A stretch of DNA of 64,000 bases, taken from Perna viridis. Lineage: Eukaryota. Positions 1 to 64,000 of this stretch are shown piece after piece. Every line of letters begins with the position of its first letter. Position 1 is the first letter of the stretch. The translations under genes and the position numbers were made by a program. The stretch spans positions 8,060,001 through 8,124,000 of the forward strand of contig CM074515.1 in NCBI GenBank assembly GCA_037379345.1, read 5' to 3'. The notes beneath the pieces are model-generated. The model was given only the letters and a program-made list of their open reading frames with translations. It had not been told where the DNA came from and ran no database searches.

Positions 1-381
1 AAAAACCTTTTTGGTCCTTTCCAGTAGAGTTTTCTCTTTATATACCATTATGTAAGCCTACCATGAAAATACTGCAATGTAGAGGACCATATTTGTTCTA
101 TTACCTTATTCTACACTAAGGACTGAAAATGACCTTTAAGCTTGAAATAAATAAGTCTTAAATAGAGATATTGAACTACAATTAGCTATGCCAAACCGAA
201 AATACCACCTAAAAACTGATCGATTACTATTTTCGTACACTTTTGAGAATAATATTAAGATGGGAACAGTTAGCTGTGAAACATCATGCAATAACTAACC
301 TGACAAATCTCTTGGCAAACTTTTGATGTTCCTTGTTGATGTTGAGACTGAAATGGCAGGGGAGACAATCAAGTTACAACA

Positions 382-404
382 ATGATGATGATGATGATGA
401 TGAT
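382..404. repeat. (ATG)n microsatellite
   Basis: About seven ATG/GAT units. Confidence 0.85.
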
Positions 405-3400
405 TATAAAGATACAACAATGAAAGCAGTCTTCACAGAAACTATAAGACAGCAGAAATTTGATTACATAAAATATATGAAAAAAGAATTTTCTTAATCA
501 GTAAATCTGCAAGTCTAATAACACTCATTTGTTTCTACATAATTACAAATTCTTAATCATATCAATTTTGTTTTGGTTTAATATTTATAGGTAACTATTT
601 CTGAGAAGACTATCAAATGACTGGGAATGACACTTTGCTGAACACACATACAACATGTATAAAAAGAAACACAACATTCAGTGATATACTATTTCATCCA
701 TAAATGTACTAAATAAGGTCTGAAAAGAAGACCAGACTGTATAATATATATCTTTACTAGTTAATAGCAGAATATACTAGTGAATGATCTTGACAGTTAA
801 AGTTTCCAAGGGATTTAAGAATAATTTCAGAGAGTTAAACAGTACTCAACACTAAATCTGTTTTAATAACAGTGATTTGATAATTTTTGAATTACAAAAT
901 TACACGAACTATGTACCCTATAAACATGACACAGAGTAGAGTAACTACTAGACTTGCTTTCATCATTGGTGATACGGGTAGAAGTCTATATTTAATTTCC
1001 CAATGATTAATACATTAAATAACATATCAAGACAAAGCATGGATGTTTGTAACCGGTTACTAAAATGTTCCATATATCAGTACACCTATTGACTCAAGTC
1101 TCAGTCAGTCACAATGATAGCCTATGAAATCAAGACTTGAATTTTTCTAGTTGAAATAAATTACAAAATTAAAAAACCTTAATGGACCACCCAATTTTAA
1201 CTAGCATAGGTCCAAATGATTAGTCTTTACAAAGATAATATGGTAGTCAGTAAACATGGCAACATTCTCACCAAAAACTGATATGATCTTCCTTTCACAC
1301 AGCAAATAGTTCATTTATGTGATATTACTGTAAAAATTTGAGTGTTCTTTCAGTACAACCTTGGAGGAGGGACTGAGAAAAAATAATTAATACTAAGTTC
1401 TGGAATACCAACTAAGGAATACAAGCGAATCTTTTCATTTTCAGTTAAATCAATGGTGAAAATCAGTTTTAATCTAGGGTGAAATGTTCATTCCATTGTA
1501 TTGTATACAGTAACTGATCACATCTTACTATTCAATGCAAAATGAATTTCAATATAACATAAGTAAAAGTAAATAATAATACCCTTCAGAAAATCAAGCG
1601 ATACTGTATCTATATCACACCAAATTATAAGATAATACAAGATTTGGAAATTGAAAATATATGGTAATTTGAAGACTGTTCTTATACAATTTAAATGTAC
1701 CAAAGTTTTAACAATAAACAACCTTGCTTAACTTAGTTGAATATATATTGCTAACAGGACTATTCAATACTTCAACTTTCTTCACTGTAATGAAAACATT
1801 AAATGTTGGCACCATTTCTATTAAACATAGCTGTAGATCTAATGTAATCCCTTCCTTTCAATGACTTTATGTATTATTGGGAATCAAGCCAAAACAACAC
1901 CCAGGTACTCTCCCACCATACAATTCTATAAATTATCTCCACCCCATACTTTGTAAAATGTAGGCCACAACACGTATCATCAAGTCCTATGAGACAGATC
2001 TTCCTCATACATAAACATCAGTATTGCTAGTACATGTTGAGAAATAACAGAACAAATTAGGCTGTTTCATAACAAATCTTGAATCAACATTTCCCTCAAA
2101 TTTTTACCAACCCAAACTTAGATTTTGAGGAAATTCTCAAACAGAGATTTTTATTAAGTAACCAAGGCCAGTAACATGAAGATTTAGTGCTATTTCTACT
2201 TGGGCAGCTCATTTCAAAATTCCAATACTTTATGCCCCTGACAAAGGCTGTAAAGCCAAAAATTTGGGCTCACATTTATCAATTTGTTTTTACATTTTAT
2301 TATTTTATTTGTATTTAGTTCCTTTTTCACCTTTTATATGTGGCTGTCATTCACCAATTCATTATTCTTATTGACCTTTAATTCAAGCCACTTCACTACA
2401 TAGGTTATTTTCATTTCAAAATTGCAGTACAGTATATTATGGTATGTTATTCTTGCATAAGAATCATTTTCTGCATAGATTTAGAACACTACATGGAATA
2501 TCCTCTTAACAATCAATCCACAATCATCAAAATTGTAAAATAAATTTACAATGTAGCAAAATGTAAATGTAAAGCCCTAGTCATCCTTCTTAAGTACCTG
2601 CCTTTGTAAGAATCATGCAAAATCTGAAATATGTGGTACACCCCAAAAAAAGGCTACATATTTTTATTTTTGTAATTAAGTTGTTTCATGGGTCTATACC
2701 ATAAAAGTGTAATTATTCATTCAAATCTGCCTACTCTTAGGAGATAACCAACATTGAAAATCCAATAGATTCTATTGTATATGAGTGTCATTTACAGAGT
2801 TATCTCCCTTAATTTTGAAATCTACAGTGCATTCTATATAATTTTTATCTCTTAAGAACACGGGTTATATGATAAACTGAATGTTAATTTCTGTTTACTA
2901 TGGCAATTCAAACAAAATATCAAAAATAAAAATATGTAGGCTTTTTATCCATGAATCACAATTTGCATGATACTTAGCTGGAGTGCTACTTAATACTTCA
3001 TTCTTGTTATATTCATGTAATAAGATGAACCAGAATGAACTACTGGGAAAAGTTCTATCTATGAATATGAAATTGTTTAAGTTTACAATGTGCATTGTTT
3101 TGTCAAAAATAAATTGTCATAACTTCAAACTGTTAATCACACACCAAGAGTCAGCTAATTGTCAGTCAGAATTAAGAGAACAAAGCCCATTAAAACTATT
3201 TCTTACAGAAGGACAAAAGATAATATAAAGTACAGAATGATGGACTAAGGTCAAGCTATATTTGGATTGGGCATAATAACAAATCTGACATCCCTAAAAA
3301 GTGTTATACAAATTTATACATGTACTAACAAGAAAGAAACAGTCGAAATATTGATTGGTAACACTTTCAAGATTTTTTGATTGATTCAGAATTTATATTA

Positions 3401-6400
3401 AATCAGAACAGTGCATTGTCAGCAATTATCTTACCCTAAATGTCAAGAACATCTTTGTTTTTACATAACATTTCCAACAGCAACTGAAACATTTTCAGGA
3501 CAGTGACAATCCCCCACCTGGATTTAATCTAGGTGAACATTATACAAGATCAAAACATTATCATTTTCTAATCAACAATAGATATAAAAACACATGCTAT
3601 TAAAATTTAAGGGAAATTAAATAATGCAATATCCCTTCTAAAGCCATAATGGGAACTAAGTAACCTTAGATTTTCATTTAACCATTTGAACACAGAATTA
3701 AAATATACGGGAGACGGTAATATTATCAATATGTTTAAAAGAAACATATAAATAAACACAACACAATACAATTCCTTTTTTACTGCAAAGGAATCGTGGC
3801 ATACTTTTATAAGTCTTATAAGTAATAGATTTCAGGTTTAAATAAGTTTAATTTAATTTCCATGGTTTGTGCTGTTTTTTTTTTTCACTAATGGGCAACA
3901 GAGAAGTACAAAGGGCAGCTGGAAACATCCACTGGTTTTAGGGGCAGTTGAAGAATGGAGCAGCTCAAATCTCTCTAAAACTTTGACTGGGAGATTTAAC
4001 AATTAGCATAATTCTATCAGTTGTTTTACAGCATGTTACCTTACTACCATCAGCTAGCATTAAACGAAAATAAATTCAAACATGGTGACCAGACATTTTT
4101 TTAAATTTTATTATTAGAATTGGAAATATCTAAATATTACATTCATCAAAATTCAGAATATTACTTGAACTTTTCCACAATGACGTGCAGAATTGGACAT
4201 TTCTTAACAGACCAAAGCAGGAATTATCTCTTTGATCAGAAACTTTCACATTAATCAAACTTTTCCCATCTTTCATCATTATCTTGGTAAATGTACATTA
4301 AACCTTCTATAATTGAATATTTAGTCATTACCAAAGGAAAATTGATAACTTTTTATCCAACATCAATACATGCAATACCCATAGTAAATAGAGCTAACAA
4401 GTTGTATCTGTCATATAAGGTAATGATTCATTTTTATAAGTGGTGTTTTTTTCCTTTTTTGTTGTTAAATGAAAATAAGATATTGGATGCCAAAGAAAAA
4501 CTGAATATAAATCTATTTCTTGATGTAATTCTAAATAAAAATCAATTAGTAATAATTATCTAGTGGTCTCCTGGGAGAGTTTACCGCCAGACAGGAACTC
4601 ATAGATGATAAAGAATATCCATGTCCTATGTAAACATTAGGTAGTATAAGAAAATATCATCTTGACATCTCTACAGGAGTCAAACAGAGAATACCATTAA
4701 GGGACTGTCTAAGTTTTTTTTTCAATCCTTACAAAATGTGTGAAATTAAATGGAATAAAACAAAATACAAATATTATATGTACTAATGAAAGCTTATTTT
4801 CACTCTAAAGTTATTCTTACTATTCTCGCTGGACATTTATGAAAAGATTTTTCAATTCAAAAAATCATATACAATAGCATTTATAATTTTCTTCAGTCTA
4901 GCTCCATTGTGGACTATTTTTCAATTTATCTAGATAAGCTGACTTTTAAAGACATAAAGAAATTCTTTTCTCTGAACATGATCACCTCTGTTTATCACTG
5001 ACAATGGATAAAACTCTTTATTTAAAGAAAATCTCCTATTTGTAACACTTAAACCTGTTTTCATGTAGTTTTTTAACAAGATTAAACAGAAAACTTCAAT
5101 AACAACTACAAAATGTAACTCAGTAAGTCACTTGATTGTGGGATAAAGAGAACATTTTGCTGATTAAAGACAATTTAGAATCTTTGCCTTTGAAGGTAGC
5201 AAATTTTAATGACAGCCTATAAAACTGTACAAACAATACATGACAATACCTTTAGTTAGGAGGATTTAAACCGGCTATTGTAAGTTAAAGTCTTTTTACT
5301 TCTAAAGATAACATCCAGATGAAATTTAGATAGAAACAAATTTTTAAATGCAAGCTTATCTATTTATCAAAAGTTACTCAATTCATCATAGAACTTAGGA
5401 CATATATAAACCTGTACAATGAGTAACATATAAATATCAACATCTTCTTTAAATCGAGATCATATTTTAACTCCTATCCGCCAATCTAAAAAAAAAAAGT
5501 TATTTGTTCAAAACCACATTGTCCAAAATTTCCAAGTAAACATGCAATTTTGTACTTTATGTTAAGAAGTAATCTCCTCTTATTCCAAAGCATTTTGACT
5601 CTCCATATAAAAGTACAACACTATTTTGGTCATGAGCATAACAATATCAAAGCACTGATGGCAGAATATTTGTGGTGGTGCAATAAAATTTGGTCTTGTT
5701 TTAGTAGTTAGAGCAGAAATGCTAAGTTAACAATTAACATCACTGCAAGCTATTTCTGAATAACGAGATCCCATCTTTTCGTTTACCAGAAAGTGGATCT
5801 TGTTCCCCCCCTAAAAAAAAAAAAAAATGGCCAGAGCAATCATGTAGAGAAAAGCGTTCACAAAATCAGACAGTAACCTGTTCTGAAATCCCACATCTCA
5901 ATTTTGCATATCTATAGATTGTATTTACAAAAATATCTAGTGGTAGTGAAGAGAAGTAGAAAAGTTTGGTGCCTTTCATTTTTTTACTTTTTTTTTTTTT
6001 GCTTTTTAAGAAGGTAAACACACAAACGTGTTGATTTCACATCCTGGTACAAAACCTATTTCATTGTAAATAACCTCCAAAAAGTAAGTCATTTCTTGGT
6101 CATGCTAACAAAAATCTTGAGTTTCTTTCCTTTAAGTTTGTAAAAGTACATGCAATATATCATTCCAATTTCCTGTGGTTCAAGAAAGTAGAACACATCT
6201 AACACAGCCTTCATTGTTCTACTGATGAGAGCATTTGACCTTTACATTTTGACTTTTTATAATCTACAGGATCTCTACATGTAGTCAATTTCCTTTTAAA
6301 TTTCATCCTAATTAGAAAAGTTATTGAAGGTCTCATACAGAGGGTTAATCAGACTGGGGATTGTAACTAGAAAGGCTATTGAACATCTCATATAGAGGGT

Positions 6401-7749
6401 TAATTAAACTTGGGATTGTAACATTGCCAAAATCTGTGAAGAGACAAAGAGAATTTATTATTCATCCTCTCTCTTGGGCATGTTGACACAGGCTTCTAAC
6501 AATCAAAATAATATTACTGTATTATAAATTGTTGATAATTTGTTTTGTATGTTATAATATGTTGTTTGGATGATCGATAATAGACCTTTACTTTTAATAG
6601 ACTCTTAAATATTGATTCCATTCACAAAATTAGAAACAATTACATAAACTGTTTTCTTTCTATACTTTATTGCCAACAAAATGTAAACAATTTTCACACT
6701 TTTATTTAATATTAAAATAACAGAATAAATTAAATCCCATTTCCAATGTAGGTAGCTGTGTACTTTTAAAAACTGTTCCTCATTAAATTTTATTTCATGG
6801 GAATACTTTTTCATCTTTTCATCTCATATTGTGTAATTAGTCTTCAGACATGAAAAGACTTAATATTTAAAATTCATTTCTCCAAGTCGTAAGTCCTTAA
6901 AATGAAAAAAGTTACTTGCTATTATGTAAAAAATTAAATGAAAATTAAATCACTTTCTAATAAGTTATAATAACCTCATATACTATTGAATTTCATTGGG
7001 ATTTAACCAGACTGTTACCTTTTATGCTTCCCCATACCATTCCTGTATACACTGGGCATTTGGGAATCAAAACAGTAAGGGACTAACTTGAAAAATATGC
7101 AAATCACAAGTTGTTGTCTTTGACATCAGGAACATACTTGTCTCTGGCTTCTTTTTGGCTCCTCACTTTGGTAGTATGGATGCTGACAATGTCACAGATG
7201 ACAACAATGCCATACAATTATATGACTGCAAATTAATTTCTTGCGGTTGTATAAAAACTTGAGTAATCATTCTCATAAAACCCCATGCACCCTCGTTTTC
7301 ACGCTTTAAAAAAGTCAAGTCTCTATACCACCAAAAAAAACACGAACTTAACAGGTTTCAGAGGTTAGTAAGTTAAAATAAGTGGCTCTTCCTCTACCTT
7401 CTGATAGTATATATGGCAGCTATGATCATTGGTCAATGATCATAATTATCCATATAATTTTTTAAGTAGACACCCTTAGAATGATAGTGGCTAAGAATCA
7501 CCAAAATCTGATCTGCAGTTTCAAAGGAGACTTTTTAAGAAAAGACTAAAAAACAACATTACAGACAGACACAATAAAAATGATATACTCTCATACCTAA
7601 GCTTAGAAACAAAGAAAATGCTTTACTCAGGATATATTCTCTGATTAATTGACTATTGTAGTTCTATTTGGGGTAATTGTATAAAAGAAAATTTACAATG
7701 TGTACTTAGACTACAAAAGTGGGCAGCTAGGCTTAAACTTGATGAAGAA

Positions 7750-8261
7750 TTCCGTGCCCATTTAATCCCTCTTTAATTCTTTAGGGTGGCCAACAGTTGA
7801 GAATAGAAGTAGATACCACAAGTGCCTATTGATCTTCAAATGTTTAAATGGGTTAGCTCCATCTTATTTAGCAGATAAAATAAAATCCATACCATTCAAG
7901 AAATACCATAAACAATGCTCTTTTAATTCCTAAACCTAAGACAGAACTATTCAGACATACTTTTGTTTACTCTGGCCCATCTCTTTGGAATACCTTCCCA
8001 CATGAAATAAGAAGTGTAAAATGAATAACTCTTTTTAAGCAGAAATTAAAAACCTTCCTAATGGAATAATAGCAAAAAGAATAATCCAACTGTATTAACA
8101 TGTACTATAATGCAAAATGGTAACTTTGTTGGTATTCATATATGTATTATTTACAAGAACTCCTTTTGTGGCATTGGAATTAACCTTGTATTTTTGCTTT
8201 AGTGTAAGTGCCCCAGGGAAGATTAGTTGCAAACTAACTGTGTTAGCCTCTTGAAATAAAG
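7750..8261 (+). mobile_element. 5'-truncated CR1/L2-group LINE remnant (ORF2 C-terminus and 3' UTR)
   Basis: Translation YHKCLLIFKCLNGLAPSYL...LLIPKPKTELFRHTFVYSGPSLWNTFPHEIR...LFKQKLKTFL; ends in AATAAAG, with an (ATT)n tail displaced to 9065-9104. Confidence 0.75.
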
Positions 8262-8263
8262 TA

Positions 8264-9064
8264 CAGTGAAACTTCTCCAAACCAGACCCTCAGAAAACCA
8301 GTCTTCCCTTCAAACCGGCCATTTTCAGAAGTCCCGGCCGATATACCTTAAAAACTGTGTGTTTTGTCTTCAATAGACCAGCCATCCCCCAAAACCATAC
8401 ATCAGCCAGTTTTTTACAGTTTTAGTTACATATTTCAAATAAAAACAACTTCTCAATTCTGGCCGACCAGTTAATGTTCACCTGTAATAAAAGTGTCAAC
8501 AAAACTGTAAATGATTACTTAATATTACGTAATTAATAAATCATTCACTGGCCGGTTTGCATTTCATCATCGGACAGATGATAATTGAAGGGGACAGTAG
8601 TTTTAACAACAAATTTAATCCAGGCAACCGGGGTCATTTAATAGTACGATCTTTACAATCTTTTAATTGTCAATTAATGTGACCTATACCCAAGCCAAAA
8701 CAAAATAGGGGTGAAATTATTAGACTTCGTTGATAGGTAATTTACGAAAACAATGCAAATAATTAATTACCATCAATAACCCTTTGATCTTTATTAAATA
8801 CACATTTTTTCAAACCTGTGAACATAATTTTGTCGGCAGTACCGCTTGTAAAATCATATCATTTACGAATGATGCAAGCCTTGAAATGTAATAAAAGGCC
8901 AAAAAATTTTGAATTGACATTAAACATGTCTCAACCAACAAACTGAAAATGTGTAGGGTTATAGAGCACATTAATGGAAATAGCTCTTAGAATGCATTGC
9001 TATTTTTCACAAAACCGGCCATTTTTCTTGTCAATGTGATGGCCGGTTTGGAGAAATTTCACTG
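8264..9064. mobile_element. Tc1/mariner/pogo-type MITE
   Basis: TIRs CAGTGAAACTTCTCCAAACC / GGTTTGGAGAAATTTCACTG, flanked by TA on both sides; no ORF. Confidence 0.85.
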
Positions 9065-10240
9065 TATTATAATTACTATTATTATTATTATTATTATTAT
9101 TATTGACCTTTGATCCAAGTAGGCTCATAAAAGAATGTAAAAAATTTCAATGTATATTTTGGATAATACTACTGCTGCTTCAATTCCTTTACCATAGATA
9201 TTATCACAGTCTTTTATACAATTATTGGGCCTAGTAATTATTTTGATGGTATCATCAAAAATGTAAATATACTAAATCCACTTATCTATCATAAATTCTA
9301 TCAACTTTCCACATCAAACAATGAATTAAAGTAACAATCATGCTCCCTTTAAAATCAACCTTATTGTTCAATCTTCAATACCTAAAAGATCAAAAATCTT
9401 GGTTTTAAATGTACAATGGGGAACAAAGAACTACCTACTTCCTCAAGATCTAAAACTCAATGTAAGTTAACTATTAATGAAAACAGAAACACAGAAAAAA
9501 ATCATTGTTTTGTTTCCCTATGCTTTCAAAGAAATATTAGACAGTTCATTAACAGAAAAAAAACTTATCCAGGTGATCAAATTAGGAGGCATTTCTTTTC
9601 TTTGTTATGTAGCACTTCTAGATTAGGACCATGTGTCAAGCTCATTGGAACCAAGAAAACAAGATCCATAACATGCCTGTACCTGCCTCACCATCATATG
9701 TTTGTCAGCACATATTTTCAATATATGCATGAACACTATGTAAATTTAAATCAAGTTTACTTTTGGTAGCATATTATGCTAAAGAATGGATAAATTCAAC
9801 AGGTAAAAAATGAACAAGTTCATGCTACTGTACAAACTATATTTGTCAAATGTGTCCATGATTGAAAAAGCACTTCTTCAATATGCACATAAAGACTACA
9901 AAATTTGAAACATATCGGTTAAATACTATTTTAGTTACAGATTACACATAGTAGGTTCCATCCACAACACAAAGTGACGAAATATATGCTATTTTTCAAC
10001 ATGTATACAAACAATGCAAAGTTTGGAAAATATAGGTCCAAACCTTTTAGTTACAGATTACACAAAGTAGGTCCCCGTAAGTATGACAGACAGAAAAAAA
10101 GGTCCAGCCACTACTTGACCTGCTATCAATGATATAGAGATACAGGTATTGGTAAAGAACAGTATAAAGAAAGAAGTAGAAAACTATAAATTGAAGCAAA
10201 ATTGTTTCCATGTCTAAGTAATATGTAAACTAGAACCTAC

Positions 10241-13200
10241 CTATTGTATTCAAAATTTCCAATTTCTAGAACTGCAGACAGTGTCTCTGTTTTTCCCTTC
10301 AAAACCTTAAAAAAATAAATTATAAAAAAATCTTGATTCAATTGTAATTCACACGCCATTTACATATCATTTCAAAAGGGAAACAGAGTACATCATCTTA
10401 GGACAAATATACAGAATATACCATCATCTAGGCCTGGTTTCATGAAAAAGTCAAAGTGCTGTTGTGAAAATTGTAGCATGGACAAAATTCAAAAGATTAC
10501 ATAAATTTAAAAGATATAAAATAAAACTATAATCATACATTTGCATTAGCATTTTCATTTTAAACTTTTTTTTCTAATATGTATAAACTGAATATCAATC
10601 ACTGATTTCTGATGTAAAAATTGTAATCGAAAATTACTCAGTATCCTACAACTATAAACCCATTACCAAATTTTGTTCTGTTTCAACTTTTTCACAAGTT
10701 TTAAAACCTGTCCAAAAGTTCATTTGCAATCACATTCAAAAGTATTTCAACAGAGTATTATCCTACACTGAAATTATACCAAATGGAACTAACTTCAGCT
10801 TAAGAAAATAATTTCCTTGATAAATAAAATAAGATTTTCAAAACTAGACACATTGTTAAAATCACTTCCTACATATTAATCATAAAATATTGATGATAGG
10901 ATGGAGATTTTGACTGATAATTGTGTAAAATGGAACCTGCTTCTTGGCACATTACTGCAAGAACTTCATTAACTAAATACTAATTTATTACAAAACATCC
11001 AAAAAGAAGTCCCTCAATCTTCGGTTCATTTGAAGACTAGATCTAAATTTTATTTGCAGATATAATAGAATATCATTGAGATGAATAATTGCCAGAAACA
11101 TATTTACAGGTTATAAAAGATGTATTGAATGATATAAAAGGAATTTAATTAGACTATACTTTTGTGTAATGTTCAGAAGAATTCAAGTTTCAGGCATGAA
11201 CCAGAACAAAATGTATTTTGATAAATCAAAAACCAAAAAAAATAATAAAATAAAAATAATTTATGATTTTCCTTTAATCATTGTTTTATTATTTTCAAGA
11301 GAGTGAGGTCCTGGACTTCTTCACACTTTGTATGAATAGTCCATCAAAGATGGTGAAAGGTGCTAAATAAGAGTGAAGTATAATAGGGCCAGAACCTAGG
11401 TAATTACAATTTCAATGGTCCTGCATTAGACACTGAAGGTATTGTACCTCAGATCAGCACTAGTTTGAACCCCTTTTTATCACAAATCTTTGATTTCAAG
11501 TATTTATAGAAAGGACATGAGAAATGTCTCTTTTTGCAAAGTGTTTGTGAAGCTTTGACCTGTTGATTGGGAAGTATGAAATGTATTGATGAAATTCAAT
11601 TTGCTATATTTTTAAATAGTTCCTGGTCTGATGGCTACTTTGTGCAACAGCTTTCCGAATCATTTCAGGACAGAAAATAGTTCTTCTCATTTTAAAAGCT
11701 TAGTTCGGTCCTGGAATGGCTCGGAATGTCGCTGTTCTGCATGCAAATATATTCTATTGCTTTATCTGTGTTTTTTGCTGCTTACAAGTGCTACAATGTA
11801 GTTGTGCATGAATTTTGATATTTTACTTGGTCTTATTATGCCTATGTCTTTTATGTATGTACGCAAAAAAGTGTTTTATATTGTACGTCTTTTAAAATGT
11901 GCTAGTTACTGTTATTTATTTTATTGCCAATCCATGTTTTATTTTTTGTGTATCTCATGTTTGTACGTGTTCATAGCTTACTGTTCTTTTGCTTTTAAGC
12001 AATGCATGCCTATTTTGTAAGTGCAGTCTCTATGCTTCGCATGTCTTGCGTACGTGATGAGTATGTTCATTCGGTTAAAAGCTCACCAGAGCTATGTTGT
12101 CTTTTATTATATACACTGAATCTGAATAAAGTTTTTGTATTCATATCTGATGGCTAGTATATAACCTAATGATACTTAATGAAGACTTCTTCAATGGATA
12201 AAGTACAAAATGGTGCGTAAACAATTTCTATATACCTTCTTTTCAAATAGTTTCTTTATATGAGGTTTCCACCAGTGTTCCTTGACCACTTTGGCTTCTA
12301 ATTCTAAACCCTCATGTTTTTCACAAAGCAACTTTATAACGCAAGGAGGCTCTTGTGGGGGTTTCCAATCTTTGGATTCATAATCCTCAGGTAACCCTGT
12401 CAGTAGAAATATAAACCGTTATAAACATTGTATAGTGGCAGGGGAAGCCAAAATTGTACATTCAAAATTTACAGAGATGCCACTGACATGTAAGTCTTAG
12501 TTGCTTTATTCATATCTACCTCTCAAGAAATTTACTGTCTCAATATATTACTACAACTCAGGATAATTCATGATAAAGTGTTTTTCCAGGGTTAATTGAC
12601 AGCTATTCTACTATTCAAACTTAAAAGACAGAGTCCAAAAGGTCACACAGGTGTTCTGTGGTAGTAAAGTAGAACACATTAGTATAATGTAGGGCAGATT
12701 TAAATTACTCACTAGCTTACCTAAATTTGTTTTGAAATTGGAGCTGGTCTATTTCAACTAGCTGTAACATTCATTTTCATTTCTGAAGACTTTTCAAATC
12801 TCCTTTCACAAGAGTTTAATGGATTCCTTCTGGGATTTGCTTTTATGGATATCAGAATTAGAATCAATGTCACAAATTTGTGTTACCCTTGTTTTGTGCA
12901 ATCTGTGTTAAAATTTTACAGCATTGTTTTGACAAACACAATTGGGAATTTATAGGCCATTCTGGGAAAATAATTAGCTTTTTCTATGCATACCACTAAA
13001 CTGTGGGTTGAGTAAATCTTTCCTTCCACCCATCAAGCAGTTGGAATAAATCCAGTCTAAACAGCATATCAATAGATGGTAGGAGTTGACCAAGTCATCA
13101 CTTATGGCTGGGAAATGTCCTACAAAAAATTGTTAATCACTTAAGGCAGCTGCTGGAAATTATCCAACAAAAAATGTTTCCATCGATGACAAAAATTTGT

Positions 13201-16200
13201 AATTGTTTATCAAGAAAAGTAACATAAAAGTATGTAACCCTAGTTCTTGGTTGTTTTGGAATATATGAACTTCTATTAAGCACCCAGTTTGTATCTACAG
13301 CCAAGTATAGGTTTAATGGCAAGGATTTCTATGTTTCTTTTCCTTAGAAATATATTTTGATGTATTTCTATTACAAAATTACTTTGATCAGAAAAAAAAT
13401 GAAACCATAACTTTCAGCACAATGCTTTTCCCCTCCCTCTTTATCTCCAGATTCTTTAATTAATCTCAACTTAGAAAAGTGAAACGGGTGTCTTCAAAAA
13501 TGTTCAAACCATGGATGTTCTATTTTCTATTTAATTATAAAATTGCATCATAAATTCTGAAATTAAAATTTTACATTCTTATGTAACTAATAAACAATGT
13601 GCACAGTTGTGACCTTCAATAAAGAAATGTAAGCAACAATACTACTCCAGCATTAAGTGATAAGTACATGATGCACCCAAGTGATTTTCACCCATGAACA
13701 AGAAAGAAACTTTCTCATGCCTTGGACTATCAACTGATGTAATGTGTTTAATCAATACAGCAATAAAAATTATCAGTGACAATATTTTCTTCTGTATCCA
13801 TAACAGTAACTAAACCATTGATTGTCCTAGGGTAATTCTAATCTCTCATATCTACTGATGCATAGTTGTAAAGAAATCCCTACTTGTCGCTATCTATCCA
13901 CAAATCAAATAATATGTAATTTTAAAGGTGATTTACTTGATTTGTAGGAGAAAATTTTTCATTAAATAAATTTAACATTCAATTAGGATTCTTTAAAAAA
14001 TTTACCTGATACAATTATTATTTACAATAGCAGCTGACAGATGATAGATTACAGACAAGTCGTGATCTTAATATTAGCAAAGTTGAAGATCAATGTACAG
14101 AAACTGAATCAGGCCATTCTATACATGCATAGGTGGTACCTATAAAACCATAACTTTATGGGCAATGATGATATGCAAATGAAAATAATGGACTTCGGTG
14201 ATAATTCATAAAGGTTTACACTCACAATTTTCTAGTGAAGAAAAATACTAATTGATATTAGGAAAATATAACCACTATTACAGAGAAATATATCATCTTT
14301 TTAAAGCTAGTTCAGAATTAAAAACAAACTCCTGCTCTTCACTTTTGGCATATTTTGGCATAGCAATATATAAAACTAGAGGTTCTAAAGAGCTTGAATC
14401 ACTCATCTGGAGATATTGAAATCATATGGTCATAGCATTTGATCATTAAAACAAAAGGTTTAGAGATTTCCCTACTACTTACATCATTCCTGCCATCCAC
14501 TGAACCACCTGAGCCATGTAAAGGCAGAGATATAGGCTTAATTGTGTTTCCCCTTAGGGTTTCAATGGTAACTTTAGAGTGGCAGCAGCTGAGCCATCTG
14601 AGCCACACAAAAATGTGGACTGTATGTAGAAGGCATTAAGGTAATAAAACCTATAAGGTTTCAATACATTGGCACCTGTGATTTCAGAGAAGTTGACTTT
14701 TGAAAATTGGCCAATTAGAACCTTAAATAGTCTCTGGTTGCCAACTTGTTAGATCAAATGAAACCAAAAGTGAAAATTTTGTAGAAGCTCTTGCATACAT
14801 CATTCTGCCAGGTTTGGTTAAAATTGGTCAAAGGGTTTCATGTAGTTGAGCATTTTTTAAGAAGTTTACGGATGATGGATGGAATGTGATGGCATAAGCT
14901 CACTGGGACCTTTGGTGAGCTTGTAACAAAACCTATACATGTCTAATAGCTATAAAAGCTCCTGAGAGCTTATGTATTTTTGTTATATGTACTCATTAAC
15001 CAGATTTAAAATAAAAATTACTTACTTACTTACTGTCCGGACCTGTGATATATTTGTCAGCACATAAGTAACCTTAAATATCTATTAAAACACCATGCAA
15101 GTTCAACTAGTAAAACTGTGAGCAAAGCTCACAAACTTTATATCCCCACTCCCCCATTTGATAACATGAACATTTTAACCTCCATATTGTTTGGGATCAA
15201 AATCTAAAATGAGAAGTACACAATGGAAACAGGTAATAAAGATTCTGTGAAACTAGACTAGGGGCTCTAGAGAACCTGAATCAATCACCTGGAGAACTTG
15301 TAACCATGTGGTCATATCAATTGATCATTTAGACAGAAGATATAGAGATTTTTGTATGAACACATGACTGCTGCCCCCTTCTGAGTTGTCGGAGCCAAAA
15401 AATAAGTAAACTGTTTGTAGAGGGTATTGAGGTCATTTGCCCTATCAAGTTTTAAAACATGGGCACACACAGTTTCAGAAGAAATGATCTTAGAAAATTG
15501 TCCAGTTAGAAGCTTAAATAGCCTCTGACAGCCATCTTGGTTAATGAACCAAAATTTTACCACATGATTTATTTCGTCTCCTTTATTTTTTCTGCCAAGC
15601 TTGGTCATCATGGTCTTAGTAAAAGCAAAGATATAGGCCAAAAAGAGTTGAAATCATTACAGGGTTTCAATGGCAACTTTGGTGGCCACAGCTGTCCGTG
15701 ACACACAAAAAGTGGATCATTCATAGAGGGCATTGAGGTCATTTACCCTGTCAAATTTCATAACATTGCCACCTGTGGTTTCAAATGTGTTGATCTTTAA
15801 ATTGGCAAATGAGAATCTTAAATAGGCTCTGGTGGCCATCTTGTTTAATCAAATGGAAACAAAATTTTATCACATATTTAAGTTGTAACCTTTATTATTT
15901 TTGCAAAATCTGGTTACTAATAGCTAAGTAAAAGCAGAGATGAAGGCTGAAATTTGTATCCCCATAGGGTTTCAATGGCAACTTTGTGTGGGACATTGGG
16001 TCATTTAACCCTATGATGTTTCAAAACATTGGTACTTGTGGTTTCAGAAAAATTTATCTTGGAAAAGCTCAAATAGCCTGAGAACCGAAAGTGGACTTTT
16101 TGTAGAGGCTCTTAGTCCCAGCCAAACTCTGACGGACATGACAGGGAAAAAATGCTTACAGGACCTTCGAACTGGTCAAATATTTTCACGAGGTAAAAAA

Positions 16201-19200
16201 TTGTTTAATACTAAGAAATATTGGTAAACAATGATTTCTTATCACAGTATGGCAAAAATAGTCCTTCTAAAATTAAATATGCCTATAAATAACAGACCAA
16301 TCAACATATAATGGTCCCAATCAGAACACATACTGCCATTCTGTGAGAATTGAGGCAAATGTTTCAGGTGCTCCGAATGTAATCTTATTTATTTTTATTA
16401 ACATGAATAGAATATTTAATAAAAAGAAACCTCCACTTATGGAAAATTTAAAGACATAAGTATGTTTTCGAGGACTGATATATTTTGATCAAAATAAAGA
16501 CAAAATGTGTGTGCCTAAAGTCTGCTTTGGTCTAGAGATCTTATTTGTTATCTTTGTGCTTTTTACTGATAATTACTGTCATTTCATTACACTACAGGTA
16601 TTTTTATCAATTTAGATCGAAGATCAGAATTGATATAGCGGTCGCCAGAGCCTATAGATTTGTAAAGCCTGATAGCATTTGTAATTTTCTTACACTACCC
16701 CAAGAAAATAGTCCCATTGGCATATCCCATTAAGGTTCACATGCAGATAGTTAGGTCCACATTGTAGGTATTTCTAATGTGTTCGTTTCAATTCTATGTT
16801 ATTGACAACAATAAACAAACCCAATAAACAACTTTTACTGCAAACTTAATATGCTGATTAATTTAGTTCGTAATTAAAAATAGATGACCTCTTGTCAGTA
16901 CCTGTTTATTTCTATGCATTTACCCGAATAAACAAGTCGTTCAGTGTTGATACATTCAAGTTGCCTATTTATTTTTAAACGCGTAATAAACCATTTGATG
17001 TTTAGCTAGAGATAAAAACCATGCAAGTACATGTATATAAATACTACTATTCAATCATAGAATTAGAATATGAAGAGGAATGCTGAGTGCCAATTGCAAG
17101 AACTGTCTTCAGATATCTCATGCAGGCCCGGACGGATAAAAGGGGCAGTTGTTCCGATCAAGAAACTTGTATAAAGAAAGGGATTACAGGCTATTATCTG
17201 CCGCTCATCATTTGGCCATTTTTGTTACAAAAGGGTAGCACAACCCCCGAAACCATCCTGATGTATCATTCACTGTATCATGAATTTTATTAAGGTGACC
17301 ACCTTGTGACATCGGAAGCCCAGAGATGGCAAACACAAATGAAACTTTGCAGAGACGATGGCATAGGAATTTCGATAATGCAATTCTCGGGAATTGTGTC
17401 ATTTTGTTTTGGTCTGATGTTATTGCTTTTTGCAATACTCATTCTATTTAGCTATTTTGGCCATGTGCTTGCTATTAAAATAAAGCTGTAGGTGCTCCAG
17501 GGCTTTAAAAGTGTATGTCTAATGTTTTCTGCACCTGGCATAATTGGTGAAATTATATCACAGGGGCTTGCTCCCACTATCATATATGCTACCCGTCTGT
17601 ATATAATAAGAAGTATTTGGTGGTGATACCTGTGTTTATTTATTAGTTTGGTTGCAGAGCAGTAAATAGTAATATGTTTGATTTTATTAGTGGGAAATGA
17701 GTTGAAGCTAGTTAATCCCAAATCTGGGATCCCCCTTTTCATGTTATATACTAGTCGGGCTGTATATCTGATACTGGGAGCAAGCCCCTGTGATTATATC
17801 GTTTATGTTAATGTACATGTCTCTGGATAGGGTCCCCAGAAACTCAGCGCTTTTACATGACACATAAATGTATATGACTAGCAGCATTTGAGCTATAAAA
17901 CTTATCAACCGAGAAAGATATCTAGTTGAGAAGAACATGTCTTAAAAGATATGATTTAAATGATTGTGGCTTAAGTTTGAATAATTTAACAGACAGTTTC
18001 GACCTGGAGGTCGAAGAATTGAATTTCGACCTGAAAATAATAATTAAAAAAAAAACTGGTAAAGGCTAATTAGTAGTTTGTAGTTCAATTAAGCACTATG
18101 GCGGAGAGTTTTGTGTTCATTCATCTAGGTGTTCCATGTAAACCGATATCCAACCTGAATATTACGCAAAATGACGCATGATGCACTATGAATTTTGATG
18201 TGTGTGTTTTTAAAATGTCTTTCATAATCAAGCGGTGAAATCAAAAATAACGAAGAGTTCAGTATTAACCATTTATAGAAGTAACCTTATGTTGAGTAAA
18301 GTTTGAATTTGATTCCCTTGCTTTCCTTTTATCCCATATTATTGTAATAGGATGATTATTTAAGGCGTTAAAACTCAAACAATCGATATAAATTGATTCA
18401 GTAAACGAGTACTTTGATTAGTATTTGCAACTACATTTTGAACTGATGAGTTTCCATCTACATTACTAAGAAGGGTCTGTCCCATGAAAAGAAAAAAAGA
18501 CTGCCCTGTTCGGCAGACCAAGCAGGCTGAAAGAAAATTCAAATATGGAAGGCTTACCAGGGAAAAGCAGGTGAGGGGAAAATAAATGACAAATGGGAAG
18601 TCACTGTACCTAAAATTGCTGAAATTTGCAAAGTAAGAATAATTTCTTCAATGCCTTCATAGTTGATTTTCTTATTCTGTATAGTCAAAAACTGACATAT
18701 TTTATGCTTCCATTCATTTTTTTAACTGAAACAAGTTACATTGTGATGGATCTGACTACATTTCACCAACAGTTCTTCAAGTTTTGGATGAGGTTTCACT
18801 AATCCATAAATGGATTAGAGGTTTCACATTCTGTGCTCAACACAATACAATGTAGGTCAGACAGGTTAAAGGGTTTTATGTTTATACCATACAACAGTGG
18901 ATACAATAGTTTTATTACCTAATCATAGGGTCTTTGCAAACAGAGATGACAACAATAAGCATACATACAACCATTTATTACTGATTTCGCTTATTTGGAC
19001 AAATCAAGAGATAAGAAAAAGAATATATGTTTACAGTTGCCTTGGTTTTCCTGTCCCTAGATATATGGTTTTGGTTACCCCTTCATATCTTATTCAACTC
19101 TGACTGTAGGCCTGGTAAAAGTTCTGAAGGTCCAGTAAAAAAAAAATATTGAGTTTAGCTGGGTCTGGGCTCTTGCATACATCATATCTGCTAAGTCTGG

Positions 19201-22200
19201 TCAAGGGGTTTTCGTGTAATTTGCGAAAAGTTTAAGAATGATGGATGCCAACTGATGGCATAAGCTCACTGAGACCAACAGTCCAGATGAGCTAAAGACT
19301 GTGAGCAAGACTCCATGCTCAACATTCAAAAAAACATACGGTCAAAATAAAACAAGGAAACATGATAGGGCACAACTATGTAAAGCTTGTCTCAAAATAT
19401 CAAATGGCCATGATGAGAATCTGTAAGCTTTCAAAGGGTAATAAAAATTGATAGAAAAATTTAGTACAAATTCAACAGACCCATATTGATCTTTAATGAC
19501 CATTTGACAATTATTGACCAGGACTAAAAAAAAAACAGTTAAAACTGTCAGTAAAAATTAGAGACAGATTTATATGCCCAACTTTCTTCAGACCTGTTTA
19601 CGCTACAGATTTATATGCCTAACTTTCTTCAGACCTGTTTACACTACATTTATGAAGATTATTAAAAAAATCTCGAACTTTGTGTCACTTTAACATGGGT
19701 AAAGGGAAAGATTCACAATCTACATGATCTCTAGAGCACAATTTGCAGTCAAATTTTGTTGAAACTATGGGAAAATCATTATGAAAATTCATTTTCAGCC
19801 CTGATTTTTAAATGGTAAAGGACATAACCCTTAAATGAGTTCTAGCTTTCTTCTAGTGGAATAGAACCTTGTGATATAATTTCATAAAGATCTACTCACT
19901 TAAACTCCAGTTCTTTCCAAGAAATATAGTGTTTACAATGACGTCAATAATGACATAACCATAAAATTATACATTTGCTAATTTTTTTATGGTCTTTTAA
20001 ATAGTGAGCAGTGTGAAACCCTTCTTTTATTTATTCTTCTCACCAAATCGGCAAGTAACTTTCCATTTTAACTAGCCAAAATAAAGTAACACCAGCCAAC
20101 ATGGTTTTCAGTACAACCCATAAACATTGAGCATGATATGCTGTTAGGTAAAAGTGCTCAGGTTTAGATAGAGCTGTATTGATTAGGGTAATTTCAATAC
20201 TAGTCAGGAAACAAGCTCTTGCCACCTTAGCAAGTACTCAAAAATTAGCACTAGCCAGATGTAATTTTTACTTGCCTTTGAGGAGTTGGCTAGTGGAGGT
20301 TTCACATACTGGTGGTTTGAGAAAATTTATGAAAATGTGACCAGGATTAACATCAAGCAACTGATATCAATTTGTCAATTACACAAAGACAGCCAGCATT
20401 TCTATACCCCTTTTATCTGTATATTGGGTTCATAAATTTTGCTTAGCGAAAAAAGTCACTTCACAGCCTTGACTTCTGTCTTGTCATGGCTTTTCAATTT
20501 TGATGACAAAACCTAGATTGAGGACATCATATATTTTTGTTTATTTTTCTATATCAAGAAAGATAACTCTAATCAATTGGTAGAATCTAAAGATTTCAAT
20601 TTTAATACTAAGTTTATATACAATGCCAGTTGTCTGCTAAAACCTTAATTTAAACTGCATTCCACTCAATCAGATTTAAAATAAAACTTTTATTACAGAA
20701 ATCTAAATCAGAGGCTGATGAAAGGATTTTTTTTCTTTTTAACTAATCTTAACACTTAAAATCAATCCCATATTGGCAAAAAAATTTAAAAAATTAGACA
20801 CACCCTTCAAGGTAAAATTATATCATATGGGTCAATTAAATGTCTTAATGCAATTTCTCATTTCTGTGGAAGTGCATGATGATTCTATAAGATGTGTGAA
20901 GCATTTAATTCACCTCTCCTGGAGAATCATAGATCGTCAAAAAAAAAATTATTCAGCATGTTTCAATTTATAAATCTTCAAGGAAAACATGATAACTCTA
21001 CTTTTTAACACCAGATGTCTGTCTAAAAGTGCTTACCAACCATCAGAAATATTTTTGGAAGTTTATATCAATAGACAGTTTCACGTTAACTGGTTTAATA
21101 GATGAGTGAATGAAATAAATTTCATTTGGGTAGGGCTTGAAGTAGAACAAAATAATTATCCTTGCAAAAGCTTGCTCGAAGCCTACCACACAGTTTACAC
21201 AATAGAAAAAAGAAGACATCTAAGAGTGTTGGCTCAGTAGTGATAGCCTTGCTTTCAATCATGATGTTAGGAACATAAACCAAGTCCTTGGTAAACAGGA
21301 AGTTGTTGTCAATTTTTTGTGAAAATGGATCTCATTATAAAAAGAATGTGATTAAATTTCAAGCCGCTAAGATGAGTAGTGTTAAGAAAATTTAAACTTG
21401 CAAAAACATAAAGTTAAAAAAGTAAACCAAATCCTTGGTAAACAGGAAGTTATAGTCAATTTTTTCTAAAATGAATCTGACCATATGACATACCAATGGG
21501 AAGACTGTACTTAAGTCGCTGTGATGAGTAGTTGCTGAGGAAAATGTGGAAACACAGACACACAGACATGGACTAGGGTAAAATAGTATATTTTCTTTCT
21601 TCCGAGCAGGGGTACAAATAAAGTCTCATTACAATTAATGCAATATTATTTTCATATATAATTTTGGTGTTTTTAGTGTCTGAATACAGTAAGACTTATT
21701 TCAATGATGAACAACTTTTATTCATATATGAATTTACTATGGTACATAAACACCAACGTAAGGTACTTTATCTCAGAAAAATTGAGTAAAAAATTGTAAA
21801 TTACTTGCCTTTTCATTTAAAACAGGATAAATATGGAAAAATAAAACCTTTTTTATGAACTATGCTTTGGTTGATTAACAGGTAGTTAGAATTATAATAT
21901 TTCAATTACTTTCATTTTCAAATAAAGTATTCTAAATTGTATTATGTATACACAAATTGTAACTAAACAATGTGTTCTACAAACTTCTTACGACCATTTT
22001 AATTATTTATTTCTAAGTAAATAAATGTGTTGATATTTTTGTATTATCAAAAATTCATTAAATTTAAGGTCAAGCTTTATTTCTTTTATTACACAAATCA
22101 ATAAAAAATGACAGGTGTCAAAAACCACTCCCTGTGAAGCACTCTTAATCGTTGATATGATGTTTCTAACAAATTGAACTAGGGTTTTAAAGTGATTCAC

Positions 22201-25200
22201 TCTTGTGTAACACAAATTCATCATTAATAAAGAACATAATAAAATAAAGGTTACCTTTAACATGGATGAACATAGTCCAACAAAAGTTAAACACTTCTGA
22301 GGATGAACACGGTAATCGCCTGCAAAAAGAATCAATATTATTACATTTCAAAACAACAAAACACTATTTATGTCCTTAACAGCACATATCTTTGTCTCTT
22401 TATTTATCCTAGAACAAGCCTAGGTTGGTTTTTTCCATTAATATGGAGCTTTCTTAAAATTTTCAGTGAAAATACTACTATCTGTGTATTGTATTAAATA
22501 TTAGAAGAAAACTGCAGCCATGTTCATACTATATCTGACATACTTCAATCATTTTATTTTTAAATAATGGGAAATTAAATTTTCAATTAAAAAGTCAAGT
22601 ATTAAACAAGGTTGTTTAGTTCAACAACAAAATTTACCTCTGTTTTCTACTTCTATTCTGTTTAGCTGGTTCATCTAATGGGTTCCTGAATATGTCTAAG
22701 AAAATTGGCTCAAACTTTTTGAAGATGACAGTAGAAACAGCAAAGTTTCTTTCCAGTCTGTCAATTTTATCCCTAAACTCCTTTCTAAGGTTAGCCATAT
22801 CAGACCATTTTTTCATCTTATTAAAAAACTGTATTAAACTGAAAAGAAAAAGCAATTATCTTTACTTAAGGTAGACCATACCTATTACATGCAACATTCA
22901 ATCCTGTCATCTTGCAAAATCATACCTAAGTATGTATTTACAATACCGTATTCTTCCGTGTATACCGCACACTTTTTTCCAATTTTTTTTGCTCAAGAAG
23001 GATGCGCGGTATACACCAAAACAATGAGTGTCTAGCTTTTTTTTCTAGAGACATAATTTTCAGGTCTGTAATTTTCGAGAATCAGAACCAAAGTCGTCAA
23101 CTAAAGACAACATCAAGCCATTGTATTATTGAGAACAGTTTTATGTGAAATAAACAAATAAAGTTTTATTGCTATTTAATAGTTATTTCATCCATCAATG
23201 CCGTTTCCTTGCATTTCATAGTTTGTACGAAAAACCAAGACTAACTTCTTATTGTTCTCTCAAATCAAGTCATCTAATTATAATGTCTTCACCTGAGTGC
23301 GGTGGAGCATTAAATACACAATACCGGGAGTGCCAACCTGTCCTCGGGCCCAATATCATTTAATTATCAAATAACAAAAGATCAATTCATAAGGTGAAAC
23401 AATTATTACTAATCCTTTAATCCGCTTGATGAACTGTTTCCAGATGTCAGATATCAATACACAACTTGGCAAATTAAAACATCTTTTTATAAACGGTCGG
23501 ACTTGACGCCATTGTTTTAGTGAATTACCTGACAGGAAATGTAAACATTTCAGCTGTATCAGATCCAATACATCGCTATTTATAAACTATTTTAATTAAT
23601 AAATGGCTTGCAAATACAGGGAAACAGAAAATACTTTTATTTGAAAGATTAATGTTGAAAAGATACGCATTTCAGGGAATTTACCGGAATCCTTTCATCT
23701 CAATGTGGTCTTCACTGGTGATTTTTCCTCGCTTCCCAGTGCACATTTTACATGGAAATTAACTTTTTTCGCCGAACTCCCTTGCCAAGAAGGGGGTGCG
23801 CGGAATACACAGATGCGTGTAATACACGGAAGAATATGGTAGTCTTACAATTTTGGTATAAACCTATAAATAGTAAAATTAAATACATTTTTCAAACCCT
23901 CTTTCAAAAGGGAGACAATTACTGAGAAAATGTTCTAGGATACAATAGCGCAATTATTCACAATGCTGTTTCCACATGAGGGGTCCTCACTTCCACTAAA
24001 ATCTTAATATAGATCCAGATGAAATTTCTTTAATCTAACACCATGTTGCTAAAATACACCCATATAGCTTTTCAATTTTGGAATAAAAACCACCATGTCA
24101 TGCGGTGTTTCAGTCCTTAAATTAAGGCTCAAAAAGGGGATATTTTTTCAAACATCAATTTTTCTGTGGCCACCCTATGCCTTAAGTGCCCCATAAAATA
24201 TACATATATGGGCTGCCAGCTTTCAAATTAAATACTTTTGGTTCCTTACTGTTCATACAATTTTTTCATGAAAATATCTTTTTTATATTCTACCACGTTT
24301 CTGTATTTTCTCCTGGGCTTCATGTTGGGGTAAAGATCTGGCTGAATACTGAGACGACATAATTGTGGTATTGCAGCTACTATAGAAATGTAATGGAAAT
24401 TTTAGCCTTTTCAATTTTTAAGAGAAAAAGTGCAGTGATCCCCAATTTTCTTCTTGAAATATGAAATTATGTTAGATAAGTGTTCTTATATTGAAAAACA
24501 ATTTTATATACCATTTTTTTAAAATTATGTGAAACAGTTAAAATTCCCTACAGATCTACCTTAAATAATAAAGATATGTTACAAGAAGAAGTTCAGTCTA
24601 TTCCTCAACATCTTTCACTGATGCATTTTCATATTATCATACATTATAAATCCCAGACATCAGTTTTCTATCAATCATTCTAAGTATTTTCTATCAGTTA
24701 AACAAAACTTGTTTTCTCATTTTAAAATTTTTCCTCACCAAAACAAAATGCCCAGTAGTGCACATCATAGGATTCTTCTTACAACAGATTCAATTTTAAA
24801 ATCAAAATGCAAAGAATGTTGAAATATTAAACAGTTTATTAAAACTGCTTCCAACTTAAGATTGATAGGATATATAAATAATTTAATCTCAATTTTTGAA
24901 CATAAAGCTATATTTAAACACTCAACAAACAAATCCAATATCTTTTCCTTATATAACGTATACATTTTTCAAATCCTTACATTATGGAGATCCATAAAAA
25001 TGACAGATATTCATAAAAATCTGTAGCTATGGTATCATAATGAAATACAAATGATCAGTTTTCATCACAAGTTTTGTGTGCCTTCCCAAAAATTAACTGC
25101 CTTGAGTATTTTAGTAGATTCTGTATTTCCCAATCAGATACAAGAAGAAAAACATATCTAAAATATGTATTCTGAATTTAAATTGCACCTTAAAAATCCA

Positions 25201-28200
25201 TGTTTTCTGGATTTTGATATTTGTGCACTAGACCTCTAAAATATCAAGATGCACTAATATACCATGTATCTTGACACCACCAGAAAAGGTCTATGAAGTT
25301 ACCTGAATTTGGAGGAGCGTAATAATCTTGTCAATGATACACAATTCCCTTCTACTGTTCCTCTCCCAACTGTTGGAATCACACTTCTCCTGCATGCTTC
25401 ATACAGAGAACATACCAACCAATGTAACTGGTTTCCCTACAATAAAAAATTAATCAAATACTGATAATCATTCATGAATGCAAGTGCATAAACAAACATT
25501 ACAATAAACGTTTCTTACACATTTCTCATCAGAATATTCAAGGTCTTTCATAAAGATAATACAGGGGATTGATACTTCTTTCATATTTTTTTGTTCAAAG
25601 CTGTGAGCTATGCTCACTAACTTGATACCCTGTACTCCAACTATTTGATAAAAAATTAACCATAAGGAAAAATTTCATGACACAAATATCACTGATGCAG
25701 ACAATTTTCCATTTTATTGTTTTCAGATTTTGTTGGAATTAAATATTTATTCAATTATTTCATAATTTCATAAGTGCATTATTCCCTAACTATTTTTTCT
25801 AGTCATTGTAACTTTTGTTTATTAGCATTCATAAATATTATGTACATAAATTACTCTGGTCTTCAAAAATATGTTGCCAGAAATAATGCCAATCACCAAT
25901 TTCAGGAAGTCATTTAATTAAAAACAGCATATACATGTAAGAACAACAAAAATCATATGCATGAACGAAAGAAGTTGACATGGGGGAGAGTTATTAATAG
26001 TAAGTCCATCCATGACAGAAACTCTATCTACAGTCATGAAATAAGTACTAAAATGGATTAAAGCATACACATAAAAGTTGAACAGTCCAGATTTCTTTAT
26101 CCTGATATTTGAACTATATGTAGACTTCTATTTTCCAGCCAAAAATCATGTGTTCTCCTGACACTGGAGGAAGATACACAAGAAAACAGCATGGCAGTGT
26201 AAACAAAAGCCAGCCATTTTATTATTTAATTCAGTGTTTTAGGTTTTTGGCAAGTATTACCTGGAATAAATATTGTTTTGAGGATTTTATATGTCCTTTG
26301 ATTAGGTAAATCAGTTTCTTTATGTTGAAAATGCCTTAATATGCAACCTTCATTTAACTTTGCAATTAAAACAGCCACATTCATTTGACCATAATTGAGT
26401 TATAAATGACTAAAGTAAGTTTCAATTGGCTCACTATACATATTTTCATCTGAGTGACACTTCCCTTTAAATTGGCAATGTCATAATTATCTTCAGATTG
26501 GCTTCAGTGGTAAATTTGTTATTATGAATAATTGGTTTATATAATCTGAGTCAGCAATTGATGGGTTTCTAAAGCATACACTAATATGAAGCCGATAATT
26601 GTGAAAGTTAATTCTGGCTAATGACAATTCAACCTTGGTGGCCCCCCATGCTAAAATAGCTCATGGAGAACCCTGACATGCACCTTTTAACCTCCATACT
26701 AATTTGGATCAAAATCTTAAATAGGAGGTGCAAACTGGGAATATGTAAAGAGGATTCTATGAAAGTTTCATTCAAATCCATCAGCAGAGTAGTAAAAAAG
26801 AAATGGAAATCCTAACAATAATTTTGTTCATAGGATTTTTCACGAAAGGATGCCCATTTCAGGGAATGCATGTGCATTTGGCCTTCTTCAAATGGTCTTT
26901 TGGACAGGAATTTTTTTAATTTCAATGGCAGCTTAATGTATGGTCTCATTTACTACTTCTGGGTCAAATGGCCACCCCTATGTATAGCACAAAAAACATG
27001 CTGAACCTAGATTTTTGCATTGTAAAAGCAATCAAAATAAAGCTGTAAATGTGTACTTCAAAATCATATTTGTAATTTACTTTCTTGCTGTCAGTTAGAA
27101 GAAAAGATAAACACATGGATTTTGACAGCGTAATTTTCCAAGCTTTGCAATGACATACAACTTTAAGATGCCATTTGTCCTGGGAAATCACTGCAAATCT
27201 TTGAAAATTACTTTTTTAAACATGTTAAGTAATGAAAACACTATAAGTGGTTAGTGAGACCTACATATATAAAATGGGAAAGAAATCTTTCAAAGTGGAA
27301 GCTTTCAGCCTCAAAAGCAAAAGACACTCTTCTTGGAAGACAGTGCTCTAATGTGGGAGGGTTAACAGGTATGCACCAGCACTTCATGAGAACACTGTAT
27401 TTCAAGATGTACAGGTGTATGCAACTGATGAGATGAAATATTCAGTTGTTTCTACAGTAAAATTGTAGTATACATTTACATGTATCTAAACTACCACCAA
27501 AATTTTAAACCACTATAATGCTAAAACATTAGTTTCGTATAATAGTTATTAGCATTACAGTAATGTGACCTCAAAATTTAGGCTTGTTCCCATTTCGCCT
27601 TAGCTGTCAAATTCGGTACAATAAAATTATCCCCATTTCGCCTTAGTAAACTTTGGAGTGAACTAAGGCGACATGGGAACTTGTGTAAACATGTGATTTT
27701 AAGTGCAAGTTGTGTTTTTATAGCATTTAAACCTAATATACACAAGTATATGTAAATCTTTGTATGGCTTGTTGATATTTTTTGTCAATTTATTTATTTT
27801 TATTTTGTGATGTGTTTAAGTGGTTTTTGTCTTAATATTTTTTTATGAATGGCTTTTTCATTTTCTGTTTTAAATCACCTTTTTTATGGATACTATTAAA
27901 GAACAAAATTCAAAATAAATATGATATGACTGACAACTTTGACAGCAACTTAACTCAGAGAAGCACATCCAAATATTTATAAGCATAAAACAATGAAGAG
28001 GCAAATTAAAATGTTCATATGAAACATACAACAAAGAATGAGCAAAATCGTAATAAAAGCATGATTCCTGCAGAACAAAATTAAAAACAGCAGAAGACAG
28101 TATCAGGCTGAGGTCAGCGGTCACAATTGTGAAGGTTCATAGACCATATATAACAATCAGTGAAGCTTCGAGATGGTGGGGCTGCATCTCCAAAGTCCAT

Positions 28201-31200
28201 GTCTTCTAAATCTCCAAAGTGATTTTGTCTTTATGTATAAGTTAATTCTCAATTATATGTGTACATGTTTAATCAGTACTTCGATAGTAACTATTCAATC
28301 ATATACATATACAGTCATTAGATTTGTTTTTAAAAAAAAAATCATACCTCATTTTCCAACTTATTTTTTTTTTTAATAGTCCCTAAATTGTATGTGTACT
28401 AAAATATGAAACAAAATATATATATATATTATCAGTATTTTTTTAAATGAATTTTTATTAAGACCAATCATAACTTGAAAAGTATTCAGATATTTTAAAT
28501 TAGTGGCTTAAAAAAGAAAAAAAGCCTATAAAAATTGATTTTATAATTATTTTGCCTTAATCATTCTAACAACACCACATTTGTTTAGTGTTTTGTTTTT
28601 ACAACATAAAAATATAAAAATTCCCATTTCGCCTTAGTACTTTTTTACCTACTTTTAACTGTTATTCACAGCTAAGGCGAAATGGGAACACACCAAAATT
28701 TATACATGAGAAAAGCTGTCAAATGAAAGTAGTTCTGAATTCAGTACATCTTGAATCATATAAATAGATAATTGTAATAACACAGCAAAAAATTCCAAGT
28801 GACCATACAGGGTTCTCCATGGCCTCTTTTTGCATGGTGCTGCGTCACATGTTACTTTCCTTGCACCATAAATTCAAAATGAGTGGCACATGTTCGTTTG
28901 GAGTGCGCCATGTATTCAAATTTGCTTAATGCATTGCAAATCGGCACTGTATTTCCCAATTACTCTTGTTTATTAATCACCTATACCTGTCATAAATCTA
29001 TATGATTGGCGCCCATGTTTATTCTAACGGTAATTTCAATGTTTTGATTGATAATTTCCGGAGTTAAAATGTGTCAGGGTGTGAAACACATGTGTAAACA
29101 CATCTCAGATCTGTCAAATTTACGATTACCACCATTGGCAAAATCAATACGATGAAAGAAAGCGGAATGATTTCCACTGTTTTTTTTTTTCAAATGAACA
29201 CAATTTGAAAACTTTTCATTTCATAAAATATTGAAAGTATCAAGAGTTTAATTCAATTTGATGTGATCGGAGAGGGAGGAAAACAATCTTAATTTATACA
29301 ACAATGTCTTAACGATCTCGGCAATTATCCAACAGACCAAAGCAGTTCAATTTGACTAACTTTTATGAAAATGCGATGGATTGACTTCCAAAAGTTCTAA
29401 AGGATTGTTTAATGACACAATTTGGACAAAAACCACATTTTATAGTCTAAATTCTTGTGGTTAAATTATAAGAACTTGTTAAATGCACATGGTTTAATGG
29501 TATCAACAAAATGACCACATCTACCAATGGTTTTAATTTTTCTAGAGCTGTGGACCTATGGTCAAGCCTAGAGAAGGAAAAACTTTACTTGAATATAATT
29601 GAATTAGACAATACTGACAGAAAAAAATACCATTGTTGATTTTCTACGTTGTAGCTTGTGCTATTAAATATGTCACATTCAACCTTATCATACTTTTTTT
29701 GGCAAGTTATTTTCCGTGCGAAAGCACATGCACCACGATGAAAATTGTCCAACCGGAGAGTGAGCCATGTGTTCATTTTGATCCATGGAGATCCCTGCCA
29801 TACCAAGCTTACAATTGAATATTTCTCATTATCCTGTCAGAACACTGAATTTTTCTGAAAACATTCAGTCAGAGTTTGAATTCTATACTGTCCCAGGGGC
29901 TGCTCCGGCTTTCAAAATTCTGTCACCAGAAAAACTGCCTGCTACCATTTTTTGTCACCAATTTTCAGAAATTAGAGCCAAAAATGGATGACATAAATTT
30001 TTTTTTTCTAATTTTTTTTAAAATATGACAGTATTAAGTCCAGTGATGAGTTATCTTTGTAAAATATGACAGTATTAAGTCCAGTGATGAGTTATCTTTG
30101 TAAATTCAACAAAATATCCCCTTCATTCATAACAAACTTGTATCCAAGATTCATCCTTGACGCATGTATAAAGCAGGTTTTTAGCTCTAGTCTGTCAGGA
30201 TCTAAAACCATTAGTATGCAGAATAATAAAGTATTACTCCAGATACAGGTGCTTTATTTCTATCAAGGACTTACTTATATTACTATGCTCATATAGTCCC
30301 TGATTTTAAAACATGTTGACCTTTGTGGTCTAATTAAGTTTATCTTAAAATATAATTTTATTTTTTTAATCATAAATTTTCAACAAACTTGATTCTTTTT
30401 TCAAGTGATAAAATTTCTAGCAAACTACCATGGACCATTAATTGTGTCCCTTTTCAATTATCTCTAAATCTCTTTATCTGAATATTATGACTTAATGCCT
30501 TCAGTATTTCCTTAATTAGAATTTGGGAATCCCCATATATTTGTTTACCAATTTTCCAGCCAAAAAAGGCATATGACAAAAGTGTCAACAAATGTCATCC
30601 ATATCAATTCTTGCATTTCGAAGTATTTTAGACACCATTTTTAATTGATTTAATTTATTCTGCTGTAAGGTAAATCTGTTTCTGAATGTATCATATGGTA
30701 TAACAGAGCCTTGAAACGTGTATGTACCCATGTGCACATGGCCAAGATTGTGTTTTCCTTTGACCAGATGGTGAGATTTTGAGTGACTCAATAATATATT
30801 TTACATCTGATTGACATCTCCTTGGAGGATATTGTGAGTCACAGTCATCTGGTCTAATTACCTTTGATTGGCTACAGTCATAAATTGGTTATGGTCAATT
30901 AACTTTGACCAGGTGTCAACACAATTGTAAAATTGGAGAGAATATTGGTTGCTGACAAACCATGTCAATTTTAATATACAAAACCTAGGCGCCAAGAAAA
31001 TCGCCCACTGGTTATTTCTGTTGCCGCATTAAATAAAAAAATCACAAATTGCGACATTGGCGAAGCCCAGCGCAATCCCTGTGTACCTAGTGCCAATCCA
31101 GCAAAGAATGGAGACTCATATTCAGGATGAAAACAAAAGTTTCATATATAAGGGTAACAACAAAATTACCAAACACTTATCCGATTCATAATCAAGTCAA

Positions 31201-34200
31201 GTCTAAAATAAATCTGGCAAAATAGATATTACACCACCAGAGCAGCTGGTATCACAATGGTCTAGACTTGGTACAAGCATACATGTATCAAACAAAACGA
31301 TGGTTTAAATCTTGGTTTTACAGTGTGTTAAACCTCTACTTTCCATTACAGAGTAAGTATACAATGTACCAGTGGTGATTAAATAGCATTAGCATGCTAC
31401 TGCATCATCATCTGTAAATCACCAGTCACATCAGCACAAAGAACAATTTACAAAAAACAATCACTACTGATTATTTTAAAAGAAACTGGGTATTTTTTAA
31501 CCAAGGGCTGATATCTAAAAAAGAATTGGGTAAGCGACCTTTTTAGATGCATTGCCTCATACCCTTGATTCAGAAGTCTGTTACACAGATATTTATGGCT
31601 TTCAATCATATGATTACATAAAAAATGGAAGTTACAAAGTATTCTAATTTATCATCAATGAATATTTTGATATTTTTATATCAAATAAACATTAAAATTG
31701 TACAGATAACAAAAATACCTGACTTTGATTATAGACACAGGAATATTGGATTACACAAAAAGTCCCCTTTTGAAAACAGATTAAAATAAGAGGCTTCCAG
31801 GAGCTGAAAGAGTAATCAAGGAAACCAAGGTTATCGCAGTAATCAAAAGAATGTAATCCAGGGACAAAGACCAGACTTGCAAAACAGACATACACAACAA
31901 AGAACATAAAGTAACTAATATCATACATACTAAGTAACAAAAGCAAATGAGCAACTCGGACTCCACTAAAAACTAGGTGCATGGTCCAGGTGCACCAATA
32001 GAGTAAGCGTCCTCTGTTTTTCTAGAAACACCTGCTGAGTTGCTCATAAAAAGTCAAGTCCGGGGTAGACAAACGAGGAAAGGAAAACTATGACCCGTTG
32101 AATGAATCAGTTTTCATGGTGCAGATGGATACACCATAACGATCCACAAGTTCATGATGACAACCATAAAACTTCTGTAGTGATGACTTCAATTTTGTAT
32201 TAACATAAACCCACCTGGTTGAATTTTGCCTTTCAAAGGCAATAAATTTAACAAGAAGTTGTCCCACAATTTTGACTCAAGAAGTCTTTGGTAGGGCTGA
32301 TCATAAGGATCATTTCAACAATTGAAAGTTTCTTTTAATCTATCACTGTTTTCAAGATATTGACTGAAAACTTAAGGCCACTCCCCCTTCTATGTAGTAC
32401 CAAAAACATACTGAACCTAGAAATATGCATTGCAAGTGCATTATTTGTGTGTATTCTGATCAAAAGTCGTTAAAATAAAGCTGATGTGTACTTTAAAATC
32501 ATATATGTAATTTACTACAAAAGTGTATGAATATTGTTTACATGTGTGAGTAATTTGCCTCCATGCTGTCAGTTAGCAGAAAAGGTAAAAATGTTGATTT
32601 TCAGTATTTTTATTCAAGTAAATTTTGTGAAGAATTTCTACTGTCATCGTACATTAGAATAATGATTTTGAAAGCCTTATTTTCCAAGCTTCGCAATGAT
32701 ATGCAACTTTCAGGTGTCATTTGTCCTGGGAATTCACAGTGAAACATAGAAAATTACTTGTTTAACAAGTAAAGTAATGGAAACTTTAAAAGTGGTTAGT
32801 GAGACCTCATCTGACAACTTTTATCCTTGAAGTCTTTTGTAGTCCTAATAATAAGGATCATTTCAGCTATTGAAAGAATTTGGCTAAACCTAACGGTTTT
32901 GGAGTTATATGCCAAAAACTACTGCCTGACCAGTCCTCGACATTAGCCACTAGCCCGAAGCCCTGGGCTAGTATAGTCAGCCTCGGGCTAGTACAGTTTA
33001 AATGTCCGTAGTGCGACCGGGCTAGTTAGATTCGAGTTGTGAAGGTGTAGGATTAAAGTGTTTCAATGACCAACAGTACGTTGTTGTGTTTACATTCTGT
33101 TATTACAAATATTGTTAATATAATTACAAAGTTACGACAATGTCACTATTGTTTATTTTTGTAATTATTTACTTTCAAGACCTTTTGTCCTTTCGTGTCA
33201 AATCATTCCGAGTTAAACCTGACGATATCTGCAAACGGGGCGTTAATTAAAAACAGCAATAGGCTGCAACGTTTATTTTATGTTAGAGTTACTATAAAAA
33301 ACGATGATTAAAAGTAAAACTAAATAAAAACTAATCGATTTATATAATAAAATCTTTCACAAATACTTGTAGAACAACATAATATTTAGTTGTCAAATTA
33401 AAATTACCGTGGTTCTTATTTTGATTTGAGGGTCGTAGTTGTCCGTCGATTTTCGGTATTGAAATTTTAGCGATGTCAATCAAACTCCTCAGATAATTTG
33501 CATGTCTTTTTTTCTGAATTTTTCGGGCTACTGTCTGACCCCTATGTTCTATTTTTAGTAACAGCTGCCATGTTTTTCAACAAATCAAAAATCCCCACAT
33601 CAGTTCTATGCAGGAGATCCCAAGCAACATTTATACCAAGTTTGGTTAATCAGTCAAGTTGTTTCAGAGAAGAAGAGTTTTGTATAATTGTTAACAACGA
33701 CAATGATGACGGATGCCAAGTGATGGTAATAACTCACATGGCCTTAGGCCAGGTGAGCTAAAAATTTAAAAGATCAATTTTACTATAAAAAAAATTCAAA
33801 TGTGATTGACTCTAGCCTTGCCATCATTATTTGATACATGTATACTAACTTACAGCTGGAACTATCAAGTAATAAAACAGAAATCTGCAAAGTAGTATTG
33901 GGTTTTAGGGAACAGTTGGTATTTTAAAACCTTACCCACAGTAATTCTAAATATACAGGAAAAGAAAATTCACAAAATGTTATTCCTCTAATATGGAGTA
34001 GGCAATGCCTAAATCAGCTAGCACTGTGAGCTTTACTATACATGTACCGTCTGTGCGAGACTCATAAAAATAATAAAGGACATTACAAAGAGGGGGGTTG
34101 ATCCGGATGAAAATTTTTGCTTTGCATGTGCAACATTTTAATTTACATTTAAGCAGCAAGTGAAATCAATGTTTCTATTTGAAAATATGTCTCGTTAATG

Positions 34201-35366
34201 AATAGGGGAGTTTTTTTTAATAAATGAATAAGTTAAAATTTTTTCTCCCCAAAATATTCCAATCCCATACCCCCTTTCCCCTCGCTCTCAAAATGCTCGA
34301 TAACTTTACAGCACTTCGCAACAATTCATATTTTTTTTATCCCTTAAGGGCTTCTCTAGCAACATCCATTTCAGTTTTGGTCGGTCAGATCTATCTGTAC
34401 AGATACTGGAAATATTACAGTTCTCAACAGATGGTGGGAATAATTTACACATATCATGGGACATAAACAAAATTCAGACGACAGCTGCAAATTCAAAACA
34501 AGAAAATGATTGCCTTTCCTACCTTAGAAAAGCTATGCTTCGATTTTGATAATGTAATCAGAGTTATATTTTTTTCCAAGGTGGGTTAGGTTCTTGGCAA
34601 CAGTGGACATACAAGTATGTACATTCACATGTTTCCCAAAGTTTTTAAAAATATCACATTCACTTCTTTAAATAAGTAAAAAAATAGAGAAAGACTTGAA
34701 AACTATCATAAAAGATAATTTATTTTTACTGTAATGTAATCTTAACCTATATTTTTTTTATATGTTTGATTGAAGGGAATGATGAATTTTCTACAGAAGG
34801 ACAGTCACTTTTTGTGACGTCCGGCACATGACTTTTTTTTCATTAGTATATATGGGAACCTTAAGAGAAATTTAGTAAATTCGTGTAATAACCATATAGA
34901 TCACACCGCTTTGCGGTGCTTGCTATTATGAATTGCAATTCTTAATGTTATAGAACCACTTACTATTAGACAATCAAATTTACACATACAGATTTCCAAT
35001 CATGAAATTGGAATCTGTCGTCCAAACATTCAATTGACATTGGAAATTTTAAAAAAACAAAACGGACATAATAAAAAAAATAATATGAAGATTTTGGTGT
35101 AACTTTCAATAACCCAAAGCATCAAAATACAGTACTTTAATTAACACAACCTTGGACACTGACTGCAATTAAAAAAAATAAGAGGTTGCAAATCATAGAA
35201 CGAGTTTCAACAACTCATGGACACATGCCTCAAGGGTGTAGTTTTCTAACATTCTCTGATAATTCCCGAGAGCTTCATCTTTGGCTTTCTTGTCCATGTT
35301 GAGGTCAAGGCAGAGCTCCTCGAACTGAGTTTCAACAGCATCATCTCCATCCTCAGAAAGGCCCAT
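10241..35366 (-). CDS. RBL1: Retinoblastoma-like pocket protein (p107/p130 type), N-terminal exons 1-7: 35229-35366, 25303-25436, 22638-22838, 22255-22319, 12994-13119, 12236-12396, 10241-10305; gene presumably continues beyond position 1
   Basis: Spliced translation MGLSEDGDDAVETQFEELCLDLNMDKKAKDEALGNYQRMLENYTLE|GNQLHWLVCSLYEACRRS...GNCVSLTRLLRSSKFS|LIQFFNKMKKWSDM...RLERNFAVSTVIFKKFEPIF...|RLPCSSSEVFNFCWTMFIHVKG|HFPAISDDLVNSYHLLICCLD...|GLPEDY...KEHWWKPHIKKLFEKK|VLKGK matches the RBL1/RBL2 N-terminal domain. All exon phases are compatible. Confidence 0.93.
14374..16170 (+). repeat. Two adjacent degenerate HINE-like repeats (about 14374-14922 and 15257-16170) with internal tandem units; related fragments at ~19150-19295 and ~33535-33763
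   Basis: Shared starts (ctagaggttctaaagagc / ctaggggctctagagaacc...tcacctgg), repeated agggtttcaatgg and gagggcattgaggtcattt units, and agctcac...ggtgagct ends. Confidence 0.55.
19564..19648. repeat. 41-bp tandem duplication
   Basis: acagatttatatgcc.aactttcttcagacctgtttac.ct x2. Confidence 0.85.
22946..23839. mobile_element. Tc1/mariner/pogo-type MITE
   Basis: TIRs CCGTATTCTTCCGTGTAT / ATACACGGAAGAATATGG; TA target duplication. Confidence 0.85.
26960..27262. repeat. Interspersed repeat, second copy at ~32375-32807
   Basis: Shared caaaaacat.ctgaacctaga, aaaataaagctg, ttttccaagct, catttgtcctggga and aagtggttagtgagacct. Confidence 0.7.
27581..28694. mobile_element. Non-autonomous TIR DNA transposon with 8-bp target site duplication
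   Basis: 27-bp TIRs GG..TGTTCCCATTTCGCCTTAGCTGT; AAAATTTA on both flanks; subterminal CCCATTTCGCCTTAG repeats at ~27632, ~27663 (inverted) and ~28623. Confidence 0.88.
30020..30101. repeat. Perfect 41-bp tandem duplication
   Basis: aaaatatgacagtattaagtccagtgatgagttatctttgt x2. Confidence 0.9.
31805..32195 (-). mobile_element. Solo copy of the same Penelope-like terminal repeat
   Basis: Colinear with 35930-36300 (gagtaatcaagg...aaagcaaatgagcaact...ccaggtgcacc...gttcatgatgac...gacttca). Confidence 0.78.
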
Positions 35367-35440
35367 TTTCAGGGGGAAATCACTGATATCAATTTCATCA
35401 ACAATGGCCGTTCATGCAATCAATGTCAAACAAAAGCTTA

Positions 35441-35452
35441 TGGCGGGAAAAA
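35441..35452 (-). promoter_or_regulatory. E2F-binding site in RBL promoter/5' UTR
   Basis: TTTTTCCCGCCA on the minus strand, matching the TTTSSCGC consensus, about 75 bp upstream of the ATG. Confidence 0.65.
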
Positions 35453-35929
35453 CCAAGGAAATTAAATTGCTCATACATGTAGATGGTAATGAAAACGGTC
35501 GATATTATTTTGCTTTTAGGTTTATCTTTTGTTCCTTTTGAATGTTCGATCGTGATTCGATAGGAAACACATTCACATTTCTTAATATATGCTGTTTGTT
35601 TTTGTTGACTTGTTTGTTTATATTTTCAGCAAACGCTTTCTGCACCACGATCGATTACATCCGTTTTGTCATATTTTTCAATCTTTGCCAAGTTCAGTCA
35701 GTTTTAAGATTTTTTTCGTTCACTTTCGTTTGAAGAACAGAAAATATATGTGCATATTACTGTGTACGGGTTCCTTTTTGCACATCTTTCGAAAATTTCG
35801 GCATTTATAAGAAAGAACATTAAAGTGAAAGTAGATAATACAAACATTGCTACTTTCGTTTTGATAATTGTCAGTTATAATTATATTTAGATAAAGTTTA
35901 TTTTGAAAATACCTCATTAGTTGACAGTA

Positions 35930-38535
35930 AGAGAGAGTAATCAAGGGAACCAATGTTATATCGGAAATATAAAGAAAGTTATCCAGGGACAAAGACTATA
36001 CGTGAAAAACAGAAATACACAACAAAGAATATTTAGTATCTAAAACAATACATACAAAGTAACAAAAGCAAATGAGCAACTAGGACCCCACTAAAAACTG
36101 GGATCATGGACCAGGTGCACCGGTAGGGTAAGTGTCCTCTGCTTTTTTAGAAACACCCGCCCAGTTGCTCATAAATAGTCGAGTCCGGGGTAGACGAAAG
36201 AGGAAAGGAAAACTGACACGTTGAAGAAATCAGTTTTCATGGCGCAGATCCACGAGTTCATGATGACGGCCATAAAACTTCTGTTGTGGTGACTTCAGTC
36301 TGGGAGCAACAGAACCCTGTTTCAGAAGCCTATTTGTTAGAACTCTAGCGAGATACAAAAAAAAATGTGGTATTAAAAATTACAAAACATGCAACATTCT
36401 AATAACCGACTCTTTCTTCACTAGTACCCTTACGAACAAAACCTTTCACAAAAGAAGTCACGATGACTTAAGTTAAAAATCAACAAATTTAATTTATGGA
36501 TTAGAATGCAACTTATGCAGTCTAGTATATGTCGGTGAAACACAAGAACGATTAAACAAATGAGTGTGCGGTCATCGTTCGGGAATTAATACCATGGAAT
36601 TCCCGACAGTTTATCAACAATTTAATCAAAAAGATAATTCAATCCTCTCTATGAAAGTTCGCATTCTAGAAAAAAACTTTACCATCCAACGAATAATCCC
36701 GTTCAAAGTAAAAACTATCGTAGGGAAATAGAGGAATACTGGATATGCAGACTAAGTACTGCAATACCTTACGGGTGCAATGACATCAAAAGTATAGGAA
36801 ACCTTTCAAGCCAATATAACAATAGTATAAATGTAATAAATATATTTGACAAAAATCAAAGACGGGAAAGGAGTCATGGCCATCGCCACTATAGGTCACC
36901 TAAGACACATGATGTCTCCATAGATGGTCTTCTTCCTTCTATACAAAGACCTCTTGGACTTAATCACATTCGAACCAAACTCTATTCAATACCATTAACT
37001 CTACTACAACCCCTTTACAAAACAAATATTAATACACCGGTTTCTGAACCCATCTCATCTCTATACAGACTTGTTGCCATCATTTTGGATATTGGTTTCC
37101 ACAGACTCTAGCTTTAAATCAGTTTGTACAAAAAGTCAAGATGAAGAAAAAAGATCATTTCTTCCACTACCGTATGTCAACAAATGTATAGATGCAATTA
37201 ATTTGACTAACGTTCTCCATCACAAAAACGTAACCAACAGAATTCCCCCATATTTCAAGGACAAATGAATACCGATTATTTCATATTCCTATACTTCACC
37301 CATTGCATCCAAAATTTTCAGCTATATAAGGTTATTGCAGAACCTCAAGATTAAGGACTTCAAGGCTAAACTGGCTGATTGTTTTTGCAAAAAAAAAACT
37401 CCATTCAAATATGGTCCTTCCGGTTACGGGATATTTCTATTGAAAACAAATCTCAGCGTAAATCTCCTTTATAAAGGTCCCAAGTACAGTGAACCACGCT
37501 CCATTAATAATTGGAATTATGACTTTAATGTTATTATGGATGCAGTGGAGAACTACGCAAGATAATGTATCAAACGAGAACAAGAAGACATTGATTCTCT
37601 GTCAGAATGGATAAAGGCCGTGAGGTCTTTTTGAAACGAATGAAACTTTTAAGTAGGTCAAGAGTGCCGATGCTACATCAGTTTTCAAGGACTCCCATGT
37701 AGCCAAACATTGTCTAATATGCATGACAGATATGTTGCCGTTCCAGCAGACAAAGCCCAAAACAACATTGTTTTTGTCTGCAAAATGTATTACATCCAAT
37801 GTTTATCAGATGAAGACGTAAAAATAATAGCAGTGACTACCTATACTGCCACTACACTCTCAAAAAAAAAAAGAGATGGTGGATAACCATAAATCTGTGC
37901 TATCCTCTTTGGTATCTCTACCAAAGATGATTGTGATTTACCGTCTATGTAGTTGATTCCTAAACTCCACAAGAATCCATACTAACAACGTTACATAGCT
38001 AGATCTGCAAAATGTACAACGAAACCTCTTTCAAAACTTTAACTTCTATACTCACAGCTGTCAAAGAAGGTCTCCAGGTCTTACCACAGCACTTGTTACT
38101 CCCGTAGTGGTACTTATTCAATGTGGATCCTGGAACAAGGTTATGTTGCTACAAGATTGAAGTCATCACTACAGAGGTTTCATGGTCGCCATCATGAACT
38201 CGTGGGTCGTTATGGTGTATCCATCTGGACCATGAAAACCGATTTGTTTATCGTTTAACTAGTTTTCCTTTCCTCTACCCCAGACTTGACTATTTATGAG
38301 CAACTCGGCGGGCGTTTCTGGAAAAGCAGAGGACACTTACACTACCGGTGTACCTGGTCCATGCTCCCAGTTTTCAGTAGAGTCAGAGTTGCTCATTTGC
38401 TTTTGTCACTTTGTATGTATTGTTTTAGTTACTTAATGTACTTTTTTTGTGTAAGTCTGTTTTCCACGTTTGGTCTTTGTCCCTGGATAACTATCTTACG
38501 ATTTCCGATTGAACATTGGTTCCCTTGATTATGTG
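35930..38535 (+). mobile_element. Decayed Penelope-like retroelement with N-terminal GIY-YIG endonuclease (Naiad/Chlamys-type architecture), internally deleted, bounded by ~400 bp inverted repeats
   Basis: Interrupted translation: CGIKNYKTC, NLIYGLECNLCSLVYVGET, EEYWICRLSTAIPYGCND (36370-36790); VPADKAQNNIVFVCK, IPKLHKNPY*QRYIARSAKCTTKPLSK (37740-38040); QGYVATRLKSSLQRFHGRHHELV (38135-38205). Segment 35930-36325 is an inverted copy of 38130-38535. Confidence 0.82.
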
Positions 38536-39895
38536 CTCTCGATACACAACAACATGGCCATGTAAACAAAAGATGCCAATTTCCTTTTTTCTTTTCAAAG
38601 TGTTTAGGAAGTATCCGGAAATATTGTTTGGGAATTTAAAATGTCCTTTTATAAGGTAAATCAGCTTAAAAATGTTGAAAACATTTGACCTTTGACCAGT
38701 CAGTTTTGATTGTTTCAGTATAAGATATTTGCCTCGGATTGACACCTTCCTTCAAAATTAATTTGTGGCCAGGTGGGGTGACTGATAAAGAATCTTGTCA
38801 GAATTGGCTTCAGACACCCGTGAGGTCATGCGGTGATCAACAAACCATAGCATATTTACTGCTATCGGTTTCAAGAGCTAATTACCTTGTACACACTTTT
38901 CTTATCGCAATTGATTTTTAATCCTCATTTTAAACTTTTTTGCACAGCGCTGGTAGCAAGAAAGAACAGTAATGAGGTCAATGGAGCTTAAACACGATAG
39001 CGCTGTAAAGCACAGCACTTTAAGGGCCTAGGGAGAACTCAGAAATAAATTAATGTAGAGAGAAACTGTAAACAGGTTAATTGTGCAAGATCATCAGGCG
39101 TACACTTATTCCTATGTCATTCCAACATAATTTGACAATAAACACACATGTAGAGGTACTCTGAGCATGTGATTATACACGACATTTCTGAGCTAATTAG
39201 GCACACAAGAAATTGAAATCAGGGCTGCTAGACTACCATGCAATGTTATGTATTGGTGACATTCAGAGTATTCTTTTGTCAAAAAGAGAGAAACTAACAT
39301 TCTTTTAGTTTATTAACTTTTTTTTAAAATTATGGGAACTTCAAAGAATCCAGTAGTTTTCTCTCTTTGTTTGTATTAAGAGAAATAACAAAAACACTAT
39401 TATCTGAACACCAAAATACTTTTGTATTGTTTTCATTGCATAGTAAATAACTGTCCGTGTGAAAGTTGGAGTGATCTACTGAATATTTCGCAATAAAATT
39501 GACTATGAATTAATCTACAAGCTAGTAATTCTAAACATATGCAATAGTTTCCTATTGGAAGTTATTTAGAAAAACATTTGCACAATTCTTGATTAAATAT
39601 GCTGGTCACACAGATTTAACTATAGAGGCAGGATACATTATTCAGATAACAATCAGCAATTATTAGAGGGACTTCATTAAGAGTTAATTAGCTATCAATA
39701 ATAATAAAATCACGATCTTAATGCAGTTTTTGTATTGCAATATAATATTTCTTTTACTTTTAATAAATGTGAAAAATATTGCTTTTTCATGTATATTTAA
39801 AGAGTAAATTATCTTTTTGTTAACTAATACCTGTAGCAGAAATAGATGCACAGCAATGAACAAAGATCAAATGCATTACACAAAATGTCTATTCG

Positions 39896-39901
39896 TTTAT
39901 T
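39896..39901 (-). terminator. Candidate polyadenylation signal of the CHD gene (about 2 kb 3' UTR)
   Basis: AATAAA on the minus strand followed by U/GU-rich sequence; the intervening 39.9-41.9 kb shows no obvious transposon. Confidence 0.35.
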
Positions 39902-41888
39902 GAAAATTCCCATCACATCAATCAATGAGAAAATGTCACATGTCAAATTCATCCAAAAATAAATATCTACAAATAACACACACAGCTTCATTACAAAAGG
40001 CCATGAAATACAAGAGCTTCAAAAGAAGAAATAGAATCTTGAAATCTCTACAAATTGTATTCATAGAGTTTACATATTAATTGGGGTTGTATGAAACAAA
40101 ACCCTTTAAAAAGATTCTTTGATCTAAGATTTAATGAATGGTTTATAAACCCTGTCAATACAAATGTGTAACAACCAAGAAATGTTGAATGAACATGATT
40201 TAAAAACATAACTATTTCAATATACCATTCAAATTTTCTGTTGACATTTCATAGTGTTTTGAGTTCAATGTCTACCATAAAACATCACACCTTCAGAAAA
40301 TTATATAAAATGAATCAATATAACCAACTGCATGGAATCTGCTCACTACATAGAACTTAAGGATATTTAACATACAGTCCAACTGCTTTGATTGTAAAAA
40401 GCTTTCTTCAAAAATTTCCTCTTAACATCAAAGTATTTGTAATTCACTTGAATCCCAAAATTTTTTAAAGTTTAATCATTATAGATATACACATTATCAC
40501 CAAAATAGGTTATCAAATATGAACAAGAATCCAATTTATAACTAAAAATACATAAAATAGAATCAAACATACATTGGTCAAAAACAAGAAGGTCTAATTT
40601 ATGATGTATATGCATTAAAAAATCCAGCATTTTCAAAAAACTGAAAACCTGTACTCTAAGATATTTTGATTCCCCTATGTAATATTTTTATTGCTGAAAA
40701 CATCTGTTAATATAGGTCATTTAACAACCAAAAACTGAGTAAAGTTAAAATATCAATTAAAGCTACTTATACTTGAGTACAAAAAACTCGTAGCATATAA
40801 TTAATTAAATCAAGATTAACAGCATAATAGCCAATACAATACATAAAACTGTAAAATGTTTGTCTGTCTAAAGCTTGTGCAAAAGTTGCAATAAAAAAAC
40901 CAACAATACACAGTTTTAAATAATAAACAAAACAAAAAAAAAACAATTAAGTATTTAAATATTTACTTTGTAGCAATTCCAACTGATCCAGATTTTAACA
41001 GTAAAAAGAATGTAGACAGAAAAGATTTGAAATAAATTTTTTTTACATCTCCTTGTATTTCATTTACAAACATTTATATTTGTTTAGAAGAAAATAAGAA
41101 AAGAAATGGCCTGATTATTGCTGCTGTTTCACACACACTTCAATAAATAACAGACTACCATAAAGCAGTACAATGACATTGTAATACTTGTTGCCCCTGA
41201 GATGTCATACATTATTCTAAATATCAATTAAGGAAAACCCAAACTCTTCTATACAATTACAGCTTTATATTGAACATAAAACAAATGCCTAAATACCAAG
41301 GTTATCATTTGATAATGTAATGTGAATTAGTTTTTTTCAGAATTTCGTTGAAAAAGCAAATTAGCTTCAAAACGATTCATGGCCCATTAATGTTATTGAC
41401 AAGGACAGCCTACATACAGTTTCTATACATGAACTTTTCACAGTAAATCAGACATGTAAAACACAAATGCTCATGATTATGACTGACTGCACTGATTCAA
41501 TACAAAATGTTGGGAATAAATTAGTGTTAACAAATTCATCAATTATCATAATTAGCTAAAGGTATGTACAGTAACTATTCAAATATCAAGCTGTAATGCT
41601 ATGATAGCTTACAGTAAAATATATCAACAACAGTTAAATTATTTACATTAAAAACCTGAAAAAAATGTCCGGCAGGCATGAATGAATATTTTCTACACAT
41701 AAATAATATGTATAAATAGTCTTAAGTACCATCCATACAATAAATTAAGATTGTACAAGCTTCAAATTAAATAGTTGTAACAGTGAAATATGTACAAACT
41801 AGATATGGTGGTCATTAAAAGGGGGGAATGATGCAACACTACCGAAAACAACTGGCCTTCACAACACTGAGATTATGTACAGATGTCT

Positions 41889-42908
41889 TTACTTTTCATC
41901 TTCAATATCATCACATCTTACGTCTGACGCTACACTGAGATCAGCAGCACTATCATCATCAATTGATTGATTCTCAGAAGGGGTTTCCTTGTCCTCAACT
42001 AATTTGTTCAGAATACTATCCAATTTTGATTTTTTGTCCTTTCTTGACCTATCTTCCATTTTGTTCACCTTGTCCTTAAGAGAATCAACTATTTTACTCA
42101 ATTTAAACGAACTCTGTATCTTAGGTTTTGATTTACAGGCTTCACTTGAGATGTGCTTACTTTTCACAGAGAGGTCAGCAGGTTCTTTAGTTTTCATTGA
42201 CAAGTCAGTGGGTTCATCCTGTACGTTGCTTGCACTATAATGCTTGGAGGCACTACGATGTTTGTCATGTTTAGAGGAATGTGATCGTTCACTATGTTTG
42301 GTTTTAACACTGAGATCTTGGGGCAAGTCCAGGTGACCACTACTACTACTCCTTCTTTCCTTATGACTGTAACGTTTTATCTCACCCTCCTCCAAATCTG
42401 AATCACCAGTTGATCCATTAACCAACCCAGAGTGAGCAAGAGCTCCAAACGAGGTTGGTAGACTAGTTGGCAGTGAAAATCCTAGACTTTGAGCTTGAGC
42501 AGCAAATAATGGATTTAATAACATGGGATTGTACATGAAAGGAAATGATGGATGAGGTATGCTGGGTGATTTTGATTCTGATTTACTGGAGTCCTTAGAT
42601 TTTGGAGATTTACTGTCTTTTGATGATGATTCTGAGTCTTTAGAATGAGGTGGGGTTAACCCTGGTAAGTAACCTGCCATGCCAAGTAGAGGATTCCCAA
42701 AGTTTGGCAAGGCTCCAAATGGCATTCCAAGAGGTAGTTTTGGCAGTCCAGACATAAGACTAGGATTTGCGAATCCTGAAAGTCCAGCCAGTGAAGCTGT
42801 GCTAAATGGAATGTCTGATCCCAAAAGAGATGATGTTATTGGGTCCTTTGGTTTACGTCCTCTGCTGGGAGTCACAATACGACCCTGTAAAGATTTGGGA
42901 AGGTTTAC
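41889..42908 (-). CDS. CHD7: Terminal coding exon of the CHD7/Kismet-like gene
   Basis: Acceptor tttacag at 42909-42915; 1020 nt open frame to TAA; Ser/Lys/Pro-rich, with PQDLS, PTDLS and PADLS motifs. Confidence 0.88.
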   Translation of the reverse strand, partial: VNLPKSLQGRIVTPSRGRKPKDPITSSLLGSDIPFSTASLAGLSGFANPSLMSGLPKLPLGMPFGALPNFGNPLLGMAGYLPGLTPPHSKDSESSSKDSKSPKSKDSSKSESKSPSIPHPSFPFMYNPMLLNPLFAAQAQSLGFSLPTSLPTSFGALAHSGLVNGSTGDSDLEEGEIKRYSHKERRSSSSGHLDLPQDLSVKTKHSERSHSSKHDKHRSASKHYSASNVQDEPTDLSMKTKEPADLSVKSKHISSEACKSKPKIQSSFKLSKIVDSLKDKVNKMEDRSRKDKKSKLDSILNKLVEDKETPSENQSIDDDSAADLSVASDVRCDDIEDEK

Positions 42909-45900
42909 CTGTAAATAAAAAAAGAAAAAATTCTATGTGTCTCAATATTTTCATACATTAAATCATGTATCTCTTGCATAAGAAATTCTTCTCATAAATA
43001 ACAGAATTCAATGGTCAATACAACCGCTTCAGTAACAAATCTCATAATTAGCAAACAATGGTTTTTTTTATTTGTTTAAATAACAGAAAAATAAAAACTT
43101 TGACATTTTACTTTCAAAAGGCAATACTCTGTTAATGTTTCAAAAATTAACTTAATAAATATATACAGTCCTTCATTTATAACCCAAGTTTGAATGAGGT
43201 TCTTCATAAAAAGAACAGGATATTGACAAGTGCACATATATACAAAGGGCAATATAGAATTCCCTTTCCATTAGCTGCAAAGAAAGATACACAGATTTTT
43301 TTTCATGTTTTACCGTGTTTGAACTGGGTGACCTGAAAAACCTATATACATGAGTTATTCAAAACAGTGACAAAATCACCCCTTTCAAAGATTAATGAAT
43401 GTGCCTACAAAACATACTTAGTTTTAACATTAGACTTTGTTATTTCTTTGATCAATAATAGCTTTGTATTAACACAAATCAGTGTGTTTTATTACCTTCG
43501 ATCTAACTATGTCTGCCCACTTAGAGTCTACATCATAAGCAGGATTTTTTTCCAACCATTCTGTTAAGTATTTCAAAGGTGGGGCTTTAGCACCAGTTAT
43601 CTACAGTACACAATTTTTCAGAAAATTCAAATTTATTCAAATAAATTATTCAAGACTTATCAGCAGCTTTGTTAGTAAACAGGTTATAATAATTCATCAC
43701 CAAACCTTTATCAGTCAAATCTCATTAAGATATGGGTGATGTCACGACCTTTAACTCCTAATTCATATAAAAGAGTCCTTTAAATATGAGTTTTACACTA
43801 CTGTAATATGATAAGAATATAGTGGAAATTATATTACATATTGTTATAGTAAAATTAAACCGGAAAAAAAACCCTGCCATTTCATTTTCTTACCTTTTTA
43901 CCAGTTAATCTATTTACAACGGAGACATTTTCTTCTCCTGTCATTTTCAAGGGGTCAATCATGGATGGATCTAAGCGAGATTTCCTGCGCCTAGGGGTGT
44001 CCTAAAAATAAAAACCAAATTTATAAGTGTTAGTTTTCAGAGTAAACCTAAGGCCAACTAATATAATTTCTTAGTTCCCTGATGTCAATTTCACAAAAAG
44101 TCGCAAGTGTAAAGTCAATCATAAGTAATGACGTCACAACCTACAATAGCATTGTGACGTCATAACTTACGATCAGCTTCACAATTAAGACTTTTTGTGA
44201 ATTCTATGCCAGGTCCTCCCTCAACTCTTTGGTAGATGCCTCATCTATTTTTAGCACCAATAAAAGTATTAAGATATAATGACAAGGCAAAACAAGAAAT
44301 CAGTCTCAATAGTGATACCCTCACTTTTAATAATGATATAAGGAAAAAAAAGAAGGTCCTTGGTAAACAGAAAGTTGTTGCCGAAAATGGAACCCACTAT
44401 ATGGCACAGGGAGAATGTGTTAAAATTTCAAACCACTGTGATGAGTGGGGTTGATAAGAAATCTGTAATGGAAAAAAACTGTTAATAATGGAAACTGGGA
44501 CAAGGGTAAAACAGTATACCTTGCTCCCTGAGCAGGGGTAATTTAAGAACCTTAGCAAGAGCACTCACATACCCCACACGTCCCCATGTTGGATACTCAA
44601 GTAAATTTATTTGTAAGAGATATACATGTAGATGGACCCCCATAAAAAAAGGAATAAGAGTGTTTTTAGACTTTAGACCTTTATCTTCTAACTAAGTTCT
44701 GTTACTCAGAATGGTAGTTTCAAACTCCAGACTGTGATTTCTTTGAGTTTTAGTTAATCCAAAGTAAATATCATCGTAGTGGAACAAAACGTACACTTGA
44801 CCTGTAATTAATTATGGTGAACTTATATACCAAAAATCATGTCAAAATCTGCAAGCCTTTAGAAAAAAAAAGTCTGAAAAACGGTTACTTCTGTGAATTT
44901 AGCTAAGTTCAAGGCCCATAATTTTGGTAAAAATCATCGGAGCGACACCAACTACAAATTTGTCCTGTAATTTATCATGTTGAATTTCTGTACTAAAAAT
45001 CATGCCAATATCTCCAAGCGTAAAAAAAAAAAGTCCGGAAACCTTTTTTCAGTTAATTTTACTAAGTTCAAGGCCCATAATTTTGGTAAAAATCATCACA
45101 GCGGAATGAAACGTACACTTGACCTGTAACATATCATGGTGAACTTATATACCAAAAATCATGTCAATATCTGCAAGCGTTTAAAAAAAAGTCCGGAAAA
45201 CTGATGATGGACAGATGTACGGACAGGTCAAAACATTATACCCTTCGCAACTTTGTTGCGTGGGGTATAAAAATACAAACGTAGTCGTGTAACTTTTTCA
45301 AAGTTGAAGTAATTGGAGCAGCAACTCCTACTTAATTTAATACCTGACTCACATCAAACATGATATCTTCTTCATCACAATCTGCCACCATAAAGCCAGG
45401 ATGGTCATCTAACCATTTCTCCAGATCTTTTCTTTGTGGAGCTTCATCTCCTGATAGCCTACTGCCATCTTCTAAATTGATTACAGGAACTCGAGAATCT
45501 TAAAATAAAAACATTTCCCATATTTACCTAAGAAAACAATGATGCACAGAAACCAAAACCACTTGAGAAGTAAAAAGAAAAGAACACTGAGGGTAAAGTA
45601 ACTTAGATACAACTATAAAATAAAATGCAGGGACAAAGCATCAAAGTCAGGCTTGATGCATTTTTTTTTTAATCTTTGATGGTTATCAAATTTGATTTCG
45701 CAATGCATAGGTTTCTGACACAGAAATTGGGCCAAAAACTATAATTCTATATACAAAATATACACTTGTTAGATTATTACTCATACAATTTGGGCCCAAT
45801 TTAGAAAAACATTTGAAAATTTTACCCACAAGAAGATTCTGTATAATAAACTAAAAAAAATGAGGCTTAAATTAAAACCATTGAAATTGGTAAAAATATA

Positions 45901-48900
45901 AGCAATTTACACCAAATTTATAAATTAATAAGTCATGTTCTTCACCCTTGATTTCAAAATGAGCCATTACCTTGTTCATCAATCTTAAAATGTCCTTAGA
46001 AAGTATGGAACCTTAACTTTTAATTTAGTACACATATAAAATTTGGTAATTTGAAGCAACAAGTATACAAAACATTTTGGCATTTATTAATTTTGGGAAT
46101 GTTATGTTGTGTTCAAAATACTTAAGCCCAGACAGGCAAGAGTTAATATTGCAGAATTTGTTTTGGAATTTCTAGTCGGCCAAAAAAATCAGCATTTGGG
46201 AAAAATATCCAATGTCAGTATCAGAGCAATAATTCTATAGACAAGCTCCATTAACATATAAACATTACCTTCCCTAAACAAGATCTCAAAAACATACCTT
46301 GATCAAACCCTGTTGCTGACTTTGCATGCTGTCGCTTGGCCAAAGCTTCTGCCATGGCCAACTCTGCCATTTTTTCAGCCTTTCTTTTTCTCCCTCGTCT
46401 CCTCCTATCAGAAAACAGCAAGGCATGCTCCATCTATAATATAAAACTAACATTTAATTCATGTATCTACTTACTTTGATACAAATTGAACTCTGCTATT
46501 TTAAAACTAAAGAAATGGTGGCAATTTCTATGTATTAATTCAATTAGAAAATATATAAACTATTGGCTGCACACCACAATATCACATACCTTTTGATACC
46601 TGGTAAATAATTCAATGTTTTTGTAAATTTACATTACAATGTATGGTACTTTAAAGAGATGGTTATACGACCACAATGCAAAAAATTGCCAAAATGGAAA
46701 ATAAACATACCGTAAAAAAATAATAAAACAGCAATGTTAATTCCAGATTTGAAAAAGTGGAGTTCCACTTTAAAGCTGAAGAAAATAAAGTATGTTTAAA
46801 ATGTTGAAAAATTTAGCAAAAGCAATTGATTCCACATTATTTTGGTTTTTTTTATGAATTTGCTTATAATGACATTTAACTAAAAGCTTCATGATATACT
46901 TAATTATAGCTCCCAATGTTAAATTGTAAAAATTGCTTTTGGAAATATCAATGTGTTATTTCCTAACTTAACAACTTTTAAGTTGATGAAACAAATTAAA
47001 GTTAACTTCTCCATATTTGGTACTATCTAGTTCAATACCAATTTAATTAGGCAATAAGACTTCAACTATGGACATAAAATTCCCTTACAACCTGATACAC
47101 TAGAAAATCATTAACAGTATTTTGAAGGTACATAAACAGAGTTTACTACAAGATATTAGAGAATCAGTCAAAGTCACTAAGTGATTACTAAGGACATGTT
47201 CACACTGCAATCAAGATTAAAATGTGATTTTAATTAGACTGGATCAAGTTGTTGCCAATTAATTTTAAAAGCAATTACATTTTCTATTTAACTTGCATTC
47301 TTTTCTATTACATAGTAGACAAGTGACTGACTGACTGATTTTCAAAATATTCACTAAAATTTGCACATGTGAAATGTAAATTCTCCTATTCATGCTATGC
47401 CAATTTGAAAAAAAAAATCAGAGAAATTACAAATAACAAATTATGTCAAAAAGGAATGCCTAAGTTCTCATGTATCTTTAAAATAATAATGTTTTTACCC
47501 CTTCCTAAAATAAAAAAAAAAAACAACAAAAACAAACAACATCTGTTTTTTTTTTATCTTTTTGTTGAAAATAATACAGCTAGGTTATATCTGTGCTTTG
47601 TTTTACTCAGGATTCAATTAAGGCTAAGGCTGGTAGTATGAAGATAGTGTGAACACTTTTTGTTCTGGTTTACTCAGAATTCAATTATGGCTGGTAGTAT
47701 GAGGATAGTGTGAACAGTTTGCAGTCTGGTTTAACATTAATCAGGATTACATAAAGTGTGAACTGCCCCTATTTCTAGTATTGAGTGAATATTGGCAATA
47801 AATGTAAATAGAACATGAAGAAAAATATTTCAGGAACTACAAGTCATTTTTTATTAAAAACTATTCTGTTTGGGGAAATAACTACATGTGTTATGAAAAA
47901 AGAAGTCAAATGAGCCAAACAACTTGACTTCTCCAATAATCCACCCAAAGAAAATTACTTTTTAACCATCCACATAAAAAATCTTACTAACTTACCATAC
48001 TTCTTTGGAGAAGTATAGGGTCAAAATCAGAACCCACTCCATTGGAAAGTAAATCAGCTGGAGTCTGTTAGAAAAACAAAAGTGCCCAGTGCCCATTAGA
48101 TCAACAATCACAGTTTAGTATGGTGATATTAGTTTTCAAAACTATCGACTGGAGTATATGTGATACATATGGAGCTTTCAGCATATGTCTTTTTTTAACA
48201 AATATTAAAACATTTCAAATAGTTAAAAGGAATAATATTAAGCCTAACCATGAATTCCAAAAAAATGAGCTCGAATTGTTAAGTCACATTTCCCCAAATG
48301 AACAGTAATTGAGAAAGAAACTATACTGAAGAATAACTAATGTGAATATTTAAGACGGTGTAAGTTTATTTAGATTTTTTTTCATTTTCTGTTCTTTAAA
48401 ATTTGACAACTTGAGAAGGAAAGCAAATTTCAGTATTTTTAAAGTTCTCTTAATACAATGACAACAACAAGTAACTTTTCTAGATATAACATGAACAGTG
48501 TAAAATATGTAATGAAAAAAAAAAACAACAACAACAAAGGAAATAATTCATATAAAAAAAGAAGTACCTTCCTGGTGAAAACAGAATTTCAAAAAAGCAA
48601 AAATTAATTCACTTCAAATATCACAGCAAAATTAGGCAAAACTTGATGACAGTGATGGCAATGAAACTAATGATGGTATTAAAGGATGGCTAATGATGTG
48701 ATGCTTGAATGGTTCAAAGGTCAGCACAATTAGGTCATAGCTAAATTAGTCTGAAAAATTTTGAACAACTACAATCACTCCAAGTATTCATCAAGTAACA
48801 AATTGCCTAATGATTATCTGAGTATACGATACAAACCAAATTTCATCAACTTTTACTCCCATGTGTCATTTAATCATTTTTTTTATTACAGAAGCATTGA

Positions 48901-51900
48901 AGCATCACAGAAACAATTGGTGTAATGGGAACTAAAGCTACACACACTTTTACTAGCAGTATCAGAGAGAAAATAAACATGCTTAGTTCAAAAGAAAGAA
49001 TAATATGCATCTGATTATATATAATAAACAGAAAGAGTATATTCAAGATTCATAATACTTTTGTCCTGAAAGCACATTTGCATGCAGAAACAACACTACA
49101 GAAGATGGGCATATTTTGTAAGTCATGAGTGCTAGAACTGACGATATATTTTTTTAATTTTAGAAGATCAGTGGAGGGATTAAAGCCTGTCGCAAAAATG
49201 TGAATTCTAAGTGCTCAAACACCCTCATGTTTAAAGTGAAACACATGATCTTCTCATTATCATCTTCTAACTTGCACTCTTCACGAATTTCTACATATAT
49301 TATGTATGCTTACAGGAATATAAATGGTGTCCACAAAATTAGGTTGGACATTAAATTATTTGATTAATTAAATCTCTTTCAATGGTTTGATTTTTTCGAT
49401 ACTTTATTAATATCCTTACTACTAAATATTAATGTAAATAAAATAAATGACTTGTGTATACATATTTTGTTCTATTTGCATGAAGAAACTATCTCTTTCA
49501 TTTAAGTAAATGAATCCATAAGATTATAAAACAGAATCACAAAAGTCCATCTACATGTAGTGTGTACTTCACAACAAATCATGCATTCTGATGTAGAAAA
49601 CAGAAGAAGCTATTGAATTTCATAGAAACAGTAACAATGACAACAAATTTTCTGTAATATGTGTGTAGCTATAAATAGACAAACCTGTGAAAAGAAATAA
49701 TGATGAGGTGAATGTCGTGGGGAATGTCCAGCTACCTGAGATCGAGGAGTCAAGGACTCTGATTGACTGTCGTTGTCACTAGATGCTGCTGACTGGTTTA
49801 ATAAATGGGCCATTCTCCCTACAAAATAAATTATGGCTGGATTGATTAGGAATATCTATGTATTTTGTTATTTAGTCAGTTAAATTTAAATCATTTACAT
49901 TGCGAAAAATTTCTATAACGGCTAACTTGAGAGTTCTGATTGCCAAAACATGAACAAGAGTTGAATCATAAGAACAAATGTCACAATTCTATTACAGCTG
50001 AATTAATTTCCATACTAATAATGCCATTGGTTTTTACATAATGCAACCTTTAAAAAACTAGAAGACTTGTCAAACAAATAATGCCATGATTTCTGAATCT
50101 TGAACTATAAACATTTTAAACTAACATGAAGGTTACCGTCTTCCTCTTCACCAAAACAAGAATTTAAGTCCTTGTGATGTTTCTAACGGGACAGAAAATG
50201 ATATATACCACGTTGTGTTATCTAGACTCTGTAACACCCCATAAGAACTTTCACAAATATTTAAAATTCAAAGAAAGATAACTCTAATCAACAAGAACAA
50301 CAACAAAAAAAAGAAATATAGGAGGTAAAAACAACTTAATTGCCTGAACTTTTGAATTCATAATCCAATCAAAACAGAAATCCAAACTTGATCTGTATTT
50401 CATGATACTCAATAACTATACAAAATCTGAAAAAAATCCTTCATAATTTTCTTAAGTTATCATCTTGAAACTGTAGAAGACAGACGATGGAAGGATGGAC
50501 TGAGGGACAGGCAACTTTTTGGAGGGCATCACGTACCTCACCACTTCCTGTGGCGGGATATAAAAGTTTCACTATACTTCTGATGACAGTAAATCTGTAA
50601 AGCTACACTACTTCTCATTTCTAACTGAGTTTCTCATGTGAACCTTTTTTTTATTTCAAACTTACCCTCTAACTTTTGTTCTTTACGTTTGTGGAATGTC
50701 ATTTTCAATCCATCACCCTGAATAATTAAAACATACTGATTATATCCTTACTCCTAAACAGAACTAGTAAAACAAATAAAACATGTTTCTCGAATTTTGT
50801 TTGTGTAAAGTAACAGGTATACACAACAATGATAGTGAAAAAAATACTTTAAGCAAATAAGATATATCTGAGAAGAATTCTTGATGGCAATAGAATAAAA
50901 ATACTTTTCCTGGTTTCCATATTTGCCTTTAATCACAGATTTATGATGACTTTGCATTAAGATGCGATATTATTGAAATAATCATATTAAAAAATCATTA
51001 CACATTATTAGACAGTACCTTAACATAAGAAAAAAAAACATCATTAAGTATTGTGAAAAAGCACATCAACCAACCAACACTAAATCAAAATAAGAATCTT
51101 GTAAATCTGATTCAATTTTCTTAATATCATGCCATAGATGTTTCATAAAGAGAGGCAAATAAAACAGAACATTCACTAAAACAAGAATGAAAGTACTTGA
51201 AGTTATTCTTTGACACTACGTTTAAAAGCTTCCATTGCTAATAATTAGTAAAACTATGAGATAAAAGACAGCAGATAGAAATTTAGCTATAAAAATACTT
51301 GTAAGAAATTTTCTTTAATAACTATTAACCATCCATTGAAGTTAAAAGAAAGGATTAAATGTGATTTTCAAACAAAAAATGAAAAGAAAAAGTTCCAAAG
51401 AGCAAGACGATTTTCAGTAGATCTGAAAAGCAAACTTAAGTGAAAGAGGAATGCTGTAAGGGTATATAAAATGGTTATTTCTGTCCCAAGCCAGTGTACG
51501 TTATAAATGAGATCACAGCATCAACCACACCCAAATTCCTGTTCTCTACCTCAGATAACTGGACCTCAAAGTCCTTATCAATATCACCCCTGTTCACCTT
51601 GATCCCATCATATATAGAATCTCCAGCATCTGATTGGCTAAGATCTGGGTCATCCCTTGGTGTCAGGGATCCAAGTGGAGTAGCACTTCTTGAGTCATAG
51701 TTCATTGGAATGTACGACATTCTCTTAGGAAAGGGCCATTCCCCGGTCTCTATGCAGTAACATATATGTTCAAGTCGATGGAAAATTACCCTGTCCTAAA
51801 ATACAAAAACAAAATACTTTTTTTAGCGCAGTTATATACAGAATGACTGATGTAAGAATGTAGTCCCGCATGAATGAAAAAAAATGGAGAACCTGTGTAT

Positions 51901-54900
51901 GATTACTTTTTCCAAATTAACAATTTATACCATACATGTGGCAGCAGTCTATATACATGTATTAATTGAAAGTACATTTTACATGCTGCATTAATGAAAT
52001 ATTGGCATGATTTAGTACCTTTGGCCATTGAAGGAAATCACTAGGGATAGCAGGAGGTTTGCCCTCAAAATTATCATCGTCATTAATTAGTTTCTGCAAC
52101 TCCTGAAATGTAAAAAAAAAGTTTCACATTGAGAGTAATGCAATAATCAATTAAATAAAATGTCAATAGCTGTCTATGTGAAAGCTGAAGTCATTTTATC
52201 CGAAAACAGATTTTTATTCTTGTTTTACAATTTACCTTTAAGAAGTCTAACCATTTTATTTTATATTCAATGCCAAACTTACCACATCTTCCTTTGAGAA
52301 TTTTTCTCCATCTTCTGTTGAATTATTTTCCTTCTTAATATGCTCTTTGCCATTTTCCTCCACCCCAGGGTCTTGTTCCACTTTGATTTCTACTGGTAAA
52401 GAATCAGGTTTCTCTACTTTCACTTCATCTTTAGAGGTTTCAGCATTATCAACTTCTGCCTCAATCTTGACTTTATCAGGACAGGTCTCTTCTTTAACCA
52501 AGAGATCAACTCCTTTCTCTTCTGTGACAACACCTTCTTCCTCCAGCCTGACACTATCAGCTTTCTCTTCTTCTTGTTTGACACTTTCCATGCTTTCTTT
52601 TTCCTGTTGGAAATCCTCTTTCTCCTTTTTGACATTTTCCATATCCTCTTTCTCAGTCTTAACACTTTCAGCATTTTCTGTATCGGACACATCATGTTCA
52701 ATGTCTGTAGCCTCATCGTCTTCATTTACACCATTTTCCTGTATATTATCACCTTCAGATTTATCCTCTGATTTCACATCATTTTCTATTTTCACTTCAG
52801 ATTTAATATTAAGTCTATCAGGACTATTGTTTTTACTTCCTGGTTCTCCATCAGATTTGTTTGATGGATCTTCCTTTTCACCCTTCGCATCAGATTTCTG
52901 GGATTCCTTCTTGATTTTTTCTATCATTGCTTTGATTTCCATTTCTGTTTCCTCCTCTTTATCTAAAATGGGGAAATAGTGAAATAGAGCTGCACCATGG
53001 GTGTTTGATATGCCTGTTGGCTGAGCAAGAAAATAAAAAAAAAATGTCTCCCTGTTTTTATGGAAAAAAGCCAAAATCAAAAACATGAAATTGAAATTTT
53101 ACAGATAACGGAAAGGAGACTATGACCATGGAAAAAGAATATCTCAAAGTCTCATGGCCTTAGCTGAATGATTTTTTCTGTTAGAACACAAAAATGGAAA
53201 AAAAAACACATCACCTTTGTTTTAAAATGCTAAAAATTGAAAACAAGAAATTAAAATTTTATAGAAAACAAAAGGAAGCCTATGAAGAAAGAACATCTTT
53301 AAGTTTCAAGGCACTAGCTGTAAGGGTTTTTCAATAAGAGCGTGAAAAAGGAAACACCACCTCCCATTTTTTTAAATGCAAAGAGTCATATAACTCAAAA
53401 ACTAAATATTTAAAATTAATGTAAAACTAAAGAGAGCTTTCTTTCATCAATATGAACAATTTACCAAAGTTTTTTTAAATGGCTTAAATTGTTTTAGAGT
53501 TCTAGTACAAAGTGTTGACAACGTAGGGACAGCAGTGGGCGTCTAAAAAAACTCAACAATAAAAATGTACATTTCAAACCAGCTGTACGAAGGAAGTAGT
53601 GTCACATCATGACTAGAAATATGCTTGAAGATATTTCTTTTAAATAAATTATTTATTTTACTTGCGATGTTATTTTTTCATTTTCACAAGTCAGCAGGAT
53701 CAATGTTTATTCATGAGATGCAAAAGAATTATACATACTCTTTACTTTACCAGGAGTCTGATTAACTCCAGGTGACTGCATAAGATGAGGTGAATTCACG
53801 TATGGACGTTTGTTTTTGAACACATCTTTGAAAGACAGTGCTGGGTCATTTAAAATAAATTCATCAGTCCTTACAACACCATGTCTGAAAAAAAAACTCA
53901 TACAATGAAAGCTCAGTAAAAAACAGACTACATGCATGTTGCTAGAAGACAGGATATTTTTACATGTGGAAATAACTTTTACTCAGTTGTGCACCTTCAC
54001 AAATCCCTACCCAGTACAAAATGATCAATTATGAATCATTCACACATTTTTATGCCTTTATCAAGTATATCAACTGTATAGGAACCATCAATGGGAAATC
54101 AAACCATTTTTACATGTTTTAAGTTAGCTTTAGAACCATACCTAGCAGCTCCTCTCAGTAGATCCCTGTCATGTTTACCACAGATCCACCATGACGGAAG
54201 ATCATATGATGTTTGACACAACTTGATTCTCTCATCTAATTTGGGATGTGCTAAAGTCTCCGTACGTATCTTATTGAGGAGATCAATCCTGGCAAGAGAT
54301 CGACTAGCTCTTTCTTCTGTGATAGGTTCCACATATATATTGTTAGGAGGTAGGGCTATTAAGAAAAGGAAGAAAGTATGTGCACATAAATTAAAATCAA
54401 CTTAATCCTGAATTTTTTTAAAATATTTTCTTGCATACTTAAAATGTCCAATTATAAAACAAATAAGCATATTTTATGAAGTGGTTCTTACAATAAATGA
54501 AGTGATACTATAACAGCTACTGTTTTTAACAGGCAATAATAGTTACTTTGAGGTAACAACATGTTCTATATTTATCTCATTCTACATATATTGTACTTCA
54601 GTTATATTGGTTCAAGTGCCATCATAGCTAACATTTACGAAATTCATAATAATGCACATCAGGTATTCTTCTATAGAATAGTTTTTGTTTGATCACTTAC
54701 CATCATCATCATTTTTAAACTTTTTACAGACTCTCATACACATATGGTAGAAAGCTTGAAAATATTCTGTCAAGGTATCATCATGTTTCTTCTCGAGTCT
54801 TGCTAATGACCTGAATCTATCCCACTTGTACCTTCCTGTAAACAGGTCAAACTCTACACCAAATGTTGATATGATTCTGTAGAAATCAGATTCTTCTCTC

Positions 54901-57900
54901 CTTGTCCAATGGCTGAAAATACAACAATTATTTGATATATAGCTTTTTATTAGTTAATACAAAGATGTCTATTGTGTAATTCATTTTCCATTTCTAATTT
55001 CATTGGTGAACATAAATTATCTTCCTCTTTTTAGTACTTCTCTCACAATTATAAAGTCATTCAAAAGCACTAAAAATCAAGATCTTATCAAGAAAAGAAG
55101 ACTCTAATGATCCACAATATGACAATGAGCTTCTTCCATAAGGTGTCTAGGGAAGACCAGATCAAAACATGCAAGCTAAATATACAACTTCAGCCATTAA
55201 ATTAAAAGTATTTGATCACAATACATTTAGATATACATAAACAGCATGCAAAATTGAAAGTACAAATAGGACCATATCTTGATTCTAAGTGTTCTGTCAG
55301 AAATACTGCGAAATCACTAAACTCATAAGACTTTCCAACCAGCACACCTGGTAATAGGAGGTCTTCAGTATTAGCATGGCAATTCATCATGAACACTCGA
55401 GGTTGATAAGAAAAATTTCAGACTAACTCTATAGAATGTAGTTGGCAATAAATATTTTGTATTCATTTTTCAACCCAAAAATTCCACAAATGAAACCATA
55501 GACATTAATAACAAAAGTTGGATAAAACAAAAGATTGGATGCCAAGCACTTGTAGCAAATGGATAGACTGTCATAAGTTTGAAGAATAAAGCATGTTCAA
55601 AAATTTAAACCCATCACAACATATACAGATATTATTGACAATATTGGAATTAGCATTATAAAAAAATATACAGCCATCAGAATAAATGTAAAGCCACACA
55701 CCGTAAACTGAAAAGAAAATGAATGTTACGATTCATGCATATTCTGATATCATACCTTTCCCATAATCCGAAAAAACTGTCAAATAAATAGGAAAATATT
55801 ACTTGCAATGACTGAAAGTTTTTTTTTCCGGTAAGTTTAACGTTTGTTTTGTATGATATTGTAAAATGAAGATTCAAGTGCCAAACCATATAACTGATTT
55901 ACAGGGATGGTTTTATGAGGTCATCAAACAAAGCGGAAATTGGTAAAATTGGAAATAAAAAAACAGTAAAAAAAGGAATCCAGATTTCAATTAGCGGAAT
56001 TCCCCTAAAAAGTGGAAAAATATCAACTCTAGATTTACAAAACATACAAAACTACTTTAATCAGTATGGTAATTTGCACCCTTGAAAAAAATTGTTTAAA
56101 ATTTCAGGTGTATGTTGGTATCTAACAAATGATGACAAACAGTAAGGAAAATTGTGAAATTTAACAAATATGCTTAGATCTTGAAAAATACCAGACCAAA
56201 TATGACACCATTTCATGTATTTCAAGGAGAACAGCTGCTAAACCTTGAATTTGGAAAAGTTAAACAAAGATATGACCTTCATTTCATGATCAGAAACCTA
56301 ATAATACTGAAGGTCAAACTGTTCCCTGAAGCCAATTTACTAAGTACCGATAACCCAACCCTACAAAATCATCATACCCTGTTTAATAAGTAGTATGAAT
56401 GAACTACAAAGGCAGGGAAAAGACAAGAAATGTAAAATATACCTCTGTTGATACTGAATTTTTTCATCTTCTTTGTATCTATTCATCATGTCATACCTTT
56501 CTCTTCTCTCCATTCTCTGTAAACCATACAGTATCAATATAGCCGCACAATAACAATAACAAACATATGGAAAATTATCAACTGTTAATAAACTCAATTA
56601 TGTTAGTTTACATATGTAAATACACAAATCATTTAGGTTTGGATTTAGAAATATAGTTGGTGGAGTTCAATTCTGAAACCATTCTATTTTCAAGAGCTTA
56701 GCAGTGTGCACTTCTGTAAAACAAGCACTACTTTATTTCGGATGCACAGACATATGACATATGTATGGACTGATATATGTATGAACATACCCTAGCTCTC
56801 TGAGCATCCTTTAACATTTGTCGTTTATGATTCCGTTGAAAGCTAGTGATGATTCTCCTTATACGTGTATTTAGATCTGACATGGATGGCCAGGGTAGTT
56901 TTTCCTCATCATCACATTCCATAGCAGATGGTGTGGAAAGGTCTTTGGCAGCATTACTGTTCTCCTGACTAGAGAGAACGGATGTACAGGTATCCTCATC
57001 TTCATCTTTCATCACACTGATATTACCTTTAGTATCATCTAAATCTTCCCTATAATCATTGATTTTTTTTTATTAATGAAAATACTCATTGCAAATGTCT
57101 CTTCACTTACATTTTCTCATTTTAATCCCATATATGAAAAATCCTACATCAATATTGTCTCAGGGCATAATCTAGGCGCCAAAATGGAGATTTTAGTTGC
57201 CAAGAATTTTTAAAAGTAGTTAAAAGTCGCCAACTCGTGTTCTTTTAAGAGAAGTGAAGTCGCTGTACAATTTGACCAAAGAGAGATAACTCTAGCCCTT
57301 CCAGGTAATAAACAACCAAATTAGCGGCAATTTGCGTAACGAAGAGAAAACATAAATTGGAAGAAGTTCACATAATTTTTGTCAGTTCCAAGCAATCCAG
57401 GGAATATTTCACCCATTCTAACGACTTGGATAATGGATAAAACCAGCAGTACTTATTTGAATGAAACTTATTCAACTTATTGAGTTCAAAATCAAAGGAA
57501 AACAATCACAAAAGGTAAGGTACATGTACATTTTGTGTTCCTTGATTAAATTTGTAATTTGATGACAACAATTAATTTATTTACTCAATGAGAGACTCTT
57601 ACAGTGATTTCAATGGTTTTAAAAAACAATTAATAATTGGTAGGTTCAGCTTGGATCACAGTTATGTGTATGAGTGCATGTGGGTTCGAAGTGACACTTT
57701 GTTTTGATAAGGCAAAAATAATGATTATTAAGCTAACTATTATCATTTATAATCCCACTTAACAATGTACATATACATGCATGTCTGTACAGGTTGATTT
57801 GTGTCCCTACGTGGGCGCCATTTGTATTATAAGAAACAAGTTCTCAATGACAATCTGATCACTTACTATATTCAATTAAAGTTACTTATTATACATGAAC

Positions 57901-60504
57901 TTATTCATTTGCAAGTATAGAAAATGGAATTACAGTATTAAACTTAAACTTATCTTATTTGTTTATTATTTATTAGAATACATGTCCTTGAGATACAACT
58001 TCATATCAATACGATAAAATATTCTAGCGGTGATGTATGATTTCTCCCCATTCCAGTCTCACTTCTCCCTATCACTCCTGGAAGGGAGAAGTAAAATCTC
58101 CCATTCACTGAATCCTAGATTATGTCCTGGTGTCCTTTAATATTCATTGATATTATTTGTTTGTTTCATAATGATTCATCATTTCAATGCAACAGTGAAA
58201 CATCAGACTAAGATAACATCATATATATACAAGGGTTGGATATCTGATCACTGATGGTTAGTATGTTTTCAGTGACTGTAGATTCAATAATAACTAGGAC
58301 AGCAAGTATAAACTTTGACAATCTAAATTTCCTAGAACAGTGATATCAACTGAAATCAAACCTCTGATATATATATTACATGCAGGTATCACAAATCACC
58401 TAACTTCTTAAGATACAAGTACTTACTCATCATCACCACCATCATTTTGTTCAGCAGCTAAAGCAGCTCCTGCTGGTGGACCACAACGAGCGAGGAAACA
58501 TAAACAGGGGTCGTTCCTCATCAAGTTATACTTCTCATAACCTGAAATTTACAGGAAATATTTGTGTTAGTGTATAGTTAATTACAGAGTAAAAACTACT
58601 GTCAGAATTGACCCAATAAGAACTAAGGAGTAAATTCACTAATACTAGTTCCAGGCTTAGGCCCAAAAATAAAATGTCTGTTTTAGGGTTACATTCCTCC
58701 CAAAAATAGGGTAGGTAGGTATTTTCATTTTATTTTTTTTTTTTCATTTTATTTTTCTCAACTAAAGTTGAGCCTATATTTGTAAAATAGCATCATGTTT
58801 AAGTCATGAAAGTGTATGGTTTTAAGTAGAAAGTTTAATGTTTAACATACACATCTATTAATCATGTCTTTTATTACAATACATTTATTGTATTTTTTGT
58901 AGGAATTTTGAACAAAATATAAGTACACTGTATTTGAAAATGATACCTGCAAATACAAGTTACAAATTTCTCTGTTCATTGACATATTTTTTTAAAGAAA
59001 AAGTGAAAAATGCATATTTATATGAATAAAGTGTTATCAAAATGTTTCATTCAAGAAATGAAGAATGTCTGACCTGTATGTTATAGATGTACAAATGTAT
59101 GTCTGGTATCGTAAAATAAGTTGCAACACTTATTGTTAATGTTTTTCTGTCAACTTCTTCATGATAGAGCTCAAAAAGCTCCCCAAGTAAAATCAGTCTA
59201 CTTGGAAGTGATGACACCAAAAATTTGCTTTCTTGGTGACAGCATTTATTATATTTTAGTGCCATGATACTCGTGGCTTCCATTGCGCTCATCATCAGTT
59301 ATACGCTCGGATTTACGTGATATAAATCAGCCTTCTATTCAAACGCTTTTGTGACCTGGTTTTAAACGTACTTTTGGTTTGACCGGAAATGATCTGTATT
59401 ATACAAGAAATTGGTGGAAATTACCAATTTTGTTAATTTGGGAGAAAAAATGTATTAGGGTCGGGGGAAAAAAAATTAGGGTCAGTCGCGAAACCTGAAT
59501 CAGACATTTTTTTGGGGGGCCTTACTATTTTGCGAAAGTTTCAACTTACTATATGAAATTTTCTATTTGCCTATTTTAAATCACAAAATTTGTACTGTAA
59601 CAATCCATACATACATCTTAAATCAATGCCCACTACACAATTTTTTTTTCTCAGTGTAAAAATTCCTTTAACACTTATGGTGACATCCTCAATTCCTGAT
59701 ACCTGTAAGACAACCAACAATAATTCATGTACATAATTAAAATGCCCAATCTTAAGAGTTTATGACTTACCATGTTTAAATACACCAATCAACAGAGATC
59801 TATCAGATAGTTCATCCCACCATGGTGTTGGTGGATCCCCTTCAACAGTAGTTCTTGGAAGCTCTATTTCACTGAAACAAACATCAACACATCAACATCA
59901 GATCATTTGTAAATAAACTCTGAATAATGTGCTTGATCATATACCCTAATTTGATCATTACCCTTTCAAACAGTAGTTTGGCTCATTCTCCAGATATATC
60001 TCCACTATCATACAAACTAATGCATGAATGTCCTGTATAAGAAACATCAGACATCACGATTGTCACTGATGTGATTAGGGTTAGATCGCTAATGTCATCA
60101 CATATTCAACAAACAGGAAACTTACACTTAAAAACAATATTGCAATACCTTTGATAAGTATTAAGTCACCTCAGGAAGGAACAGCTACACACTGACTAAA
60201 TCTCAAAAGATCTTGGTAAATGATAGCTTAGTGTCTATCTATTGACCAAACTGATTCTACTTAACTTGACGGAAATTCTATTGAACTAAATGAAATAACC
60301 ACTGAATTGCATGTTCATGTACACATATGTTAAAAGATTAAATATTTTTAGTAATAGTATATATATACATGTATTATAAACTACTATAGATACCCTTTGT
60401 TTTTGTAAGATTACCTGACATCCAGTCCTTTGTTGATTTTCTCTGCAGCATCACCAATTATTTCTTCTCTTAGATAGTACAATAATCTGACTCGCAACAA
60501 CACT
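41889..60504 (-). CDS. CHD7: CHD7/CHD8/Kismet-like chromodomain helicase, 3' part (5' exons outside window). Exons: 60415-60504, 59771-59871, 58427-58541, 56791-57049, 56443-56516, 54701-54912, 54142-54355, ~53751-53884, 52283-52962, 52019-52102, ~51550-51795, 50666-50717, 49685-49818, 47996-48064, 46298-46433, 45353-45498, 43894-44001, 43496-43600, 41889-42908
   Basis: GT-AG exons join in frame and give CHD6-9 subfamily motifs: [139 protein letters not shown], two BRK domains ([35 protein letters not shown]; [36 protein letters not shown]). The symbol denotes the invertebrate CHD6-9/kismet family member. Two donor sites are ambiguous. Confidence 0.93.
44553..45272 (+). mobile_element. Helentron/HINE (DINE-1-like) element with internal ~160-bp tandem repeats
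   Basis: Subterminal inverted repeat ATACCCCAC / GTGGGGTAT, short palindrome CGCAAC..GTTGCG, GGAC/AGAC microsatellite-like tract, and about three tandem units at 44760-45200. Confidence 0.65.
52283..52962 (-). CDS. CHD7: Long acidic (Glu/Lys/Asp-rich) exon of the CHD7/Kismet-like gene
   Basis: Part of ORF 52256..53086; ttttag acceptor, gtaagt donor; in phase with neighbouring exons. Confidence 0.8.
55288..55397 (-). ncRNA. SNORD8: Box C/D snoRNA, SNORD8/SNORD9 (mgU6-53) family, predicted guide for U6 snRNA A53 2'-O-methylation
   Basis: Minus strand: AGTGTTC-ATGATGA(C)-ATTGCCATGCTAATA-CTGA(D')-...-CTGA(D)-CA-GAACACT, with a 7-bp terminal stem. GCCATGCTAAT is complementary to U6 AUUAGCAUGGC. 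Intronic and sense to the CHD host gene. Confidence 0.92.
57161..58129. mobile_element. hAT-like non-autonomous element
   Basis: TIRs CAGGGCATAATCTAGG / CCTAGATTATGTCCTG; target duplication not clear. Confidence 0.65.
58197..58257 (-). ncRNA. Degenerate box C/D snoRNA candidate related to the array
   Basis: GTGATCA-GATATCCAACC-CTTG-TATATAT-ATGATGT-TATCTTAGT-CTGA-TGTTTC; imperfect C box but colinear with the array unit. Confidence 0.4.
58657..59524. mobile_element. Non-autonomous TIR element
   Basis: Imperfect ~35-bp TIRs TTAGGCCCAAAAATAAAATGTCTG / CAGACATTTTTTTGGGGGGCCTTA. Confidence 0.65.
60041..60107 (-). ncRNA. Solitary intronic box C/D snoRNA candidate, diverged relative of the array
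   Basis: GAATAT-GTGATGA-CATTAGCGATCTAACC-CTAA-...-CTGA-TGTTTC; same size, a GATCYAAC core at the same position and the same CTGATGT end. Confidence 0.55.
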
Positions 60505-60936
60505 CTAAAAAAAGGATAGGAAAAACACATCAAGAATAAGAGACACAAGTGTAACTCAGTGTGGAACAGGTGAAATAGCAATATAAGGACTTTTCAATGC
60601 AAACATAACATGAGGCAAGTGTAATTTGTGAATGGACAAAGATATAAGCTAGCAAAGAATTTTGATAGATGTGTCACTTATCATAATTTGGTATCATGCT
60701 CAGTCCTAGAAACTTATTACAAGTTGTCCAATATTACGAGTGTATTTGCAGATTACCTCCTATCAGATAGATCCTCAGCGATGATTCTAAGGTTTAATTT
60801 GTATAGATAACTGTTGTGAGGTCTTCGACATTAAGTGACCTTGCCAAATACAAATAATAAGATATTGCAGATATAATTATTGTTTACATGTCAAAGAAGC
60901 CTTATGGTACATTTGTTAGATACACAAATCAAAACA

Positions 60937-61001
60937 GAACATCAGTTTTAAGAAATCATCACTTTAAAGTATGTGTTGGACCTCTTTATCATCATTTGTT
61001 C
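60937..61001 (-). ncRNA. Array box C/D snoRNA copy 1 (intact boxes)
   Basis: GAACAA-ATGATGA-TAAAGAGGTCCAACACATACTTTAAA-GTGATGA-TTTCTTAAAA-CTGA-TGTTC; terminal stem GAACA/TGTTC. Confidence 0.75.
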
Positions 61002-61354
61002 AAAATTACAAACATTTGCTTCAGTATTTTCTGAAAAGTACAATAAATAAAACAAGAAAATAACATACTTATCCTAAATTAAACATGTAACAATATGTTC
61101 TAGAGTTTGAAAAATTTAATGCTATCCATGGAAAGCTTCAGCATGACATTTAAATTCACAACAAAATCCAACTTTTCAGGACAAACTTAATCTGCCTATG
61201 GAAATGGGTGATGGGAATTTTTAAGACTTGAACAAGTATTTATGAATAAAAGACACCAAAGGAAAGAGTGTCATGGTTTTTCTTCAGGTCATCATCCTAA
61301 TGGAAGAGGCAACCCTTCATAATCCTGTCAATACAAAAGGACCCTAATTTATGC

Positions 61355-61415
61355 CAAACACACATAAGAAATCATCATTACTCAATATGTGTTGGATCTC
61401 TTGATCATCATATGT
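61355..61415 (-). ncRNA. Array copy 2 (box D lost; possible pseudogene)
   Basis: ATGATGA-TCAAGAGATCCAACACATATTGAGTA-ATGATGA-TTTCTTATGTGTGTTTGG; no terminal CTGA. Confidence 0.55.
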
Positions 61416-62040
61416 ACTGCTGTAATTGTATTAAACTTCTTGAGTATCCTCAAATGAAAGAACAAATTTTTGTGTTTTAATTTCCATGGTTTTGTAAAAT
61501 TATAAGCGATTCATAATATAAAATGATTAAAAATAAATGTTTAAAATTTCATTTGACTCTTTTTTTTAATTTATTTACTGCAAAAATAGCAGAATATACT
61601 TCCATGATAGTGATTCATCATTCATAAGTATACAAGAATCACTGCTTAAATCATATTTTGGGGGTTGGAGGTAAGGTTAAGGATCAAGTTTTAACAAATT
61701 ACAACCCAAATCTTAGAAAGCTAACTCTGTGACCAAACAATCCTGAGTGCAGCAAATGAGAGAAACTAGAGACACGCTCTTAAAATGAACGTTAGACAAA
61801 TAATAAATCATCACTACACACACTATTGTGGACCTCTTACTAATGTGCATCCATTCAACATACAAACATTTTTTTTTTTTGTGTGTGTTCGCGGTACCTT
61901 TGTTCAAATTCTTAGACAGGCTTTACATGACAGAACCTGTAATTGTAACAACTAGTTCAAAGGAGAAGTAGTAACCAAACAACAAAAAATCTTTACAAAG
62001 CTTTGACACCAATTTTATTTAAACAGTAGAATTACAAAAT

Positions 62041-62107
62041 GAACATCAGAAAAATAAGAAATCATCATTAAGCAATATGTGTTGGATCTCTTGATCATCA
62101 TATGTCC
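62041..62107 (-). ncRNA. Array box C/D snoRNA copy 3 (intact boxes)
   Basis: GGACAT-ATGATGA-TCAAGAGATCCAACACATATTGCTTA-ATGATGA-TTTCTTATTTTT-CTGA-TGTTC. Confidence 0.78.
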
Positions 62108-62241
62108 CAATTCAAAATTCAAAATATCAAATCTAAGTCGTGTATAGAGGCTCGTTATCTTTCTTGTAAACCAACCAGTTCTCCAGATTTATGGACACCG
62201 ATATGATCATTATAAGTATACAAACATTGGAAACAGAAAAC

Positions 62242-62306
62242 ACATCAGACAAATAAGAAATCATCATTACACAATATGTGTTGGATCTCTTGATCATCAT
62301 TTGTCC
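62242..62306 (-). ncRNA. Array box C/D snoRNA copy 4 (intact boxes)
   Basis: ACAA-ATGATGA-TCAAGAGATCCAACACATATTGTGTA-ATGATGA-TTTCTTATTTGT-CTGA-TGT. Confidence 0.78.
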
Positions 62307-62734
62307 TAATTCAAAATCCAAATAACCAAAAATATTCATGTTTGAAAGCTTTTGTTATTTTTCTTTGTGTGTATCAACCAGCAGTCTTCAATAAATTCTT
62401 ATAGAAAAATTGTTGACATTTCAAAAAATGCTGGACCAAAACAGCCTTTACTGGACTAATTTTTTTGTGTGTATTTAAGTCCCAATAGGCGATAGATTTT
62501 TACAAGAATTATGGTTCTTCCTCTTATTAAGGAGTGGAACAACATCAGACTTACACACAGCCTAAAAACAAGTTTTTCTTCTGATTAGATTGCAAAATTG
62601 TTGGTTTTGTCCATTGGAAAGTCGGTCTTCATGAAGACTGAACCAGTTCTATAGATTGTGAACACCAGTATGATCATTTTAAATCATCAAACATTTGAAA
62701 CAGAGAAAACAAGATTGATTTTTTCTCCCCAAGC

Positions 62735-62798
62735 ACATCAGATAAATAAGAAATCATCATTACACAATATGTGTTGGATCTCTTGATCATCATATGTC
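62735..62798 (-). ncRNA. Array box C/D snoRNA copy 5 (intact boxes)
   Basis: ACAT-ATGATGA-TCAAGAGATCCAACACATATTGTGTA-ATGATGA-TTTCTTATTTAT-CTGA-TGT. Confidence 0.78.
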
Positions 62799-63300
62799 CT
62801 AATTCAAAATGCAAAATAACAAATTCACGTATACAGACTTTTGTTATTTTTTTGTCTAAACCAACCAGCAGTCTTCACTAAGTCCTACAGAAAAATGGTA
62901 GACATTTTCAAGAAATGCTGGACCAAAGTACCCTTTCTCTGATCAAGGTGTGGAACAATGTCAAACTGACAGATCACTGGATAACACATCTCTGCTGGTT
63001 GGATCTCTATATTAATTGTTTTATCCACAGGACCAACAGACTTTGTGAAGACTGAACCATTACACAGATTGAGAACACCACTATAAGAAATGATTTTAGA
63101 AGGAACAACAGTTTAGCAGAAATTGGCAAAATGGGAAGTAAATAAATTTTAAAAATAAAGAATCATTATGGTAAAATCAGGATTACAAACAAAAACCAAA
63201 ACAGAAATCTGCCAAAAAGCAAAAGAATATAATCCCAGCAGTATCATCATCTCAAATCATTTACAAACATTTGTAACTAAGGAAACTGGATATTTCCCCC

Positions 63301-63361
63301 AAACAGACAAATAAGAAATCATCATTACACAGTTTGTGTTGGATCTCTTTATCATCATATG
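63301..63361 (-). ncRNA. Array copy 6 (box D degenerate, CTGT)
   Basis: ATGATGA-TAAAGAGATCCAACACAAACTGTGTA-ATGATGA-TTTCTTATTTGT-CTGT; terminal stem lost. Confidence 0.55.
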
Positions 63362-63833
63362 AATGACTTTTGAATCTTACAGAAATGCTGTAAGCCAACT
63401 ATTTTAAAAGATACTTATTCCATGTTTCAGGGTGTCAATTCAATTTTGATGCTATTTTATCTTGACTTACACTTTATCTTACATATATTTGATAATGAAG
63501 GACTATTTCATGACAATCTGTTTTCACCTCTCTTGCGAGGGGATGGGTTCTGGAAAATTTGTGAAAATAACAGACCATTAATGAATGTGATTTGATTTAT
63601 AGTATTCAGTGGAGAAAATTAAAATGTTTATTTACCTCTCATCTTTCAGAGAACATTGTAAAATAGATTGATATTTTTACAACAGAGAAGATTTTACGAG
63701 GTCAACAAAGAAAGAGGAAATTGGCAAAATCAGACGTAAATACACAGGGAAAAAAAAGAATCGTAATGGTAAAATCCAGATTTGAAATAGTGGAATTCCA
63801 CTATAAAGCAGAAAAAAATCATCCCTGTCACAA

Positions 63834-63900
63834 GAACATCAGGCATAAAAGAAATCATCATTATAAAATATGTGTTGGATCTCTTGATCATCATATGTTC
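63834..63900 (-). ncRNA. Array box C/D snoRNA copy 7 (intact boxes)
   Basis: GAACAT-ATGATGA-TCAAGAGATCCAACACATATTTTATA-ATGATGA-TTTCTTTTATGC-CTGA-TGTTC; terminal stem GAACA/TGTTC. Confidence 0.78.
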
Positions 63901-64000
63901 TCACTAAATAATAAACGAAAGGATGAAAAAGCTATTTTAAGGTGATTAAGTTGAACTAAGATTATGTCCTAGAGTTAAACATTTGAACCAAATGTATCAC

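What the first reader, a model, noticed from the sequence alone, without database searches (positions are those of the whole stretch)
60972..63885. Predicted target of the array: 18S rRNA GUUGGAUCUC (SNORD19-like site), guided from a non-canonical D' box
Seen: GAGATCCAAC is retained in six copies. Copy 1 has GAGGTCCAAC and the solitary relative has GATCTAAC; both changes turn Watson-Crick pairs into G-U wobbles against GUUGGAUCUC, as expected for an RNA-RNA guide. From recall: 18S rRNA has the conserved GCUCGUAGUUGGAUCU segment, and vertebrate SNORD19 methylates a G there (human Gm683) using GATCCAAC-N-CTGA. Here the same spacing gives GATCCAAC-A-CATA, so D' would be CAUA and the +5 rule selects the first G of UUGGAU. 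The duplex is only about 10 bp, and conservation extends to AAGAGATCCAACACA, so an mRNA or other target remains possible.
Basis: inference. Interest (0 to 1): 0.7.

Follow-up and report, generated by a model that had tools for sequence, protein, structure and literature searches.

The report
Seven-copy intronic rRNA methylation guide
Seven near-identical 54-56-base elements, five with complete C/D-box snoRNA signals, sit in one intron of a chromatin-remodeller gene and match this animal's own 18S rRNA, so they are predicted to guide ribose methylation at a site so far listed as methylated only in vertebrates, and possibly at a second site in 28S rRNA.

Summary
GAGATCCAAC lies between box C and a CATA box in 6 of 7 array copies; the seventh has GAGGTCCAAC. 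The genome's own 18S has GTTGGATCTC at 639-648. With CATA as D', the best rRNA site is 18S G642 (10 Watson-Crick pairs; 3 of 300 shuffles do as well). The runner-up is 28S G3213 (8 pairs). These equal human 18S-G683 and 28S-G4464/4494, the two sites that SNORD19 methylates. No canonical guide for either site was found elsewhere in the genome. The extra conserved AA pairs inside the RNA, and no longer complement exists above chance, so an mRNA target is unlikely. It is not a SNORD19 member: no Rfam match, guide on the D' side, host CHD6-9 rather than GNL3. It works like one. Expression and methylation are untested, and the shared intron may hinder release of single copies.

The parts
63839..63894 (-). 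C/D unit, intact: box C ATGATGA, guide 63874-63883, D' CATA, C' ATGATGA, D CTGA, 7-bp terminal stem
63303..63358 (-). C/D unit, damaged: guide 63338-63347 intact, D' CAAA, box D CTGT
62738..62793 (-). C/D unit, intact; guide 62773-62782; strongest fold (z -3.6)
62245..62300 (-). C/D unit, intact; guide 62280-62289, D' CATA 62275-62278
62046..62101 (-). C/D unit, intact; guide 62081-62090
61356..61411 (-). C/D unit, damaged: guide 61391-61400 intact, no box D at the usual place
60942..60995 (-). C/D unit, intact, 54 nt; guide GAGGTCCAAC 60975-60984 (one G-U with 18S), D' CATA 60970-60973; nearest the 3' splice site (436 nt)
61788..61844 (-). decayed eighth copy (box C lost, D CTAA)
   Evidence: (nhmmer E 3e-5)
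60505..64000 (-). host intron (runs on to 64862, outside the window; 4358 nt, GT..AG) of a CHD6-9/kismet gene; holds the whole array
   Evidence: joint in 4 of 4 runs laid; frame; PF23078 E 1.9e-34 in a downstream exon
60047..60101 (-). separate C/D element in the next intron ('solitary relative'): GTGATGA ... AGCGATCTAAC-C-CTAA ... CTGA; kinship to the array not shown, target ambiguous
58199..58257 (-). possible degenerate relative in a later intron: GATATCCAAC-C-CTTG, C' ATGATGT, D CTGA, box C decayed
   Evidence: nhmmer E 0.39

Best explanation
The array is a set of intron-encoded C/D-box elements whose 5' antisense stretch pairs over 10 bases with the animal's own 18S rRNA, and they likely act as snoRNA guides predicted to put a 2'-O-methyl group on 18S G642 from a non-standard CAUA D' box, and possibly on 28S G3213 as well. 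Shown: boxes, host intron, pairing, conservation pattern among the copies. Inferred: (1) after splicing of the CHD6-9 pre-mRNA, 15.5K/NOP58/NOP56/fibrillarin assemble on the canonical terminal C/D motif; (2) the perfect C' and the internal stem AAGAGA(UC)/(GA)UUUCUU position the weak D'; (3) rRNA displaces that stem, and the fifth base from CAUA is methylated; (4) the shared core GUUGGAU lets one guide serve both sites, as vertebrate SNORD19 does. It is a functional counterpart of SNORD19/69, not a detectable homologue.
For: Register-fixed scan of own 18S, 5.8S and 28S: best site 18S G642 in 7 of 7 copies (-14.8; -14.2 for copy 60995); 28S G3213 is second in 6 and third in 1. Nulls: 3 of 300 shuffled guides reach -14.8; a 10-bp match in this register arises in 0.475% of 20,000 shuffles, any 10-mer in 2.0%. 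Both sites match the substrates on which SNORD19 was active in yeast (PMC6984369 supplement). Conservation in 7 copies: guide 1 departure in 10 columns, linker 10 in 7, upstream flank 62 in 23. With the boxes held open, binding to 18S gains -10 to -16 kcal/mol in the 5 intact copies. In yeast snR48 only the 3' A of D' was essential and a 5' C set the register (PMC5389607); CAUA keeps both. No canonical guide found elsewhere or in GNL3. The host gene also carries a U6-A53 guide.
Against: No direct evidence of expression or methylation; all runs laid were contigs. CAUA lacks the G of the GA pair, and van Nues & Watkins found GA pairs needed in U18. D' was placed partly by the target; the overlapping CACA would select A644. 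No orthologue from another species was found (49 of 49 metagenome loci looked like chance or coding sequence), so conservation is only among paralogues that may be recent or gene-converted. 18S-G683 is listed as unmethylated in fly, yeast, Arabidopsis and Dictyostelium. In naked RNA the internal fold nearly cancels target binding in copy 62793 (-1.2) and weakens it in 62101 (-3.9). 2 of 7 copies lack box D yet keep the guide. All copies share one intron and lie 436-3333 nt from the 3' splice site. The 28S duplex alone is weak (-8.7; the shuffle mean best is -7.3).
Confidence: 0.65

Rival explanations
1. The copies are real C/D elements but are mostly processed into long snoRNA-ended RNAs (sno-lncRNAs, up to about 3 kb between the outer intact copies), or act on host splicing. 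Guide activity is minor or a relic.
For: All 7 copies lie in one intron, with no internal joint listed in 4 of 4 runs laid. Introns with two snoRNAs give sno-lncRNAs in human cells (PMC5054931). Both outermost copies have intact boxes and terminal stems. Intronic K-loop RNAs can slow host splicing (bioRxiv 10.64898/2026.08.03.742641).
Against: The guide stays almost invariant while linker and flanks drift, which a mere end-cap would not need. Only 0.3% of klRNAs have rRNA/snRNA complementarity. A snoRNA at the end of a long RNA might still guide.
Confidence: 0.15
2. The snoRNA is made, but CAUA does not act as D', so it is an inactive or orphan RNA. The conserved core reflects the internal stem plus recent duplication or gene conversion.
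For: D' lacks GA. AAGAGAUC and GAUUUCUU pair in 6 of 7 predicted folds. Three copies arose by tandem duplication with flanks 76-85% alike. Two copies without box D keep the guide.
Against: CAAC-A-CA is invariant although the linker that could pair with it varies. The match to two known methylation sites in the right register is unlikely by chance. No other guide was found.
Confidence: 0.12
3. The main target is another RNA (mRNA, tRNA or an snRNA) that pairs with the longer stretch AAGAGAUCCAACACA.
For: The stretch is invariant apart from one change. U1, U4, U5, minor snRNAs, tRNAs and spliced mRNAs were not scanned, nor were G-U-containing complements genome-wide.
Against: The 17-mer occurs only in the array. 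The 15-mer occurs at one other place on either strand, control 1. No useful pairing of the 5' guide with own U6 or three U2 variants. The extra AA is explained by the internal stem.
Confidence: 0.05

Closest known systems
SNORD19/SNORD19B (vertebrate; Rfam RF00569)
   Same: Same predicted sites: 18S-G683 and 28S-G4464 equivalents, shown as dual activity in yeast (PMC6984369); several copies in introns of one host gene.
   Different: No Rfam match. Guide is 5' of D', while the GNL3-hosted G683 guide is listed as 3'. D' is CAUA. Host is CHD6-9, not GNL3. Copies share one intron. Only 54-56 nt from box C to box D.
SNORD69 (RF00574)
   Same: Core ATCCAAC; the Xenopus RNA is active on both sites although by inspection it makes only 7 contiguous pairs with the 18S substrate.
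   Different: 3' guide with canonical CTGA; best paired to 28S, while the array is best paired to 18S; no Rfam match.
Arabidopsis At1gCDbox13.1
   Same: Listed as guide of 25S Gm2918, equivalent to human G4494.
   Different: Sequence not seen; the 18S site is not listed as methylated in Arabidopsis.
Yeast snR48 (non-consensus D')
   Same: Near-consensus C' with a D' region lacking CUGA still directs methylation; two overlapping registers give two sites two bases apart. CACAUA could do the same (G642, A644).
   Different: Different sequence and target; tested experimentally, whereas this one is not.
sno-lncRNAs of the SNORD116 cluster
   Same: Several C/D snoRNAs in one intron.
   Different: SNORD116 is an orphan family in a non-coding host; here the host is protein-coding and there is an rRNA complement.

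Membership tests
box C/D snoRNA | 5' box C RUGAUGA | tested here: met
   ATGATGA in 7 of 7 copies
box C/D snoRNA | 3' box D CUGA | tested here: met
   5 of 7 copies; 63358 and 61411 lack it
box C/D snoRNA | terminal stem closing C and D | tested here: met
   4-7 bp in the five intact copies
box C/D snoRNA | internal C'/D' motif | tested here: inconclusive
   C' RTGATGA in 7 of 7; D' CATA in 6 of 7 differs from CUGA at 2 of 4 bases
box C/D snoRNA | about 10-nt complement to rRNA/snRNA ending next to D or D' | tested here: met
   10 bp with own 18S 639-648
box C/D snoRNA | intronic, on the host's sense strand | tested here: met
box C/D snoRNA | stable small RNA bound by fibrillarin/15.5K that directs methylation | not testable with these tools
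   only contigs were available
SNORD19/SNORD69 | match to Rfam RF00569 / RF00574 | tested here: not met
   no hit at E<=10 on 57500-64000; genome-wide best E 8.7 and 1.9, elsewhere and without the guide core. Controls: Rfam does pick snoZ17 (E 2.4e-4) and snoU6-53 (E 1.2e-4) as best hits for other guides of this genome
SNORD19/SNORD69 | antisense element next to the terminal box D | tested here: not met
   element is in the 5' half here; 3' in the vertebrate RNAs
SNORD19/SNORD69 | hosted in GNL3 introns | tested here: not met
   host is CHD6-9; own GNL3 region has no ATCCAAC-N-CTGA element
SNORD19/SNORD69 | pairs with the 18S-G683 and 28S-G4464 sites, +5 base = G | tested here: met
SNORD19/SNORD69 | methylates these sites | not testable with these tools
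   needs RiboMeth-seq or the yeast assay

The most novel reading that the evidence does not exclude
This invertebrate evolved, independently of vertebrate SNORD19/69, a dual 18S/28S methylation guide that works from the opposite half of the RNA through a GA-less CAUA D' box, and expanded it to seven copies inside one protein-coding intron. That would need a processing route other than one snoRNA per intron (endonucleolytic release, or guides active at the ends of sno-lncRNAs). It may have arisen by retargeting a SNORD4/Z17-like guide through a few point changes, with the 60101 element as an intermediate.
Probability: 0.25. Interest if true: 0.62.

Novelty: new variant of a known kind. Interest (0 to 1): 0.4.

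Why it matters
In the cross-species table of PMC11014333, 18S-Gm683 is listed only for human and Xenopus, and the 28S site for human, Xenopus and Arabidopsis but not fly or yeast. A guide in this invertebrate would make the 18S mark either older than vertebrates or gained twice. The 28S site lies four bases before the Um/Gm pair of the A-loop of the peptidyl-transferase centre (recalled). The case also gives a natural test of how far a D' box can drift (CAUA), and of how an animal handles seven C/D units in one intron. It is still an rRNA methylation guide, an old and well-understood class.

Tried and rejected
Rfam gathering scan of the whole window: 0 hits; E-value scan of 57500-64000: only weak generic C/D hits, best SNORD27 E 0.044. 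3' half as a D guide: bases next to box D vary among copies and the best pairings differ or are rich in G-U; rejected. Canonical guide elsewhere: GAGATCCAACNCTGA 5 hits; TGATGA-N5-25-ATCCAACNCTRA 5 hits; RTGATGA-N26-56-ATCCAACNCTGA 0; CAATCCAACNCTGA 19 hits, control 11; GRGRTCCAACNCTGA 27 hits, mostly one dispersed repeat; RTGATGA-N2-12-GAGRTCCAAC 9 hits, 7 in the array. None outside the array looked like a complete C/D RNA by eye. Closest were C7:10854779 (box C, guide and CTGA, but no C'/D seen) and C6:39415589 (reads as an acidic coding stretch). These searches miss guides with a degenerate box and do not prove absence. Solo as the SNORD4 orthologue (18S A121, 8 WC + 1 G-U): attractive, but a canonical one exists on C10. 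Solo's best Rfam hit snR87 (E 0.54) was taken as chance. Metagenome scan for orthologues: 49 loci, none credible. Sequencing runs: no RNA holder listed on record; contigs cannot show small-RNA ends. Further copies: a DNA search found only the 7; model R1 added only elements in the window (solo and 58244 match it by construction). The global-alignment null for the 58244 element is flawed (slice ran past box D), so I rely on its nhmmer E of 0.39. The paper on G-U at the target base (10.1093/nar/26.7.1576) was not held, so that rule is recalled. Earlier scan notes: nothing shown.

Full report
1. The sequence. On the - strand, 60942-63894 holds seven units of the form box C ATGATGA / T(C/A)AA GAGATCCAAC A / CATA / 7 nt / C' RTGATGA / TTTCTT... 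/ CTGA, 54-56 nt from C to D. Five have box D; 63358 has CTGT and D' CAAA; 61411 has no box D. A decayed eighth copy lies at 61788-61844. A DNA search of the 723-Mb genome found only these seven, and 30 kb beyond the window gave no more.

2. The host. The array lies in one 4358-nt intron (60505-64862). In 4 of 4 runs laid, contigs join the flanking exons across it and no internal joint was listed; these runs are guessed, not recorded, to be RNA. The joined exons read in one frame, and a downstream exon matches PF23078, CHD6-9 (E 1.9e-34; 1 of 4 pieces scanned gave a hit). The 18S looks bivalve to me (recalled, not tested). The same gene carries a U6-A53 guide, so it is a real snoRNA host.

3. 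The target. The genome's 18S, 5.8S and 28S were taken from contig C11. In an unconstrained scan of each whole unit, GAGATCCAAC/GTTGGATCTC at 18S 639 was the best duplex in 6 of 7 copies; in the damaged 61411 a pairing of its 3' tail scored higher. With CATA as D', the best site was 18S G642 in 7 of 7 copies; 28S G3213 (7 WC + G-U, mismatch, G-U, A-U) was second in six and third in 60995. Three of 300 shuffled guides reached the same energy (one reached -17.5); a perfect 10-mer in this register arose in 0.475% of 20,000 shuffles and any 10-mer in 2.0%. Deryusheva et al. (PMC6984369; passages, section 10 and supplement rows seen) tested the substrates GTAGTTGGATCTTGGG (18S-G683) and GCGTTGGATTGTTCA (28S-G4464) and found SNORD19 active on both. 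The genome has the same contexts at 18S 636 and 28S 3208. The second match is not independent of the first, since both share GUUGGAU, and on its own it is near background (-8.7 against a shuffle mean of -7.3). That the +5 base is a known methylation site, about 1-2% of rRNA positions (recalled), is independent support.

4. What is conserved and why. Departures from the majority among 7 copies: box C 0 in 7 columns, AA 0 in 2, guide 1 in 10, D' 1 in 4, linker 10 in 7, C' 1 in 7, TTTCTT 0 in 6, upstream flank 62 in 23. AAGAGAUC pairs with GAUUUCUU in the predicted fold of 6 of 7 copies (7 of the 8 pairs in 62300), though only 1 of 7 folds better than all 200 shuffles. This stem explains the AA and TTTCTT that the rRNA does not. 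It also removes the force of copy 60995's A>G, which keeps both the stem and the rRNA duplex. CAAC-A-CA is not explained by the stem, because the linker opposite varies. In naked RNA the fold competes with the target (net -1.2 to -8.8); with the four boxes held open, as by bound protein, net binding to 18S is -10.0 to -16.2 and to 28S -7.3 to -10.5 (five intact copies).

5. The D' box. CAUA lacks the G of CUGA, and its place was chosen partly from the target. van Nues and Watkins (PMC5389607; passages and section 10 seen) report active C'/D' motifs far from consensus: in snR48 only the 3' A was essential and a 5' C set the site, but GA pairs were needed in U18. The text has no CAUA. So CAUA is plausible, not shown; the overlapping CACA would select A644. 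Ten base pairs is no weakness: reconstituted RNPs modified 9-10-bp substrates well and longer ones poorly (PMC7229835, passages seen).

6. The 'solitary relative'. A profile of the seven copies did not find the 60101 element at E<20, and alignment scores against two copies had p 0.064 and 0.194. Its sites rank 18S G926, 28S G3213, 18S A121, 28S A490, and 18S G642 fifth; the G-U falls on the +5 base, which is usually unfavourable (recalled). It gives no support to the 18S G642 call. It has a similar internal stem and a CTAA at the same spacing, which is suggestive only.

7. Other targets and other guides. The 17-mer occurs only in the array, and the 15-mer once elsewhere (control 1). Own U6 and three U2 variants gave no useful pairing with the 5' guide. 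U1, U4, U5, tRNAs and mRNAs were not scanned. Six pattern searches, two Rfam family searches and a look at GNL3 found no convincing canonical guide for either site; they can miss degenerate RNAs. The same kind of pattern did find a canonical SNORD4-like RNA, a useful positive control.

8. Comparison. It works like SNORD19; it is not a member by the tests run: no Rfam match, guide on the D' side (the GNL3-hosted G683 guide is listed as 3' in PMC1636440, one table passage seen), different host. In Table S4 of PMC11014333 (supplement rows and passages seen) 18S-G683 is marked for human and Xenopus only, and G4494 for human, Xenopus and Arabidopsis. No mollusc map turned up in my searches; these cover only the open library. 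The shared intron raises the sno-lncRNA route (PMC5054931, passages seen) and the klRNA reading (bioRxiv 10.64898/2026.08.03.742641, abstract and section 7 seen; its supplements are closed).

9. Verdict. C/D snoRNA genes: about 0.9. Antisense element selected for 18S G642: about 0.75. G642 actually methylated by them: about 0.65. G3213 as well: about 0.45. No orthologue from another species and no small-RNA data could be obtained, so every step after base pairing is inferred. Interest 0.4: a new variant of an ordinary class, with two oddities (GA-less D', seven copies in one intron) that are easy to test.

Noticed in passing
window 55289-55395 (-): C/D snoRNA with CCATGCTAAT-A-CTGA, a 10-nt complement of the genome's U6 selecting A53; best Rfam hit snoU6-53, E 1.2e-4, below the gathering score. 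It lies in an intron of the same CHD6-9 gene. Vertebrate SNORD8/9 guide U6-A53 and sit in CHD8 (recalled); fly kis hosts the orphan snoRNA:kis-a. This may be a very old host-guide link.
   Followed up: partly
L080 1493-1566 (G000:C10:26344819): Canonical SNORD4/Z17-like snoRNA with a 9-bp terminal stem; guide TACGATCTAAG-C-CTGA selects 18S A121, where vertebrates have Um121; guide and target have changed together.
   Followed up: partly
window 60047-60101 (-): The solo C/D element pairs almost equally with 18S G926, 28S G3213 (both G-U at +5) and 18S A121 (Watson-Crick at +5); its guide plus D' is 11/16 like the array and 12/16 like the SNORD4-like RNA by inspection. Target unresolved.
   Followed up: partly
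L010, L012-L014, L138-L159: A dispersed repeat family carries GAG(G/A)TCCAACCCTGA, which looks like guide plus box D, mostly without a box C; 27 hits against control 1.
   Followed up: no
G000:C2:52.19-52.24 Mb; G000:C12:15.17-15.27 Mb: Tandem arrays of U6 (at least 48 copies, about 690-bp spacing) and U2 (at least 46 copies, about 1.73-kb spacing).
   Followed up: no
L021-L022, G000:C1:10931607: C/D-like element (ATGATGA ... CTGA, 72 nt) in a GNL3 intron without the SNORD19 core.
   Followed up: no
L077 2051-2543 (window about 62251-62743): One contig of run X1 goes back 493 bases: an extra repeat unit in that individual or an assembly artefact of the repeat.
   Followed up: no

What the first reader, a model, noticed from the sequence alone, without database searches (positions are those of the whole stretch)
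60937..63900. Tandem array of at least seven compact box C/D snoRNA genes inside one intron of the CHD7/Kismet gene
Seen: a ~56-nt core recurs seven times at irregular 200-700 bp spacing, always sense to the host gene. Consensus: ATGATGA-TCAAGAGATCCAACACATA-N7-ATGATGA-TTTCTT-N4-6-CTGA. That is box C, an antisense element, a perfect C' box and box D, closed by a short ACA/TGT or GAACA/TGTTC stem. The cores are nearly identical, while the spacers retain only patchy homology (caaccagcagtcttca, gaagactgaacca, caaacatttg, aattggcaaaat). This fits old tandem duplication with selection on the RNA only. Established: animal intronic snoRNAs are usually one per intron; large tandem C/D arrays are best known from mammalian imprinted loci (SNORD113-116), and polycistronic intronic clusters mainly from plants. 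Inference: this is a lineage-specific amplified snoRNA cluster in a chromatin-remodeller gene, needing endonucleolytic processing or hidden exons. It may continue past the window end. I cannot tell whether it is already annotated.
Basis: partly seen in the sequence, partly recalled or inferred. Interest (0 to 1): 0.9.

Follow-up and report, generated by a model that had tools for sequence, protein, structure and literature searches.

The report
Tandem snoRNA genes in mussel CHD7 intron

Summary
A 26-nt core (box C plus guide) occurs seven times on the minus strand at 60937-63901. These are its only occurrences in the 723-Mb genome. Five copies have box C, a C' box, box D and a 3-7 bp terminal stem. 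Two have lost box D, and there are one or two decayed relics.

Spliced RNA contigs from four studies join window 60504 directly to 64863. All copies therefore lie, in sense, in one GT..AG intron of 4358 nt. The host is a CHD6-9/kismet-type gene, with SNF2 exons upstream and two BRK exons downstream. The array does not continue past the window.

Cores are 95-98% identical between copies, flanks 31-37%, and alignable spacers 70-76%. No Rfam family matches.

The conserved guide forms its best duplex (10 Watson-Crick pairs) with 18S 639-648. That stretch covers the equivalent of human 18S-Gm683, the SNORD19/69 site. The D' box is degenerate, however.

The orthologous intron in three other species is short and empty, so the cluster is lineage-specific.

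No small-RNA data could be examined, so mature snoRNAs are inferred, not shown. Several snoRNAs in one intron are already known from Drosophila and rice. Earlier notes of this scan record other snoRNAs in this genome, one of them in this same gene.

The parts
60505..64000 (-). Host intron of the CHD6-9/kismet-type gene. The full intron is window-equivalent 60505-64862 (G000:C5:8120505-8124862), 4358 nt, GT..AG, phase 2 (AA|GTATGT ... TTTTTTAG|A).
   Evidence: Joint L010 804->5163 (CT..AC on the + strand) in contigs of 4 runs from 4 studies; the reading frame continues across it...HLHRHANK|[10 protein letters not shown].
60415..60504 (-). Exon just downstream of the host intron (90 nt, ...[28 protein letters not shown]).
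   Evidence: Joints 171->715 and 804->5163 in L010 coordinates; translation.
60937..61001 (-). Copy c1: intact C/D unit with box C, C' (GTGATGA), CTGA and a 5-bp stem GAACA/TGTTC. Its guide has A>G at position 8, which keeps pairing as G-U. It lies 432 nt upstream of the 3' splice site.
   Evidence: best generic Rfam score is SNORD27, 30.1 bits, below threshold.
61350..61418 (-). Copy c2: core identical to the consensus, but box D is missing (an apparent small deletion) and there is no terminal stem.
61786..61857 (-). Decayed relic copy: box C lost, CTAA in place of CTGA.
   Evidence: Alignment; model R1 gives 38.7 bits, E about 0.005.
62041..62107 (-). Copy c3: intact, stem GGACA/TGTTC.
62240..62306 (-). 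Copy c4: intact boxes, 3-bp stem ACA/TGT plus a G-U pair.
62733..62799 (-). Copy c5: intact; 2 differences from c4 in 65 nt, while the spacers beside them are 76% identical.
63299..63365 (-). Copy c6: box D reads CTGT and there is no terminal stem; two changes in the guide.
63833..63901 (-). Copy c7: intact, terminal stem of up to 7 bp; the 5'-most copy, about 960 nt from the 5' splice site.
63700..63832 (.). Interspersed repeat of about 130 nt in the spacer (a second copy at about 63119-63189). It is not part of the snoRNA unit.
   Evidence: Whole-genome DNA search: 1361 first-look candidates; the 39 scored outside this locus are 84-91% identical, on all chromosomes and both strands. Foreign contig ends at these places.

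Best explanation
This is a lineage-specific cluster of paralogous box C/D snoRNA genes made by repeated local (cis) duplication inside one intron of a mussel CHD6-9/kismet-type gene. The copies are transcribed as part of the CHD7-like pre-mRNA. After splicing, each intact unit (c1, c3, c4, c5, c7) is expected to bind the core C/D proteins on its C/D and C'/D' motifs. The units would then be released by cuts between them plus exonuclease trimming, because none lies at the short distance from the branch point that favours splicing-coupled release. The conserved 19-nt element after box C most likely guides 2'-O-methylation of 18S rRNA at G642, the equivalent of human Gm683, which SNORD19/SNORD69 guide in vertebrates. 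It would do so using a degenerate D' box (CAUA). Copies c2 and c6 have lost box D and are probably dead or dying copies. Shown: the sequence anatomy, uniqueness in the genome, the single intron, sense orientation, the host gene, the conservation pattern and the complementarity to 18S. Inferred: the mature RNA, the processing route and the methylation.
For: Seven copies, with none elsewhere in 723 Mb by pattern or by covariance model. Box C is perfect in 7/7 copies, C' in 7/7, box D in 5/7 and a terminal stem in 5/7. Every weak Rfam hit on this strand is to a C/D family and nearly all align over the whole model. The single GT..AG intron is spliced in 4 runs from 4 studies, and intronic contigs containing copies are present. 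The host gene has two BRK exons and SNF2 exons on the same strand, and an ortholog's exon carries HTH_CHD6-9. Mean pairwise identity is 0.95-0.98 in the two conserved blocks, against 0.31-0.37 in upstream flanks and 0.63-0.65 in the 7-nt linker; spacers are 70-76% identical. The best duplex among 18S, 5.8S, 28S, ITS, U6 and U2 is 18S 636-651, at -18.4 kcal/mol with 10 contiguous Watson-Crick pairs. Only 3.7% of shuffled guides reach a 10-nt run. Anchoring on the 530 loop puts the human sites 627, 644, 649, 651, 668 and 683 on matching bases, and Gm683 on mussel G642 inside the duplex. SNORD19/69 guide 18S-G683 and 28S-G4464 (PMC6984369), and the mussel 28S has the same GTTGGAT core at 3210, with a weaker duplex. 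The one guide change in c1 keeps pairing as G-U.
Against: No small-RNA or end-mapping data are available; the contigs cannot show a discrete 65-nt RNA. There is no canonical D' box, so the fifth-nucleotide rule is met only if CAUA is accepted as D'. Complementarity is only 10 bp, the low end for guides, and p = 0.037 on its own is modest. The Rfam SNORD19 and SNORD69 models do not match these copies and find nothing over threshold anywhere in the genome. The two copies without box D keep a nearly perfect core. That could mean concerted evolution rather than selection on each snoRNP. No relative close enough to test cross-species conservation could be reached.
Confidence: 0.6

Rival explanations
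1. The units are real C/D snoRNPs, but their role is not rRNA methylation. They could be orphan or regulatory snoRNAs. Alternatively, pairs of snoRNPs could protect the spacer between them from exonucleases, giving stable snoRNA-ended long intronic RNAs (sno-lncRNA type) that act on the host gene or bind splicing factors.
For: The D' box is degenerate and only 10 bp pair with 18S. All 19 nt of the element are conserved, not just the 10 that pair. The c4-c5 spacer is the only intronic interval covered by contigs of this locus in all four RNA runs, and those contigs end inside snoRNA copies. Several snoRNAs in one intron is the layout that yields sno-lncRNAs in mammals (my own knowledge: Yin et al. 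2012).
Against: Contigs must break at repeated 31-mers, so ends inside copies are expected from assembly alone, and the tool itself warns that gaps and depth prove nothing. No site in the genome complements 17 or more of the 19 nt above the control rate: 12 hits against 14 for the reversed pattern. The match to a known conserved methylation site is hard to dismiss.
Confidence: 0.2
2. The array is mostly non-functional: snoRNA-like pseudogenes amplified by unequal crossing-over. Their cores look conserved because of gene conversion or recent duplication, and no stable RNA is produced.
For: Two of the seven copies lack box D yet keep the core. There are two relics. No family match and no cross-species conservation was shown.
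Against: Conservation drops to background exactly at the snoRNA ends, while spacers are 24-30% diverged. Islands of 65 nt are short for gene conversion (inference). Within the unit, the variable positions are those expected to be free: the linker and the nt before box D. Five copies keep all motifs and a stem.
Confidence: 0.15
3. The unit is a transposon, SINE or satellite that merely resembles a snoRNA.
For: It is repeated, and a true dispersed repeat lies in the spacers.
Against: The core occurs only in this intron, always on one strand. Spacing is irregular (199-690 nt). There is no dispersal.
Confidence: 0.02

Closest known systems
Intronic snoRNA gene clusters of Drosophila melanogaster and rice (several snoRNAs in one intron; Huang et al. 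2004/2005, as cited in PMC2780460 and PMC5932544)
   Same: Several paralogous snoRNAs lie in sense within a single spliceosomal intron of a host gene. They arose by local duplication, and splicing plus trimming alone cannot release them.
   Different: This case is a mollusc, with seven copies of one C/D family. The Drosophila paper cited concerns box H/ACA clusters. The host here is a chromatin-remodeller gene rather than a ribosome-related or non-coding host.
SNORD19 / SNORD69 (vertebrate C/D snoRNAs in GNL3 introns guiding 18S-Gm683 and 28S-Gm4464; PMC6984369)
   Same: The guide is complementary to the same GUUGGAU core of 18S and, more weakly, of 28S. The predicted modified base is the equivalent of Gm683.
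   Different: There is no sequence-family match to the Rfam models RF00569 or RF00574. The host gene differs, the RNA is more compact (about 65 nt), and the guide sits before a degenerate D' box. This is a functional analogue at best; orthology is not shown.
Mammalian imprinted C/D arrays SNORD113/114 and SNORD115/116
   Same: Many tandem, near-identical C/D copies with diverged spacers.
   Different: In those arrays each copy has its own intron in a repeated non-coding host (my own knowledge). Here all copies share one intron of a protein-coding gene. The copy number is far lower, and nothing is known about imprinting.
mgU6-53 (SNORD8/SNORD9) in human CHD8 introns
   Same: It shows that CHD6-9 genes are old snoRNA hosts. 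The same mussel gene carries an mgU6-53-like snoRNA at 55289-55395.
   Different: That is a different snoRNA family and target (U6 A53), a single copy, in another intron.

Membership tests
Box C/D snoRNA (class) | Box C RUGAUGA near the 5' end | tested here: met
   ATGATGA in 7/7 copies.
Box C/D snoRNA (class) | Box D CUGA near the 3' end | tested here: met
   CTGA in c1, c3, c4, c5 and c7; absent in c2; CTGT in c6.
Box C/D snoRNA (class) | Short terminal stem bringing boxes C and D together | tested here: met
   3-7 bp in the five intact copies (GAACA/TGTTC, GGACA/TGTTC, ACA/TGT); none in c2 or c6.
Box C/D snoRNA (class) | Internal C' and D' boxes | tested here: inconclusive
   C' TGATGA is perfect in 7/7 copies. 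No CUGA-like D' is present; the only conserved candidate is CAUA, and the linker after it varies.
Box C/D snoRNA (class) | Antisense element of 10 nt or more to rRNA/snRNA, with the modified base opposite the 5th nt upstream of D/D' | tested here: inconclusive
   10 Watson-Crick pairs with 18S 639-648; shuffles p = 0.037. G642 lies opposite the 5th nt upstream of CAUA only if CAUA is accepted as D'.
Box C/D snoRNA (class) | Stable RNA of about 60-100 nt bound by fibrillarin, NOP56, NOP58 and SNU13 | not testable with these tools
   Only assembled contigs of ordinary RNA runs were available.
SNORD19/SNORD69 family | Match to the Rfam covariance models RF00569 / RF00574 | tested here: not met
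   Neither model appears among the hits at E up to 10 on the copies. The best genome-wide scores are 25.1 and 27.9 bits, at other loci and below the cut-offs.
SNORD19/SNORD69 family | Guide for 18S-Gm683 (and 28S-Gm4464) | tested here: inconclusive
   Complementarity covers the equivalent base, with a weaker 28S duplex. Methylation was not measured.
Intronic snoRNA gene cluster | Two or more snoRNA genes in sense within one intron | tested here: met
   One splice joint spans all copies in 4 runs, and there are no internal joints except an assembly loop at the 493-nt repeat.
SNORD115/116-type array | One snoRNA per intron of a repeated non-coding host unit | tested here: not met
   A single 4358-nt intron of a coding gene; no exon-like joints were seen between copies.
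Transposable element / satellite | Dispersed copies in both orientations, or a regular head-to-tail period | tested here: not met
   All copies lie in one intron on one strand, with irregular spacing.

The most novel reading that the evidence does not exclude
The seven-copy array is not just a dosage cluster. Because several snoRNPs sit in one intron far from the splice sites, the excised intron may be trimmed to stable snoRNA-capped long RNAs (sno-lncRNAs). These would be the first outside mammals, made from a CHD7-type chromatin-remodeller gene, and might regulate the host gene or sequester RNA-binding proteins.
Probability: 0.1. Interest if true: 0.7.

Novelty: new member of a known kind. 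Interest (0 to 1): 0.35.

Why it matters
Very little is known about snoRNAs in molluscs. This locus gives a clean example of how a new C/D family is born and amplified by local duplication inside a protein-coding host, with intact, recently broken and fully decayed copies side by side. It suggests that the conserved 18S site known as Gm683 in humans is served in a mussel by a guide unrelated in sequence to SNORD19/69, that is, guide turnover at a conserved site. It also offers a natural test case for releasing several snoRNAs from a single animal intron. The same gene carries an mgU6-53-like snoRNA, as human CHD8 does, so CHD6-9 genes seem to be long-standing snoRNA hosts. None of this overturns current views: the layout is already known from flies and plants.

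Tried and rejected
1. Rfam at gathering thresholds over the whole window found nothing. With E-value thresholds it gave only generic C/D hits of 15-30 bits, so no family assignment is possible.

2. I first took the 18S site for human Gm644 (SNORD54; PMC3766210), working from a wrong numbering recalled from memory. Anchoring on the 530 loop (human G626, from my own knowledge) showed that Gm644 lies 39 nt upstream. The site under the duplex corresponds to Gm683. SNORD54 is rejected.

3. I tested U6 A53 (mgU6-53), prompted by CHD8 hosting SNORD8/9. The cluster guide has no notable duplex with U6 or U2.

4. A genome search for a canonical guide (box C, GATCCAAC, then CTGA) gave 3 hits, none with convincing snoRNA features.

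5. A genome search for near-perfect complements of the 19-nt guide gave hits at the control rate only.

6. A pattern scan of JGI metagenome contigs gave 13 loci, all acidic coding repeats, with no snoRNA.

7. Searching the protein collection with an open frame that runs through a snoRNA copy, hoping to catch relatives' contigs, gave no candidates.

8. Relatives reached through the flanking exons did not help. L019 is the same species (99.7% identical). L018 is another genus whose roughly 800 nt of intron cannot be aligned and holds no copy.

9. A C/D-looking stretch in the orthologous intron of L036 (about 8796-8870) had no Rfam support at E up to 1 and was dropped.

10. Minimum-free-energy folding gives no significant z-score (-0.9 to -1.3). 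This is expected for C/D snoRNAs and is not informative.

Exon translations were searched one at a time, by reference.
Full report
**Observation.** The region was read directly. The 26-nt core (box C plus the following 19 nt) matches seven times within three mismatches. All matches are on the minus strand, at 60970, 61386, 62076, 62275, 62768, 63333 and 63869, with none expected by chance. Start-to-start spacing is irregular: 416, 690, 199, 493, 565 and 536 nt.

Alignment of the units gives this plan. A short 5' stem arm is followed by ATGATGA and a 19-nt conserved element (TCAAGAGATCCAACACATA). Seven variable nt follow, then (A/G)TGATGA, TTTCTT, 4-6 variable nt, CTGA and the 3' stem arm. The whole unit is about 65 nt.

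Five copies (c1, c3, c4, c5, c7) have every element. Copy c2 lacks CTGA, and c6 has CTGT and no stem. A decayed copy lies at 61786-61857, and there is a doubtful fragment near 62960-63015.

**Uniqueness.** In the whole 723-Mb assembly the core occurs only at these seven places. A covariance model built from the seven copies finds only them and the relic at 61786-61857; everything else scores at E above 3. Only the best first-look candidates are scored in that search, so very diverged members could be missed. The unit is therefore not a dispersed element, and the array does not continue beyond the window.

**Host gene and intron.** Earlier notes of this scan call the genome a mussel; I did not test that. 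On the minus strand the window holds two BRK-domain exons at 43520-43600 and 45380-45502. The best SNF2 exons of the genome lie 7-10 kb beyond the window end, on the same strand. Open frames between them read like the CHD6-9 core and its SANT/SLIDE-like region. An ortholog's exon carries Pfam HTH_CHD6-9.

I laid assembled contigs of four runs from four studies on G000:C5:8119701-8125400 (window coordinate = locus coordinate + 59700). All four runs showed the same joint, 804 to 5163, with CT..AC ends. That is one GT..AG intron on the minus strand, window-equivalent 60505-64862, 4358 nt. The reading frame continues across it (...HLHRHANK | [10 protein letters not shown]...), with the lysine codon split AA|A.

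The only other joint inside the intron is a 493-nt 'goes back' loop, which is what an assembler does at the c4/c5 repeat. No hidden exons were seen. Because these contigs are spliced, the runs contain RNA.

Contigs from within the intron, including ones that cover copies, are present in all four runs. They cannot show RNA ends or levels, and they necessarily break at the repeated cores.

All copies are thus in sense within a single intron. Copy c1 lies 432 nt from the 3' splice site, and the others are up to 3.4 kb away.

**Conservation pattern.** Mean pairwise identity among the seven copies varies sharply along the unit:
- box C plus guide: 0.96
- C' box plus TTTCTT: 0.98
- 7-nt linker: 0.65
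- the ten nt before box C (stem arm): 0.60
- further upstream: 0.37, about background for this AT-rich DNA

Where spacers can be aligned at all they are 70-76% identical. For example, c4 and c5 differ at 2 of 65 positions inside the unit, while 304 nt of neighbouring spacer are 75.7% identical. Conservation ends at the borders of the RNA, which argues for selection on the RNA.

One caveat: the two copies without box D keep near-perfect cores. Either they were disabled recently or some concerted evolution is at work.

It has more than 1300 candidate copies genome-wide, on both strands.

**Family.** No Rfam family reaches its threshold. With permissive thresholds, every hit on this strand is to a C/D family, nearly all aligned end to end, at 15-30 bits.

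**Target.** I took the rDNA unit of the same genome and U6 and U2. Among 18S, 5.8S, 28S, the spacers, U6 and U2, the best duplex of the 19-nt element is with 18S 636-651, at -18.4 kcal/mol. It has ten contiguous Watson-Crick pairs, GAGAUCCAAC with GUUGGAUCUC at 639-648. Of 20,000 shuffled guides, 3.7% reach a 10-nt run somewhere in mature rRNA.

I anchored the numbering on the 530 loop (human G626, from my own knowledge). In this indel-free stretch the known human sites Um627, Gm644, Psi649, Psi651, Am668 and Gm683 then all fall on the right base in the mussel sequence. Gm683 falls on G642, inside the duplex.

In vertebrates 18S-G683 is guided by SNORD19, and by SNORD69 in fish and frog. The same element also guides 28S-G4464 (PMC6984369). 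The mussel 28S has the same GTTGGAT core at 3210, with a weaker duplex of -11.2 kcal/mol. That this is the G4464 equivalent rests on my memory of the sequence.

G642 pairs with the fifth nucleotide upstream of CAUA. CAUA is conserved in six copies, but it is a poor D' box. The single guide change in c1 (A to G) keeps the pair as G-U.

I therefore rate 'guide for the Gm683-equivalent site' as the most likely function, but not as established. The Rfam SNORD19 and SNORD69 models match neither these copies nor any other locus above threshold. So this is a functional analogue, not a shown ortholog.

No near-perfect complement of the guide exists elsewhere in the genome above the control rate.

**Other species.** The same phase-2 intron position is present in all of them.
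- L016: the intron is 112 nt.
- L033: about 310 nt.
- L036: about 770 nt.
- None of these three holds this snoRNA.
- L018, from another mussel-like genus (77% exon identity): about 800 nt of unalignable intron, without a copy.
- L019: the same species (99.7% identical).

The cluster is therefore lineage-specific. How far it extends within Mytilidae could not be tested.

**Mechanism.** The shown elements are the motifs, the single intron, the sense orientation and the conservation pattern. The inferred steps run as follows. The units are transcribed within the CHD7-like pre-mRNA. Core proteins assemble on each intact unit. Because the units lie hundreds to thousands of nt from the branch point and from each other, release needs cuts between units as well as exonuclease trimming. 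Without such cuts, snoRNA-ended long RNAs would persist (the sno-lncRNA reading). The mature RNPs then methylate 18S G642.

[quoted passage not shown] 2004 in PMC5932544). Local tandem duplication is a recognised main route to new snoRNA paralogs (PMC2653536). The mammalian SNORD115/116-type arrays differ in having one snoRNA per intron of a repeated non-coding host (my own knowledge).

I found no paper on such clusters in bivalves.

The same gene also holds an mgU6-53-like snoRNA at 55289-55395. It scores 29.3 bits against Rfam snoU6-53, below the threshold of 36, but its guide is identical to the family consensus. Human CHD8 hosts SNORD8/9 in the same way (my own knowledge). Another note reports three snoRNAs in one intron elsewhere in this genome (not tested).

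**Verdict.** This is a real, lineage-specific tandem cluster of a new C/D snoRNA family in one intron of a CHD6-9/kismet-type gene. Five copies are intact, two are damaged and one or two are relics. It is a new member of a known kind and of moderate interest. The mature RNA and the methylation remain to be shown.

Noticed in passing
window 55289-55395 (-): An mgU6-53 (SNORD8/9)-like C/D snoRNA sits in another intron of the same CHD6-9 gene. It scores 29.3 bits against Rfam snoU6-53 (threshold 36; E = 6.5e-5 in a local search), and its guide TTGCCATGCTAATACTGA is identical to the family consensus. Human CHD8 hosts SNORD8/9, so the host-gene link looks ancient.
   Followed up: partly
window 63700-63832 and 63119-63189; also about 55900-56050: An interspersed repeat of about 130 nt (SINE/MITE-like) has more than 1300 candidate copies on all chromosomes and both strands, at 84-91% identity. 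RNA contigs from other copies end on it; one 139-nt contig has depth 172 in run X3.
   Followed up: partly
G000:C2:52195776-52240417 and G000:C12:15169066-15266582: There are large tandem arrays of identical U6 genes (period about 690 nt, at least 48 copies listed) and of U2 genes (period about 1730 nt, at least 46 copies listed).
   Followed up: no
L036:8796-8870: The orthologous intron of an unidentified, more distant species contains a stretch with TGATGA ... CTGA and a short flanking stem that looks C/D-like. Rfam gave no match at E up to 1.
   Followed up: partly
window 62239-62307 and other copies: Within each unit AAGAGATC (in the guide) can pair with GATTTCTT (just after C'), 8 bp. The A>G change in c1 keeps this as G-U. 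It may be an internal helix that masks part of the guide, or a coincidence of two conserved blocks.
   Followed up: partly
L016:2388-2499; L033 about 890-1200; L036 about 8157-8925: The phase-2 intron position after ...HLHRHANK is conserved across distant species, while intron length ranges from 112 nt to 4358 nt.
   Followed up: yes
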